From Bacillota bacterium (GTDB lineage Bacteria > Bacillota > Ch66 > Ch109): a DNA stretch of 64,000 nucleotides. Where the stretch lies: NCBI GenBank assembly GCA_050952625.1, contig JBMNLH010000004.1, positions 224,001 to 288,000 on the forward strand, read 5' to 3'. The notes under the pieces were generated by a model. The model did no database searches. It saw nothing but the letters and a program-made list of their open reading frames with translations, and was not told the origin of the DNA. Below, piece after piece: positions 1-64,000 of this stretch (positions are counted from its first letter, which is position 1; each line of letters opens with the position of its first letter). The translations under genes were made by a program, and so were the position numbers.

Positions 1-760
1 CTAATTTTTGACTGCCATCATTATAGAGATAGTCTATGTATCCCGAACCCTTTTGACTTAACATGGTCTGCAGGCCGGTTTTTAAGCTTTCGGTGGCTGT
101 CTCTAGATAATTATTGCCAACCATTTTTTCATCCGGGTGAGCAACCGCTGCGCCGGCATAGTCCAAGATTACTGCATAGCCAGAGTTACCGTATTTAGCA
201 TTTGCAATCATTTTCCTAAGGTATTCGGCTTTCACCGAAATCGCTAGCACCGATGGTCCCGTCGGAGTTGTTACCGGAACCGCCACGACAAAAATCTTAT
301 TGCCGGTTGATTTAGCAATCACCAGGTTTGAAACCCAGGTCTCTCCTTTAATCGCGTGCTGAAAGTAGTCTCGGTCCTTCAAGTTATTGCTAGTGCCCAG
401 GGAACTAAATTGTTGACCGGTCTCGTCAACCCAGAAAATCAATTCCGCTTCAGGCCAGGCATTTATTTCGCTCTTCATTAATTCCATAATCTGCTGACCA
501 TCGCCAGTTTGAATAATCGGGTTTTTTCCAAGATCATTTAGCTTGTCAATTTTTTCGTTTAACCAGGCATCAATAACCTCGGCCGTCATTTTGGAGGTTG
601 CTTCTAATCCGTCATTGATTTTGGCGGTCATCTGGTTATTGGCGTAGTAATAGTTTACAGCACTAACGACAATCAAGGGAACAATGGATAAAACAAGGAA
701 TAGAATGGGCAGTAATGTTTTAATTGTTCTAATACTAGTTGATTCGTCTGACAACTTCAT
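1..760 (-). CDS. Methyl-accepting chemotaxis/sensor protein with N-terminal TM and dCache-like domain (runs off window start)
   Basis: Manual translation MKLSDESTSIRTIKTLLPILFLVLSIVPLIVV...DRDYFQHAIKG...IAKSTGNKIFVVAVPV...GYAVILD...VAHPD. RBS AGGAGA upstream. Confidence 0.8.
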   Translation of the reverse strand, partial: MKLSDESTSIRTIKTLLPILFLVLSIVPLIVVSAVNYYYANNQMTAKINDGLEATSKMTAEVIDAWLNEKIDKLNDLGKNPIIQTGDGQQIMELMKSEINAWPEAELIFWVDETGQQFSSLGTSNNLKDRDYFQHAIKGETWVSNLVIAKSTGNKIFVVAVPVTTPTGPSVLAISVKAEYLRKMIANAKYGNSGYAVILDYAGAAVAHPDEKMVGNNYLETATESLKTGLQTMLSQKGSGYIDYLYNDGSQKL

Positions 761-1021
761 AGGTTTTCTCTCCTGATACATTAAAAATTGAATTATTGAT
801 TTTTATGTCCAAAAACTATAAGTAATTTTTAGATTTTAGTTTATTAATAACTGAGGCACCACACCCCTTTCGGTGGATTGGAAGGTTAATTTTAACAAAT
901 AAACTAAATAAATAATTTAGGAGTTTAGTCCTAAGTTTGTTAGGAATCTAGATTCGACATAAATAGGCAAAATCCTTTAATATATCCAAAATATCCGGGC
1001 TTTTTCAAAAGTTACCTTTAT

Positions 1022-1132
1022 CTGGATCAAAAGACCCCCACTTCTATAAATAGGGGTTGCCTTGTTTAAACTTCAGGTGGAGTAGAGTCTCCATCCGAAG
1101 CCTCGATGTTCAGCGAAGCTGAACGAGTTCAC
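1022..1132 (+). repeat. Repeat family A (IS200/IS605 right-end-like MITE), copy 1
   Basis: Near-identical to 33163-33275, 57819-57926, 58601-58719 and 25990-26066. Stacked hairpins ending GAGTTCAC. Confidence 0.8.
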
Positions 1133-1287
1133 TTTTCTGCTAAAAAGGGATCAAACCAGTTTGAATGAAGAAGATAGATAAGCGGATATCAACACTATAA
1201 TGCTTAAGTAGCCATACATTTGAGATTTTATCAGATTGCATCTAACCGATTAACGTGCTATAATAATGTGCGCATTATATCAGATGG

Positions 1288-1364
1288 GCGCCCGTAGCTC
1301 AGCAGGATAGAGCAGCGGTTTCCTAAACCGGAGGTCGGGGGTTCGAATCCCTCCGGGCGCGCCA
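1288..1364 (+). tRNA. tRNA-Arg(CCT)
   Basis: GCGCCCG/CGGGCGC acceptor stem, anticodon loop TTCCTAA, GTTCGAATC T-loop, CCA end. Confidence 0.97.
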
Positions 1365-1433
1365 TGCGAAAGTCTTGTCCCGCAAGCGTTTGCGGGATTT
1401 TTGTTTTTTAGCGTTTATCGCTAAATATGTGTT

Positions 1434-1455
1434 TTGGGAGCAAATTGGGAGCAAA
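1434..1455 (+). repeat. Tandem 11-bp repeat TTGGGAGCAAA, likely integrase arm-type sites
   Basis: Two exact adjacent copies between the tRNA 3' end and the integrase stop. Confidence 0.6.
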
Positions 1456-1525
1456 GATAATTAACGGGTATAAAAAAGACAGGTTTATGCCTGTCTTTCT
1501 GACGGCCTAGGTTAAACCTAGACCA

Positions 1526-2100
1526 TTCATCCTCCAATTTTTGTATCCTTTTGTATAAAACGCTGGTATACATTTTCTAGCTTGTCTGATATGGCTTTGT
1601 CGGCACTTTGCAGGTAATGGCTATAAATGGCTCCAGTAGTGGCTGGGTTAGCATGCCCCAGCCTGCCTGATATGTTTTTCAGCGGGATGTTCTGATTAAT
1701 TAGCATTGTGGCCGCGGTATGGCGAAGGCCATGAAAGGGCAGGGTGGTAGCTGGTGTTTTTTAATAAACTTATGGAACCATCGGGAAGGCCACTCTGGGT
1801 GTCCAGGCCTGCCGTCCCATGTGGTGAATAATCTATCTGATCCCTGCCACAAATCTCCGAGCTTAAGCCGGTCCTGAGCCTGCTGGGCCTTGTATTGTTT
1901 AATCATAGCCATGACAAAACCTGGGACTGATATAACCCTTTTCGACGTTTCGTTTTTGGGTTCCTTCGTAATAATGCCTACGCCAGTTATGTATTGGCTG
2001 GATCGCCTTACGCGAAGTAAGGAATTGTCGAGGTCCATATCCTGCCACTCGAGTCCCATTATTTCACCGCGGCGTAATCCAGTGAACAGCGCTAAAAAAT
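1526..2100 (-). pseudogene. Tyrosine recombinase/phage integrase, C-terminal remnant
   Basis: LALFTGLRRGEIMGLEW, then after a frameshift near 1742 FHGLRHTAATMLI...RLGHANPATTGAIYSH. N-terminal half missing; points toward the tRNA. Confidence 0.9.
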
Positions 2101-2291
2101 TGATGAATTAGTTGAAGAAAAGGCCATTACTGAACGCCCCAAAGAAGTGTTTATCGCAAAGCCTGTAATGAAATATATTCACCCTGAGTTTGCGGACCCC
2201 AAATATGAAACTTATCTTGGCGATTATCAGTACACGTTTGAACAATGGTTAAACGACCAGCTTAATTAATAATATTTAGGAGGTAATTGCC

Positions 2292-3155
2292 TTGGGTAAA
2301 AATCTTGCACTAAGACAAGAGCAAATTAATACTATTCTGATGGGAGTACATCTGACAAGAACTGCCGCCCCGGTGAGAACACAACAGATGAGATCTTCTG
2401 CTTTTGATTTTCGTGCGGTGGAGGGTAACGATAACCAGATCGAGTTGTCGTTCTCTTCTGAATTCCCTGTTAAAAGGTTGTTAGGGCTAGAGATCTTGCT
2501 CCACGAAGAAGGCGCGGTAGATTTTGGTAGGCTGTTGACTGCGGGGACTCTGTTGTTTAGTCATGGACAGGACCCCCAGTACGGCAAGATGCCGATCGGC
2601 AAAATTGAAAAAGCTTGGCTTGATATGGCCCAGCGCAAGGGCAAAGCCTTGATAACCTTTGATGACGACGAGGACAGCCAGAAGGTTAAGAAAAAAGTCT
2701 TGAACGGTTCTATTCGCGGTGTATCCTTCGGTTACCAGGTGGACAGCTGGGAGGAAGTTCTGCCTGGTAAGACATCCAGTAACGGCAGATTTACCGGTCC
2801 GGCATATATTGCTTTAAAATGGGCGCCAATCGAGATAAGTATTGAACCCGTGCCGGCTGATCCGACGGTGGGGGTTGGGAGGTCTGAGGAAGAATTATTC
2901 GGTCCTATGAACGCGCCGAGAAAAAGTGAAACAGTAGAGGATGCGGTCCAGGATGTAAGGCGAGAAATAAGTGAAATCATCAGGCTTTGTAATGATTTTA
3001 ATATTGATTATACAAAGTATCTTAATTCGTATTTTAATTCCGGTGCCACGTTTGAACAGGTAAGAACGGCCATCCTGGACAAGTTTAAGGCTGAAAGAGC
3101 CAACCCAAAGTCACTATTACTGCAGACGAGACTGATAAATTTAGGGCCGCTGTAA
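2292..3155 (+). CDS. HK97-type phage prohead protease (N-terminal part of a protease-capsid fusion)
   Basis: IELSFSSEFPV, LLFSH, IRGVSFGYQV, WAPIEISIEPVPADPTVGVGRS motifs. RBS AGGAGG. Confidence 0.85.
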   Translation: MGKNLALRQEQINTILMGVHLTRTAAPVRTQQMRSSAFDFRAVEGNDNQIELSFSSEFPVKRLLGLEILLHEEGAVDFGRLLTAGTLLFSHGQDPQYGKMPIGKIEKAWLDMAQRKGKALITFDDDEDSQKVKKKVLNGSIRGVSFGYQVDSWEEVLPGKTSSNGRFTGPAYIALKWAPIEISIEPVPADPTVGVGRSEEELFGPMNAPRKSETVEDAVQDVRREISEIIRLCNDFNIDYTKYLNSYFNSGATFEQVRTAILDKFKAERANPKSLLLQTRLINLGPL

Positions 3156-3158
3156 TGG

Positions 3159-4196
3159 ATGCTATCCTATACCGCGGCGGTATTAGCGTCCAGGAATCCT
3201 GCCAGTGGGTATAGAGACCTTCTGGGGATGCACTTAACCGCTCTGGCATCAGAATGCGTTATGAGGAAAGGCATCTATAACCCGCAGAGGCTTGACGAGG
3301 ATACCCTATTGAGAGAAGCATTTTCGCCAGATAGTCAATTTGCCGGCATTTTAAGTGATGTCGCCAACAAGGCCATGGGCGTATCATATAAAGCCGCAGG
3401 AACAACATTCCAGCGGTGGACCAGCCGGGGCAGCAATCCTGATTTTAAGGCCGTCACACATTACCAAATCAGCGAAGCGGGGGACCTGCTGCCGATAACC
3501 CAGTCCGGTGAGTTTGAGTTTGATGAGATGACCGATCAGGGGGTAAGGAAGTCCGTCGCCACTTTTGGCCGCTCCTGGGGCTTAACCAGGCAGGCGATCA
3601 TTAATAATGACATTGGAGTATTAACAAAGATACCTGCAGCATATGCCAGGGCGGCGGCTAGGGGCATTAACCGTCTGGTCTATATGCAGCTGGGGCAGAA
3701 TCCGATAATTTATGACGGCATTCCTCTATTTAACGCTGCTCATGGGAATATAGCTGCTGTCGGCGGGATTATTAACATTCAGAACGTCGGCGCCGGTCGG
3801 GCCGCAATGCGGCAGCAAAGAGGGCTGCGCGGGGTAGAGACATTAAATATTGAGCCCAGATATTTAATTGTGCCAGCGTCACTTGAAACGGAGGCGCAGC
3901 AGTTTATATCAAAAGGCTATATTCCCACCACTCAAGGCGCCATCAACCCGTTAGCAGAAAAAATGGAAGTTGTTGTGGATGCTGAATTGGATCCGTACAG
4001 CCCTTTCGCCTGGTACCTTGCGGCGGATCCTCAAGTTGTGGAAACTATCGAGGTTACTTACCTGAACGAAAAAGACAGACCTACAATTGAAAGCCATGTT
4101 GACTTTGATTACTTGGGCGTTAAATGGCGGATATATATTGATTATGGCGTAACCGTACTTGATTATCGCGGATTATACATGAATGCGGGGATATAA
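3159..4196 (+). CDS. Phage major capsid protein (Mu gpT-like/HK97 fold), C-terminal part of the fusion
   Basis: TFGRSWGLTRQAIINND, LFNAAHGN, LNIEPRYLIVP, IEVTYLN, DYGVTVLDYRGLY. An alternate frame at 3107-3190 (KVTITADETDKFRAAVMDAILYRGG) bridges it to the upstream ORF. Confidence 0.85.
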   Translation: MLSYTAAVLASRNPASGYRDLLGMHLTALASECVMRKGIYNPQRLDEDTLLREAFSPDSQFAGILSDVANKAMGVSYKAAGTTFQRWTSRGSNPDFKAVTHYQISEAGDLLPITQSGEFEFDEMTDQGVRKSVATFGRSWGLTRQAIINNDIGVLTKIPAAYARAAARGINRLVYMQLGQNPIIYDGIPLFNAAHGNIAAVGGIINIQNVGAGRAAMRQQRGLRGVETLNIEPRYLIVPASLETEAQQFISKGYIPTTQGAINPLAEKMEVVVDAELDPYSPFAWYLAADPQVVETIEVTYLNEKDRPTIESHVDFDYLGVKWRIYIDYGVTVLDYRGLYMNAGI

Positions 4197-4984
4197 TTAT
4201 GCAAACTTTACAACAACTATTTGAAAAAATCGGTGGCTCATTAAAAATAATATTATTGCTGAATTTAATTTTATTTTTGATACATTAATTTCAAAGGAAA
4301 GAGAAAGACAATTAGATAATCGGGATTCAAAATGCTGGGATGTAATTAAGATTCTACTAGAGATTCTACTAGCAGTGCTGGTGGGATTCATAATAGGTAA
4401 AAATTGTGGATAGGGGCCTTCGAGCTCTTTTTTGCAGGAAAATTCCTCCTTTTGCCGAATTATGTCGGTGAAAGGGGGTTATTTAATTGGATGCGGTTGC
4501 AGTTACAAGTAAAATAATAGCTTGGAAGTTGCTGGCATGGTGGGCAATACCGTCATTTATATCATGTTTTATAGTTAGCAGAGTGTTGCCAAAGGTGATG
4601 CATGGGTTAGGTTTTGGTGTTGTAAGGTGTAATCACATTAGCCGAGGTTTTAAACCGCCTTAAAATCGCTTCTAAGGGTTCCCTTCATTTTGAAGGGGAT
4701 CAGTGCTAGATGGTACGACGGGGGGCTTTTTTTCTTTTAGGAAAATGCCTAACAAATATAAGGGTGCGTACAAAGTACCGACCCCTGGTGGAGACCAAAA
4801 GTGATTATCCTATTTCTGAGCTACTCACATAAAAAGAAAGAACCGGTCTAAGTAGTTTAATATGGGGTTCATACTATGAACGTCATCGACCATTTAGACA
4901 GAGTTAATCTACTTTTGTATCCCATGTTCATCATGTCGCCCTAAACCTTTTTGATTTATAACAAAAGGAAACTATTTCCACAAA

Positions 4985-6557
4985 TTATGCGTTTAGTGAT
5001 ATCGGTTTGAGATAGATTTCTTCCGGGTTAAACCCGGCCCAACGGACCATATTTAAAGCTTGACGGTTAACATTATCCGGAAAATATCTCTGACCCTGAA
5101 TACTTACTGTTTGAATAGTACCCAATACTTCCAGTATAGTTTGCACTGAAGGTCTGTCTGTACTTTTGTTTCCCGGTAATTTCACTGCTTCTCCTCGTTC
5201 CTTTAGGGCCTTGCGAACTCGGTACTCCAGGTAGGAAGCCAGCAGTAAGACCAGGATAAACACGTAGCCTAGCGCATAAATTCGCTTCGGGTTTTCCAAG
5301 TATACTGGGCCTAAATATACGCGGTTTTTGAGGAATCGAAACTTGGTTTCAATTGAGATCTGCCGTTTATACTCTAATAAAATCCCTTGATCATCGTATT
5401 TTTGACGATCTTTCACATTGGCGATCAGCACGAAGGTAGATTCCATTTGGAGCAGGTACTGGTAAACCTCTGGTTTTATATCGCCAACACTGACTTCAGC
5501 GTGATATGTCGTGGTAATCGTCGGTTCTTCTCCATTGCGGGGTTTTCCTCGGTGACCGTAAGACTTTTTGACGCAGATCTGAACCGTTCCTTGAACCTCA
5601 AAGCCTTTTCGCTGGCATTCTTGAAGGAAGACATCTAAAGCAGCCTGGGCATCAGGTTCACAGGCAAAAGCCTTAGTTTTTAAGCCTTTACTCTGTTTAA
5701 TTAACTCCTCTTTTTGCTTCCCGATCCGTTTTTGTAAGGTCTTTTCTTTCTGGGCTTCCAGGGAAGAGGAGTGAACTACCACAAAATCATAAGTGTGTCC
5801 TTCCAGTTCATGATGGACCAAATAGGTTCGGTAGTGAGAAGCCTTTTTCGAGTTGGTTTCACTGACTATCCCAATGTCATGCCAGGAGTTTTCGGCCCAG
5901 GCCAGTGTTTTTAGTTCTTTCGCCAGGTTATAGGTTTCCGGCAGTCGAGAGATAAACTGAACGTGCTGCTTGGTCAGATTGGCTAAAGATTCGTTAGAGA
6001 TCAGGGCACAGTCACCAACAAAAACGACATCCCGATAACCTTGGGTATCAAAGAACTCTTTCATTTTCAAGGCTGCTTCCGGGTTCCATTTGTTATCAGA
6101 TTTGTTCCCAGAGAGCATTTCACCCATGACTACTTGGCCGTTTTGTTGCACTGCAGCCCCAATTTTGAATTGTTTAAGGTCCGGGCGCAGATCCTTACTG
6201 TGGCCTCTATTAATCGTAAAATCGTTGTATGGCTCTACATCATAGATTCCTTCGACCGATATGGAAGTAGTATCTAGATGAACCGTGGAGATATCTAAAT
6301 TGTGAATATCAAGCATCACCAAGGATACCAAACTGATCAGTTTGTTCAAATCAACTTCAGCTAGTTTATCTAAGGCCCGGCCGTAGGCATGTTCGTTAAG
6401 CTGATCAATTGATAATTCCACATCGGGAAACAGGTTAGATAAATCCTGCTCAGCCCAAAATTGATGCACTTTCCATAAAGGCATCCGGCCGCAGAAGATA
6501 CTAATAATGAGGGTTTCGATCAGGAGACCCGGAGAGATTTTAGAATTATCTTCTCTC
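4985..6557 (-). pseudogene. IS1634-family DDE transposase, 5' end replaced by IS110
   Basis: HLDTTSISVEG, GHSKDLRPDLKQ, VGDCAL, IETKFRFLK motifs. The first ~64 aa of the ORF track entry come from the IS110 end. Confidence 0.88.
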
Positions 6558-8216
6558 CATAATAACCTCCATCTCGCTGCAAGGGCAGCGATACAAATAG
6601 TAATGAAAACGGGGGCGCAAATTACCCCGGATTTCGGTAGAATGGGTCTGAGGAGAAGGCAAACTACAAAGCACGGTGAGGTAAGTAGTAGACCGCTCAT
6701 ATTTGACCCAAAACCGTATAATAACCAGTGTAAGGACTGCCTTCCAAGCACAAATGAGTGGTTCTTCGAGACCGTACGCTAATCATTGTTTTAACTCCTT
6801 GTTAAATGTGCGGCAGCCCAGTCACTGCCTTCTCCACACCATTTTTAAGAGGAGGCAGTAGCTTGAAAGTCGTTTACCCAATTTGCTGTGGCGTAGATGT
6901 CCACAAAAAATTTTTCGTTGCCACCATCATCACATCTAAGGGGATTACCCCTCACTACCAGAAGAAACGCTTCTCCACCTTCAACAATTCCATCCTACAA
7001 TTTAAACGCTGGTTGTTGGATAACAATTGTAGAGACGTCTGTATGGAATCTACCGGGAAGTATTGGGTTCCCGTGTTCAATTTATTGGAGGATTCCATCA
7101 ACGTCACCGTTGCCAATCCCAAATGGGTCAAGGCCGTTAAAGGCAACAAGGACGACACCAAAGATTCTAAATGGATCGGCGACCTGTTTCGTCTGGGCCT
7201 TGTACCAGGCAGTTTTATCCCCAATAAATCGATTCGAATTCTGCGCGAGTATACTCGCTACCGGTTTAAACTGATATCTTGTAAATCCAGTGAGAAGAAT
7301 CGTTTCCAAAATGCTTTCACGGTCTGCAATGTAGCCCTTGATGCTGTCGTTTCGGACATGTTTGGCAAATCTGCCTCATCCATCACCGACTACCTTGTAA
7401 ATTCAGATTCTTTTGATCCGCAACACTGCGTATCCCTTCTGAAAAAGTCCCTTAAGAAAAAGGCTGATATAGTAATTGAATCCATTGAGGGATATCAAAT
7501 GATGCCCGAGCAAAAGTTCCGCGTCCGCATGATTCGCAATCACCTGGAATTTATCGAGAAATCTATCAATAAACTGGACGATATGCTTAATATTTTGGCC
7601 TCGCCCTATGAAAGCGCGCTTCAACTTCTTTGTACCATTCCCGGAGTTGACCGCACTTCTGCTATCACGGTCATCTCCGAGATAGGTACTGACATGTCTC
7701 ATTTCTCGTCCTCAAAGAGGCTTTGCTGCTGGGCGGGTCTAACGCCTGGCAACAATGAATCTGCCGGCAAGAAAAAGTCGGTCCGCATCACAAGAGCCGG
7801 GGTTTATCTTAAGCCTGCTCTGGTTCAAGTCGCTCACGCCGCGGTAAAATCCAAGGACAGTCCTTATTACCGTATCAAGTATGAGCGCATTTCCAAGAGA
7901 AGAGGCAAGAAACGAGCCATTATCGCTATCGCCAGGATGATTCTCTCCGCCATTTATCATATGCTTTCGACCGGCGAGATCTTCAATCCATGTGACCTCT
8001 ACAAGGTTGATATGCCTCTGGAACTATGTGATAAACAGAAGGAGAAAGCTTTAAAAAAGGCTGCTAAGCTTCTGATTGCGCAAGGGCTTATTCAGGAAAC
8101 TGACATACCAGGCTTATTGCAACCAGCTTAAATTTTTACTTATAATTCAAGGGGGAAGTGTGCCCTTTTTTAGCTCCCGTCCTTATTGTCCGGTGTTATT
8201 GTTGTTTTCACGCTAA
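6558..8216 (+). mobile_element. IS110-family element (family 1, copy 1)
   Basis: Ends defined by identity with the inverted copy 16336-17996 (CATAATAACC...TTTCACGCTAA). No terminal inverted repeats; ~300-bp upstream non-coding end. Confidence 0.92.
6863..8131 (+). CDS. IS110 DEDD recombinase/transposase
   Basis: CGVDVHK, MESTGKYW, TIPGV, WAGLTP-NESAGK, AIIAIAR. RBS AGGAGG before TTG 6863. Confidence 0.95.
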   Translation: MKVVYPICCGVDVHKKFFVATIITSKGITPHYQKKRFSTFNNSILQFKRWLLDNNCRDVCMESTGKYWVPVFNLLEDSINVTVANPKWVKAVKGNKDDTKDSKWIGDLFRLGLVPGSFIPNKSIRILREYTRYRFKLISCKSSEKNRFQNAFTVCNVALDAVVSDMFGKSASSITDYLVNSDSFDPQHCVSLLKKSLKKKADIVIESIEGYQMMPEQKFRVRMIRNHLEFIEKSINKLDDMLNILASPYESALQLLCTIPGVDRTSAITVISEIGTDMSHFSSSKRLCCWAGLTPGNNESAGKKKSVRITRAGVYLKPALVQVAHAAVKSKDSPYYRIKYERISKRRGKKRAIIAIARMILSAIYHMLSTGEIFNPCDLYKVDMPLELCDKQKEKALKKAAKLLIAQGLIQETDIPGLLQPA

Positions 8217-9015
8217 AAACTTTACCCTAATTGAAGATGATATTCGAAACTTGGAAGCCTGCCTGGTAGCTTGCGAAGGGGTAGATTATGTCCTCCATCA
8301 AGCAGCCTGGGGGTCGGTACCCAGAAGCATTGAAATGCCCTTATTATATGAAGAAATAAATATCAGGGGCACCCTAAATTTGATGGAGGCTGCAAGACAG
8401 CAGGGAGTCAAGAAATTTGTTTATGCATCCAGCTCATCGGTATATGGAGATCATCCCGTACTTCCCAAGAAAGAGGGCCAGGAAGGTGAATTGCTTTCTC
8501 CTTATGCTTTGACCAAGCGCGTTGATGAGGAGTACGGTAGGCTATATAAGGAATTATATGGACTGGATACCTATGGCTTAAGATATTTTAATGTGTTTGG
8601 CAGGAGACAGGATCCGGATGGGGCTTATGCGGCTGTGATACCTAAGTTCATTAAGCAGCTTCTGAATGACGAGCAACCTACTATCAATGGGGATGGAAAA
8701 CAGTCGAGAGACTTTACATATATAGAGAACGTAATTGAAGCTAATCTTAAGGCCTGTTTAGCATCAAGTGAGGTGGCAGGCCAGGCGTTTAATATTGCTT
8801 ACGGAGGCAGAGAATACTTAATTGACATCTACTATGAACTGTGCAAGGCATTGGGGAAAGATATCGAACCGATTTTTGGTCCGGACAGGCCTGGGGATAT
8901 CAAGCATAGTAATGCCGATATCAGTAAGGCCAGAGAACTACTGGGGTATGAACCGGAATGGAGCTTTGAACGGGGGATAAAGACTGCCATTGAATGGTAC
9001 CGGGAGAATTTGTAA
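8217..9015 (+). pseudogene. NAD-dependent nucleotide-sugar epimerase (WbpP-like), 5'-truncated by IS110
   Basis: HQAAWGSVPRS, YASSSSVYG, SPYALTK, LRYFNVFG, RDFTY. The GxxGxxG Rossmann motif is absent. Confidence 0.9.
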
Positions 9016-9055
9016 AAGAGTCGATAGGGCTAGCAAACCATTTTAGAAATAACGG

Positions 9056-10108
9056 TTGAGAAATACGAAAGGTCGCCAGGTTATGCTTAGATTTAAAAAT
9101 ATAATTTTTAGCGTTGGTTTTCTATTTCGACCGATGACTCCAGTGGCAGTTAGTTTTGCATTTTTAGTTTCAACCTGCGTCCTGCTCGTTGTTATTATTT
9201 TAAACCTAAATGAGAGCACTAAAGTATATCAGGTGCTATTGTCGATTTTGACTGGCGTCACAGCATCTCTTTTAATTGCAATAATGATGGAATTATTTAA
9301 TAACTATCGTTTCAATACTAAGAGACAACGTGAATTACGAGAATACTTCCGGCAAGTGGCTAGTTATGAACTTAATCAAAGTTCAATTATAGAAACGAAT
9401 GCTAAGGATAAGTATGATTCTGTGTTGGGAAGTGGGCGATCATACGCTGTTTTCAGTCAGTTAAAAGATATTATTCCTAATCTTAGAGAAGTGCTGAATC
9501 ATAGGGACTATTTATATCGGCTTGAAATTGAAGAGATAGATGATATTCTGTCCGATTACGAGGACTTAGTTAAAATAATATGGATTGGCGTACTTAGTAC
9601 ATATATGGGATTTATTAGTGGAGAAACGAATGAAGCTGCAACTCATGATGATAAATTAAATGCTGATCATGAACATATGGACTTAGAAGGAGATGGAGCA
9701 GATGCCTATGAATCCATCGATGAATCAATTATGGATTACCCGGAGCTGTTCAATTTTCTAAAAAAAGAGGCAATGCATTATGTTGAAAAGAAATATGAGC
9801 CAAATTTCTATGATGATGGCCCTAAACACTTGGAATCTGTAATAGAGAAAGCCATTTTTTACGGGCGTTGTATCTTTAATGGTTACTTTGAGGTGACAGA
9901 TGCTCGATGTGAATTTGCCAAGTCAATGGACGATGAAGAAGATTTGGATAGCAAAGCACCATTGAAGAATAGAAAATTTGAGTTTCGTTCTAATATGATT
10001 AGTCACGCCTGTGGCAATATTGATAAAGCCATGAGAAAGCTCCATAGAAGAGTTGCAAAAGAGCCTTATTTTTGGGTAATGGCAAGCTACAATAGGCGAA
10101 ATATTTAA
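9056..10108 (+). CDS. Hypothetical protein with two N-terminal TM helices and an acidic soluble domain
   Basis: 350-aa AT-rich ORF with hydrophobic segments near the N-terminus. Confidence 0.75.
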   Translation: MRNTKGRQVMLRFKNIIFSVGFLFRPMTPVAVSFAFLVSTCVLLVVIILNLNESTKVYQVLLSILTGVTASLLIAIMMELFNNYRFNTKRQRELREYFRQVASYELNQSSIIETNAKDKYDSVLGSGRSYAVFSQLKDIIPNLREVLNHRDYLYRLEIEEIDDILSDYEDLVKIIWIGVLSTYMGFISGETNEAATHDDKLNADHEHMDLEGDGADAYESIDESIMDYPELFNFLKKEAMHYVEKKYEPNFYDDGPKHLESVIEKAIFYGRCIFNGYFEVTDARCEFAKSMDDEEDLDSKAPLKNRKFEFRSNMISHACGNIDKAMRKLHRRVAKEPYFWVMASYNRRNI

Positions 10109-10132
10109 ATGGAAATGGAGGTGCCGCACGAA

Positions 10133-10269
10133 TTCAAGCGGGGACGGTTCTTGACTTGAATTGTCTGCGAAAAATGTTTATAATGTTTGTTTTTTGAATA
10201 GCCTGCCAAGGGAGCAGCCCTGGCAGGTTCTTTGTTTGCAATTCAAGTCAAGAACCGTCCCCACTTGAA
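10133..10269. repeat. REP-like doublet with 31-bp terminal inverted repeats (GGGACGGTTCTTGACTTGAA family)
   Basis: TTCAAGCGGGGACGGTTCTTGACTTGAATTG ... CAATTCAAGTCAAGAACCGTCCCCACTTGAA, with an internal CCTGCC/GGCAGG hairpin. Confidence 0.85.
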
Positions 10270-10344
10270 CGGGCCAATTTTGTAACCATTTACCATTTAA
10301 TTGCATATCATAGTTATATATTACTTAGAAAGGAGGGATTTTAA

Positions 10345-10797
10345 GTGTTAAGAAAATTAAAACTTTTATCAGTTTTCGTAGTCGCTCTGATGTTGATACT
10401 TGCACCGGCTTCAGTAACATGGGCTCAAGACGAACCGGCACAGAACTCCTATGAAGGAGAAGGTTTCCACTTTATATCCGGTGAAAGTTTCCCCACCGAT
10501 ATTCAGGTTGCCGGCTACGATCAAAAGAACCGAACTTACTATCTAAACTACACCCTTCATACCACAAAAGTTGTTAATCCTGGAAGCACCGCTACTTTTA
10601 ATTACGTAATTGAGGTATTTGATGACAATGGTGCTACAATAGGTAGTTTGGGTTCTTTTGAGGAACCTCAACAAGTTGTGGGGGAAGACGGTTCCACAGA
10701 TGCGGTGGTGGAAAATAGTGACATCACCATCGATGAACCAGGGCTTCCGGCCGCTTACCGGGTTGTAGTTACGATTACTGACACACAAGTGAATTAA
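10345..10797 (+). CDS. Secreted hypothetical protein (signal peptide, beta-rich domain)
   Basis: RBS AGGAGG, signal peptide ending VTWA, terminator downstream. Confidence 0.85.
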   Translation: MLRKLKLLSVFVVALMLILAPASVTWAQDEPAQNSYEGEGFHFISGESFPTDIQVAGYDQKNRTYYLNYTLHTTKVVNPGSTATFNYVIEVFDDNGATIGSLGSFEEPQQVVGEDGSTDAVVENSDITIDEPGLPAAYRVVVTITDTQVN

Positions 10798-10802
10798 TTA
10801 TT

Positions 10803-10843
10803 AAAAATACTGGGTGGGTTTTACCCTTTACCCAGTATTTTTT
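10803..10843 (+). terminator. Rho-independent terminator
   Basis: AAAATACTGGGT...ACCCAGTATTTT plus T-tract. Confidence 0.75.
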
Positions 10844-10917
10844 TCAGTTTTCCGGTAGCACCAAACCAGCAAAATCATATGATGGTTTTGAGAAGTGATT
10901 ATAAGGTGGAGATCAGG

Positions 10918-11482
10918 TTGAAAATGTACAGGGCCTTATTAATTCTGATTATTGTTCTCACGTCGATTCTTTTAATTTCCGGGGATTGGGCCCCATGGTT
11001 TATCACAGGATCAAGAAACAAAAAGTGAGCTGCAGCAAGGTCCGGAGCCTATTGAGAACTCCTCTGAGCCCACCTGCGATGATGAGTCACAGAAACCGGA
11101 GGAACTAACTGAAACTAATGTGACAGAACCTATGGAGGAACAACTTGAGGAGGTCGAAACAGAAAATATAAGTTTCCCTACGTCTATCCGGGTAGTCGGC
11201 TATGATTCAAAGCTTAATTATTTATATATTAATTACAGTTTAACAACTACAAAAACTGTTTCTTCTTCAGAAAGAATAGTTTTCAACTATGTAGTTGAGA
11301 TATTTAACGGCAATGATGTACTGATCGGCAGCATAGGTTCTTTTGATTCACCAGAACAAGAAATCGGAATGTTAGGTCAAAACTCGCTAGATATCAGGGA
11401 TAGGAGAATAAATATCCGAACTGATAAACTTCCTGCTGCATACCGCATTGTGATCACTGTAACTGAAACTTATGTAATTTAA
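10918..11482 (+). CDS. Secreted paralog of 10345-10797 (frameshifted 5' part; ORF track 11120-11482)
   Basis: Shares FPT.I.V.GYD.K...NY.L.TTK.V...FNYV.E.F...IGS.GSF...LPAAYR.V.T. Signal peptide MYRALLILIIV at 10924. Confidence 0.7.
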
Positions 11483-11606
11483 GCATAATGTTGTCTTTCA
11501 CCTTACCACCCCCTGATTGCCAAATTTTTACTTTTTTTGAGCTGCACAACTCATAAAGAATGAGGATTATATGCAAGAAAATTTAATTTGTAAAGGAGGT
11601 ATATAA

Positions 11607-12354
11607 GTGTCAACTAACCAAGAAACAAAAGAAATAATTCATAAAAAACCGGTTAAGCGAAAAAAGAGGTTTTTTATATTAGCAACCTTGTTTCTTATTG
11701 CTATCTTTATTCTGCTGCTGTGTCACCATTGTCCTAAACCTACTCCACCGTTGGAAGTTTGGTTCGAAGAATATTTTGAACATGGTCTGGAGGACTGGGA
11801 AAGTCTGGACGCCAAATGGATTGATAATGATGGGGTAGTTCATAATACTTCGGCCCGAGTGGCTAAGGAAGTTTATCTGGCTCCATATCTGGGTTATGAA
11901 TTCAATACTCCAATCCATAATGATCAGATAGTTGTTGAATTTTATACTAAAATAGAGAAAATCACCGGTGCCATGACTCTGGCTTCGCTTGATTTTCCTT
12001 CTGGTGAGATTAGCGCGGTTATAAGTAAAGACGGATACCTCGGAGTGGCTTTTGGGCTGTTTGAGCCTGCCCGGTACAGTACCAAGCGCCCTGACCCCTG
12101 GGGAGTGGCAAAAGGTACAGATCTATGTGAATAATTCAGAAAACAAGTTATCATTACGATATAATGACTCGGAAGTTTTAAACACTCACTGGGCGGGAAC
12201 ACTACCCCTCATGAAAATTTGGCTGGGTTCGGTCTGGATTTACGGTGCAGAAAACTATGTGCCTACTTTGGGGTCTTATTACGACGCAATTCGGGTTGGA
12301 AACCTTGGTTTGTTAGACTCAAAGACCCCAAAATCAAGCAGGGACGGTTCTTGA
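11607..12354 (+). CDS. Membrane-anchored beta-rich (LamG/lectin-like) protein, split by a frameshift near 12085
   Basis: RBS AGGAGG, basic N-terminus plus TM. ORFs 11607-12134 and 12052-12354 join; the last codons derive from the REP. Confidence 0.65.
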
Positions 12355-12456
12355 CTTGAATTGACTGTGAAAAATGTTTACATTATTAGTTTTTTAAATA
12401 GCCTGCCAGGAATGCAGTTTCCGGCAGGTTCTTTGTTCGTTCAAGCAGGGACGGTT
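12334..12456. repeat. Second REP-like element, interrupted by IS110 family 2
   Basis: Homologous to 10133-10240; ends TTCAAGCAGGGACGGTT at the IS boundary. Confidence 0.85.
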
Positions 12457-12577
12457 AGTGTGAAAACAACCATCCCAAGTGATCGAATTACTACTCAAAA
12501 ATTGCAACACAAAATAAGCCCGTAAACATTGATTTTTTTACAGGTAATAGATAACATATAAACAAAGGGCTATTATT

Positions 12578-13754
12578 TTAACGAGGCGATTGAACTGGCA
12601 CTTTTGCCACCATTGGGTCATAGAACTCTCCAGATTTTAGTAGCTTGTAAATTAGCACTAGAATCTTTCTCGCCACTGCAATAATAGCCTTTTTTCTACC
12701 CAATTTACCTTGATGTGTCCAAAACCAGTCATGAAAACTTGATTTGCGTGTACGCACCGCTGCCCATGCAACCTGACATAAAATTGCTTTAATATAAGGA
12801 CTCCCTTTTGTAACTTTACGAGACTTTATATTGCCTGCTGATTCATCATTTCGAGGTGATAATCCAGCCCAAGATACGATCTTCTTAGCACTATCAAAAC
12901 TATCCTGGGGAGTTGCGCTGGTTTCAGCTATAATTGTAAGGGCCGCTGCTATGTCAATGCCGGGTATAGAATCAAGCTGCTCAAGCTGAATTTTATAGGG
13001 TTCAGCTAAATGTTGCATAAGCAGAAGAATATCATTAATCTCACCATCAAGAGTATCAATTTTATCAAGTAAAATTTTGAGATAAGAACGTTCGGAATAG
13101 TCAAGTTTACCAGTAACGGTTGACCGAATCTCTTCCATAGACTTTTTAACACGTCTGTCCATAGCATCACTCACATCAATAGGCGATAAAACACCTTTTT
13201 GAGACAAGGTAGCAAGCAGCCGTCTACCACTTACCCCTAAAATACTGCTTAGAACAGAAGATAGCTTAAACCCATGAGCCTGCAGAAACTTCTCAAGCCT
13301 ATTAGAATAACGAGTACGCTCTGCTACCAAAGTACGACGTAGCCTTGAATATTCTCGTAAATTTCTAATAAGCCTTTCTGGAACAAAACTAGGCTCCAAA
13401 AGACCATGGCGAAGCAAGGTAGCAATCCACTGGGCATCCTTGACATCACTTTTGCGACCGGCCAAATTACGCATATGATGAGCATTCACAACCATTAGAC
13501 ACTTATAACCATCCAAGAACTCTTCACATGCTTCATAAACAGGCCGCCAATAAACACCGGTACTCTCCATAGCAACATTAAAACACTGATTTTCTAAAAG
13601 CCAAGAGCACATCGCTTGCAAATCGGATTGAATAGCTTTAAATTCGGCGTGAATAGAAATAGGCTCTTCATCAGGAGAACCTTTTAAAAATACAGGCATG
13701 AATAACATCCTTGTGCACGTCCAAACCACAGCAACAATCCAGTAAAGCAAGCAT
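12578..13754 (-). CDS. IS110 recombinase (family 2); frameshift near 13688, RBS displaced by IS3
   Basis: MLALLDCCCGLDVHKD, MESTGVYW, GRKSDVKDAQW, SIPGI, WAGLSP-NDESAG, AIIAVARK. Confidence 0.92.
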
Positions 13755-13757
13755 AAC

Positions 13758-15327
13758 CGGCTTGAACCCCTATTATTGGAGAATATACACTTAAAGCTTA
13801 AGCTTACATGAAATATAACGTTTTACCTTGAGCAACCGCCCTTGACATGGGGGCCCCTGGTGTCCGTGTTTCTTAGGGCCGGCCAGGGCCCGCTGCAGCT
13901 AATGCTTTTGCGGCCCTTTGCCAGGGATAGGCTAACACGGACACCCTCCCCATGTAAAGGGTCTTCGATGAACGGTTGCTAGGCGACCATTTTCTTCTCT
14001 GTAATCTGGTTGCTCATAACAGCTTCATAATATTTAGCAGGTGCCATGTACCCTATGCTGCCATGCCGGCGACGATTTGTTGTAATAATCCATGTATTCG
14101 CTGATGACTCTGTATGCATCTGTAAAAGCCTGGTAAACTCATTTCTTGCTATAGCATTCCATCTTCTAATATAGAATGAAAAGGACTCAATATAGGCGTT
14201 CATATTAGGACTTTTAACTGGTATTCTTTCGTGAGTTAATTTCCATTTCCAGCATGTCTCTTCAAATATTTTAGCGGTAAACTGCGGGGCCATTATCAGT
14301 CCTTATTATTGGAAGTTCCATGCCAGGCTTTAAATTGCGTTTATTAAGCGAATTTATAAGTACTGCGCAGGGCATCCTTAGCTGTAGCACTTAATCCAAG
14401 GTGATAGTCAATTACTGAACGGTCAAACACGTCTATAAGGGATAATTGGAAGAAGAACCTGCTCATACCCTCAATGTAACCATACTTCAGGTCCATTTGC
14501 CATGTGTTGGTTAGGGGCAGTTACTTCATCTCGCTTTGCCAGTTTTCCTCGGCCGGTCTAGATATATTTTTCTCTGAGGACGCAATACGTTAAGTTCTTT
14601 ACAGAGCCGGTATGTTTTCTTATGGTTTATGATAAGCTGGTAATCCTCTTTCAGGGTTGCGTTGATTTTTTTATAGCCATAAGGGAAACCATCCCCGGTA
14701 ACTATCTCTTTAATATATTCCTTAATTAATTCGTCAGAGATTTGCTCACCTTCTAGATTTTAATGAGTACTCTGATATCTTGCGCCCCGGTTTCTTCTTT
14801 GGTAGTTCCTGGTTAATAGCACTTATAGTTTCTTTGATTTTATGATAGTAGGTGGATGAAGCCAAGCCGACAGAGCTAAGGACCAGAGAAGCTTTATAGC
14901 CCTTATCTATCCACCTTTTAGCTATGGTAACACCTGTCGGCTACCGAGGGTTTTGGATATCCCTTAATCTCTCTTAAAATAGCCAACTCTAATTCTTTAT
15001 CAGCCAGAAGGCGTTTTAGCCTGTCATTCTCAGTACTAACTTCTTTAAGCTGTTTTTCCAGAGCTTTTTGGCGGTCATCTTTAACTTTAGGCAGTCTCTT
15101 TATGGAGCCGTTTTTTTCGATATTTACTTAACCAAGTATGAATTGTATTAGCCGACATTTTCATGCCTGCGAGCTACCAAGGCAACGTTACCTGTTTCCT
15201 GGCACTCTTTTATAATTAATTCCTTGAATTCATCGCTGTATTGCTTGCTTTTCATGAAAATCTACCCCCTACTATTATGTTAACGTATTACACGTGCTTT
15301 CTCCAAATTTATTAGGGGGCTAGATAG
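13758..15327 (-). mobile_element. IS3-family element with 4-bp target duplication TAAC
   Basis: Imperfect IRs (CCCCTA...TTGGAGAA at both ends). TAAC at 13754-13757 and 15328-15331. Confidence 0.85.
13979..15255 (-). pseudogene. IS3 transposase orfA/orfB with multiple frameshifts
   Basis: orfA MKSKQYSDEFKELIIKECQETGNVALVARRHE. orfB YGYKKI, WQMDLKY, HERIPVKSPNMNAYIESF, RRHGSIGYMAP. Confidence 0.88.
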
Positions 15328-15331
15328 TAAC

Positions 15332-15510
15332 GACACCTCCGAAGATAATAATGCAGGGAACAATTGTCTGATAAAAATTGAAGTTTAGTGTCCGTGGTCA
15401 CCGTCAATGTGCCACAATTCTCTGTACTCAAAGGACAATTTAGTCATGTTCTAAAACCGGGGTATAAAGTCTCCCCAAACCGTCCCTCGACCTTACCCTG
15501 CAGTACCATT
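15332..15510 (-). ncRNA. Putative IS110 bridge RNA region (family 2)
   Basis: Contains AGGGACGGTT (target flank) and ACACTAA (donor end) next to hairpins; TATAAT just upstream. Confidence 0.6.
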
Positions 15511-15676
15511 ATATAATGTCGTTATTTCCCGGGAAGCCCTTTGTATCTGCTTTGGCCAGTTTTTCAATCCATTCTCCTGTGTCAAGCATTGTCATGGATG
15601 TTCTCCTGGTTGTAATTATAGGTAAAAAGTGAAAAGTTGGTATCGTAATAAGTGGTATAAGCTTCGGTGCCAGGCA

Positions 15677-15850
15677 GTGCGCGCCCGAGCAAGGTCGTTT
15701 CATATAGTGGGTGGGAAGCCTACTGGATAAGGTAGACCAACCATCCGTAGTTAGCCTTGGAGCTTATCAGGTAACTGGTAAGTTTTAAGCGTAGGCAAAC
15801 AGGGTAGCAGGCTGAAAGCTGAAAAGCTGAAGTGATTGAGCCACGTAATG
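15677..15850 (+). ncRNA. Group II intron 5' (domain I) fragment
   Basis: Starts GTGCGCGCCCGAGCAAGG; TTTTAAGCGTAGGCA and GATTGAGCC...AAT domain-I-like blocks. No RT ORF or domain V. Confidence 0.55.
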
Positions 15851-16335
15851 CTTCGGTGCCTGACATGAACTTATTAAGTTATTCAATATTCAGATAATTA
15901 TCAATAAAAGTACGGCTATTATATGCTATTACATAAGCTACATTATCGGAATTTAAAGAGTTCATGCAAAAGAAGAATGGCAGGTGCCTGACCCCAAGTT
16001 ATTTAAATAAAGACCAATCCAGATGTTCTAGGGGTTGGGAAACATAACATGTATTATCAGAATAAACCTAGTTGTTGAGATAAATTCATGGTAGAGTGGC
16101 AAGGGGCCATTTCGTTTTCGCATTTAATAAAAAGAGCTTGTTTAAGGCTAGCGTAATCACTTTACAAGGACCCCTGGTGCCTGCCACCAACTTATCAACT
16201 TATCAACTTATTAAATATTATGACAATTTGGGACTGGGTGTAGGAATTATTAGAAGCAAAAGGTGCTTAGGGGTTTATGCCAGGGATTGATTTAATAGCG
16301 ATGAAAAAAGCCATAAATATTGGAGGCTGATGGTA

Positions 16336-17996
16336 TTAGCGTGAAAACAACAATAACACCGGACAATAAGGACGGGAGCTAAAAAAGGGCACACTTCCCC
16401 CTTGAATTATAAGTAAAAATTTAAGCTGGTTGCAATAAGCCTGGTATGTCAGTTTCCTGAATAAGCCCTTGCGCAATCAGAAGCTTAGCAGCCTTTTTTA
16501 AAGCTTTCTCCTTCTGTTTATCACATAGTTCCAGAGGCATATCAACCTTGTAGAGGTCACATGGATTGAAGATCTCGCCGGTCGAAAGCATATGATAAAT
16601 GGCGGAGAGAATCATCCTGGCGATAGCGATAATGGCTCGTTTCTTGCCTCTTCTCTTGGAAATGCGCTCATACTTGATACGGTAATAAGGACTGTCCTTG
16701 GATTTTACCGCGGCGTGAGCGACTTGAACCAGAGCAGGCTTAAGATAAACCCCGGCTCTTGTGATGCGGACCGACTTTTTCTTGCCGGCAGATTCATTGT
16801 TGCCAGGCGTTAGACCCGCCCAGCAGCAAAGCCTCTTTGAGGACGAGAAATGAGACATGTCAGTACCTATCTCGGAGATGACCGTGATAGCAGAAGTGCG
16901 GTCAACTCCGGGAATGGTACAAAGAAGTTGAAGCGCGCTTTCATAGGGCGAGGCCAAAATATTAAGCATATCGTCCAGTTTATTGATAGATTTCTCGATA
17001 AATTCCAGGTGATTGCGAATCATGCGGACGCGGAACTTTTGCTCGGGCATCATTTGATATCCCTCAATGGATTCAATTACTATATCAGCCTTTTTCTTAA
17101 GGGACTTTTTCAGAAGGGATACGCAGTGTTGCGGATCAAAAGAATCTGAATTTACAAGGTAGTCGGTGATGGATGAGGCAGATTTGCCAAACATGTCCGA
17201 AACGACAGCATCAAGGGCTACATTGCAGACCGTGAAAGCATTTTGGAAACGATTCTTCTCACTGGATTTACAAGATATCAGTTTAAACCGGTAGCGAGTA
17301 TACTCGCGCAGAATTCGAATCGATTTATTGGGGATAAAACTGCCTGGTACAAGGCCCAGACGAAACAGGTCGCCGATCCATTTAGAATCTTTGGTGTCGT
17401 CCTTGTTGCCTTTAACGGCCTTGACCCATTTGGGATTGGCAACGGTGACGTTGATGGAATCCTCCAATAAATTGAACACGGGAACCCAATACTTCCCGGT
17501 AGATTCCATACAGACGTCTCTACAATTGTTATCCAACAACCAGCGTTTAAATTGTAGGATGGAATTGTTGAAGGTGGAGAAGCGTTTCTTCTGGTAGTGA
17601 GGGGTAATCCCCTTAGATGTGATGATGGTGGCAACGAAAAATTTTTTGTGGACATCTACGCCACAGCAAATTGGGGTAAACGACTTTCAAGCTACTGCCT
17701 CCTCTTAAAAATGGTGTGGAGAAGGCAGTGACTGGGCTGCCGCACATTTAACAAGGAGTTAAAACAATGATTAGCGTACGGTCTCGAAGAACCCACTCAT
17801 TTGTGCTTGGAAGGCAGTCCTTACACTGGTTATTATACGGTTTTGGGTCAAATATGAGCGGTCTACTACTTACCTCACCGTGCTTTGTAGTTTGCCTTCT
17901 CCTCAGACCCATTCTACCGAAATCCGGGGTAATTTGCGCCCCCGTTTTCATTACTATTTGTATCGCTGCCCTTGCAGCGAGATGGAGGTTATTATG
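16336..17996 (-). mobile_element. IS110-family element (family 1, copy 2)
   Basis: Reverse complement of 6558-8216, with two single-base homopolymer differences seen. Confidence 0.92.
16421..17690 (-). CDS. IS110 recombinase (copy 2; +1 base near 17674)
   Basis: Protein identical to copy 1 downstream of the frameshift. Confidence 0.92.
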
Positions 17997-19235
17997 AAAT
18001 ACTGCCTTACTATGTGAATGGTGACCTGGAACGAGCTGCCCCACTGGAGGCGGAGTTCATTATCAATACCGTTGTGCCTAGCATTAATGAAGGTTTTGAA
18101 GTTCCTGCACGATCTGGGGATTATTCATCGGGATATTAAGCCGAATAATATTTTTTTTAGTGATGACCGGCGGCAGGTAGTTATTGGTGATTTTGGGATT
18201 AGTTCAGTAACAAATCAAAAAATCAGTATTCGGGTTACTAATGGTGATCGAACAATTGGCTATGCGGCTCCAGAAACCGCGCAGGGCTTTGTGATGAAGG
18301 AATCAGATTACTATTCATTTGGCATAACCCTGCTGCATTTGGTGACCGGCTTTGACCCCTTTGAGGGAATGACTGATACCCAGATTTTACTGCAAACCAT
18401 CAATTATCCGCTCAATATCCCAGCCTCAGTGCCCTCCCGTCTGGCAGAGTTGATCAGGGGATTAACCGTCAAGGATCGCAATTATCGTTGGGGTTATGCC
18501 CAGGTACAGAGATGGTGCAACCAAGAAGTCGTTCCAATTTATGAGGGGGATACGGGAAACCCCGGCCAGGTCCAATATTAAACCTTACACTTTTGCCGGG
18601 CGCAAATTATACGAGTTGGAAGAATTTTCGCTCTGCCTGGCGGAGAACTGGACCGAAGGAATTAAGCATTTATACCGGGGATATATTGCTGATCACTTAA
18701 AACAATTTGGGCAGGAATTAACCTCCCAAGGGGACGGATTGTGCCGAGGAAAGGGACCAAGACCTGGGCTTTTTTAAGCTGATTTATCTCCTAAACCCTA
18801 AGGCCCCCCGCTCTGTTGGCGAGGCGAAATGTTTATTGACCTCTATAAGCTAAGCACGAGTATCAGTAAAGAACTGCCTCAAGTGAATCAAAGTTATTTG
18901 ACTTTGTTAACCAGCGGAGCCCTGCAGCATTTTTTGCAGGTTAAGGGTTTTGATAGCCGTTTTATCTCTCTTGTGGCAAGAGTTAGAAAAGCAAGCGGTC
19001 CAAGATCCCGACTTAGCCCTATTATCGATTAGCTAGACTCCTCGGGGAGAACCCCTGAGTTTCATTATGCCGGGCAGACATTCTCCACACCGCGATGACT
19101 TAGTTCATTACCTCTATGAGCAGCGCTCCAGACTTGATCAACTGGCAGTCGAGTTATTGGCGAATAAAGACTTCTTGGCTTGGCTTTACCATTTGGGCTA
19201 CAGTGAACATATCGCACAGTGGCAGGAAATTGACT
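17994..19235 (+). pseudogene. Ser/Thr protein kinase, N-lobe removed by IS110, several frameshifts
   Basis: YEILPYYVNGDL, IIHRDIKPNN, IGDFGIS, TIGYAAPE, SDYYSFG. The C-terminal region is spread over ORFs 18496, 18829 and 19067. Confidence 0.85.
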
Positions 19236-19255
19236 ACTTACAGGAGGGGAGCAGG

Positions 19256-20491
19256 TTGAGCGGTCCTAAGAGCAGTGAGTATTATCTAACCCTCGCTGAG
19301 TCAAGGCGGCAGGAAGAGGAACGGAGAATCCGCCTGGAACAGGAAATGTGCGACTTGCTCGAGCGAGAAATAGAAGCCAAAACGCGGAGTCTGCACCAGA
19401 TAATGCAGCAGGTCGAGCTAGCGGCGGCTGACTTAATCAATGAAGCCAAACTGACCATGCAGGACAGTGGCTTAGTAAAACACATTGAACAGATGTTACA
19501 GTGGATGCAGGAAAGAGCCGGGAACATCTCGGCTAAGCCGGGTGTTAGAACCAGTACTGAGTTGGGCAATTACTTGGCTCAAGTGGAGCGAATCCAGCAA
19601 CAATTAACTGTTCAGGAAGGAACCATCCAAGAAGCATTAACCGTGCTCAATAAACTGCTGAAAGATGAAAGGATTAACCGTTTAGAGTCTAAATTGCTCA
19701 CTGAGACCAAAACCTTAAACCCAGTGCAGCCTTATTCGTTTGATCTGACTATGCCGGTTAGTCAATCCAGTGAACCGGTCCAAACAACGGTTGATCTCGC
19801 CGAAGCGCTCGTGGAGTTTATCGGGTTGGTGGATCCTTTTTTAAACAATGAATTATTAGGGAAAATGCAGGAAATAGCTCAACTCAAAAAGTCGGTGCTT
19901 GATCTGGCGGAAAATCAGGCGGTGGATGATGTATATAAGTGGCAGCAGATTAAAATGCGCCAAAAGGCCTTTATAGCCACCTGCCATAAGTATGAACAGC
20001 AGTTAACCAATAACCAGAGGCTTTACCAGGAATATCAGATGCAGCAGCGAACCTACCACACAGTCTGCCAGCTGCTAGGGGAAACACCGAAACCGTATTC
20101 ATTTACCCTTAATGAGGCGTCTCAAACGCTGATAGACCTAACCCAGGAAATAAAACGATGTCAGTCACGGCTCACCAAAAAAGAAGAAGCCGAGTACATC
20201 GCAGCCTCAATCAATGAAGTTATGGCCGAATTGGGGTATGAAATTGTGGCTACGGATTTTTTAAGGACACCCAAGCGGGATATCATCCACCATATCTATG
20301 AATTTGAGCAGGGCAATGTGGTTAATGTCTTTTCCTCCGATAACGGAAGCCTCATGTTCGAAGTAACCGGTGTGAAGGCAACAAACGATTTGACGGAATT
20401 AGAAAAACTGAAGATCAAAGAAGGGATGGAAAGTTTTTGCTCAAAGTACGATGAAATCAAAAAAAGACTTTTGAGCAAAGGCATTGAGATT
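19256..20491 (+). CDS. Coiled-coil protein starting (M)SGPKSSEYYLT, fused in frame to a TadA fragment
   Basis: RBS AGGAGGGG before TTG 19256; long Q/E-rich helical sequence; no stop before the TadA part. Confidence 0.7.
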
Positions 20492-20815
20492 CCCACCGCC
20501 CATGCGGAGATTATAGCGATTCAGGCAGCCTCACGCAACCTGGGAGGGTGGCGGTTACTGGGAACCACCCTTTACGTAACGGTCGAACCGTGTTTTATGT
20601 GTGCTGGGGCTCTGGTTTTGGCTCGAGTGGAGCGGCTGGTTTACGGAGTTAAGGACCCGAAAATGGGAGCAGTGGATTCTCTGGTAAATTTGGTCCAATT
20701 CCCGGGGATTAATCATCGGGTTGAGGTAACCCAGGGTGTTTGCGAAGCAGAATGCCGGGAGATAATCCAAAAGTTTTTTCAGGAGCTGCGCCAGCGGAAA
20801 AAAAATGAGGGTTAA
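20492..20815 (+). pseudogene. tadA: tRNA adenosine deaminase, N-terminal ~50 aa missing
   Basis: PTAHAE, WRL, LYVTVEPCFMCAGAL, DPKMGA, NHRVEV, FFQELR; usual position before tRNA-Ser. Confidence 0.88.
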
Positions 20816-20968
20816 CTCATAAGCTATTGGAGAGTAGAGTAATGTTTACTGGCTCTTTCGGGGACTAAAGCAATGGATTGATTTCAGATAAGATGACTTG
20901 ATCTAACTAGATTAGTCAAATAGCTGGATTAGTCAGATTATCGTCACAATTGCAGAAATACTTTACGC

Positions 20969-21060
20969 GGAGAGATGGCTGAGCTGGTCTAAGGCGCTCG
21001 ACTCGAAATCGAGTGTGCCCTGATAAGGCACCGTGGGTTCGAATCCCACTCTCTCCGCCA
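20969..21060 (+). tRNA. tRNA-Ser(CGA)
   Basis: GGAGAGA/TCTCTCC acceptor, anticodon loop CTCGAAA, long variable arm, CCA. Confidence 0.97.
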
Positions 21061-21070
21061 AAAGCTTATA

Positions 21071-21102
21071 AAACAAGGGGTTGCGGCCCCTTGTTTATTT
21101 TT
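21071..21102 (+). terminator. Terminator after tRNA-Ser
   Basis: AAACAAGGGG-TTGCGG-CCCCTTGTTT plus T-rich tail. Confidence 0.75.
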
Positions 21103-21169
21103 CCAGGGGGTCAAAAAGGACACGGAAAGATACGTTTAGACAAATAAATTTGCACCGTTTTTGCACTCC

Positions 21170-22255
21170 TTATTCGGACATAAGTTGGTCAAAATGGTTG
21201 GCTACTTCTTCCTGTTTGTTGGGGAGGACATGGGCATAAATCTTTAGAGTGGTGAAACTGTCGTTATGGCCTAAGCGTTCGCTGACGGCGTTGATATACT
21301 CGCCAGCCGACAGAAGGATCGTGGCATGAATATGCCTGAGATGGTGAAAGGTGAGATCAGGGTATCCAAGTTTTTCTGCCATGTTAACAAACCGGTGATG
21401 AAGGTTTCGCCGGTCCTCGTAGCCGCCATTTCTGATGTTAGGGAAAACAAGGTTGTTTTGATTGTTAAATTCTCCACCGCTGGCCAGTTGCAGTTCAAGT
21501 TGTTTTTTTCGATGTTCTTTTAGAACATTAATAACCCGGTCCGTAATCTTTACATTCCGGGTACTGCTAACATTTTTGGTTCTCTCGCGGTGTTCGAATT
21601 TTTCCTCATCGTCAGAAAGGTGCAGGGCCTTGTTGACCCTAATGGTTTTTTCGTCCCAGAGGATATCGGACCAGGTTAACCCCAATAGCTCTGATTGACG
21701 CATACCTGTATAGGCGGCCGTATAGACAATCGCGTAATCCCGATGCCCTTCAAATCCTTTAAGAAATTCCCTCAATTCCTCTTTAGTCATTGGCACCCAG
21801 GCTTGGCCTGGGTGTTTTTTGCTCCTTGGGGGTTTGGCCTTGGTGCACGGGTTCTTTGGGATCAGCTCAAGATCAACAGCCTTTTCTAGGGCCTGACGGA
21901 GAATGGCGTGCTGGTAAGTTATTGCCCTGGCAGAAAGGCCCCCGCTTCGAATCACCTCATTACCTTTTTTGACCAACTTTCCATTTTCAGCCAGATAGTT
22001 ATAGTATTCCTGTATGTGTAAAGGGGTTAAGTAGCACAAGGGAATATGCCCCATAATGGGGATCATGTGTCGGGTAATTTCTTTGCGGTAAGCCTGGTAG
22101 GTTGTTTTCTCCAGATTTGGTTTAGCGTAGTTGTCCAAGACTTTTGTTTTGCGAGGTGGAGTTTTTCCTGTGCCGCCCTTTTTCAGATAGACAATTATTT
22201 TATACTTTTTCCCTTTGATTATCTCCTGGACTTTGCCGCTGAGTTTTTCGTTCAT
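21170..22255 (-). CDS. Prophage tyrosine integrase (apparent in-frame internal deletion near 22140)
   Basis: YTGMRQSELLGL, FHHLRHIHAT, RLGH, IYAH. Adjacent to tRNA-Ser; TTTGCAC repeats at 21149 and 21160. Confidence 0.92.
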   Translation of the reverse strand: MNEKLSGKVQEIIKGKKYKIIVYLKKGGTGKTPPRKTKVLDNYAKPNLEKTTYQAYRKEITRHMIPIMGHIPLCYLTPLHIQEYYNYLAENGKLVKKGNEVIRSGGLSARAITYQHAILRQALEKAVDLELIPKNPCTKAKPPRSKKHPGQAWVPMTKEELREFLKGFEGHRDYAIVYTAAYTGMRQSELLGLTWSDILWDEKTIRVNKALHLSDDEEKFEHRERTKNVSSTRNVKITDRVINVLKEHRKKQLELQLASGGEFNNQNNLVFPNIRNGGYEDRRNLHHRFVNMAEKLGYPDLTFHHLRHIHATILLSAGEYINAVSERLGHNDSFTTLKIYAHVLPNKQEEVANHFDQLMSE

Positions 22256-22283
22256 GGGCCATCACCCGATAGTATTAATTTTT

Positions 22284-22964
22284 TTACTTAATATTCAGTT
22301 TTGGTTTTGGAGCGCACGAACGCAGGCCGTCGATATGCTCAAAAAGTTCTGGTTTAATGTCGGCGTGTAGGGGGTCCAAAACAAAATCCAAACCCTCCCT
22401 GCGAGCCAATTTAGCGGCAGGAACAAAATCACTATCACCCGAAATAAGGACGATTTGTTCAATTTGCTTTTTATAAGCGAGTGAAGCAATATCTATGCCT
22501 ATTTTAATATCAACGCCTTTTTGTTCAAGATTAAGAACAAAATCTGCGGCTTTTATTTCCTCCCATTTCTTCCTTCCGTTACATAAGTCTTTAACCGCGT
22601 CATTGCTAAGCGTATAAACAGATTGTTTCTCCGCAAGCATACCAAGCCTGAGAGCGACTTTTCTCTTTTTTCTAAGCTCATTTAAAAAATCTGTCATCCA
22701 GATATATGATTCTGTCTTTTTTAGATTAACATTAGTTTTCAAAAACGGATGGTATTTTGGAATGCCGATAGGCGGGCAGTCATAATAAAAAATTCGGTAT
22801 AATTGATGATCTTCATGTTTTTCTTTTAAATGGTGCATGCAATAGGTTATCAACTCATTTGCCCGATCAGCCGGTGTTTTTCTCCCCCACAAGTATTGCG
22901 CCCGTTTTTGATAGAATCCTCCATCAACAAGTATTGCTGTTTTAGACATAAAAGTTTTGGACAT
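22284..22964 (-). CDS. NYN/LabA (PIN-fold) ribonuclease domain protein
   Basis: AILVDGGF, RIFYYDC, EQKGVDIKIGIDI, LISGDSDFVPAAKLARREG. Confidence 0.92.
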   Translation of the reverse strand: MSKTFMSKTAILVDGGFYQKRAQYLWGRKTPADRANELITYCMHHLKEKHEDHQLYRIFYYDCPPIGIPKYHPFLKTNVNLKKTESYIWMTDFLNELRKKRKVALRLGMLAEKQSVYTLSNDAVKDLCNGRKKWEEIKAADFVLNLEQKGVDIKIGIDIASLAYKKQIEQIVLISGDSDFVPAAKLARREGLDFVLDPLHADIKPELFEHIDGLRSCAPKPKLNIK

Positions 22965-22988
22965 AAAACCCTCCCTTTAAAATACTAA

Positions 22989-23042
22989 AGGCCCTTGGTT
23001 TTAGCACTTCCCTAATACTGGGAGACCTACTTCCAAGGGCCT
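22989..23042 (-). ncRNA. Structured leader RNA upstream of the NYN gene
   Basis: Perfect 10-bp stem AGGCCCTTGG/CCAAGGGCCT enclosing TAG/CTA and TCCC/GGGA stems with internal loops. Confidence 0.6.
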
Positions 23043-23082
23043 GTTTAACTTTGTGACAGCTAATTTGCTTAACTGTATTACT

Positions 23083-23111
23083 ATATTATGCCCTTATTTG
23101 TAAAAATGCAA
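23083..23111 (-). promoter_or_regulatory. Sigma-A promoter for the leader RNA and NYN gene
   Basis: TTGCAT-17 bp-TAATAT on the minus strand. Confidence 0.6.
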
Positions 23112-23386
23112 CCATTATATTTCGACATTTTTCAAAATCAACTGGTCTTTTTGCTGATTTTTTTCGTCTCCCCGTTCATTATTCTTTAATGGTCATTTTT
23201 AGTTGGCTTGCCCCATACATTTCCTCCGTATTATTGAAATATATTTTAATTCTGAAATATATTTTAATCCCCGGAGAGGGGCTTCAAATTTCAAATTCAT
23301 AACTTAAAAATTATATAGTCTGGTCGCCGCCTGACCGCCAAGTCAACTAAGTTGGGCCTGGCTATATAACGATCTCTAAAGTATAG

Positions 23387-23737
23387 TTAAACATTCAATC
23401 GACGTACAAATTTAACATCATCTTCAATCAAGATACAAATCCCTTCAACTAAGGCTAAAATGGCAGGAATGAATGTCCAGCAAAAGAGTATATACAAAAT
23501 GCCCTTCCCTGTTTGGCCCATGTAAAATTTATGCACTCCTATCCCTCCAAGCAATAAGGCAAACAAACCCGCAGCAATTCTGCTTTTATTCCCTGGGATT
23601 TGGGGCTGGGGGGTAAATTGTCTGACTCCGCAATGCGGACATATTTCAGCCTCTTTTTTTACTTGACCTCCACAAGATCTACAAAAGACATCGGTGGGAT
23701 AATTTACTTGAGGCCCAATGGTTGTATCATTCGACAT
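23387..23737 (-). CDS. Zinc-ribbon plus TM2 domain membrane protein
   Basis: FCRSCG...ICPHCG, KSRIAAGLFALLLGGIGVHKFYMG; RBS AGGAGG. Confidence 0.9.
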   Translation of the reverse strand: MSNDTTIGPQVNYPTDVFCRSCGGQVKKEAEICPHCGVRQFTPQPQIPGNKSRIAAGLFALLLGGIGVHKFYMGQTGKGILYILFCWTFIPAILALVEGICILIEDDVKFVRRLNV

Positions 23738-23820
23738 TTTTAAATCCTCCTTTTGAATCATGTATTCATACCCGACAAATTTACTCAGAATTCTCCATAA
23801 AACACAAAATCTCGGAGCCC

Positions 23821-24025
23821 TCATTTTTGCTTCCAAGATGCTAGGTTTATGATTACGTTTTTATCGATTTCGGTTATATCTGGATCCGATCCGCCGGCTA
23901 CGTCGCCGTGAGCCTGTATCAATTCCTCCCAGGTCATAAGTAGTCCTAGACGGGTCAGTTCGGTTTCTGCACCGCAATATTCGCAGTACCGCGCATCCCC
24001 GGGATTGTTTGCACCGCACCACTCG
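23821..24025 (-). pseudogene. C-terminal zinc-ribbon remnant, possibly of an ImmA/IrrE-type antirepressor
   Basis: CGANNPGDARYCEYCGAET out of frame with the repressor; no start codon context or HExxH motif. Confidence 0.5.
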
Positions 24026-24271
24026 ATATATAGCATCGTAGAGCTTTTTTGTTTTTGGTGCAGGTGGGGATGGGTTGCTTGTACTACCAAGCAGATAATC
24101 AACGGAAACTCCAAAAAAATCCGCGAGCTTTTTTACAGTCTCGAAATCGGGTTCGCGTTTACCGTTTTCGTAATTGCCGTACGCTTGACGGGTTACCCCT
24201 AAAAAATCAGCTATTTGTTGATGCGTAAGGTTTTTGTCCGTGCGCAATTTTTCTAGTCTTTTACAAAACAT
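23861..24271 (-). CDS. XRE-family prophage repressor (HTH; tail probably altered by deletion)
   Basis: RLEKLR...LTHQQIADFLGVTRQAYGNYENGKREPD...FFGVSVDYLLG. Confidence 0.9.
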   Translation of the reverse strand: MFCKRLEKLRTDKNLTHQQIADFLGVTRQAYGNYENGKREPDFETVKKLADFFGVSVDYLLGSTSNPSPPAPKTKKLYDAIYRVVRCKQSRGCAVLRILRCRNRTDPSRTTYDLGGIDTGSRRRSRRIGSRYNRNR

Positions 24272-24307
24272 ATTTTCCCCACCTTATCGAATTACTTTAA
24301 TTATACA

Positions 24308-24414
24308 GCAACTTATTGTTGCGGAAAATAAACGTAACAATAAGTTGCAATAGGACTTGACAGCAACGATACGTTGCGTATAATGTAAGGTATAGCGACG
24401 AAACAAATCGTTGC
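24308..24414. promoter_or_regulatory. Lysis-lysogeny switch: four GCAAC-N5-GTTGC-type operators and a TTGACA-N16-TATAAT promoter
   Basis: Operators at 24308, 24334, 24363 and 24400; promoter 24357-24384. Confidence 0.8.
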
Positions 24415-24429
24415 ATCGGAGGTGATAAC

Positions 24430-24624
24430 TTGACAAGGGAGTGGTTGGTTAAGGCCCGGGGCGATATTACCCATGAACAAGTCGCTGAACAGGTGGGCAT
24501 CAGAAGACAATACTATGGCATGATTGAGAACGGTAACCGCACCCCTAGCGTAAATATAGCTAAAAAAATTGCTGCTTTTTTAGGGTTTGATTGGACTATT
24601 TTTTTTAAAGATCAAGGCAACTAA
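24430..24624 (+). CDS. Cro-like XRE regulator
   Basis: THEQVAEQVGIRRQYYGMIENGNRTPS; divergent from the repressor; RBS GGAGG. Confidence 0.9.
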   Translation: MTREWLVKARGDITHEQVAEQVGIRRQYYGMIENGNRTPSVNIAKKIAAFLGFDWTIFFKDQGN

Positions 24625-25726
24625 TCAATTCGCCTACTTGACCTTGGGGAACCGGCTGACCATTCTCATCCACCAGCCTAGCCTCCCAGTTAAATCCCGG
24701 CTGGCCGATCGCTCCGACTTTGTGGATGTTTTCTAGCCCCAGGTGAACGCAGCCTGGTCCGGTTGCTTCACTCAAACCATAGTTGGTATCATACAGATGA
24801 TTCGGAAAATATTTTTTCCACCGGCGGATTAGACTTGGCGGTACCGGCTGGGCCCCGATGTGCATTAACCGCCACTGGTCAAGTTCATAATTTTTTTGGT
24901 CAACTTCGCCACTTTCGATGGCGTCCAGGATGTCCTGAGCCCATGGCACCAGTAGCCAGACAATGGTCGCTTTTTCTTCGGATACTGCTTCCAAAATCCA
25001 CTTGGGCGTAACCCCGCGCAGGATCACCGCCTTTGCCCCGACAATCAGATTCCCAAACCAGTGCATTTTCGCCCCAGTATGGTACAGCGGCGGGATGCAC
25101 AGAAAATTATCTTCCCCGGTCTGGAGATGATGCCGGTTTTCGGTAATCGCGGCGGAGACGAGGTTTGCATGAGTTAACAAAATCGGTTTTGGGGTCCCGG
25201 TGGTCCCAGAGGAAAAATAAATAGCGGCAGGATCATGATCAACTACAATTACTTCAGGTGCCTCAGCCGGGAATCTTTCCAGGAGTTGGGCGTAGCTTTC
25301 CGCTTTGTCCGGGCAGTCTTCGCCCACATAAATAAAGTGTTCAACTTGCGGCAGTTGGTCCCTAATCGTCTCAATTCTTTCTTGGAACTCGGGTCCGTAG
25401 ACCAGCACCTTGGCGTCAGCCGCCTCCAAACAACTCTTGATTTCTGCCGGGGTTAACCGGAAGTTGAGGGAAACCGCTAGGGCACCGGTTTTCATAATTC
25501 CGAAATAAACCGGCAGCCATTCCAAACAATTCATCATCAATAGAGCAACTTTGTCTTCGCGCTTAATACCGTGAGCCATTAAGGCATTAGCCAGCTTATT
25601 GGCCAGGTTATCAAATTCCAGCCAGGTTATTTCCCTTCGCCGGTTTGCCCCTGGTTCGCGCTCAATTAAAGCTGTCGCGTCAGGCTGAACCCGGGCATTC
25701 CGGGCGAGCATTTCCATTATTGGCAT
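24605..25726 (-). pseudogene. Acyl-CoA synthetase (AMP-binding), C-terminally truncated at the prophage junction
   Basis: YFSSGTTGTPK, NYGLSE, GQVGELI, then ends without the TGD/GR and C-terminal domain. Confidence 0.88.
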
Positions 25727-25989
25727 AAAACAATTACCCCCTTGCGTTACGACGCAGCTTAAAAACTAGCTATACTGTGCTTAACTTGTTCTTCGGTTTA
25801 CTTGCTCATCCCTAAAAAGCAAAATAATCCTCGATCGGGCGAGGATAGAATGCAAAAAAATAAAACTACCGTCCTGCCATCCTACTACCCTCCTCTTCCT
25901 TCAGAAGTTAAGTTGTCCTGATTGACATTTTAATTCTCTATAATTGTCGTATTTCCTGCTATTAACTACTCCTTGAATTAGGTTTCTTA

Positions 25990-26066
25990 GTGAACTCGAT
26001 CAAGCTTCGCTGAACATCGGAGCTTCAGAATGGATGCTCCACGCCACCCGAAGTTTAAACAAGGTA
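25990..26066 (-). repeat. Repeat family A, partial divergent copy
   Basis: GTGAACTCG...CTTCGCTGAACATCG...GAAGTTTAAACAAGGTA. Confidence 0.7.
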
Positions 26067-26084
26067 CTAGAATTAGGATGCCTG

Positions 26085-26170
26085 TGTCTTAACTCGGTCA
26101 GCAGGCTTAACTGGAAACGAAAACAATAATGTAAACTGCCAATTGCTGATCCTCGTTAAAACACAACGCG
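26085..26170 (+). repeat. Repeat family C, short form
   Basis: TTAACTCGGTCAGCAGGCT...AATGTAAAC.GCCAAT.GCTGA; matches the reverse complement of 52688-52775. Confidence 0.65.
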
Positions 26171-26600
26171 GATCATAGTTTTCATGTTCTAATGGTACTG
26201 CTTTGCGGTATAGAGATTCACTATGCGATAATGGTTTTCCATAGACTCACCAGTTAAATATTGGTATGGAAATTGACCCGATTTTTAGCAGGAATTGTCG
26301 TTCCTTTGTAGAAGGATAATTTGTTAAAGAGTTAATGGAAATCTGCCTAAAGTTTGGAGTGTTTTTTCGGTTTACAACTGGGTATATCAAATGAAGTATG
26401 TCAAAAACAACACTATTATATCATAGATCGAGTACCAGAACTCCTTGGGGAGTTTACAATGGCGGAGATTTCTTTGATTGGGGTTATTGTGCAGTTGTTG
26501 CCTAAATTGTTGAGACAAAGATTTCTGGGAGAATAGATGGCTATTTTGTGATTACTGGCTTAGTCCATATCTTTTCCACTTTAAGAAAGGAACGATAAAC

Positions 26601-28396
26601 ATGTCTATTGATAAACAACAATATTTTCGAAAAGTACGGGCCATTATGCGTACAGTCATTATCTTGTTCGCGATTAGTCTCGCTTTACCAACTGTAACTT
26701 TGGCCAGCGAAGGAATTGTCAACGGTTCAGTTGTGAACCTGCGGAGTGGGCCGGGCCTTGAGCACGCTCGAATTAGCCAGGTGCTAAAAGGTGACAGGCT
26801 TGATATTTTGCAGGAAAACTGTGGCTGGTACCAGGTAAAACGAGGCGAAAAAACAGCCTGGATCGCCGGTTGGCTGGTGGAGTTGGTGAACGCGGAAATA
26901 GTCCCTAGTGTCAATCAAGGGGCTGACCAATCACTAAATAATGGCCAACCTGATCCGATAAATAGTGATGATACTACTACCGAAGTCAATCCAAACCCAA
27001 ATAGTTCTGCTCCCAACGAAACCAGTCTTAATCCACCCGACACCTGGCTAAACATCCCCGGGCTGACCGAAAGCGGGTCAGAAGGTGTGCCACAGGATCA
27101 GAATCAAAGCAATCAGATACCAGAGGCGGGCACGGTCCAGCTTAGACTGGAGAATAGTGAAGCCGGTATTAAACTGTTTATGGATTCGGTCGAAGAGTTG
27201 GAAGCCGAGGTAAAAGAGTATAGCGCCCAGGATAAAAGTCAGGTTGTTTATCGTTTTAAAGACAAAAAAATAGCGGGCGATTCGCGCTTGTCAGTTAAAT
27301 TGGGCGGGGGAAAGGGAGAATTGCTTCAAGTAAGTGCCGTGGAACTAACCGATTCCCTGCAGGTGCTGATCGAATTCCCTAAAGGATTAATCTACGAAAC
27401 TGCTTCAGACAGCAATGACGGTCAGTATCAATTCTATTTACCGAACCAGTTGACTGAGATCACGGAAGTGGTTTCCGGGAACGGGATGCAGACAATCCTT
27501 CTTCGGGCTACTTCCCCGATTAAGTATCAGTCTGATAGCCCCGACGGTAAGGTCCAAATTGATTTATTGGGAATTCACCAGGGCGATCGCTTAACTATCC
27601 CTTATTTAAAAGGGGCAGTGGCTAGCCGTGTGTCGGTTAAGGAACAGACTGAAAGGAAGCCGGCTGAAAAGAAGCAAACTGAAAAAGAGCCGGCTGGAGA
27701 GTCGCCGGTAACTAAGTTGGAATTCAAAATTCAGGATATGAAACGGTTCAGCACGGCTGAATTATGTGATAATACCGTGGTCAGTTTGGTCCTGATCCCA
27801 GTTAAAATGACAGGGGATGCGGGAACTGATCAGGAAACAGTCGTGGTTATTGATCCCGGCCATGGCGGAAGCGATCCCGGAGCGATCGCGAGCAGTTCCA
27901 AATGTCAGGAAAAAGACCATAACTTAGCGATCGCTCTATTGGTCAAAGAACAACTGGAGCAAGAAGGATTGAAGGTTATCAGCACTCGAACGGATGATAG
28001 GTATCTTAGTTTGGAGGAAAGAAGTCAGATAGCGAACCGGGCTGAAGCTAGTGTGTTTGTGGCCATCCATTGTGATTCGTTTACCAGTCCGACGGTGTCC
28101 GGGACGACAACCTTTTACTATGCTCCCCGGACAAGCTGCAATTAGCTGCGCAAAGAGAGGAACGGAAACGACTGGCCCAATTTGTCCAGCAAAAGCTAGT
28201 TCAGGAGCTAGGCAGAAATAATCGAGGGGTAAAAGAGCAAAATCTATCTGTTTTACGTAATACGGAAATGCCTTCAATTCTAACCGAAGTAGCTTTCGTG
28301 AGTAACCCAGAAGAGGATCGGCTCCTGCAGCAGCCTGATTTCAGGAAGCGTGCGGCCCAGGCGATCGCCGCCGGCATAATGGAGTATTTAGATTAG
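26601..28396 (+). CDS. SH3-domain N-acetylmuramoyl-L-alanine amidase (frameshift near 28127)
   Basis: VNLRSGPG SH3b, VVIDPGHGGSDPGA, EKDHNL, FVAIHCD. The shifted frame gives LSVLRNTEMPSILTEVAFVSN. Confidence 0.9.
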
Positions 28397-28449
28397 AAAA
28401 AAAGGATTTTTCTGATTGGTGGAGAATAGTATTTTATAGAAAACTTAAT

Positions 28450-28595
28450 AAACGGCAAACAGACAGGGAAGCCGGTGAAAATCCGGCGCGGTCGCGCCAC
28501 TGTCAGGAGGAGCGATCTCACATTAGGCCACTGGGTAACACCTGGGAAGGCGTGGGAGAGCGGTGAATCCGAGCCAGGATATCTGTTGTTTGTTG
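28450..28595 (+). promoter_or_regulatory. Cobalamin riboswitch
   Basis: AGGGAAgccGGTGAAAATCCggcGCGGtcgCGCCACTGT...GCCACTGG...GGGAAGG...GAGCCAGGA; terminator-like hairpin at 28659-28698. Confidence 0.93.
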
Positions 28596-28850
28596 ATAAA
28601 CGTTTTACGTAAACGTTAAGCTCCCTACGCAGGATGGGGTAGTTATGATCCTAGTTATGACCCCTTGTTCTTTTTTGGAGCAGGGGTATTTGTTTTTTCA
28701 GGGCATGTATTTCGCGATGTAGGCAGGCTTAAGTCTGCCTATTTTTTACATAATCAGAAAGTATAAGTGACTTTCTGATTATAAGTAAGGGCAACTAGGG
28801 CTTACGCCTGCACCAAGGGCTTGGCGTAAGCCAAGTTTTCTTTATTTACT

Positions 28851-29030
28851 AACCGCCCGTGCCCGTTAGGCACAACTACCGATAAAAATAGCGGACATAT
28901 GTCATCCTGAGCGTGAGCGAATGATCTTGCTTCTCAGCGTGGGAAGGATTCTTCGCTTCGCTCAGAATTATCAGGCGTTGCCAGCACCACCATAAACGAA
29001 TAATGGTTGTATTTAGCAATAACACGATAA
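28851..29030 (+). repeat. Repeat family B (GTCATCCTGAGCG...GATTCTTCGCTTCGCTCAGAAT palindromic element)
   Basis: Homologous to 42538-42705 and 57980-58070; fragments at 40290 and 58098. Confidence 0.8.
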
Positions 29031-29191
29031 TAACTATTTCCGTTTAGACAATTCATTGTAAAACCAGGATTAATGGAAATTTTGTCGGAGGAGTTGATGC
29101 GAATAAGCGACTAGGAATAAGTAAAGATGACTAAAAGGAAGACAAGCATAACATAAGAGAAGTGGAATCATTTGAAGGGAGGTTTATCTCG

Positions 29192-32100
29192 ATGCGGAGA
29201 AACCAAAAGTTTTATCAATCCTTGGCAATGCTGCTGGTTGCCCTGATGATCTGCGCAACGATTGTGGGACAGACCGACATGTCGGCGCGGGCAGACAGTG
29301 GAAACCTGGCTGACAAAGCGGTCGCTTTTCTCAAGAGTGAATACCAGGCCAATGGAGCTCAGGGCGGTATTGGAAGTATCGGGCCCTACGACGCTTACGT
29401 TCTTCAGTCTGTTGGGGTGGATGTGAGCGACTGGAAGTATAATGACCAATCCCTGCTGGATGCTGTGACCAATTTGGTGAATCAAGACCTCAGCAATCCA
29501 ACGGCCCCGGTTAAGCACCTCGCTGAGGACCTGATTGCGATGCAGGAACTTGGCAACAACAGCTTAGTCGATCAGTTGAAAATGCTTTTACAGAACAGAC
29601 AAAACAATGACGGCTCGTTCCAAGACGATGCCAGTGTTTATAGCATCATCCCGGCCTATGAATTGTTGGGCCGGGCCGGTCAACTCAGTGCGGTTAATAG
29701 TGTGGTTAATGCGGCATATGCCCAAAACTATATTCTGGAACAGCAGGACACTACAACCGGGGCCTGGCCCAAAGATTGGCCTGATTTTATGGTCACTGCC
29801 CAGGCAGTGCGGGCCCTGAACTATCTCGTTCCCGGAGCTGCTGCCGATTCCGCGGTCGGTCAGGCTATAGCCCGGGGCTGCGACTGGCTCAAAGACCAGC
29901 AGCAGTCGGACGGCAGTTTTCTAGCCACCCAATTTGACGATCCTCTGATGGATACAGCGGAGGCGATCCTCACCCAGAAGGCCCTGGGCCTTGATCCAGC
30001 TAACGCTTGGACCACTGACGGCCAGAGTGCCGTTGATTATCTAACTAAGAGTGCTTTGAATGATGATGGCAGTTTTGGCTTCAGCCGGAATACCACGGAT
30101 GCCACCTGGGCCTTAGATAGTCTTAAACTGCTGGGGATTCTGCCTTCGGGCAGCAACGGCAGCAGTGGTGACAAGCCTTCAACCAACGTCAATGTCCGGG
30201 TTCGGGTCGAAGGGATCACAGGTCCGCCAGTGGACACTACGGTGAGTGTGTCCGGCACGGCCCTGGATGCCTTGAAGCAAGCAGTGGGCAGCAGCAACGT
30301 GGCCGCTCCCGGCGGATTTATCAACAGCATTAATGGTGAAGCGGGCGATCCGGCCGGGAATCCCCCTACCAGTTGGTTTTATTATGTAATAAGAGATGGG
30401 GAAATCGATCCGGTAGCGTTTGGCAGTGGCCCCGACGGGTACCAAATTCAGAATGGCGATCAGGTGATTTTCTACATTGGGGCTTATGATGCGGAGAGTT
30501 ATGCCAATCTGACCTATTTCCCGGTGGTGAGCCTAACGCCCGAGGCACCGATCGCCGGCCAAACAATCACCCTCAGCATTTCAGCCAAGAAGTATGACTG
30601 GAATACGGGTTTGCTGCAAGACCTGTCCAGTGCCGAAGCGGCGGCCATCGGCGACTATACGGTAACCTTCGGGGAAACAACCTACACCAGCAGTAATGGG
30701 CTGGTAGTCATTCCCAACGTAGCAGCGGGTAACCTGAGTTACGTGATTACTAACCAGAACAGTGTCGGCTATCCCAACGTGGTGCCCTGTCGGGGCAGCA
30801 TCAATGTTGCTGCTGGAAGCGGCAACAGCCCTCAACCTTCAACTTGCAGCGTGAGCATAGCCGTGGTGGGCAGAAACGGAGAAATCCTCTTTGGGCCGAC
30901 AACCGTGACCGTAATCTCCACCAATCCATGGGGACTGACAGCCCTGGGGGCCCTGGATGCTACTGGACTGTCTTACACTATATCAACCAAATGGGATGGC
31001 TACGTGGACTCCGTTGCCGGACAGGCCAACAGCGGGATGCAGGGATGGATGTACACGGTCAATGATACTGCCCCTTTGGGTTTAGCCAAGGATCAGGTTA
31101 TTGCCAGCGGTGATCGGGTGATCTGGTATTATAGCCAAAACATTGACCAGGCAGCCCCAACCTGGGCGCAACTGACTTCCGGAAGACCGTTAACTCCCGA
31201 AGTGGTGACAAGTACCACCGGGAACGCGGTGGTCAACCCGGCTGCCGGGGGTACTGTCGGATTGGGTAATGAGGTAGTGGTCAGTATTCCGGCCGGTGCT
31301 TTGAAAGGAGCTACCGGCGTGCCTGTGACCATTCAGAAAGTAAGTACTCCGCCCGCTGCTCCGACCGGGTTCAAGCTGCTTGGCCCAGTTTTTAAGATTA
31401 ACGTGGGTGATACTAGCGGCTATCAATTTAACGAGCCGGTTACCCTGACTTTTAGCTTGGATTTAGCCGATCTGCCCGAAGGAGAAACACCGTCGGTGTA
31501 CTATTACGATGAAACTGCTTTAGAATGGGTGAACCTGGGCGGGACCGTATCCGAGGGCACCATTACGGTAAGGATTGACCATTTGACCAAGTTTGCGGTG
31601 TTTATCAAGGATATTCAGGAAGAAGTCCCTCTTCCGGTTCCGGCCCAGGTATTTACCGATGTTCAGCCATCCTCCTGGGCCAGTGAGGCGATAAACCAGT
31701 TGTCTGGACTGGGCTATATCAGCGGCTACCCAGATGGAACCTTCAAACCAGATAACCAGATTACCCGAGCGGAGTTGGTGTGCCTGCTGAACAAGGCACT
31801 AGGGCTGTCCGCCTATACCCCCGCGGTGCCGGATTTTCGTGATGTGTCCGCGGCAGACTGGTTCTACGAAGCAGTGGAGAATGCAGTCCACGCCGGCCTG
31901 GTCAAGGGTTACGGCAACCTCTTTAACCCGAACGATCAGATCAAGCGGGAAGAGTTGGCCACCATCATGGTCAATGCCCTGGGCAAACATGACGAAGCCA
32001 CGGCGAGCCGGAACGAGAGGACCAGCTTTACGGACGACCTCAGCCTTTCCGACTGGGCAAGGGGCTTCGTGGTGGTGGCCGCAAAGTCGGAATTAATCAA

Positions 32101-32251
32101 AGGTTACCCGGACCAGAGCTTCAAGCCGCGAGGCGGTGTCACGCGGGCCGAGGCCTGCGTCATCGTTACGAATTTCTTAACAAAAATCGGCGAGAAGTCT
32201 CCTTCCTCAACACCGCAGGTGCAGAAAAAGGATGAATCGCCCGTTTTCTAG
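29192..32251 (+). CDS. S-layer-anchored protein: prenyltransferase-like alpha-barrel, two DUF4430-like domains, three SLH; putative cobalamin-binding protein
   Basis: QNNDGSF/QQSDGSF/LNDDGSF repeats; FINSING...WFYYV and YVDSVAG...GWMYTVN; GYPDGTFKP..ITRAE SLH motifs. Confidence 0.88.
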   Translation: MRRNQKFYQSLAMLLVALMICATIVGQTDMSARADSGNLADKAVAFLKSEYQANGAQGGIGSIGPYDAYVLQSVGVDVSDWKYNDQSLLDAVTNLVNQDLSNPTAPVKHLAEDLIAMQELGNNSLVDQLKMLLQNRQNNDGSFQDDASVYSIIPAYELLGRAGQLSAVNSVVNAAYAQNYILEQQDTTTGAWPKDWPDFMVTAQAVRALNYLVPGAAADSAVGQAIARGCDWLKDQQQSDGSFLATQFDDPLMDTAEAILTQKALGLDPANAWTTDGQSAVDYLTKSALNDDGSFGFSRNTTDATWALDSLKLLGILPSGSNGSSGDKPSTNVNVRVRVEGITGPPVDTTVSVSGTALDALKQAVGSSNVAAPGGFINSINGEAGDPAGNPPTSWFYYVIRDGEIDPVAFGSGPDGYQIQNGDQVIFYIGAYDAESYANLTYFPVVSLTPEAPIAGQTITLSISAKKYDWNTGLLQDLSSAEAAAIGDYTVTFGETTYTSSNGLVVIPNVAAGNLSYVITNQNSVGYPNVVPCRGSINVAAGSGNSPQPSTCSVSIAVVGRNGEILFGPTTVTVISTNPWGLTALGALDATGLSYTISTKWDGYVDSVAGQANSGMQGWMYTVNDTAPLGLAKDQVIASGDRVIWYYSQNIDQAAPTWAQLTSGRPLTPEVVTSTTGNAVVNPAAGGTVGLGNEVVVSIPAGALKGATGVPVTIQKVSTPPAAPTGFKLLGPVFKINVGDTSGYQFNEPVTLTFSLDLADLPEGETPSVYYYDETALEWVNLGGTVSEGTITVRIDHLTKFAVFIKDIQEEVPLPVPAQVFTDVQPSSWASEAINQLSGLGYISGYPDGTFKPDNQITRAELVCLLNKALGLSAYTPAVPDFRDVSAADWFYEAVENAVHAGLVKGYGNLFNPNDQIKREELATIMVNALGKHDEATASRNERTSFTDDLSLSDWARGFVVVAAKSELIKGYPDQSFKPRGGVTRAEACVIVTNFLTKIGEKSPSSTPQVQKKDESPVF

Positions 32252-32302
32252 TCTTCCATTAACAATTATACTAGTAACAATTAACAATGCCGGTATTCGC
32301 CA

Positions 32303-33139
32303 TTGCAAAAATGGAGAAATGGTACTAATCCGGTAGTTGGGGAGGTAAGCTCAGTGCGGTCAAAAATCGGGTATAGCTTAGCCGCGTTGGTGCTCTTATT
32401 GGGGTTGATCGGGCCAATCGTCTGCTCCCAGAAGGTTGTTCATCAACCACAACCACCACTACAGAACAGTTCCCTGGCGGAGGCTGACTCCGCCAGTCCG
32501 CCCTTTTTCTCACCATCACCAACTGAAGAAAGTATAAGCAACCAACTTGAGGAAAAAGCCGCGGATTTGGCTGTCCCGTCAAAGGAAAGCGAACCCCTGG
32601 TGCAGAGAACAGAGTCAGCCAAAACCGATTCCCCAAATCCTTTGGCAGCCGAGCCAAAACCGGCGAACTTGCCGAGGGCGAACTCGCCGAATGCAAACTT
32701 ACCGAGGGCAAACTCGCCGGGCCAGAATAATAATGCAACCAACCAGGAAGCATTATCTAACCCGGCTGACCCGGGCTCACCGGAGCAGGGTCTTAGCGTT
32801 GAGCTAGCCGTGGTCGGTCGAAACGGACAGCTTCTTTATGGCCCGACGAAGACAGTCCTAAAAGAAGATAACCGGTGGGGATTAAGCGTGCTGGGCGCGT
32901 TAGACTCCACTGGCTTAAGCTATCAGTTGAGCCCGAAGTACGGTAATTTTGTTTTGAGTATTGGCGGCGTAACCAATCAAGGCAGCAGCGGTTGGATGTA
33001 TCAAGTGAATGGTCAGGTGCCGCTGGCAGCGGCGGACAAACAGATCGTTAACCCGGGTGACCAGATAATCTGGTGGTTTAGCGAGAGCCTTAAGACCGGG
33101 CCTCCTTCCTGGGAGAATTTGCGGAGTGCTGCACCGTAA
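32303..33139 (+). CDS. Membrane-anchored DUF4430 (transcobalamin beta-domain-like) protein
   Basis: TM, Pro/Ser-rich linker with an ANLPRANSP repeat, FVLSIGG...GWMYQVNG...GDQIIWWF. Confidence 0.85.
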   Translation: MQKWRNGTNPVVGEVSSVRSKIGYSLAALVLLLGLIGPIVCSQKVVHQPQPPLQNSSLAEADSASPPFFSPSPTEESISNQLEEKAADLAVPSKESEPLVQRTESAKTDSPNPLAAEPKPANLPRANSPNANLPRANSPGQNNNATNQEALSNPADPGSPEQGLSVELAVVGRNGQLLYGPTKTVLKEDNRWGLSVLGALDSTGLSYQLSPKYGNFVLSIGGVTNQGSSGWMYQVNGQVPLAAADKQIVNPGDQIIWWFSESLKTGPPSWENLRSAAP

Positions 33140-33162
33140 ATTGTTGGCCTGGACATACTCAT

Positions 33163-33275
33163 GTGAACTCGTTCCGCTTCGCTGAACATCGAGGCTTCAG
33201 ATGGAGACTCTACTCCACCTGAAGTTTAAACAAGGTAACCTCCACTTATACAAGTGAGAATCTTTTGATTCAGAT
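33163..33275 (-). repeat. Repeat family A copy
   Basis: Reverse complement of 1022-1132. Confidence 0.8.
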
Positions 33276-33401
33276 TAAGTGTGGGTAAAGTGTGAAGTAT
33301 AAACCAAGACGTTAGACGTGAAACGCGACTTGCAGCATTTTATCTTATTAGGTAACGCTAGTGTCCTGGTCTACTAGAGAAGAACCGACATCATTAAGGA
33401 G

Positions 33402-34340
33402 TTGTTGTTTTTGCTGGAACAACTGCAGTTTCAAGATAAAGGGCTGATGCTGCAGCATTTACACCCGTTGGCGGCCTTGGCCTATCTGGGGGTATTGGCC
33501 GGGCTAGCCCTGGTCTTTACCCATCCGCTATACCTGCTGGGCTTGCTAGGACTTATTATCCTGGCGATTCAAGCCGCCGATGGCTTGGCCGGCTGGGGAA
33601 TCTGCTTAAAACTCAGTCTGGGGATGGGCGGTCTGATCTTATTGGTAAATCTCCTGGTGGTTCGGGCCGGGGAGACGGTTATTTGGCGGGGGCCGCAGTT
33701 GCCGATTTTAGGCGAGCTGCGTATTTCGTTAGAGGCGATTTGTTTTGGTGCCGCGATGAGCCTGCGGCTTCTGGTGGTGCTCAGCGTTTTTTATCTGTTA
33801 AATCTGATAATTCACCCGGACCGGCTCCTGCGCCTGTTGTCTCGCTTGGCCGGCCGCTCAGCCTTGGTCCTATCGCTGGTGACCCGGCTGTTTCCTTATG
33901 TTTTCCGGCAAGTGAACAACCTCCAGGAAGTGCTGCGGGTCCGCGGTGTTGATTTTCAGGCCGGAACCTGGCGGGAACGGCAGCAAAAGTATTGGCTGCT
34001 GTTCAACAATCTGTTGATTTCGTCCCTGGAAAATTCATGGGAATTGGCCGAGGCGATGCAGGCGCGGGCCTTTGGCAGCGGCCCGCGCTCTCGTTACTGG
34101 CGTGAAGTCTTTCGGCCGCGGGACGTCCTGTGTCTGCTGGCGAGTATGTTGGCCCTTCTGACAGCCATTTATGGCCAAATCAAGGGAAGCAGTACCTTTC
34201 AGTTCTATCCCCAACTGGATTATTTGCTGAAAGATAAGCTGACCCTGCTGCTGTTAGGCATAATCATCGGGGCGTTATCCCTGCCGGTAATTTTAAGCTG
34301 GGGGTGGCAGCGTTGGCCTTATTTAAATGCCAGGATTTAA
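33402..34340 (+). CDS. ECF transporter transmembrane T component
   Basis: LHP, VRG and AEAMQARAFG motifs. Confidence 0.9.
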   Translation: MLFLLEQLQFQDKGLMLQHLHPLAALAYLGVLAGLALVFTHPLYLLGLLGLIILAIQAADGLAGWGICLKLSLGMGGLILLVNLLVVRAGETVIWRGPQLPILGELRISLEAICFGAAMSLRLLVVLSVFYLLNLIIHPDRLLRLLSRLAGRSALVLSLVTRLFPYVFRQVNNLQEVLRVRGVDFQAGTWRERQQKYWLLFNNLLISSLENSWELAEAMQARAFGSGPRSRYWREVFRPRDVLCLLASMLALLTAIYGQIKGSSTFQFYPQLDYLLKDKLTLLLLGIIIGALSLPVILSWGWQRWPYLNARI

Positions 34341-36126
34341 CGTATACTATTATCCGGACCGCCCGAAACCGGCTTTGGCCGGGATTAATCTGCAGATTGC
34401 CGAAGGGGAGTTTCTCCTCCTCATTGGCGGATCGGGTTCAGGCAAATCTTCCCTGGCCCGCTGCCTGGCCGGCTTGATCCCCAAATTTTACGGCGGTCGG
34501 TTCGGGGGCGGCGTGTATTACCGGGGTCAGGGGCTGGCAGAAATTGACCAACGCTGTCTGGCTCAGGAGGTGGGGATTGTCTTTCAGGACCCGGAAAAAC
34601 AATTGGTGATGACCAGTGTTGAGGCAGAGGTGGCCTTTGGCCTGGAAAACCTGGGCCTGCCCCAGTCGGAAATGCGCCGTCGGGTCGCTGAGGTCATCAG
34701 TTTTTTGGACTTGACTGAAGCCCGGCATGAATTTACGGTTAATCTATCCGGCGGCCAGAAGCAGAAACTGGCCCTAGCGGCGGTTCTGGCGATGCAGCCT
34801 CAGGTCCTGATTTTAGACGAGCCAACCTCCCAGTTAGATCCGGTAGCGGCGGAAGAACTGTTTAACCTGATCAAGCGATTAAATGAAGAATTGGGCCTGA
34901 CCATTATTTTAATTGAACAACGCCTGGAACGCTGTTTGCATTTGGCTGACCGGGTCTTGCTGCTGGCTGACGGGCAAGTGGCCTATGACGGCCGGCCGGA
35001 GCTTTACCCTCATTGGGCTAACTCAAGGGGGACTGCGCTGATCCCGCCGCTGAGCAGTTTCTTTGCCCAAGCCGGGCTGGCCGCGGTCCCCTTAACGATT
35101 AAGGAAGGCCGGCAGCTTCTGCGGGCCAGACTGCAGCGAGAAGAATCGCTTTGTGGAACCAGTCAGCCTACCTCAATGCGCGATAAGGATAAGGCTAACT
35201 GCGACGTGTCGCTGGTTGGCCGCCATTCCAACCGAAAAACAGCCGACCACCCTGCGGGTTTGCCGCAGGCTAAGGGGCCGGCGGCAATGAATCTAACCTT
35301 AAAGGATGAGGTTGCGGTAAGCTTAAAAAAAGTATGGTTCACTTATCCCCGGGGCCAGGAAGCCTTGCAGGATATTAATCTCCAGGTGGGGACCGGTGAA
35401 TTTGTCGCGATCCTGGGGGCCAACAGTGCGGGCAAAACGACCTTATTAAAGGTGGTGGCCGGGTTGTTGTCGCCGGGGAGAGGTCAGGTTGAAGTAAGAG
35501 TAGGCGAAAAAGGGCGCGGCCCCGGCCGGGCCGGCAACCGGGGAGCGAAAAGTCAACGGCATCATCAGCCCCAGCCGAATAACGCCGCAGTGGCTTATTT
35601 GTCCCAGAATCCCAATGATTATCTGTTTCACGACACGGTTGAGCAAGAGCTGCGCTTCACCTTAAATAATTTTCGTCTGCCGGATGAAGGCCTAATCGAC
35701 GAACTGCTCGCCACGTTGCACCTGGAGCACTGCCGCCTAAAAAACCCGCGCGATTTAAGCAGCGGCGAACGGCAACGGGTAGCCTTGGCCTCGGTTTTGG
35801 TTGCCCGGCCGCGGCTGTTGCTGTTAGATGAACCGACCCGAGGGATGGATTACGATCTAAAAAAAGAGCTAGGCCTGATCTTAACCGATTTGGTGGCCCA
35901 GGGGATCAGTGTGTTGCTGGTTACCCATGATGTGGAATTTGCGGCCCTGTACGCTTCAAGAGTGATCATGATGTTTGCCGGCCAGATTATTTGTGACGGG
36001 CCAACTCAGCCATTGCTAGCGCACTCGTTTTTCTATTCCACCCAGATCGGCAAAATGTGTCGGGGACTGGCTGACGGCATCTTGACCTTGCCGCAGGCCT
36101 TGGCCCGGTTTAACCTGTCCGGATAA
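34327..36126 (+). CDS. ECF transporter duplicated ATPase
   Basis: GGSGSGKS/LSGGQKQ/DEPT and GANSAGKT/LSSGERQ/DEPT. Confidence 0.93.
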   Translation: MPGFNVYYYPDRPKPALAGINLQIAEGEFLLLIGGSGSGKSSLARCLAGLIPKFYGGRFGGGVYYRGQGLAEIDQRCLAQEVGIVFQDPEKQLVMTSVEAEVAFGLENLGLPQSEMRRRVAEVISFLDLTEARHEFTVNLSGGQKQKLALAAVLAMQPQVLILDEPTSQLDPVAAEELFNLIKRLNEELGLTIILIEQRLERCLHLADRVLLLADGQVAYDGRPELYPHWANSRGTALIPPLSSFFAQAGLAAVPLTIKEGRQLLRARLQREESLCGTSQPTSMRDKDKANCDVSLVGRHSNRKTADHPAGLPQAKGPAAMNLTLKDEVAVSLKKVWFTYPRGQEALQDINLQVGTGEFVAILGANSAGKTTLLKVVAGLLSPGRGQVEVRVGEKGRGPGRAGNRGAKSQRHHQPQPNNAAVAYLSQNPNDYLFHDTVEQELRFTLNNFRLPDEGLIDELLATLHLEHCRLKNPRDLSSGERQRVALASVLVARPRLLLLDEPTRGMDYDLKKELGLILTDLVAQGISVLLVTHDVEFAALYASRVIMMFAGQIICDGPTQPLLAHSFFYSTQIGKMCRGLADGILTLPQALARFNLSG

Positions 36127-36396
36127 GAATTACGGTCTTTAGCCACCGCGCCTGCGGAGCTTCGGTGAGTTGGTCGATAGTAATGCAGCTCAAGTGGTAG
36201 TACGTGAAGACAAGCTCGTTATGGGCCTTCAGTGCTTTGGTGAATTGATAAGCCAGCGAGGGGAAGGTGAAGCCAGATAATTTCAGAAAAAATCGGCAAC
36301 AGTAAGGTAATCAAGACAGTTAAGGAAGTTAAGGAAGTAAAGACAGTTAAGGCAGTCAGGGCCGCGGGGAAGAGAATCCTGCTACCCCTGGGTGCA

Positions 36397-37131
36397 TTGC
36401 TCACCCTGGGTTTGCTATTAAGCAACGGTCTAGGCAGTGAATCGCCAATTCGACTCGATTGGGGACTGCTGTTTTTAATGATCATCGCGGTTCTATTAGG
36501 TCTTCTTTATTGGGACTTTGAGCGGTCCGCGATCAGTTCGCGTGAGGTAGCCCTGATGGCCGTGCTAGCGGCCATCGCCGCAGTGGCTCGCGTTCCGTTC
36601 GCCCTATTGCCCAGTATTCAGCCAACCACCTTTATCGTTATTATTTCTGGATTTGTGCTGGGGCCAAGAGCCGGGTTTATGGTCGGGGCCACCGCTGCCT
36701 TAGCCTCCAACTTCTTTCTTGGACAGGGCCCCTGGACCCCCTGGCAAATGATGGGGTGGGGTTTGGCCGGTCTGCTGGCCGGTTGGGGAAAGTTATTCTT
36801 TCCTCGTGCCTTTTTAAAGGGGCTCCCGATTTTTTGCTTTTTTTGGGGATATATTTTTGGCTGGTTGATGAATCTATGGTCCTGGCTGGCTTTTATCTAC
36901 CCCTTGAATTGGCAGTCGTTCCTGGTTACCTGTGCAGCCAGTTTTTGGTTTGATACCCTGCACGCTCTGAGTAATGCAGCTTTTTATCTCTTATTCGGGC
37001 CAACTTTTATCAAAATACTGACCCGCTATGGTCGTCGCCTGAAAGTCGAGGAGATTGTTCCGCCGGCCGCCAGTGGTGCGGTGAATTGTTCATTCGGGGC
37101 AGGAAAAGGTCGGTCGATAAAGAAACAATAA
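36397..37131 (+). CDS. ECF transporter S component (CbrT-like, cobalamin); true start probably near 36267
   Basis: ARVPFALLPSIQPTT, SNFFLGQGPWTPWQM, FDTLHALSN. Confidence 0.9.
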   Translation: MLTLGLLLSNGLGSESPIRLDWGLLFLMIIAVLLGLLYWDFERSAISSREVALMAVLAAIAAVARVPFALLPSIQPTTFIVIISGFVLGPRAGFMVGATAALASNFFLGQGPWTPWQMMGWGLAGLLAGWGKLFFPRAFLKGLPIFCFFWGYIFGWLMNLWSWLAFIYPLNWQSFLVTCAASFWFDTLHALSNAAFYLLFGPTFIKILTRYGRRLKVEEIVPPAASGAVNCSFGAGKGRSIKKQ

Positions 37132-38445
37132 ATGATAGTTAATAGGTTGCCAAAGGAGTGTTTTGCAGTTTTGGAGATTCACCAACGATTTAGGCAGTCA
37201 GAAGTTGATTCGACCTGGTCATTTGCGGAGTGCACTACTAAACAAACAACCGCCTATACCCATGGCTACCATAAGTACCCCGCCAAATTTATCCCTCCCC
37301 TCGCTGCCCGTTTGATTCAGGAGTATACGAAGCCGGGGGATTTAGTGGGGGATCCTTTTATGGGTTCCGGGACGACTTTGGTAGAGGCGATCCTGCATGA
37401 TCGGCGAGCAGTCGGGACCGATATTAATCCCATCGCCTGGCTGATTGCCAAGGCAAAGACCACCCCAATCGAGCCAGGCCGGCTAGCGGAAAAAACGGCC
37501 GCCCTTTTGGAGGCCCTGCCGGTAAATGAGCAAGGGGTACTGGTTAGTCCGCTGCTCAACCAGGTACCCCGGCTAGAGCACGAGCGAATAGATTATTGGT
37601 TTGCCGAACCGAATCGCCGCGAACTGGAAGTGGTCCTGTCTTTAATTAATCAGGAGTCAGATGAAGATATCCGAGTCTTTTTTCTGTGCGGGTTTTCTAA
37701 TGTTTTAAAAAACTGCAGCCGGTGGCTGATGAAATCGAGTAAACCAACGGTCGATAAGCAGAAAAAGATTCCGCCGCTGGTGCCGACCTTGCGCAAACAG
37801 CTTAACTATATGCTCAAAAGAAATGCTTTATTTGTCGAAGCTCTGCGGGGAATCAGCCCTTCAGTTGTAATCAAGCATGACGATGCCCGGAACCTCCCGG
37901 TTTCCCAGAATACGATTGATTTGCTTGTCACTTCACCACCGTATGTTACTTCTTATGAGTACGCCGACTTGCACCAATTAAGCAATCTGGTCCTGGGTTT
38001 AGCCACCGATTTGAAAGAACTGCGCAAAAGCTTTATTGGTTCAATTCAGAGTGTGGTTAATGATGAGCCATTATTAAGTCCCCTGGCCCTCGAAATAATT
38101 GACAATCTGAAAAAAGCGGATCGGAAAGAGGGGGAAGGGGCGCAGGCCTATTTCCAGGCCATGCAGCAGTGTCTGCGCGAAATGCAGGCTAAGTTGAAGC
38201 CAGGAGGCCGCACCTGTATTGTGATCGGGAATACCGCTTTGCGCAAGGTGCCGATCTTAAATGCGGAAATTTTTGCGGAAATGGGTGTCAAGCTGGGTTT
38301 CAAGTTTGACCACTTAATTAAAAGGAAGATACCTTCGAAAATCCTCCCGCAAACGCGGGACCCCAAAACCGGCAAGTTTACCTCCGCCGATAAGGCCGAA
38401 GCCTTGGCTTATCCAGAGGAGTATATTGTCATTCTGCAAAAGTGA
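37132..38445 (+). CDS. DNA N4-cytosine methyltransferase (likely start TTG 37171)
   Basis: HKYPAKFIP, DPFMGSGTT, TDINP, VTSPPY. Confidence 0.92.
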   Translation: MIVNRLPKECFAVLEIHQRFRQSEVDSTWSFAECTTKQTTAYTHGYHKYPAKFIPPLAARLIQEYTKPGDLVGDPFMGSGTTLVEAILHDRRAVGTDINPIAWLIAKAKTTPIEPGRLAEKTAALLEALPVNEQGVLVSPLLNQVPRLEHERIDYWFAEPNRRELEVVLSLINQESDEDIRVFFLCGFSNVLKNCSRWLMKSSKPTVDKQKKIPPLVPTLRKQLNYMLKRNALFVEALRGISPSVVIKHDDARNLPVSQNTIDLLVTSPPYVTSYEYADLHQLSNLVLGLATDLKELRKSFIGSIQSVVNDEPLLSPLALEIIDNLKKADRKEGEGAQAYFQAMQQCLREMQAKLKPGGRTCIVIGNTALRKVPILNAEIFAEMGVKLGFKFDHLIKRKIPSKILPQTRDPKTGKFTSADKAEALAYPEEYIVILQK

Positions 38446-38455
38446 GGGTTCAGGG

Positions 38456-39052
38456 ATGACGCAGCTGCTTGAGTTAGGGATAATTAAAAAGGATGGTAAA
38501 TCAGCCAAGATCTTTGCGGAGATCTGCCCGGATATCTTTGCCGAGCGCGAATTATCCCCAGCTCAGTTCGTCAATCGGCTCTGGGCCGCCTATACGTCTT
38601 ATTATCCTAGTAATAATTCGGTCAACGGCAATATCTTCGAATTCATCATTGCGGCTGTTTTGCTGCGGGAAGGAATTAAACCCTTTCACCGGCAGGTAAA
38701 ACCGGCCTTTGTGCCGGGGATAGATTTTGATCTGATTTTACTGCCGGATACCTTACACCTGGTTTCGCTCAGCCTCAAGACTAGTTTTCGGGAAAGATAC
38801 AAACAGGCGGACCTGGAAGCAATGGCCTTGAAGAATGTTCACCGTCAGGCCAAATGCTATTTATTAACTCTGGAACCAACTGAAGCCGGCTTTATTAAAA
38901 CAAAAATCAGCACTGGCGAGGTACAGTTCTTGGACGAGGCGATCGCGGCTAAGTCTGAGGAATTCGACTCCTTGATCAGGTCTTTGGCGAACTTGATCTT
39001 TAAGGAGAATCACCAGCAAGCGTGGTTGGCGGGTGGGATTTTAATTAAATGA
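38456..39052 (+). CDS. Putative type II restriction endonuclease
   Basis: NGNIFE, DFDL, SLKTSFRERYKQ; directly after the methyltransferase. Confidence 0.75.
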   Translation: MTQLLELGIIKKDGKSAKIFAEICPDIFAERELSPAQFVNRLWAAYTSYYPSNNSVNGNIFEFIIAAVLLREGIKPFHRQVKPAFVPGIDFDLILLPDTLHLVSLSLKTSFRERYKQADLEAMALKNVHRQAKCYLLTLEPTEAGFIKTKISTGEVQFLDEAIAAKSEEFDSLIRSLANLIFKENHQQAWLAGGILIK

Positions 39053-39768
39053 GATTTTCGTCTCCTGCTTTAATCAGTAATGGTAAGTTTGAACCACAAA
39101 TAATCAAAAAGTATGAAAAGAATGCAAACATAGCGATAATTTGATTTTCTAATTCTTCACCTTTCTATGGTAAAGGGACATCAATGCATCACTTCCCTCG
39201 AAATTTATAAAATGAGACCATAGTCCTACAGACAAAGTAGGACTTTTTGTTTTATTGTCGTATTATCGGGGTATGACTTTACAATAAAATACATGGTTTA
39301 ACAAAGGTGTACGCAGATTTTCGATTATAGGACCAAAGCCTCAGAAGAAATTGGCGACTCTTAGACAATCCAATACTATTCTTTCTATTTAAGCAGGTTA
39401 TCTTTATCGGATAGCCTTTCGCGGCAGCAATTATTAAATGAAATGGGGTAAGGAGCATGAATGGTATTCCTCAATGGTTCGTGCAACCTCCTAGAAAGCT
39501 TCATTATTTAATGATCATCCTATTCGTTTGCTATTTTGTAGCGCAATTCTTTCGTTATCAATGGAACTAAGCATTGATTGGGCTTGGTCGTTATTGATTG
39601 GTTTTAACTTTTAGCTTGTTTGACTACTTAATAGGCTTGCAATTAGCCCGAAATAAAGGTAAAATAATCTGGCGACGATCGCTATTGCAATCAGGCTGAT
39701 TTCCTGATATGATCATAAAGTATTCAATTTATAATTAATGTAGAGCATAAAGCTGGTTAATCCGAAGC

Positions 39769-39863
39769 GGAGAGATGGCTGAGATGGTCGAAGGCGCTCG
39801 CCTGGAAAGCGAGTAGACGGGCTTAAACCTGTCTCGAGGGTTCGAATCCCTCTCTCTCCGCCA
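39769..39863 (+). tRNA. tRNA-Ser(GGA)
   Basis: Anticodon loop CTGGAAA, long variable arm, CCA. Confidence 0.97.
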
Positions 39864-39947
39864 TTAATTATTTGTTTTTTGATTATTGACCTAGTTAGAA
39901 TAATTGACCTAGATAGAATAATCTAGATAGAATAATAATGAAAAGAT

Positions 39948-40217
39948 TAGTCGTGCTAGGCGGGGAGGTAGCGGTGCCCTGTTCCCGCAAACCGCTATAG
40001 CGGGGCTGAATTCCCACCCGAGGGTTTATCTTGTGGGGTCCGGCAGGCGTAAGTGGTGAGGACTTTTGGGTCCCACGCAACTGGAACTCCTGAACCGTGT
40101 CAGGTCCGGAAGGAAGCAGCACTAAGGGAACCCTTCAGTGTGCCGTGGGGCAGCCTGGAAAGAGCTAACTGCGTCTGTAACGCCCGGAAGGTTAATTCGG
40201 AGGTGGGTGCACGACTA
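39948..40217 (+). ncRNA. ffs: Large bacterial SRP RNA (scRNA)
   Basis: TCAGGTCCGGAAGGAAGCAGC, Alu-like 5' GGGGAGGTAGCGGTGCCCTG, terminal stem TAGTCGTGC/GCACGACTA; upstream of dnaX. Confidence 0.96.
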
Positions 40218-40357
40218 TTAATTTGGATCCTAGTGAGCCGCCAATTAAGGCGGCTCATTTCGATATTTGCCTCTCAACTCATGTCCTAAAAACACAACCA
40301 CCGATGAAAATAGCGGATATGTTTTCAGAAACCAGGTAAGGTTGGGGGTGGACAAAT

Positions 40358-42124
40358 GTGAGTTATGTCGCCCTGTATCGGGAGTGGCGGCCCCAAAGTT
40401 TCCAAGAGGTGGTCGGACAAAGCCATATCACTAGGACCCTGCTTAATGCTTTAAAGCAGGAACGAGTTAGTCATGCTTATCTTTTTTGCGGACCGCGCGG
40501 TACCGGAAAGACGAGTGTGGCCAAAATATTGGCCAAAGCAGTTAATTGTTTAGATTCTCAAGCCGGCGAACCCTGCAATCAGTGTCTAAACTGCCAGTCG
40601 ATTACAGCCGGCAGCTCGCTGGATGTCCTGGAGATTGATGCTGCCTCTAACCGCGGGATAGATGAAATTCGAGAACTGCGGGAGCGAGTCCAATTTGTTC
40701 CGTCAGGCGGCCGTTTTCGAGTCTATATCATCGATGAAGTACATATGCTTACCACTGAGGCGTTTAATGCGCTATTAAAGACCCTGGAAGAGCCGCCGGG
40801 ACACGTTGTCTTTGTTTTGGCGACGACTGAAGCGCACAAAGTACCGACGACTATCCTTTCCCGATGCCAGCGTTTTGATTTTCACCGCATTGCTTTGGCT
40901 GATTTAGCCGAACGCTTACGGTTGGTAGCCGAAAAGCAAAACATTTCTATTTCTGAAGAGGCCCTAATGGCCATCGTTCGAACGGCTGAGGGCGGAATGC
41001 GTGATGCTTTAAGTCTCCTGGATCAATGTGCCGGTTTTGCTGATTCGGTGGTTAGTCTAGAGGATGTAAATCAGGTTCTTGGGACCGTCTCGGAGACGTT
41101 GCTCGCCCAAACGGTGGATGCTTTGGCGCAGAACGAACCGGCAACATTGCTCAGGCTGGTAGAAGAGGCGGTCAATCAAGGCAAAGATGTCCGTAAATTT
41201 GTGCGTGATTTAATCGGTTATTTGCGCGATCTGCTGTTAATCAGGCTGGGAGATCGAACAAGTCGGTTGGTAATCGTTTCCGAAACGAATCAAGAACGAT
41301 TGACCCTTCAGGCGAATCAATGGCCGACGGAGCGGCTTATCCAATTAATTCATCATTTCACTCGGGTTGAATCCGAAATGAAATGGGCCATTCAACCACG
41401 GTGGATGCTAGAAGCATCTTTGGTAGAAGCCGGGAGTGACTATGACTCTGATTCAATCGAGACCTTAAAACACCGGGTAGAGTTGTTGGAGAAGCATTTG
41501 GAACAATTGATCGGACCAGGCAAGCAAGTCGGCGATCAGGCGGTCCGGACTAACCCAGTCGTGGAAAAGAACAGAGCAGCGTCTAGCTTAAAGACGATCA
41601 GTGAGGGGGTGCCGGGAACTGCTCCGGAAAAGCCCAAGCAAAGCAAACTGTTAACCCAGCCGGTCCAACAAAGGGAGATTGCAGAACAATTGCCCCCAGA
41701 GCCATCAGATATAAAACCCCTGGCCGAGAAGCAGTCAACTGGTGAACTAAATCTTACTCTTATCCAAGCGCAATGGAAACAGTTCATGGAGGCCCTGCGG
41801 AAGCGCAGTATTTCCCTGCATGCTTTGGTGCTTGAGGCGGAACCAACCGACTGGCTTGAGGGGACTTTGGGACTTTCTTTTCGAAAAGGGTGCAATTTTC
41901 ACCGGCAAAAGGTAGAGGAAACTGCTAATAAAACCACAGTGGAGGAGGTTCTGAGTCAGGTATTTCAGCAGCCCTTGCGCATCCGCTGCAGTATGCAGGA
42001 CTCAGATGAGCCTAATCAAAAGACTGACTCCCAAAACCTGTCCGAACCGGATGATCCCTGGCAGGACCCTCTAGTTCAGGGAGCAGCTGAAATTTTTGGA
42101 GCTGACCGAATCAAAATTAAATAG
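40358..42124 (+). CDS. dnaX: DNA polymerase III gamma/tau
   Basis: ALYREWRPQ, GPRGTGKT, EIDAASN, IIDEVHML, SRCQRF. Confidence 0.97.
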   Translation: MSYVALYREWRPQSFQEVVGQSHITRTLLNALKQERVSHAYLFCGPRGTGKTSVAKILAKAVNCLDSQAGEPCNQCLNCQSITAGSSLDVLEIDAASNRGIDEIRELRERVQFVPSGGRFRVYIIDEVHMLTTEAFNALLKTLEEPPGHVVFVLATTEAHKVPTTILSRCQRFDFHRIALADLAERLRLVAEKQNISISEEALMAIVRTAEGGMRDALSLLDQCAGFADSVVSLEDVNQVLGTVSETLLAQTVDALAQNEPATLLRLVEEAVNQGKDVRKFVRDLIGYLRDLLLIRLGDRTSRLVIVSETNQERLTLQANQWPTERLIQLIHHFTRVESEMKWAIQPRWMLEASLVEAGSDYDSDSIETLKHRVELLEKHLEQLIGPGKQVGDQAVRTNPVVEKNRAASSLKTISEGVPGTAPEKPKQSKLLTQPVQQREIAEQLPPEPSDIKPLAEKQSTGELNLTLIQAQWKQFMEALRKRSISLHALVLEAEPTDWLEGTLGLSFRKGCNFHRQKVEETANKTTVEEVLSQVFQQPLRIRCSMQDSDEPNQKTDSQNLSEPDDPWQDPLVQGAAEIFGADRIKIK

Positions 42125-42197
42125 TCAGTCACAGAAGAAATCTAATCAGCCATAAGAGAAGTCGAGCCCTAATCTACTATAAAAAGGAGATGGAATT

Positions 42198-42515
42198 ATG
42201 AAATTTGGCGACATGGGTAAAATGATGAAACAGGTGCAAAAGATGCAGGCGGATATGGCCAAAATGCAAGAAGACCTTAAGGAAATGACAGTTGAAGCGA
42301 CTGCTGGCGGGGGCGTTGTTCGAGTGGTTGCTACAGGGAAGCAGGAGATCAGGGAAATTAAGATTGATCCTGAAGTAGTAAACGCCGAAGATGTTGAAAT
42401 GCTCGAAGACTTAGTCCTGGCCGCGGTTAACGAAGCCCTGCGTAAATCAACCGAACTTCAGGCAGAGGAAATGGCGAAAATTACCGGGGGCATAAAGATC
42501 CCGGGTCTGTTCTAA
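42198..42515 (+). CDS. ybaB: YbaB/EbfC nucleoid-associated protein
   Basis: MMKQVQKMQ, AGGG, DVEMLEDLVLAAVNEA. Confidence 0.96.
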   Translation: MKFGDMGKMMKQVQKMQADMAKMQEDLKEMTVEATAGGGVVRVVATGKQEIREIKIDPEVVNAEDVEMLEDLVLAAVNEALRKSTELQAEEMAKITGGIKIPGLF

Positions 42516-42537
42516 CGCGGATAGACTATATTAGGTT

Positions 42538-42705
42538 GCTGCACAACCACTAATGAGCATAGCGGACCTATGTCATCCTGAACGTTAGCGCAGGATCCTG
42601 CTTTTCAGCGTGGGAAGGATTCTTCGCTTCGCTCAGAATTATCATGCGTTGACCGCACCATGATAAACGAATAAATGGTTATATTCAGAGCAATGACACG
42701 ATACT
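42538..42705 (+). repeat. Repeat family B copy between ybaB and recR
   Basis: Homologous to 28870-29030. Confidence 0.8.
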
Positions 42706-42775
42706 AAAAAATTATCTGTTTAAATTAAACTAACCGGGACAGTTAACCTGTCCCGTGTTCCTTGAGAGGTCAGGT

Positions 42776-43375
42776 ATGTCTTATTTTGCAGGGCCAATCG
42801 CTTATCTGATTAATGAGTTGCACAAACTGCCGGGAATTGGGCCGAAGTCGGCCCAGCGGCTGGCTTTTTATATTTTGCAGCTGCCGGTTGACGAAGCCCG
42901 TCGATTAGCTGAGGCTATTTTGATGGCCCGGGAAAAGGTGAGTTATTGCTCAATCTGCTATAACCTGACTGATCGCGACCCCTGCCTTATCTGTCAGGAT
43001 GAAGCCCGAGATTCTTCGTTGTTGTGTGTCGTGGAACAGCCCCGCGATATCACGGCGATTGAGAAAACGCGGGGGTACCGCGGGCTTTATCATGTGTTGC
43101 AAGGGGCGATTTCTCCGATGGATGGGATCGGCCCCGAGCAATTGCGGATTCGGGAATTGCTCAATCGAATAAATCAGGGGCAGGTCAAGGAGGTTATTTT
43201 AGGAACAAACCTCAACACAGAGGGCGACGTTACCGCCATGTATCTTGCCCGGTTATTGAAACCACTGGGCATACGGGTAACCCGTTTAGCTCACGGACTG
43301 CCAGTCGGCGGTGATTTGGAGTATGCTGATGAATTGACTTTGGGAAAATCCCTCGAAGGTCGTCGGGAAATGTAA
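42776..43375 (+). CDS. recR: Recombination mediator RecR
   Basis: LPGIGPKSAQRLA, C4 zinc finger, Toprim, GGDLEYAD. Confidence 0.97.
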   Translation: MSYFAGPIAYLINELHKLPGIGPKSAQRLAFYILQLPVDEARRLAEAILMAREKVSYCSICYNLTDRDPCLICQDEARDSSLLCVVEQPRDITAIEKTRGYRGLYHVLQGAISPMDGIGPEQLRIRELLNRINQGQVKEVILGTNLNTEGDVTAMYLARLLKPLGIRVTRLAHGLPVGGDLEYADELTLGKSLEGRREM

Positions 43376-43455
43376 AAAAATACGCTACCGTTCTAATTTC
43401 TCTTTTCCAAACGTATACATTTTATGGAATAGTTTGGGAAAGGGAGGACGACGGG

Positions 43456-43806
43456 GTGAGGCTGAAAGAATATGCCCAAAGGCTTACGAATTTAATAACC
43501 ACCAAGTTTTGTTGCTGGAAAAAGGAAAAACTCAGTCAGGTGTTTAGAAACAGAAAAACTTATGATAGTAATAGTGATCGGGAAGAATATCTCCGGCTTA
43601 TCTGGGAGGCGCATCAGGATTGGGTCCAAGCGTATCATCTGCTTGACTCGGTAGTTGAATCAGAAAGAGTGGAGTACGCGATCCAATTTCTAAACGCAGC
43701 GGAAAACCGCTACCAGTATTTGTTAAAATGGGCGCGGCTTAATCAGGTAACCGCATTTGATCCCAACTTACTCCAGGGGGTGGAAACCGATGCTTCCGTA
43801 TGTTGA
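43456..43806 (+). CDS. yaaL: YaaL/DUF2508 family protein
   Basis: EAHQDW..A...VEYAI..LNAAE.RY.YLLK; synteny. Confidence 0.8.
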   Translation: MRLKEYAQRLTNLITTKFCCWKKEKLSQVFRNRKTYDSNSDREEYLRLIWEAHQDWVQAYHLLDSVVESERVEYAIQFLNAAENRYQYLLKWARLNQVTAFDPNLLQGVETDASVC

Positions 43807-44056
43807 TATTGCCATCGCGGCAATATTTGCCTTGTTTTTAATCGTTTTGCTAGGTCGGGCGATATTTACCCCGTTGCGGTGGTTTTTTAAACTGCTCATT
43901 AACTCGGCGGTTGGGTTGTTTTTGTTATTATTGGTTAATTTTGTCGGGAGTCCATTTGGATTTGGCTTACCAATAAATCTGGTTAGTGTTTTAGTAGCGG
44001 GTTTTCTCGGCCTTCCTGGAGTTTTATTATTATTAGTTCTCAGCTTCTTGAGGTAA
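43790..44056 (+). CDS. bofA: Pro-sigmaK processing inhibitor BofA
   Basis: NSAVG...LPIN...AGFLGLPGV; synteny after recR. Confidence 0.9.
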   Translation: MLPYVDIAIAAIFALFLIVLLGRAIFTPLRWFFKLLINSAVGLFLLLLVNFVGSPFGFGLPINLVSVLVAGFLGLPGVLLLLVLSFLR

Positions 44057-44277
44057 TTATTTTCTAATGGCTTGTGTCTTTAAGCTCAAAATCTAGATTA
44101 ATATTGTATCAAGAATACTGTACCTGGAATAATGCGCCGTAAAGTGCATATATTTTTAGAACTTTCGAACTTAGGACGGTATTTCGCCCTATATAACCGT
44201 TTTGCTTGACGAATCTGGACCGCTTCAGTATACTAGTAGGAAGCGCAGAGAGAGGAAGGTTAGAAAGGATCGGAAGG

Positions 44278-44982
44278 GTGAATACCATAGATCAAAATAA
44301 AGCAGAAGACTTGCCTGGCAACCGTATTATTGAAGCTTATGTAGGCGAATATGCCAGCGGAAAAAGCGAAAATGCGGTTAATCGAGCGCTTGATCTGGCA
44401 GATAAAGGCAGGAAAGTGACTCTGGTTGATCTGGATACGGTAGAACCTTGCTATACCTTAAGGCCCCTGAAAGGCCCCCTGTCGGAACTGGGGATCGACG
44501 TAATTGCTTGGGAAACTAAACAATTGATCGGCCTTGGTGAAGCGGGGATGGTTTTGCATCCCCATATTCCTTTAGTTTTGCATCGTCAGGGGGACATAAT
44601 TCTTGATGTTGGTTATGGGGTTGGTGGAGCCAGGACCCTCAATTTAGTTGAGGGAGCTCAGACCAGTCAGGACCTGCGAGTACTGGTAGTAATCAACGTC
44701 TCGCGACCAATGACTAGTACGCTTGAGGATATTGTGGAGTATATTCGGGGGATTGGTAGGGTTGATGGTATAATCAACAATTCCCATCTGGGAACAGAAA
44801 CTGATCTGGAGATAATTCAGAGAGGGGTTTATTTGGTTACTGAGGCCGCTCATAAGCTGGGTCTTCCAGTTGAAGCTACGGTGGTCGAAGAAAGATGGCG
44901 AGAAGTGATCGGACCGATTGATTGTCTGGGTAATCCGGTTCGATTTCTTAGAAAACGATTTATGGCCGATAGTTTCTGGTAA
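44278..44982 (+). CDS. P-loop protein associated with the 2-oxoacid:ferredoxin oxidoreductase operon
   Basis: GEYASGKSE, LVDLDTVEP, ILDVG, INNSHL. Confidence 0.8.
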   Translation: MNTIDQNKAEDLPGNRIIEAYVGEYASGKSENAVNRALDLADKGRKVTLVDLDTVEPCYTLRPLKGPLSELGIDVIAWETKQLIGLGEAGMVLHPHIPLVLHRQGDIILDVGYGVGGARTLNLVEGAQTSQDLRVLVVINVSRPMTSTLEDIVEYIRGIGRVDGIINNSHLGTETDLEIIQRGVYLVTEAAHKLGLPVEATVVEERWREVIGPIDCLGNPVRFLRKRFMADSFW

Positions 44983-45003
44983 ATAGATAGGAGGTGCCAA
45001 TAT

Positions 45004-46089
45004 TTGGCCAGCGTTATTGATGCAGAAAAAAAGGTCTATATAACCGGTAATGAGGCTGCGGCTTGGGCAGCTTTAGCGGCCGGGGCAGATATTATGTTTG
45101 GTTATCCGATTACTCCACAGAATGAGATTATGCATTACTGGACGCGTTTAGCCCCTAAACATAATCGAAAGTTTTTGCAAACCGAAGATGAGATTTCGGC
45201 TGGATTTACCACCTGCGGTGCTCTCCAGGCCGGACGGAAAGCCTTTACCGCCACCGCCGGTCCGGGGAATGTGCTGATGCAAGAACCTTTCGGCATGGCC
45301 GAAGGGATGCGGTTGCCTTTTGTCGCGATCATTCAGCAGCGGGGAGGCCCATCTTCCGGCACTGTCGTCTATTCCCAACAGGAAGTCAACTTGACAACTT
45401 ATGGTGGGAATGGTGAAGGTCACCGGATTGTTTATTCGACCGCTTGTCATCAGGAAATATACGATTATGTGATTAAGGCTTTTAATGTCGCCTGGAAATA
45501 TCGTTTCCCCACTTTTGTGTTAGGTGATGGTTATCAAGCCAAGATGCGCGAACCAATGGTCATGTATGATCCGGCCTCCCGAGGGATAGAAATGGTTCCG
45601 GCCCAAAGCCTGGTGGGACTGCCCGGCGAAATCGGGGTTGACCGGGAAAGTGTGCACCTGTGCAATATTTATAGCCTGGAAGAAGAACTGTATGACGTTC
45701 TGCAAAAGCTAGAAGCTGATTACAATAAAATTATCCCGGAAGTAATCGAATACGATGCCAAATTCTGTGATGATGCTGAAATAATTATCATATCCCATGG
45801 CGTGGTTTCCCGGGCTGCTTGGGATGCGGTGAAGATGTTACGCGATCAAGGCGTTCGGGCTGGTTATTTCCGACCAATTACCTTACGGCCTTTCCCGCAG
45901 GAAGCCTTGAAAAAAGCAGCGGCTTCAGCGCGGAAGATACTAGTGGTTGAATCAGCGGTGAACCAGTTGCAGCGTTTAGTAAAGGAGAATATCTATGGCC
46001 TCACTCTAGGCATCGAATCTCTGGCTAAACCTGGAGTAGGCATTGATGCTGATGAGATCGTCGCCCGGTATAAAGAGATTCAGGGGTAA
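45004..46089 (+). CDS. 2-oxoacid:ferredoxin oxidoreductase alpha subunit
   Basis: GNEA, GYPITPQNE, TATAGPG, QRGGPSSG. Confidence 0.93.
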   Translation: MASVIDAEKKVYITGNEAAAWAALAAGADIMFGYPITPQNEIMHYWTRLAPKHNRKFLQTEDEISAGFTTCGALQAGRKAFTATAGPGNVLMQEPFGMAEGMRLPFVAIIQQRGGPSSGTVVYSQQEVNLTTYGGNGEGHRIVYSTACHQEIYDYVIKAFNVAWKYRFPTFVLGDGYQAKMREPMVMYDPASRGIEMVPAQSLVGLPGEIGVDRESVHLCNIYSLEEELYDVLQKLEADYNKIIPEVIEYDAKFCDDAEIIIISHGVVSRAAWDAVKMLRDQGVRAGYFRPITLRPFPQEALKKAAASARKILVVESAVNQLQRLVKENIYGLTLGIESLAKPGVGIDADEIVARYKEIQG

Positions 46090-46341
46090 CCATCCCTGAC
46101 TCCTATTGATAATACCCTAAGCTCCACTTAATGACCTTGGCATTTCCTGTTTTCTGTTCTGAGTATTATTTCCCCTAATCGGATCTAAATATGTCCAAGA
46201 TCTGCGCCTGAAATAATAAAACTAGATACCTGGTGTTGTGTTTTTTATATTGTGTTTTCTTTTATCGTGTTTCTGTATCTTACTTTCTTACTATATCATA
46301 TCAAATAATCTAACCAGTTATTCAGAGAGGAGGGCTGATAA

Positions 46342-47106
46342 GTGTCAGCCACACAACCTATATTACAGCCCAAGATGCCCAAATCTTGGTATAAGGCGAA
46401 TAAGCCGCATCTTTTTTGTCCCGGTTGTGGCCATGGAATGGTTTTGAAAGCTCTAGGTGAAGCGATTGACGAGCTAGGGATTCAGAGCAAGACTGTTTTT
46501 GGCTGCGATATTGGATGCTCCCTGCTGGCTTGGAATTTCTTGGACGTAGATTCGACGCAAACCCACCATGGTCGGACCACACCGGTAATGGTCGGTTTAA
46601 AACGAGCTAACCCGGAGTTAGTCACCGTGGCCTATATGGGTGATGGCGGGGGTTATGCTATTGGTTCCCAACATACCGTCAATGCGGCGATTCGTAATGA
46701 AAAGATTACCGTTATTTTAGTTAATAATACTAACTATGGCATGACCGGCGGTCAAATGGCTCCAACCACTCTGCCTGGTCAGAAGACCGAAACTACTCCC
46801 TTTGGACGAGACCCGGAGGAGACCGGCTATCCCACCCGGGGACCGGAAATGATCGCTGCGATTGCTCCGGAAGGAGCTTACGTCGCCAGAGGTACAGTCG
46901 CCAATTTGCGGCAGCTCAAGGGTTATATTAAGAAAGCCTTAGAGAATCAAATGGCCGGCCGCGGTTTCTCCTTCGTTGAAGCCCTTTCGCTTTGCCCGAC
47001 TAACTGGCGGACTAACGCCAAGGATACCTGGGCATTTTTAGAGGGGAAAATGACCCAGTATTTCCCAGTGGGAGAGCTAAGAGTTCCAAAGCAGAAGGAG
47101 GAATAA
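46342..47106 (+). CDS. 2-oxoacid:ferredoxin oxidoreductase beta subunit (TPP)
   Basis: FCPGCGHG, GDGG, NYGMTGGQ, CPTNW. Confidence 0.93.
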   Translation: MSATQPILQPKMPKSWYKANKPHLFCPGCGHGMVLKALGEAIDELGIQSKTVFGCDIGCSLLAWNFLDVDSTQTHHGRTTPVMVGLKRANPELVTVAYMGDGGGYAIGSQHTVNAAIRNEKITVILVNNTNYGMTGGQMAPTTLPGQKTETTPFGRDPEETGYPTRGPEMIAAIAPEGAYVARGTVANLRQLKGYIKKALENQMAGRGFSFVEALSLCPTNWRTNAKDTWAFLEGKMTQYFPVGELRVPKQKEE

Positions 47107-47108
47107 AA

Positions 47109-47672
47109 GTGGGTAAGGTGGTTAGAATTGCCCTGGCCGGGGAAGGTGGCCAAGGGGTTCAATCAATCGCGGAAATATTAACTGAAGCGGCTTTTAGTGA
47201 AGGTAAGGAAACTCTTTACTGTCCTAACTTCGGATTGGAACAAAGAGGCGGAGTTTCCATTGCGTTTGTCCAGATCGGAGAAGAGCGGATTGGCTCGCCA
47301 AAATTCAAAACCGGCGATATCGTTATTGCTCTGAGTGGTCGGGCAATCCGTCGAGCCCAGCAGTATGTTGGCCCGGAGACTATCTTTGTGTATGATACAT
47401 CTATTGAAGGAGCAGAAGAGTGCTTGCCCCAAAATGCCGGCCGAATTATGGCTATTCCCGCCATTCAACGATCACGCGAAGAACTGCACCCCCGGGTTTT
47501 CAATATTGTAATCATGGGCGCAGTCATTGGGGCCACCCATGTGGTCACCATCGAACAGGCCAAAGAAGCATTAGAAGCCAAGCTGGGAGGTAAGTTTAAA
47601 CAAAATCCGGCTTTGCGTGAGATGAATTTTAAGGCTCTGGAGATTGGTGCGGAAATGGTAAAAACAAACTAG
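47109..47672 (+). CDS. 2-oxoacid:ferredoxin oxidoreductase gamma subunit
   Basis: AGEGGQGV, EQRGG, NIVIMGA. Confidence 0.93.
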   Translation: MGKVVRIALAGEGGQGVQSIAEILTEAAFSEGKETLYCPNFGLEQRGGVSIAFVQIGEERIGSPKFKTGDIVIALSGRAIRRAQQYVGPETIFVYDTSIEGAEECLPQNAGRIMAIPAIQRSREELHPRVFNIVIMGAVIGATHVVTIEQAKEALEAKLGGKFKQNPALREMNFKALEIGAEMVKTN

Positions 47673-47747
47673 GCAGTTATCGAGATTTTAAAGCGACCAA
47701 ACCGGATTAAGGAAACATTAGATGAAACCGGAAGGAGAGTTGGCCAG

Positions 47748-48002
47748 GTGACTACGCCGGAAAAAGTATTAACCGTGGATGTGCCGCGTGGGAGGTTTAA
47801 CCTGTTTACCTCCCTGTGTAAAGGATGTGGTCTCTGCAAAGAAAAATGTCCCAAAGAATGCCTGATCTGGGCTGAAGATCTGGGGGCTTACGGTACCCCG
47901 GCGGTAATCCCGGATGATCCGCAAAAATGTATTGCCTGTGGGATTTGCGAGCAGGTTTGTCCTGACTGTGCAATTCTCATTGAAAAGAAAAAGGCGAAGT
48001 AA
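47748..48002 (+). CDS. 2x[4Fe-4S] ferredoxin (delta subunit)
   Basis: CKGCGLC...CP and CIACGIC...CP. Confidence 0.93.
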   Translation: MTTPEKVLTVDVPRGRFNLFTSLCKGCGLCKEKCPKECLIWAEDLGAYGTPAVIPDDPQKCIACGICEQVCPDCAILIEKKKAK

Positions 48003-48074
48003 GCATGGCAGAAAAACAGCAGCAGAGACTCGTCCATCAAGGCCTTTCCGAAAGAGGGAAGGCCTTATTATTGT

Positions 48075-48310
48075 TGCGCTTGTATTTTAACTGAGGTTAG
48101 CAGGCTTGACTGGGAACGAACTTCGTCGGCTTCGGGCCGGCATCAAACTCGCCTTTCGGGCTCAAACAGTGATGCCTGCTGATCCTCAGCCGCCTCTGTT
48201 CCCTGATGTAAATCGCCAATCGCTGACCGCAGTTAAAACACGGCGCGACTGGTTTTTTGTTCTTTGGCACTTGTTTTTAACTCGGTCAGCCAGCTAGACT
48301 GGGAACGAAC
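48075..48310 (+). repeat. Repeat family C, long form
   Basis: Reverse complement of 52795-52966; divergent copy at 48935-49083. Confidence 0.8.
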
Positions 48311-48383
48311 CTCATGTAAAACTATGACCGAACATAATGGGAGGTCTGTGCTATAATAAGGGCAAGAAGGGAGAGGTCAACGG

Positions 48384-48908
48384 GTGAAGAAGTTCCGAAA
48401 TCGAATTTTGGAAGCCGGCGTGGATTTTCAGGCCTGCTATCAGTGCGGTAAGTGTACGGCTGGCTGCCCGGTGGCCTTCGCGATGGATTATGGCCCGCGG
48501 CAGATTGTTCGATTTCTGCAGCTAGGGATGTGGGAAGAGGCGTTTAGCTCCCATAGTATCTGGTTGTGTACGGCTTGTGACACTTGTTCTACGCGCTGTC
48601 CCCGGGGGGTAAATCCCGCTCAGATGATGGACTGGCTGCGCGTAGAGGCCGGTCGGCAAGGGATGGTGGCTGAGCCAAAGGTAAAAATTTTTAATGATAC
48701 TTTCTTAAAGCTAGTTGAAAAGTACGGTCGGGTACCAGAAGGCGAGTTAGTGATCCGATATAACTTCCGTTCCGGACAAGTCTTTAAAGATGCCCGTCTC
48801 GGGCCGGCGATGCTGCGTCGGGGAAAACTGCATTTAATTCCCCGCCGAATTCGAGGAATCGGCTCTCTGCGTCAGGTGTTTAAACGGGTCAAACCGGTCA
48901 ATCGCTAG
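48384..48908 (+). CDS. hdrC: Heterodisulfide reductase subunit C-like Fe-S protein
   Basis: CYQCGKCTAGCP, IWLCTACDTCSTRCP. Confidence 0.9.
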   Translation: MKKFRNRILEAGVDFQACYQCGKCTAGCPVAFAMDYGPRQIVRFLQLGMWEEAFSSHSIWLCTACDTCSTRCPRGVNPAQMMDWLRVEAGRQGMVAEPKVKIFNDTFLKLVEKYGRVPEGELVIRYNFRSGQVFKDARLGPAMLRRGKLHLIPRRIRGIGSLRQVFKRVKPVNR

Positions 48909-49160
48909 GTTGCGAGGATAGTTGATGCATATGGTTTGCTCGGTCAGCAGACTAGGCTAGGAATGAATCTCGTCGGCTTCTGACAGGTCAAAACTGACCC
49001 TGTGGGTCAAACAATGATGCTAATTCTCAGCAACCTCGTTCTCGATCACCGACCATCAATCGCTGGCCTTGAAAACACGGCGTATAAGCGTATATTTGTT
49101 ATTATTACCGACGGTGCCGTTTGGCGGTATGAAGGTCAACAGAAGGGATTAGAAAAGTAG

Positions 49161-50027
49161 ATGAAATTTGCCTATTTTCCCGGTTGCTCTCTTAATACTA
49201 CTGGTCTGGAGTACGGCTGGTCAACCCGAGCCGTCGCTACTGCTCTGGACATTACCCTCCAGGAGATACCGGACTGGAACTGTTGTGGGGCGAGTTCGGC
49301 TCATTGTACAGATGACTGGCTTTCTTTAGTCCTTCCAGCCCGAAACCTAGCTTTAGCGGAACAAATGGGTTTAGATGTGGTCGCGCCCTGCGCCGGGTGC
49401 TTTAGCCGGTTGCGCGCGGCAGAATCGGTTATTCGTCAACCGGACCGGCGGGCCGAGCTCCAAGAGGCTTTAGGGATGCCTTTAAACGGGGAAGTTAAGA
49501 CCTGCAGTTTGTTAGATCTCCTGGCCAACCGAGTAGGCATCCCGGCAATTCAGAACAAAGTAGTTAAACCATTAACCGGACTTCGCCTTGTTTGCTATTA
49601 TGGTTGTCTCCTGGTTCGTCCGCCGGGGATAACCGGTTTTGATGACCCGGAAAACCCGCAGTCCATGGATCAACTGATGAAAGCCTTAGGGGCAGCCGTT
49701 TTAGACTGGCCGTGTAAAACGGAGTGCTGCGGGGGAAATCTGGCAACACCGCGAACTGACTTGACCCTTCAGATTTCAGGCAATCTATTGAAAACAGTCT
49801 ATGCAGCCGGAGCTGAGGCAGTGGTAACTGCCTGCCCGTTATGCATGATTAATCTGGATGCCCGGCAAAAGGAAATGACGAAACGATTTGGCCGGTTGTT
49901 TCAGGTGCCTGTTTTTTACTTTACCGAACTCATCGGTTTAAGTATGGGGTTTGCTCCTGAAACCTTGGGCTTAAACCGCCATTTTACAGACACTCTGTCC
50001 TTATTAAGCGGACAGGCTCTAATATAA
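49161..50027 (+). CDS. hdrB: Heterodisulfide reductase subunit B-like protein
   Basis: YFPGC, WNCCG, YYGC, ECCGG, CPLC (two CCG domains). Confidence 0.92.
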   Translation: MKFAYFPGCSLNTTGLEYGWSTRAVATALDITLQEIPDWNCCGASSAHCTDDWLSLVLPARNLALAEQMGLDVVAPCAGCFSRLRAAESVIRQPDRRAELQEALGMPLNGEVKTCSLLDLLANRVGIPAIQNKVVKPLTGLRLVCYYGCLLVRPPGITGFDDPENPQSMDQLMKALGAAVLDWPCKTECCGGNLATPRTDLTLQISGNLLKTVYAAGAEAVVTACPLCMINLDARQKEMTKRFGRLFQVPVFYFTELIGLSMGFAPETLGLNRHFTDTLSLLSGQALI

Positions 50028-50130
50028 AATAATTATTTCCAGCAAGAATTAAGCCGCAAAGTAGAGCCATTTAGATTTTGGGGCATACTATAGTAGTAGG
50101 ATACCCGGGTTAATAAGGGATGGTGGTAAT

Positions 50131-50361
50131 ATGGCTAATCTGAGTCAAGATAGCAATCTTCTTCCCCAGTGCCTGATTTGTGGGCAAACCCCTGACCAGG
50201 GGATTATTGGTGGTGTCTTGATCCGGAAACACTTTCTTTGTGATGCCTGTCAGGAGAGAATTCTGGAAACGTCGATTGAGGAACCTTTTTACCAGCAAAT
50301 GAAAGAAGGGCTAAAAGAACTGTGGACTACCCCACTTAGGGTTAAAACGGCGGAAGGGTAG
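50131..50361 (+). CDS. csfB: Sigma-G inhibitor Gin/CsfB
   Basis: CLICG...GG...FLCDAC...FYQ; synteny before yaaO. Confidence 0.8.
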   Translation: MANLSQDSNLLPQCLICGQTPDQGIIGGVLIRKHFLCDACQERILETSIEEPFYQQMKEGLKELWTTPLRVKTAEG

Positions 50362-50504
50362 TTTAAGGCTGAGATAATGAGATATATGGATACTATATAA
50401 GGAAGGGCAGCTTGGCTAGCCCTTTTTTGAATTATATGGTACACTGGGAGCAAAAAGTTGGGTAAGCAGCTTTCTTTAACGTTAACCACTAAGGGAGTAC
50501 GGCG

Positions 50505-51971
50505 GTGAAGTTTAAAGATACCCCGCTGATTCAAGCTTTATTGCGTTATCAAGGCGAAAATTATCGGCCTTTGCATATGCCAGGCCATAAACAAGGGAAC
50601 AGTCAACCAGATTGGTTTAAAGAACTACTCGGACCCCAAGTGTTCAAGTTTGATCTTACGGAACTGCCCGGACTGGATGATTTGCATAACCCGGTGGGTG
50701 TGATTAGCGAAGCACAGCAAGCGGCGGCGCGATGTTTCGGGGCAGAAGAAAGTTTTTTCTTGGTTAATGGCTCAACCGTCGGATTACAAGCTATGATAAT
50801 GGCTGCCGCCAGGACAGAGGCGGAGTTGCTGATCCCGCGCCAAGCACACCGGTCGGTTTTGGGGGGATTGATCCTGGCCGGGGTTCGACCGCGCTATTTG
50901 CCAGTCGAAATCGAAAAGGATTTTCAGATTCCGTTAGGAACCCCCAACGGAGCGGTAGAAAAAGTTTTGCGTGAAGTCCAGCAAGTAAATGGCCTGCTGA
51001 TCGTCCATCCTAATTATTACGGAATAACCAGTGACCTGGGTGGTTTAGTAAGGGTGGCCAAGTCCAGCGGGCTGATTTGTCTGGCGGATGAGGCGCACGG
51101 GCCCCACTTTCGGTTTCATGAACAATTGCCGATAACTGCCTTGGAAGCTGGGGTTGATGCCACGACCCAGAGCCTGCATAAAGTGCTGTCATCTTTAACG
51201 CAGACAGCCTTGTTGCATCGGCAGGGCCAGCGATTGCCGGCAGAACGTTTGAAAAAGGCCTTGAACCTCCTTCAATCAACCAGTCCTTCTTATATCTTAA
51301 TGGCTTCTTTGGAGGCGGCCTGTTGGCAAATGGAAAATGAAGGCCGTGAGTTGCTGGAGCGAACCCTGGAACTGGCGGCCGAAGCGCGGCAGCAGATCAA
51401 CCAGATTCAGGGTTTACGCTGCCTTGGCGAGGAAGTTAAAAAGTATCATTCAGTAAGTGAATGGGATCAAACCAAGCTGATTATAAACGTGCATGGGTTA
51501 GGGCTGACCGGTGTCCAGGCCGCGCACATTCTAAGAGAAGATTACGGTATTCAGGTAGAAATGGCTGATTCGGCTAATATCCTGGCCATGGTTACGATTG
51601 GTGACCGGCCGGAGGCGGTCCAGGATTTGGTAAGAGCCTGCCGGGAGCTGGCAGTCCGCTGGTATGGCCAATTAGGCTGGCCTAAACAAACGAAGCCAGC
51701 GTTATATTTAGACACTGACCCGGAAGTGGTGCTAACCCCACGGGAAGCCTTTTTCTGGAGCCAGAGAAGGACCCTTCGTCTCCGCGAAGCAGAGGGAGAG
51801 ATTGCTGGGGAGACAATTTGCCCTTATCCACCGGGTATCCCGTTGCTGGCCCCCGGGGAAAGGATAACTCGGCCAGTAATTGAGACGATCGAGGAATGGC
51901 GGACAATGGGGATAACCTGGCAGGGGCCGACGGACCCGACTCTGACGACTATTCAGGTGTTGGAGGTTTAA
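50505..51971 (+). CDS. Orn/Lys/Arg decarboxylase (YaaO-like)
   Basis: HMPGHK, LVNGST, DEAHG, QSLHK, STSPSY, PYPPGIP. Confidence 0.93.
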   Translation: MKFKDTPLIQALLRYQGENYRPLHMPGHKQGNSQPDWFKELLGPQVFKFDLTELPGLDDLHNPVGVISEAQQAAARCFGAEESFFLVNGSTVGLQAMIMAAARTEAELLIPRQAHRSVLGGLILAGVRPRYLPVEIEKDFQIPLGTPNGAVEKVLREVQQVNGLLIVHPNYYGITSDLGGLVRVAKSSGLICLADEAHGPHFRFHEQLPITALEAGVDATTQSLHKVLSSLTQTALLHRQGQRLPAERLKKALNLLQSTSPSYILMASLEAACWQMENEGRELLERTLELAAEARQQINQIQGLRCLGEEVKKYHSVSEWDQTKLIINVHGLGLTGVQAAHILREDYGIQVEMADSANILAMVTIGDRPEAVQDLVRACRELAVRWYGQLGWPKQTKPALYLDTDPEVVLTPREAFFWSQRRTLRLREAEGEIAGETICPYPPGIPLLAPGERITRPVIETIEEWRTMGITWQGPTDPTLTTIQVLEV

Positions 51972-52005
51972 ACGGGGTCGATAAACAGAATCGAGGTTAG
52001 TTAAT

Positions 52006-52704
52006 TTGGGATCATTGAACAGACATCAGAAGCAAAGCCAACTTCGAGGGTTGTTGATTAGCATCGAAGGAATTGACGGAGCCGGTAAGTCAACTATTGC
52101 TGGCCAGTTAGAACGTAAGTTTATTGCTGAGGGTTATCCGGTGCAACTGGTAAGAGAACCGGGCGGGACAATTATCTCAGAAAGAATTCGTGAGTTGTTG
52201 CTGGATCCCGGAAATCAGCAGATTGCGGCCAAGACCGAGGCTTTACTGTACGCTGCAGCCCGGGCTCAGCTGGTCGCGGAGGTGATTCAGCCAAACCTTG
52301 AGGCTGGCCAGTTGGTGATCTGTGACCGCTATACAGACTCGACCCTGGCTTATCAGGGAGGGGGCCGAGGAATTGACCTGGAGTGGCTGCGGGATCTAAA
52401 CCGTTTAGCCACCGGGGGTGTGCAGCCGGAAGTAACCCTGTTGTTAGACTTGGATCCTCAAATTGGTCGAAATAGGAGATCGACCCGGCAAGGGTCGGGG
52501 AGACCGGGGGAAGACCGTTTGGAAGCCGAGTCAGAGGCTTTTTACCATAGGGTCCGGGAAACCTATCTTCAGGTGGCGAGGGAAGAGCCGCAACGGCTGC
52601 GGGTAGTGGATGCCAGTAAACCTTTGCCTGAGGTCGTTGAAGAGGCTTGGGAGATACTTGCTCAATCTTTGAATAGAAAAACCAATTGCGCTGTGTTAAC
52701 GTAA
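52006..52704 (+). CDS. tmk: Thymidylate kinase
   Basis: EGIDGAGKST, REPGGT, CDRYTDSTLAYQG. Confidence 0.97.
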   Translation: MGSLNRHQKQSQLRGLLISIEGIDGAGKSTIAGQLERKFIAEGYPVQLVREPGGTIISERIRELLLDPGNQQIAAKTEALLYAAARAQLVAEVIQPNLEAGQLVICDRYTDSTLAYQGGGRGIDLEWLRDLNRLATGGVQPEVTLLLDLDPQIGRNRRSTRQGSGRPGEDRLEAESEAFYHRVRETYLQVAREEPQRLRVVDASKPLPEVVEEAWEILAQSLNRKTNCAVLT

Positions 52705-52966
52705 GTCAGCGATTGGCGGTTTACATTATTTTTTCGTTCCCAGTCTAGCTTGCTGACCGGGTTAAAACACGAGCGTCAAAAACTATAAAAACCAAACGCG
52801 CCGTGTTTTAACGTAGGTCAGCGATTAGCGATTTACATCAGGGAACAGAGGCGGCTGAGGAACAGCAGGCATCACTGTTTGAGCCTGAAGGGCGAGTTTG
52901 ATGCCGGCCCGAAGCCGACGAAGTTCGTTCCCAGTCTAGCTTGCTGACCGAGTTAAAACACGAGCG
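52688..52966 (-). repeat. Repeat family C, tandem short and long units
   Basis: Both units end TTCGTTCCCAGTCTAGCTTGCTGACCG.GTTAAAACACGAGCG. Confidence 0.8.
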
Positions 52967-53007
52967 TAACTTAACCGGCCGGAAGAACCGTCCCTAAGGA
53001 GGTAGCT

Positions 53008-53988
53008 ATGCCCTGGGCAGATATTATTGGGCAGCCGATCGCTGTTCGTCAGTTGCAGAACGCGCTTAAGCAAAACCGGGTCGGACATGCCTACCTATTT
53101 TTTGGTCCTCCCGGGGTAGGGAAACGAACTGCCGCCCGGGTTTTGGCTCAGGCCCTGAACTGCCAACAAGGAGTTGCTGGAGACGCTTGCGGAGAATGCC
53201 GCTCTTGCCGAAACATCCTGACCGGCAACCATCCTGACGTGTGGGAAGTGCCTCTGACTGGAGCCCACATCCGGATTAGCCAGACCCGCGAGGTAACTCG
53301 ACAAGCCCAGTTTCCGCCAACAGAGGGTTGTTGGAAGGTGTTTTTAATTCATCATGCGGAAACAATGACCCCAGAAGCAGCCAACAACCTCTTAAAAACG
53401 CTGGAAGAGCCGCCGGGACAGACTCTCTTTGTTTTGACGACACCATCCGTCTTCAACTTATTACCGACAATTCAATCACGTTGTCAGCAGGTTAGATTTC
53501 AACCCTTGGCGGTCCGAGATATTGCGGAGTATTTAGTCCGGCAAAATTTGGCCCAACCGGCACAGGCGGGACTGATTGCCAACTTGGCTGAGGGCAGTTT
53601 ATCAACTGCTCAAGAATTGTTAACCATGGAGAGAGGGGCGGTTAGAGAAGAGGTTATTGACTTGCTGACCAAACTCAAAACTGCCGCCGGTCCGCAAGTT
53701 TTATTTCTGACCGAGGGTTGGACAGAAGGACCTCGGCTTAAGATATTATTATCATGGTTAGCCCTTTGGTTTCGCGACTTCCTGGTTTGGCAGAATACTG
53801 GTGATGTCAAATTGTTAATCAACCAGGACCGCCTGGAGCTGATTAAGGAACAGACTCAAATATGGCCGCGGCCGGAGCGGTTTTTACGCATAATTCAGGA
53901 AGCTAAACGTAAAATGGAACGAAATGCGAATAACCAGCTACTCCTGGAGGTACTGTTATTAGAGCTTACTTCAATGAGGGGGACATAG
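53008..53988 (+). CDS. holB: DNA polymerase III delta prime
   Basis: HAYLFFGPPGVGK, NHPD, ANNLLKTLEEPP, TIQSRCQ. Confidence 0.95.
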   Translation: MPWADIIGQPIAVRQLQNALKQNRVGHAYLFFGPPGVGKRTAARVLAQALNCQQGVAGDACGECRSCRNILTGNHPDVWEVPLTGAHIRISQTREVTRQAQFPPTEGCWKVFLIHHAETMTPEAANNLLKTLEEPPGQTLFVLTTPSVFNLLPTIQSRCQQVRFQPLAVRDIAEYLVRQNLAQPAQAGLIANLAEGSLSTAQELLTMERGAVREEVIDLLTKLKTAAGPQVLFLTEGWTEGPRLKILLSWLALWFRDFLVWQNTGDVKLLINQDRLELIKEQTQIWPRPERFLRIIQEAKRKMERNANNQLLLEVLLLELTSMRGT

Positions 53989-53989
53989 A

Positions 53990-55642
53990 GTGGCAATCGT
54001 AGTAGGGGTCCGTTTTAAACGGGCTGGTAAGATATATTACTTTGACCCGGGAGGATTTGCCTTAAAAGTAGCGGATAGAGTAATTGTGGAAACCGCTCGG
54101 GGGGTAGAATTTGGCGAAGTGGTTATTGCTCCTCGCGATGTCGCAGAGGACGACCTTGTATTACCGTTGAAAACCGTTATACGATTAGGGACCGAGGAGG
54201 ATATTAAACGGGTAGAGGATAATCTGGTTAAACAAAAAGAGGCTTTTGAGATCTGTAGCCAGAAGATTCGGGAACACGGACTGCCGATGAAATTAATTGA
54301 CGTCGAGTATACCTTTGATAACAGTAAGATCATTTTCTATTTTACCGCAGAGGGTCGGGTCGATTTCCGGGAACTGGTCAAGAATTTAGCGGCTATTTTT
54401 CGGACGAGAATCGAACTGCGGCAGATCGGGGTGCGCGATGAAGCGAAAATGGTCGGCGGTATCGGCAGCTGCGGTCGGGTGCTGTGCTGTCATTCCTTTT
54501 TGGGGGATTTTGAACCCGTATCGATTCGCATGGCCAAGGATCAAAATTTATCCCTTAACCCCACGAAGATCTCCGGCATTTGTGGGAGGCTGATGTGCTG
54601 TCTTAAATATGAAACGGATACCTATGAGAATCAAAAAGAAATGCTGGATAGCCAGTCCGAAGCTGATAATCTTTGTGAAGACTGCTGCTGCCAATTAAAT
54701 AATGGTGAAAATATAGTTGTGCTAGCCAATCAGGCTGAAGATAATATCTTAAATTCTGAGGGACACTGGCTGGCTGCCCCTGAGCCAGCGATTAACGACA
54801 ATAACCGGACCAATAGCCAGGCCGAAACGGATAACGATGAAAATCAACCAACAGAACTCGCAAATCAAGCCAATCAACAAGAATCCAGCCGAGAAAAAGA
54901 CCGGGACACAATTAATCAGCCGGATACCCTGAATCAGACCGAGAGGGAAAGTTGCCCCGCAGCAGAGAATAAACCTCAGGAGACGGAAGGAGCATTGACC
55001 GGCCAAAATCGGCGGGATAATCGACCAAGGGGTAATGGCGGCTATGCCAAAGAAGGTTTTTCGCACCGGCTGAGCCTTGGCCGAAACAAAGAAAACGAAG
55101 CAAATCCCAATAAAGGAGTAATTGAGCAGAAGCGTCGGTCTAACGGACGGTCTCAGCTTGAGGCCCAGCACAAGGAGAATGGCTCATCTCCAGCCAATGG
55201 CCAGGCTAAGGGGAATGGTCGGTATCGGGGAAATGGGCAGCCCCACCGGCATGAGCCAGCCCGAAGTAATGGTCAGCGCAAAGCAAATGGCAACCCCAGA
55301 GCAGTTTCAGCCACTGAGGCAGTGACTGTTCTGCCCGGCCCAGCGGCAACAGCCGAGAGCCGGCCTAATATCAAGAAAAATTCGGTCAATAACCGCGGTC
55401 ACCATCAAAATGCCGGCAAACCAACTTTTATCGGCCGGCGGGGAGATTCTCGAAACAGGCCGGGTCAACCCAAAAAGGCTCCGGAGGCTAGTGGTAACGA
55501 CAGCCCGGAACCAGCCAAAGTGGCTCAGGCCGCTTCGAATAAAGCCAGAAACACAAATTCTCAGCCAGCGGGAGGTCGAAGTCTTGCGCATATCCCGGGT
55601 GATCATAGAGATAGAGGACAAGCTGGCCGATCTGAGGGATGA
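53990..55642 (+). CDS. ricT: RicT/YaaT (PSP1) with a long low-complexity C-terminal extension
   Basis: [40 protein letters not shown]. Confidence 0.93.
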
Positions 55643-55904
55643 GTTGGAAATGGTGAAGGACCTGGTCCGTTCTCTGGAAGAAGAAAACCAAAAACTGCGG
55701 CGGGAGCTTTATGCAGGTTCTTCTCAGGCATTACCAGAACCCGCAGCCCAGACAATAAGCAGCCCTGGGGGAGTTCATCAGAACCTGCAGCGACTTTACC
55801 AGGAAGGTTTCCACATTTGTCCTTACAGCTTTGGCCGGGGACGGACGGAAAATTGTCTTTTTTGTCTTGGATTCTTGAGGTCTGGCCAAAATGAACCCGA
55901 ATAA
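55584..55904 (+). CDS. yabA: Replication initiation control protein YabA
   Basis: [26 protein letters not shown]; RBS GGAGG before TTG 55584. Confidence 0.9.
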
Positions 55905-56718
55905 AAAGTTGGGTAATCAGCGACTGGAAATCGGTATTCGATTAAAACCGGAAGAGTACCTGGTCGATTTAATCCGAGGTGGCCTTAAATTGATCGAGAG
56001 CCGGTCCGGATACCACTTCACGATGGACGCGGTTTTGCTGGCTCATTTCGTGACGGTTAAATCGGGCGATAGAGTAGCTGATTTAGGATCTGGCAGTGGG
56101 ATTATCCCTCTCTTGCTCAATACCCGGCTACCCGATTTAAGTATTTGGGGGATCGAAATCCAAGAGAATTTGCTTGACCGGGCCCGACGCAGTGTTGCCA
56201 TCAATGGTTTACAGCAGCAGATCGACCTCCAACACGGCGACTTACGGGAAATACCAGCCAAAATACCTGCTGCGGATTTCGAGGTCGTAGTGAGTAATCC
56301 TCCCTACCGGCCGCTTAGACGAGGCCGATCAAGTCCCTGTCAGGAGGTGGCTTGGGCGCGAGAGGAAGTCAGCAGTACTCTTGGTGAGGTAATCAACTCC
56401 GGCTACTGGCTTTTAAGGACCGGCGGCCGGCTAGCCTTGGTTCACCTCTGGGAACGCCGGCAGGAGGTGGTAGACCTTTTACTAAGGTACGGTATGCGGC
56501 CGGTTCGCTATCGAGAGGTTCGGCATAATCAACAGCTTGCTCCCAGCCGATTTTTGGTGGAGGCCATTAAAATGAGAACTGCTTCGATGGTCGATTTTCC
56601 TGGAGCCGGGGAGTTGGACCCAGAGCGAGCGATCGAGTTGGCGAGGATGGAGCCGCTGGTGATTTACGAGATGACCGGAGAATTTACTTCAGAAGTAAAG
56701 GCGATGTATTATGGCTAG
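55891..56718 (+). CDS. tRNA1(Val) A37 N6-methyltransferase (YabB/TrmN6-like)
   Basis: [20 protein letters not shown]. Confidence 0.9.
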
Positions 56719-57746
56719 ATACAAATTATCCTGCCGGCGCCGGGTAAATAAAGAGCGGCATGATCACCCAGAATCACCAAACCAATTGAATTGGGATATG
56801 GATATAGCTGAATCTAGGCTGAAAAACGATCAAACTGTTTTAGCCGGGCAGACGGGTACCCTGTATCTCTGCGCCACCCCCATTGGCAACCTGGAGGATA
56901 TTACCCTGCGGGTCTTAAGGGTCTTAAAAGAAGTTGATCTGGTGGCGGCAGAGGATACCCGGCGAACTCAGGGGCCTGTTAAATCATTATGGGATAAACA
57001 AACCCTTGACCAGTTATTATCTACATAATCAAAAACAGAAGGGGCTGTATTTGGTTAATCGTTTGCGAGAGGGAAAGAATGTCGCTTTGATCTCTGATGC
57101 CGGTACCCCGGGCATCTCCGACCCCGGCGAAGAACTTGTTCAGCAAGCTTTAGCCGCCGGCATTCCAGTGGTGGCCCTACCGGGTCCGTCCGTGGTGCTT
57201 ACCGCGCTCAGTATCTCGGGCTTGGCCACCCGACGTTTCTGTTTCGAGGGGTTTTTGCCCCGTTCGCGCCGGCAGCGGCGCCAACGAATTCAGGAACTAG
57301 CTGAGGACTCTCGGACGATTATTCTTTTCGAGGCCCCGCATCGTCTGATTGAGACGCTGACTTGGTTGCTGGAAATCTGGGGACCAAGAAAAGCCGCGGT
57401 GGCCCGGGAGGTTAGCAAGCTTTTCGAGGAGGTTATCCGCGGTACCCTGGCGGAAATCCTTAGCCATTTTAAAAGTAATCCGCCACGGGGAGAGATGACA
57501 TTAGTAATTGAAGGTTATGTTGATCAAACCGCAATGTCGGCGGAGCCTGCTAAACCGTTGCCGGAGAGGATTCCACCGGTTTCTGCACCCCCAACTGAGA
57601 TGATGGCGACTCTAATGCAAGAAATTGGTATCCGTGCCGAGGCCGGGGAAAATCCCAAGGAGGTTATCCGGGAGATCGCCCGTAATAGAAAACTGAATCG
57701 GCGCGACTTATATCAGACCTGGCTAAGTTATCAGCAGTTGGATTAG
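56711..57746 (+). CDS. rsmI: 16S rRNA C1402 2'-O-methyltransferase (frameshift near 56973; start uncertain)
   Basis: [15 protein letters not shown]...AAEDTR in one frame; [22 protein letters not shown] in the next. Confidence 0.93.
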
Positions 57747-57818
57747 AAAGGCTGTAGATTAGAACCGGTATTCGGCATGTCAAAAAACAGGCACTACCTA
57801 TAAGCGGTTTTTCGAGGA

Positions 57819-57926
57819 GAATCAAAAGCCCCCACTTCTATAAGCGGGGGTTACCTTGTTGAAACTTCAGGTGGAGTAGAGTCTCCATCTGAAGCCTCGA
57901 TGTTCAGCGAAGCTGAACGAGTTCAC
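57819..57926 (+). repeat. Repeat family A copy
   Basis: Near-identical to 1022-1132. Confidence 0.8.
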
Positions 57927-57979
57927 TAACCGTTATACATCAAGAAAGCAATAAGAAAGCAATCATCTATGGGAATTAT

Positions 57980-58070
57980 GGAAATAGCGGGATATATGTC
58001 ACCTTGAGCGATAGCGAAGGATCTTACTCCTCAGCGGGGGAAGGATTCTTCGCTTCGCTCAGAATGACAC
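57980..58070 (+). repeat. Repeat family B core
   Basis: GTCACCTTGAGCGATAGCGAAGGATCT...GATTCTTCGCTTCGCTCAGAATGAC. Confidence 0.75.
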
Positions 58071-58195
58071 CATATTAAATTAAAACTATTGTCTTATTTA
58101 CCGCCCATGCCCATTAAGCGCAACCACGGATGAAAATAACACAAACGATAAGAAGCGTATTAGTTACTTGATTAGTATTAATGCAGCCCTTTGAC

Positions 58196-58444
58196 CTAAA
58201 CCGCTTGCTGGCTCATTTCCTGGGCGCATTGCCGACAGACGTTTTTTCCCCGAAAATGTCCAACATCATCGGCGTTGCCACAAAAAACGCAGGCCGGTTC
58301 GTATTTTTTAAGGATGATTTTTTCATTATCAACGTAGATCTCTAAAGCGTCTTTTTCTTCAATACCTAAGGTTCGTCTGAGTTCGATCGGAATGACTATT
58401 CTCCCTAGTTCGTCAACCTTCCGCACAATACCGGTAGATTTCAT
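58196..58444 (-). CDS. abrB: Transition-state regulator AbrB
   Basis: MKSTGIVRKVDELGRIVIPIELRRTL. Confidence 0.97.
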   Translation of the reverse strand: MKSTGIVRKVDELGRIVIPIELRRTLGIEEKDALEIYVDNEKIILKKYEPACVFCGNADDVGHFRGKNVCRQCAQEMSQQAV

Positions 58445-58600
58445 TCTTCCCGTTTCCTCCTTTTGAATGCTGGCTCAATTTTGTAAATGGCCTAATAAAT
58501 GCCTCTGTGTAAATGGTACCAATGGTTCCAGAAATAGTCAAGATATTTTTCTACAGATTACGACAGAAAACTGGAAGTATTTTTCACAATGTCCTATTTA

Positions 58601-58719
58601 GCTGAATCAAAAGACTCTCGCTTCTATCAGTGGGAGTTACCTTGTTGATACTTCTAGTGGAGTAGAGTCTCCATCCAAAGCCTCGATGTTCAGGAAACTG
58701 GACAGTTCACTGAGTTCAC
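58601..58719 (+). repeat. Repeat family A copy with duplicated AGTTCACT end
   Basis: Homologous to 1022-1132. Confidence 0.75.
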
Positions 58720-58789
58720 TCGATGGGTACTTGCATTTAACGCGAATGATGTGTAAACTATAACAATCAATAGAAAAAATGGATAGTGC

Positions 58790-59080
58790 ATCAGCGATGA
58801 AAGAAAGGTAGGCCAGTTAGTACCGGTCCAGAGAACGGGGGCAGGTGGAAACCCGTCCGGTAGGTGGCTGAATATGGCTCTGGAGCTGCTTGGCTGAAGA
58901 CGTGATCAATCGGATAATTATCTTTGATGCGGGAAGTAGGCCAAGCCGGTGGGCGGACCGTTATTCCGCTGCAGTCAAGGCAGACTGATAGAGGTTTTGA
59001 CCGTGAGGTTAAGACAAAACAGGGTGGTACCGCGAGAGACTTCTCGCCCCTGCCAAGGGGTAAGAGGTCTTTTTATTTTG
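58790..59080 (+). promoter_or_regulatory. T-box riboswitch (Met)
   Basis: GCGATGAAAG, AGAGA, GGTGGAA stem I motifs; specifier GAATATGG; T-box AACAGGGTGGTACCGCG; terminator. Confidence 0.92.
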
Positions 59081-59256
59081 GATTAGCAAGGAGTGAGAGG
59101 TAAGGAGTGAGGTGTGAGGCGTGAAGCGTGAGGCGTAAGACGTGCGGTGTTTTATGACGTATATACACACCGATTGATAAGACAATAGTAGGGCGATGTT
59201 ATCTCTATGGTGACCCATAAAAAGGAGATAGGCTTTAAATATAAGGAGGACTGATT

Positions 59257-61278
59257 ATGCCGAAAGACAAAGGAACGTTTTACATTACAACTCCGATTTA
59301 CTATCCAAGCGATTCGCTGCATATCGGGCATGCTTATACAACCGTGGCGGCGGATGCGCTGGCCCGGTATAAGCGGATGAAAGGGTATGATGTCTTTTTC
59401 TTGACCGGTTCGGATGAACACGGGCAAAAAATTGAGCGCAAAGCTCAGGCGGCCGGGGTTGATCCTCAAAGCTACGTTGACCAGATTGTCGCTGGCTTCA
59501 AAAATCTTTGGGAGAAAATGAATATTTCACATAACGATTTTATTCGAACTACCGAGCCCAGGCACAAGCAAGTGGTGCAAGAGATATTTCAAAAAATTTA
59601 TGACCAGGGGGATATCTACAAGGCTGAGTATGAAGGGTGGTACTGTACCCCTTGTGAGACCTTCTGGACCGAACGCCAGGCAGAAGGGCAGGTCTGCCCG
59701 GATTGTGGCCGGCCGGTAGAATTGTTAAAAGAAGAAAGCTACTTTTTCCGGATGTCAAAATATCAGGATCAACTGCTGGATTATATTGAAAAACATCCGG
59801 AGTTTATTCAGCCGGTTTCCCGGCGGAATGAGATGGTTAATTTCATCAAGCAGGGATTGGAAGACCTCTGTGTTTCCCGGACTACTTTCCAGTGGGGTAT
59901 CCCAGTCACTTTTGCTCCCGGCCACGTCGTGTATGTCTGGTTTGATGCCTTAACCAATTATTTAACGGCGATTGGCTATAACTCTGATCCGGCGATGTTT
60001 AATAAATACTGGCCGGCTGATGTTCATCTGGTGGGTAAGGATATTGTGCGTTTTCATACGGTTATCTGGCCCATCATTTTAATGGCTGCCGGGCTCCCGT
60101 TGCCGGAAAAAGTCTTCGGGCATGGTTGGCTCCTCCTGGAAGGGGGCAAAATGTCCAAGTCCAAGGGCAACGTCATTGATCCGCTGGTGTTGATTGATAA
60201 ATACGGTTTAGATGCGATTCGTTACTACCTGCTCCGCGAGCTTCCGGCCGGCTTGGACGGTTACTACTCGGAAGAAGCCCTGGTGCTAAGAATTAACACT
60301 GATTTGGCGAATGACTTGGGTAATCTGGTGAGCCGGACCCTGGCCATGATTGAACGGTACTGTGCCGGGCAGATTCCAGAACCGGGTGAACTAATACCCG
60401 TAGATCAGGAAGTAGTTAAACTGGCGGAAACCGTGGTGCAGGAAACGGAGAAATTCTTAGATGAAGTAGAACTGGCCAGTGCTTTAGCAACTATCTGGAA
60501 ACTGGTCGGTCGCTGCAATAAATATATTGATGAAATGGCCCCTTGGGCTTTGGCCCGGGATGCGGCCAATCGAAGCCGGCTGAATACGGTCCTGTACGTG
60601 ATGGCGGAGAGTTTGCGGCAGGTCACGATCCTCTGTACTCCCTTTATGCCTCAGCTGCCAGACCGAGTCTGGGTTCAACTGGGGATCGAAGGTCAAGGAG
60701 AAATCCAGACTTGGGATAGCCTGCACTGGGGCCGGCTCCAACCCGGAACTCAGGTCAAGAGAGGGGCAGCTCTGTTCCCGCGGATTGAGTTTAAGGATGA
60801 GGCCGGGGACGGTTCCGCTTTAGCCGCTGAAAAAGCGGTCAAAAAAGGGAAGAAGGGCGACACCAGTCAAGCCGTTAGAGAGGAGCTGCCGAAAGTGGAC
60901 AATAAGCCGGAAAAACAAGAGCCGGTGGCGTCAACCGAAAAAGAGGAAGCTAAGCCGCGGATAAAGTATGACGACTTTGCTAAACTTGATCTGCGGGTAG
61001 CTCGGGTAATTGAAGCGAAAAAGGTGGAAAAGGCGGATAAACTCCTGCAGCTGAGAGTAGATCTCGGACAGGAGCAGCGGACCATTGTCGCCGGAGTGGC
61101 CCAGCATTACGCGCCTGAGGAATTGCTGGGGAAAAAGGTCGTCTTACTGGCTAACCTCGAACCATCCAAGATCCGGGGCATTGTCTCCGAAGGAATGCTG
61201 CTGGCCGCCTCTGATGAACAGGGTCTGGAAGTGCTGACCCTGACTAAGGAAGTGGGCCTGGGAGCCAAGGTTAAATAA
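59257..61278 (+). CDS. metG: Methionyl-tRNA synthetase
   Basis: HIGH, KMSKS, C-terminal tRNA-binding domain. Confidence 0.98.
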   Translation: MPKDKGTFYITTPIYYPSDSLHIGHAYTTVAADALARYKRMKGYDVFFLTGSDEHGQKIERKAQAAGVDPQSYVDQIVAGFKNLWEKMNISHNDFIRTTEPRHKQVVQEIFQKIYDQGDIYKAEYEGWYCTPCETFWTERQAEGQVCPDCGRPVELLKEESYFFRMSKYQDQLLDYIEKHPEFIQPVSRRNEMVNFIKQGLEDLCVSRTTFQWGIPVTFAPGHVVYVWFDALTNYLTAIGYNSDPAMFNKYWPADVHLVGKDIVRFHTVIWPIILMAAGLPLPEKVFGHGWLLLEGGKMSKSKGNVIDPLVLIDKYGLDAIRYYLLRELPAGLDGYYSEEALVLRINTDLANDLGNLVSRTLAMIERYCAGQIPEPGELIPVDQEVVKLAETVVQETEKFLDEVELASALATIWKLVGRCNKYIDEMAPWALARDAANRSRLNTVLYVMAESLRQVTILCTPFMPQLPDRVWVQLGIEGQGEIQTWDSLHWGRLQPGTQVKRGAALFPRIEFKDEAGDGSALAAEKAVKKGKKGDTSQAVREELPKVDNKPEKQEPVASTEKEEAKPRIKYDDFAKLDLRVARVIEAKKVEKADKLLQLRVDLGQEQRTIVAGVAQHYAPEELLGKKVVLLANLEPSKIRGIVSEGMLLAASDEQGLEVLTLTKEVGLGAKVK

Positions 61279-61713
61279 GATCTCCCGTGCTTTGGCAGTC
61301 CGGGCAGATGCAGAATGTCTTTTTGGCCGCCCATATCAATGCCTAACAAAATGGTAAAATACGCAACAATGGTTAAGTACGACAACAGTCATAACTACCC
61401 AAGCCGTTACTCGATATTTAATAGGATCAGGAACGAATTGTTATTATTGCCGTGTTGGTCATGACCAGAACGGTATTATCCCGTCCAGGTCATCACAGTC
61501 TGGGTAAATGCTCAGGGCATTGATAATAACTAGAATGGCATTATCAGTAGTGACCAGAATGGTTATTAAAAATAAAAGGCAAATAAAGCCTCGGTTGGTT
61601 AACCGGGGCTATCTTAGTTATAAGTTATAAGTTATAGGAACCACATGTTGTAAAACAAATACTGCTCATATACAATTGAATTAATTTTGAGTCATTTAAA
61701 GGAGTACGATACC

Positions 61714-62487
61714 ATGCTGATTGATAGCCACTGTCATCTTAATGATCCTCAATTTCAGACTGACCAGAAAGAAGTGCTGGAACGAGCTAAGGCGATGGGG
61801 GTGGAGCAGGTTGTGTGTGTAGGCTATGACTTGGCCTCTTCCCTGGGGGCGGAGGCCTTAGCTCGCCAGCATCCCGATATTTATGCCGTGATCGGCGTGC
61901 ATCCGCATGATGCCCGGCTGGTAAAGGAACAGACTTATAGCATCTTAAAGCGTACAGCCCAATCTCCGCGAGTGGTCGCGATAGGCGAGACCGGTCTTGA
62001 TTACTTTCGAAACCATTCGCCCCATGATTTGCAGCAGCAAGCATTTCGGGGCCATATTCGATTGGCCCGGGAAGTGGGACTGCCGGTCGTCATCCATGAC
62101 CGGGATGCTCACGCGGAGGTTTTGCGGATTATGCGGGAAGAAAAGGCCGCCGAGGTCGGGGGAGTCATTCACTGCTTTTCCGGTAGTTGGGAAATGGCTC
62201 AAGAATGTCTGGCGATGGGGTTTTACATTTCCCTGGCTGGTCCAGTTACCTACAACAATGCTCGTCGCCCGCAGGAGATCGCCACCCAGGTTCCTCTAGA
62301 TCGACTTTTAGTGGAAACAGATGCGCCTTACCTGTCCCCTGAGCCTCGACGAGGCCGACGCAATGAGCCCGGTAACGTCCGTTACGTTGCCGAAAAAATT
62401 GCTGAACTGCGCGGGATTACCGTGGAGGAGTTAGGGTCTGCCACTACCTCAAATGCCAGACGAGTGTTCTTCCGAATGCAGAGTTGA
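61714..62487 (+). CDS. tatD: TatD family DNase
   Basis: IDSHCHL, GVHPH, IGETGLDY, HCFSG, ETDAPY. Confidence 0.95.
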   Translation: MLIDSHCHLNDPQFQTDQKEVLERAKAMGVEQVVCVGYDLASSLGAEALARQHPDIYAVIGVHPHDARLVKEQTYSILKRTAQSPRVVAIGETGLDYFRNHSPHDLQQQAFRGHIRLAREVGLPVVIHDRDAHAEVLRIMREEKAAEVGGVIHCFSGSWEMAQECLAMGFYISLAGPVTYNNARRPQEIATQVPLDRLLVETDAPYLSPEPRRGRRNEPGNVRYVAEKIAELRGITVEELGSATTSNARRVFFRMQS

Positions 62488-62740
62488 GCAGATCAAGCTG
62501 GCGGTATAAATTGGATCTTGAACCAGCTCTCGGCAGATTTTTTAAGCATGCCGCACTTTATTTACTTATTCGACGAAAATTCCACTTCTCCGAGGCAGGA
62601 AATCTTGACCACATGGAGAATTTAATAAATGACAAACTAGAGCAATAGTCCTAGGTTGTCAGTTATAAAAGGTCAAGCTATCCCGTTATCAAAGCCCAAG
62701 GTTGGAAGTGTTGGTTGGGCCCCGAGAGGAGGATGGATGA

Positions 62741-63745
62741 TTGAGGAACTGGTTAAAAAAGCGGTATTCCAGTAGGTTATTCTGGGCAGGAAGGAAACGG
62801 TTTTTGCTTATTGGACTGCTAGCCTTGTGCCTAACAACCAGCGCAGCCGCTGGTCTTTCTTTGGCCACCAAGACAGCAGCGGTGCAGGTAGATGGCCGCA
62901 CCCTGGCAATTAGCACCACTAGTAAAACCGTGGGAGAGGTTTTAGCTGAAGCGAGCATTGAAATAACACCATATGATCAGGTTTACCCCAGTGCGGATTC
63001 TCGACTCAGTTATAATCAGGACATTCAAGTAATCAAGGCTTTTCCAGTAACGGTGGTAGCAGACGGTCAAGAGGTTCAATTAACTACCGTACCAACATCA
63101 GTTCAGGAAATTATTCAGTTAGCGGGAATAGAGCTAGGCAGCCTGGACCGGGTTACTCCAGCTCCAGAGACGAAAGTGGAAGAACCAACGGAGATTAAGA
63201 TAGTTCGCGTGACCCAAAAAACGGTCCATCTGGATCAAGAGATACCCATGCCGATTGAGCGGATAGAAGACACCACGCTAGAGCAGGGAATTCAGCGGAC
63301 GGTTCAGTCGGGAGCAAAAGGATTAGAACGCCAGACCTTATTGGTTTCTTATGAAGATGGTCAGGAAGTTAGCCGACAGGTCATTGGTTCAGAAGTAATC
63401 AAGCCCCCAGTTAAAAAAATAATTGCCGCGGGAGTTTTAACCAGTGTATCCCGGGGTGGGCAACGGCTTGATTTTAAACGAGCAATGATGGTCAAGGCTA
63501 CCGCTTACAGCTATAATGCCGGTTCCCGGACCTCCACGGGGCAGAGGGTGCGAGTTGGCGGAATTGCGGTGGACCCCACTGTAATTAAATACGGTACCCG
63601 GGTATATGTAGAGGGTTACGGTTACGCAGTCGCCAATGATTGTGGCGGGGCAATAAAGGGTAACCGAGTTGATTTATTCTTTGAAACGGAAAAAGAGTGC
63701 CGACGTTGGGGCGTCAGAAATGTAAAACTTTATATATTAGAATAA
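62741..63745 (+). CDS. yabE: YabE-like cell wall protein (DUF348/G5/3D)
   Basis: TVGEVLAE repeats, G5 domain, ATAY...IAVDP...DCGGAIKGNRVDLF. Confidence 0.9.
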   Translation: MRNWLKKRYSSRLFWAGRKRFLLIGLLALCLTTSAAAGLSLATKTAAVQVDGRTLAISTTSKTVGEVLAEASIEITPYDQVYPSADSRLSYNQDIQVIKAFPVTVVADGQEVQLTTVPTSVQEIIQLAGIELGSLDRVTPAPETKVEEPTEIKIVRVTQKTVHLDQEIPMPIERIEDTTLEQGIQRTVQSGAKGLERQTLLVSYEDGQEVSRQVIGSEVIKPPVKKIIAAGVLTSVSRGGQRLDFKRAMMVKATAYSYNAGSRTSTGQRVRVGGIAVDPTVIKYGTRVYVEGYGYAVANDCGGAIKGNRVDLFFETEKECRRWGVRNVKLYILE

Positions 63746-63776
63746 GTTTAGGATCTTCTTAATTAATCTTTTTATC

Positions 63777-63804
63777 GCAGGGTGGAATGAACCCTGCTTT
63801 TTTT
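63777..63804 (+). terminator. Rho-independent terminator
   Basis: GCAGGGT/ACCCTGC plus T8. Confidence 0.75.
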
Positions 63805-63893
63805 ATCAACGCCTGTCGTTATGACTAGATTTTCTAATGGCATTTCTTATTTATATACATCCGTAGTATAATAGAAGGTGGAGGAATTATTCA

Positions 63894-64000
63894 ATGCCAA
63901 AATATATTACTAATACCCAGCAGATGCGAGATCTGATCCGGCGCCATGAATTTCATGTCAAGAAAAAGTTAGGCCAGCATTTTATGGTATCCTCTCAGGT
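63894..64000 (+). CDS. rsmA: 16S rRNA dimethyltransferase RsmA/KsgA, 5' part (runs off window)
   Basis: MPKYIT...KKKLGQHFM; RBS GGAGG; synteny. Confidence 0.85.
   Translation, partial: MPKYITNTQQMRDLIRRHEFHVKKKLGQHFMVSSQ

Follow-up and report, generated by a model that had tools for sequence, protein, structure and literature searches.

A disabled IS110-family element in the Bacillota with a predicted upstream bridge RNA whose loop strands appear to have swapped roles

Bridge RNAs are programmable recombination tools, and their design rules have been drawn almost wholly from IS621. This IS110-group element of E. coli targets REP sequences and encodes a two-loop RNA upstream; according to its descriptions (PMC11208160, PMC11208158), each loop has a 5′ strand in the sense of the left flank or the right end and a 3′ strand that complements the right flank or the left end. 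PMC11187229 describes the seekRNA of the IS110-type element ISEc21 as encoded in an upstream non-coding region, with short matches to both target strands, the bottom-strand match coming first. For IS1111-type elements (ISEc11, ISPa11, and IS4321), the same paper reports the top-strand complement 5′ of the bottom-strand match, a downstream non-coding region, transposases of 330 to 350 aa, and sub-terminal inverted repeats of 7 to 17 bp, and ISPa11 is said there to target a REP sequence (PMC11187229). The IS110-family elements ISPpu9 and ISPpu10 of Pseudomonas putida, a member of another phylum, are described as inserting in REP sequences or in one conserved intergenic repeat.

We analyzed a 64,000-nt stretch of a Bacillota genome, referred to here as the window (contig JBMNLH010000004.1, positions 224,001 to 288,000), in which an earlier note had placed an IS110 element with a guide to its own insertion site. 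Positions 12457-15600 of the minus strand very probably hold a disabled IS110-family element with an upstream bridge RNA in which the roles of the loop strands are swapped (Table 1). The Pfam matches of the recombinase gene had E values of 2.3e-23 and 9.6e-19, and the motifs GLDVHKD and NDESAG, which may hold the catalytic DEDD and serine residues, are visible in the protein sequence. Compared with an intact 391-aa relative, which scored 254.6 bits on NCBIfam NF033542 (cut-off, 140), the gene has one extra T in the run at 13686-13690. Judged from its sequence, the element is an RNA-guided insertion sequence of the IS110 family that has been disabled. The clade to which it belongs, found in the Bacillota, also includes a second element of the window as well as copies carried by plasmids of B. 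thuringiensis and E. faecalis.

Table 1. Features, observed or predicted, of the IS110-family element and its flanks, in window coordinates
Feature	Position	Strand	Remarks
Intact unoccupied REP unit, TCAAGC AGGGACGGTT CTTGA	12334..12354	+	107 nt from the occupied unit
Right-hand target flank in element sense, core AA (12456-12455) + CCGTCCCT	12447..12456	-	Half of a REP-like repeat
Right end	12457..12467	-	GTTTTCA copy of the sub-terminal inverted repeat (12467-12461) overlaps CACACT (12462-12457)
Whole IS110-family element, with the IS3-like insertion inside	12457..15600	-	10 near-identical copies in other genomes
Recombinase gene (DEDD_Tnp_IS110 + Transposase_20)	12578..13754	-	Pfam matches
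IS3-like insertion	13758..15327	-	4-bp duplication TAAC (13754-13757, 15328-15331)
Putative bridge RNA: outer helix P1, first (target) loop, second (donor) loop	15347..15507	-	Alignment fold, 162 bits
3′ strand of second loop, GACACUAAAC	15383..15392	-	Same sense as right end CACACT + AA
5′ strand of second loop, UACAGAGAAUUGU	15414..15426	-	Same sense as internal left-end segment 15569-15582
3′ strand of first loop, UUUUAGAACAU	15446..15456	-	AG + AA has the sense of left flank + core
Distal hairpin of first loop (UGGGG...CCCCGG)	15457..15477	-	GGGG/CCCC versus GGAG/CUCC
5′ strand of first loop, AGGGACGGUU	15478..15487	-	Putative guide, complementary to core + right target flank
TATAAT box directly 5′ of the RNA	15508..15513	-	Kept in the listed homologues; TATTAT in L013
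Conserved left terminus: CATCCATGAC, internal "echo" ACACAGGAGAATGG (15582-15569), inverted-repeat copy	15559..15600	-	
Left junction, core AA (15602-15601) + flank	15601..15612	-	Plus-strand flank is TTCTCCTGGTTG

The element occurs once in its own genome, and 10 copies in other genomes (97 to 98% identity) share an exact stretch running from CATCC to CACACT. The comparison set the limits of the element at 12457 (downstream) and 15600 (upstream, with AA before it at 15601-15602), so that the upstream end of 15526 given in the earlier note was wrong. The note's proposal of an AA/TT core was supported, as AA adjoined the element at both junctions in the examined copies; in keeping with the IS110 family, there are no long terminal inverted repeats, and a 2-nt core alone is repeated at the junctions. 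The non-coding ends are 273 nt upstream of the gene and about 120 nt downstream. A sub-terminal inverted repeat of 7 to 9 bp covaried among relatives (GTTTTCA/TGAAAAC, GGGTTCA/TGAACCC, and GTTTCA/TGAAAC), its left copy lying about 33 nt inside the end; in the window, this left copy, TGAAAAC in relatives, carries two additional letters (15565-15566). The IS3-like insertion cuts the ATG of the recombinase gene off from its ribosome-binding site and promoter as well as from the RNA, and the joint 13753>15328 was present in contigs from all four RNA-library runs. The same contigs contained neither a right-to-left-end joint nor informative transcript ends, but contigs of this kind would reveal neither a circle nor a transcript and so weigh on neither side. 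From 15597 downwards, the left end also has a small open reading frame, which was dismissed, being neither conserved nor free of disrupting indels in relatives.

Sequence inspection found AGGGACGGTT at 12447-12456 (+), beside the downstream end of the element, and AACCGTCCCT, which is AGGGACGGTT in the element's sense, at 15478-15487 (+), followed by TGGGGAGACTTTATACCCCGG and a GGGG/CCCC hairpin. Both positions reported previously for the 10-mer, one at the flank and one inside the non-coding end before that hairpin, were thus recovered. By chance, a reverse-complement match of a given 10-mer within the 273-nt end would be expected at 264/4^10, or about 2.5e-4. The exact 10-mer had 27 copies in the own genome (about 5.5 expected), the 9-mer version of the repeat had 85, and AGAACCGTCCC had 59 (about 1.4 expected). 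Inverted repeats of at least 5 bp were found around 34 of the 85 repeat copies, compared with 183 of 2,000 random places; in this genome, the repeat is therefore REP-like, a short conserved motif in many copies with variable inverted repeats flanking it. The host repeats read AGGGACGGTT-CTT-stem and do not form a perfect 20-nt palindrome. At the left junction of the element, the flank TTCTCCTGGTTG is the right half of another REP unit than that of the right-hand flank, and since the two flanks come from different repeat units, the site has been rearranged since insertion.

Folding the upstream end, a check that had been suggested beforehand, yielded a two-loop RNA with covarying helices. RNAalifold on nine ends returned P1, the two loops, and their distal stems, with both sides changed in 9 pairs. 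Among 25 distinct rows fitted to the model, 95% of the cells were paired, versus 37 to 45% after the partners were slid; compensatory changes on both sides occurred in 34 of 38 base pairs, and none of 500 shuffles reached the observed values. Invariant G-U pairs, which would be A-C on the other strand, favor the sense strand of the RNA. The longer non-coding end thus holds a structured RNA with two internal loops, as is typical of the IS110 family. A minimum-energy fold of the window copy alone paired the 10-mer with AAUUGUCCUUU, a pairing that the alignment fold rejected. No Rfam family matched the bridge-RNA stretch, and the one hit in the vicinity was a fragment of a group II intron.

To relate the guide to its flank, we used 18 insertions in other genomes (at least seven) in which the 10-mer is identical and the right-end junction can be seen. 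All 18 right ends abutted AACCGTCC(C)(C/T) or a 1-nt variant, with AACCGTCC at letters 1 to 8 in 16 of them (L006 has one mismatch and L016 an extra A), and the outer flanks differed among the sites. Together with the position of the 10-mer, which forms the 5′ strand of an internal loop bordered by covarying helices, these flanks support the earlier claims of a long guide matching the right-end flank and of a bridge RNA programmed against the GGGACGGTT repeat. The additional claim of an exact 10-nt guide stood for the match in the window, but not in general: the pairing would usually span 9 nt, and the tenth flank letter varied (C in 13, T in 4, and G in 1 of the 18). Because one guide is common to all 18 sites, its covariation rests on L042 (n = 1), which has a different guide and the predicted 15-mer at its flank with 2 substitutions, and on the partial match of the B. 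thuringiensis copy (about 7 of 9 letters with a 1-nt shift). The partial matches in groups C and D and the two plasmid copies were read by eye; in group C, the guide-equivalent strand matched the flanks at about 5 to 7 of 9 letters, only after a 2-nt register shift, and in subfamily D it matched at AAAAT in two of eight G127 copies and nowhere beyond the core in all four G066/G006 copies.

The 3′ strand of the first loop followed the left flank. The left flank of L042, GTTTTT-AA-AC, equals its own 3′ strand, UUUUU-AA-AC; AAAT-AA-CC was found in all eight copies of G127, the same as in their own 3′ strand; and strand and flank differed in step between G006 and G066. This match was weak in the window (AG + AA) and strong in L042, G127, and G006. 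In the same strand, CAU occupies the handshake position and agrees in sense with the letters that open the left end. As in the IS110 family, both target strands around the core thus have a complement in the first loop, and the alignment of homologous ends with their flanks, which the earlier note had recommended, supports its core reading, with guide covariation at n = 1 (L042). Since the 10-mer, within a conserved folded RNA, matches a repeat that always lies beside the element and its relatives, it is probably a natural bridge-RNA target guide.

In the second loop, the 3′ strand is a copy of the right end followed by AA, and strand and end covaried in at least seven types of element. The donor segment in the window is CACACT (12462-12457), matched by ACACU; likewise, ACAUU occurred with CACATT, AUAGU with CATAGT, ACAG with CACAG in the B. 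thuringiensis plasmid copy, and ACAAU, ACGCA, and ACAGU each with their own right end, as did GUACU, GUGCU, and GUGUU in subfamily D. The 5′ strand had no complement at the left end of the element and instead repeated an internal left-end segment. The second loop hence shows right-end complementarity with covariation and lacks the left-end side, which leaves one of the four expected guide-DNA pairings missing. A candidate pairing of this strand with left-end letters 9 to 20 was seen in L001 only and was discarded, as there was no covariation in L009 and L013.

The match between guide and flank could be real but operate at the level of DNA or protein, as a captured piece of the target or a protein-binding site, with the recombinase itself recognizing AACCGTCCC. 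The guide is identical at all 18 sites, and such invariance makes RNA pairing inseparable from mere conservation there; the poor flank match of the equivalent strand in subfamilies C and D points in the same direction. We still consider this explanation improbable, because the position of the 10-mer, exactly within the 5′ strand of a loop flanked by covarying helices, is that of the guides in known bridge RNAs (PMC11208160), because guide and flank change together in L042, and because the neighboring strands covary with the left flank and the right end. Another proposal is that the inner 10-mer is the other arm of a palindromic repeat, with the element ending at 15477 and centered in AGGGACGGTT/AACCGTCCCT. 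In its favor, the 10-mers form an exact inverted pair and the host repeats are themselves hairpins, but the comparison of copies refuted it: every copy in another genome has the 123 nt that follow the inner 10-mer (15488-15600), the 10-mer stays the same within the elements irrespective of the flanking sequence, and the CTT-stem form of the host repeats is no perfect palindrome.

A further alternative is that the layout is canonical, that is, IS621-like, and that the RNA strand or the orientation of the element has been misread. The strand roles are indeed deduced from sequence, and the 5′ strand of the second loop, which has the sense of a left-end segment ending in AA, superficially resembles a canonical left-donor guide. 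However, the several invariant G-U pairs fit the sense strand, the TATAAT box is on the sense strand as well, and the right-end copy is on the 3′ strand in every type examined. Moreover, ISEc21 (L061), analyzed in the same way as a control, gave its published canonical order, which is the opposite one. We therefore regard a misread canonical layout as very unlikely and favor a bridge RNA with swapped strand roles.

With IS621, the element shares a DEDD/serine recombinase, an RNA in the long end upstream of the gene, a REP target, internal loops for target and donor, a 2-nt core read by both strands of a loop, and handshake letters after the 3′ strand. In contrast to IS621 and ISEc21, the strand roles are reversed in both loops, which is not the layout of the IS110 group. 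The core is AA rather than the CT of IS621, the 391-aa recombinase matches that of IS621 only over residues 256-379 (E = 3.5e-8), and, compared with IS621, there is a covarying sub-terminal inverted repeat of 7 to 9 bp and no left-end pairing was found. ISEc21 has a similar upstream non-coding region and similar short matches to both target strands, but it has the bottom-strand match first, as recovered from L061, whereas the window element has the top-strand complement first; the two proteins aligned over 142 residues only, at 23% identity.

The strand order is instead that given for the IS1111 group in PMC11187229, and the sub-terminal inverted repeats resemble those of that group, although the left copy lies about 33 nt inside the end. 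The earlier note was thus right that the layout differs from that of IS621, but the order is one already published for IS1111-type seekRNAs (PMC11187229). Unlike IS1111-type elements, the window element has its long non-coding region upstream, not downstream, and the recombinase is of 391 aa. No alignment was returned for the L001 protein with IS4321, and the relatives of that protein were 22 to 27% identical to IS4321, about as far as from ISEc21. The best 40 of 2,072 plasmid matches obtained with ISEc21 as the query included no named IS1111-type relative. Our literature search for a description of such an order in an IS110-type RNA yielded the IS1111-versus-IS110 statement of PMC11187229 and no other; the supplements of PMC11187229, PMC11208160, and the preprint 10.64898/2026.10.21.760802 may contain the layout. 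By its sequence features, the RNA is a real bridge RNA of the known kind in a variant layout. Only tentatively do we suggest that the clade might have an architecture of its own, a third one intermediate between IS110 and IS1111, which would combine an RNA upstream of the gene, as in IS110, with the polarity and sub-terminal repeats of IS1111 and with same-sense donor guides, one strand reading the right end and the other a displaced left site about 20 nt inside the left end, beside the inverted repeat. Such a donor geometry of two same-sense strands, if true, has not been described for IS621.

We propose that the upstream end would encode a bridge RNA of about 160 nt (15507-15347), transcribed from behind the conserved TATAAT box. 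The 5′ strand of the first loop, AGGGACGGUU, would pair with the sense strand of the target over the core AA and 7 to 8 letters rightward (AACCGTCCC[T]). The 3′ strand, UAG-AA-CAU, would pair with the opposite strand over the core and 1 to 2 letters to its left, continuing with 2 to 3 handshake letters identical to those with which the element starts. On the donor side, the 3′ strand of the second loop, ACACU-AA, would pair with the opposite strand of the right end and core. The recombinase would then exchange strands at AA, presumably with a circular intermediate, and thereby place the element in the loop of REP-like hairpins (...AG AA [element] AA CCGTCCC).

For this genome, the finding is an ordinary one, namely, one insertion sequence, now disabled, among a cluster of mobile elements, alongside 59 unoccupied perfect targets. 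If the proposed reading is true, the element would provide a natural system with three differences: a target guide of 9 to 10 nt that reads the flank on the far side of the element, swapped roles of the loop strands, and one donor strand that seemingly reads an internal site. It would then widen the design rules for bridge RNAs and be relevant to the question of how one of the two layouts, IS110 and IS1111, evolved from the other.

The element's protein carried both domains of an IS110-family recombinase. By BLAST against its own genome, the element was single-copy and had nested within it a 1.57-kb IS3-like element present in three copies (98 to 99% identical), whose comparison gave the bounds of the insert and its 4-bp duplication, TAAC. 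This insert therefore splits the GGAGG and everything upstream of it from the ATG of the recombinase gene; the insert's own reading frame is broken. A scan of one genome per species yielded 60 related loci, 10 of which had ends 97 to 98% identical to those of the window copy, and the sequence common to these ten copies set the termini, with AA before the left end and after the right end. The earlier note had drawn the upstream boundary at 15526, which was incorrect, as the common sequence runs 74 nt farther. A small reading frame from 15597, apparently entering the element, actually lies within it and is unconserved.

Nine left ends were aligned, taken from elements with recombinases sharing 99% to 67% protein identity with that of the window. 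The alignment showed a bridge RNA made up of an outer helix and two internal loops. An invariant AGGGACGGTT forms the 5′ strand of the first loop, and the distal stems of both loops covary (in the first, GGGG/CCCC versus GGAG/CUCC). A search with a covariance model of this alignment recovered the RNA upstream of recombinases with identities as low as about 35%. In a model-fitted alignment of 25 distinct rows, a procedure that favors the structure, 95% of the cells were paired, versus 37 to 45% with slid partners, and 34 of the 38 pairs had changes on both sides. Two features, G-U pairs that do not vary and a conserved TATAAT box immediately upstream, favor the sense strand for the putative RNA.

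The exact 10-mer of the guide occurred 27 times in the genome, mostly as aaccRG-AGGGACGGTT-CTT-CYGGtt; the 9-mer occurred 85 times and AGAACCGTCCC 59 times. Of the 85 9-mer copies, 34 had short inverted repeats on their flanks, versus 183 of 2,000 random places. The repeat is thus REP-like, a hairpin whose loop is conserved, and it is within this loop that the element is inserted (...AG AA | CCGTCCC in the element's sense). Targeting was assessed in 18 insertions with this guide and a visible right junction (the window copy and the related loci L001 to L011, L015 to L019, and L021). The motif AACCGTCC occupied flank letters 1 to 8 in 16 of them, with one mismatch in L006 and an additional A in L016; letter 9 was C in all except L004, letter 10 was C in 13, T in 4, and G in 1, and the outer flanks varied. 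The left flank was loosely conserved, with G AA in nearly all sites and AG AA in about half. At several sites (L001, L006, L021, and L018), both arms of one hairpin bracket the element, and two close relatives of this genome carry it in repeats that stand unoccupied in the window (at approximately 10131 to 10160 and at 10249/10250). The proposals of the earlier note that the upstream end encodes a bridge RNA and that its 10-mer, here the 5′ strand of the first loop, matches the right-hand target flank were both supported by these alignments of homologous ends and insertion flanks.

A paralogous unit consisting of a REP hairpin, a terminator-like hairpin, and a second REP occurs twice in the window, once with the two REPs inverted and once with the second REP direct and occupied by the element. 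In two metagenome-assembled genomes (loci L012 and L007), flanks 99.7 to 100% identical to window positions 10250 to 12331 are found with the element at other REP units, and 8 intact copies are present in one of the two genomes, so the element has been active recently in the lineage. The genome of the window retains its one copy in interrupted form.

The 5′ strand of the first loop was complementary to the core and right flank over 9 to 10 letters in the 18 sites. In the relative L042, 8 of 10 letters matched and one more formed a wobble pair; the match was about 7 of 9, as judged by eye, in a copy on a B. thuringiensis plasmid, and only 5 to 7 of 9, with a register shift, in group C. It was poor in subfamily D, where two of the eight G127 copies had AAAAT at the core and none of the four G066/G006 copies had a match beyond it. 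In the 3′ strand of this loop, the left flank, AA, and the element's first two or three letters are repeated; this match was weak in the window's element (AG-AA-CAU), reached 10 letters in L042, was present in all eight G127 copies, and changed in step with the flank between G006 and G066. Specificity thus seems to rest chiefly with one of the two strands, which of them varying between elements; in the window's element, it lies on the 5′ strand. In the second loop, the 3′ strand has the sequence of the element's final five letters followed by AA, in the same sense, and it changed with these letters in every type seen (ACACU, ACAUU, ACAAU, ACGCA, ACAGU, AUAGU, ACAG, and GUACU/GUGCU/GUGUU).

The 5′ strand of the second loop, which should pair with the element's first letters, showed no complementarity to them. 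It was instead a same-sense repeat of a segment 19 to 32 nt inside the left end, which we call the echo, and the two changed in step across types: ACAG(G)AGAA in the window's group, GCACACA.GC in L016 to L018, GCACCACCAT in L042 (10/10), CACAGC in L057, and GCACA(G/A)CCAAT in subfamily D, which also has a small covarying hairpin between the terminus and the echo. Immediately after the echo, TGAAAAC forms a covarying inverted repeat with GTTTTCA of the right end (GGGTTCA/TGAACCC in L016 to L018 and GTTTCA/TGAAAC in L042). The first 40-odd nucleotides of the left end keep a conserved order of terminus box (CAxCCATG), spacer or small hairpin, echo, and inverted-repeat copy, seen in the window, L001 (2169 to 2210), L042, L016 to L018, and L071 to L081. 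The left flanks of two copies, those of the window and L008, end in CAGGAGAA, like the echo. In L008 (positions 1 to 54), the 14 letters beside the left end equal letters 15 to 28 of the element's own left end, in the region of the echo, and belong to a larger palindrome of that contig as its arm.

Coordinates of the element, its differences from the intact relative L001, and other features of the window
Feature	Position	Strand	Remark
Studied IS110-family element	12457-15600	-
Left terminus	15600		CATCCATGAC; start of sequence common to ten copies
Conserved left-end order	15559-15600
Right terminus	12457		...TTTTCACACT; end of common sequence
Bridge RNA	15507-15347	-
Recombinase gene	12578-13750	-	two IS110 domains
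ATG	13754	-
IS3-like insert	13758-15327
Difference from L001	15564-15566		two additional letters and one substitution
Difference from L001	15471		substitution, hairpin loop
Difference from L001	15434		additional C, helix of RNA
Difference from L001	13690		additional T in T-run, breaking the reading frame
Difference from L001	13462		substitution
Paralogous unit, REPs inverted	10131-10270
Paralogous unit, second REP direct	12331-12456
Second IS110-family element	6558-8216	+
Second IS110-family element	16336-17996	-
Group II intron 5′ fragment	15679-16335	+	Rfam D1-D4, 51.4 bits; starts GTGCG
Cobalamin riboswitch	28407-28604
Large SRP RNA	39951-40214
T-box leader	58788-59054

With the insert set aside, the window copy differed from L001, whose 391-aa protein is intact, at 7 of 1,566 positions. 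All contigs from four RNA libraries of four studies had the insert-free form, without the additional T and with L001's letters at 13462 and 15471. The IS3-like insertion itself is structural and real. Every indel in the window copy alters the length of a short single-letter run, and contigs from other samples lacked at least 12 single letters of the insert as it reads in the window, which suggests that the assembly has homopolymer indel errors or that this insert copy has decayed. Because of these runs and dropped letters, the indels may be assembly errors rather than mutations. The right end adjoins GTTCAAGC-AGGGACGG, and the left end adjoins TT-CTCCTGGTTG, consistent with the right half of another repeat unit; a deletion through recombination between two same-orientation copies would most simply account for these mismatched flanks.

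The region is a nest of mobile DNA. A second IS110-family element, with a protein sharing 34% identity with that of the studied one, is present as two inverted copies (99.9% identical) bracketing about 8 kb that includes the studied element. Its right end (...GTTTTCACGCT|AA) and the ACGCUAA of its upstream region indicate the same plan. One copy cuts the group II intron fragment at 16336, and no further parts of the intron were found within the window. The cobalamin riboswitch, SRP RNA, and T-box leader are ordinary features.

An IS110-family element with a REP-targeting bridge RNA is of a known kind. [quoted passage not shown] As a control, ISEc21 was fetched at the coordinates of PMC11187229 and given the same search; its upstream region had the left-flank and right-end copies 5′ of the right-flank and left-end complements, as published. 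In the window's clade, by contrast, this order is reversed in both loops, so that the earlier note was right to suggest that the layout may differ from that of IS621. IS1111-type elements, in which the RNA is encoded downstream of the gene, likewise have the top-strand complement first (PMC11187229); the clade, however, has its RNA upstream and a protein of 391 amino acids. Clade recombinases (e.g., L030 and L018) were about equally distant from ISEc21 and from IS4321 of plasmid R751, at 22 to 29% identity over partial lengths, and the L001 protein had no match to IS4321 among the matches listed. The portions of the literature covered hold no description of this strand order with an upstream RNA, of the covarying subterminal repeat, or of the echo. 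The layout may already be on record, as a 2026 preprint (10.64898/2026.10.21.760802) reports 86 bridge-RNA models, many departing from the IS621 structure. By symmetry, we infer that the swap amounts to an RNA-plus-gene cassette inverted relative to the recombination sites.
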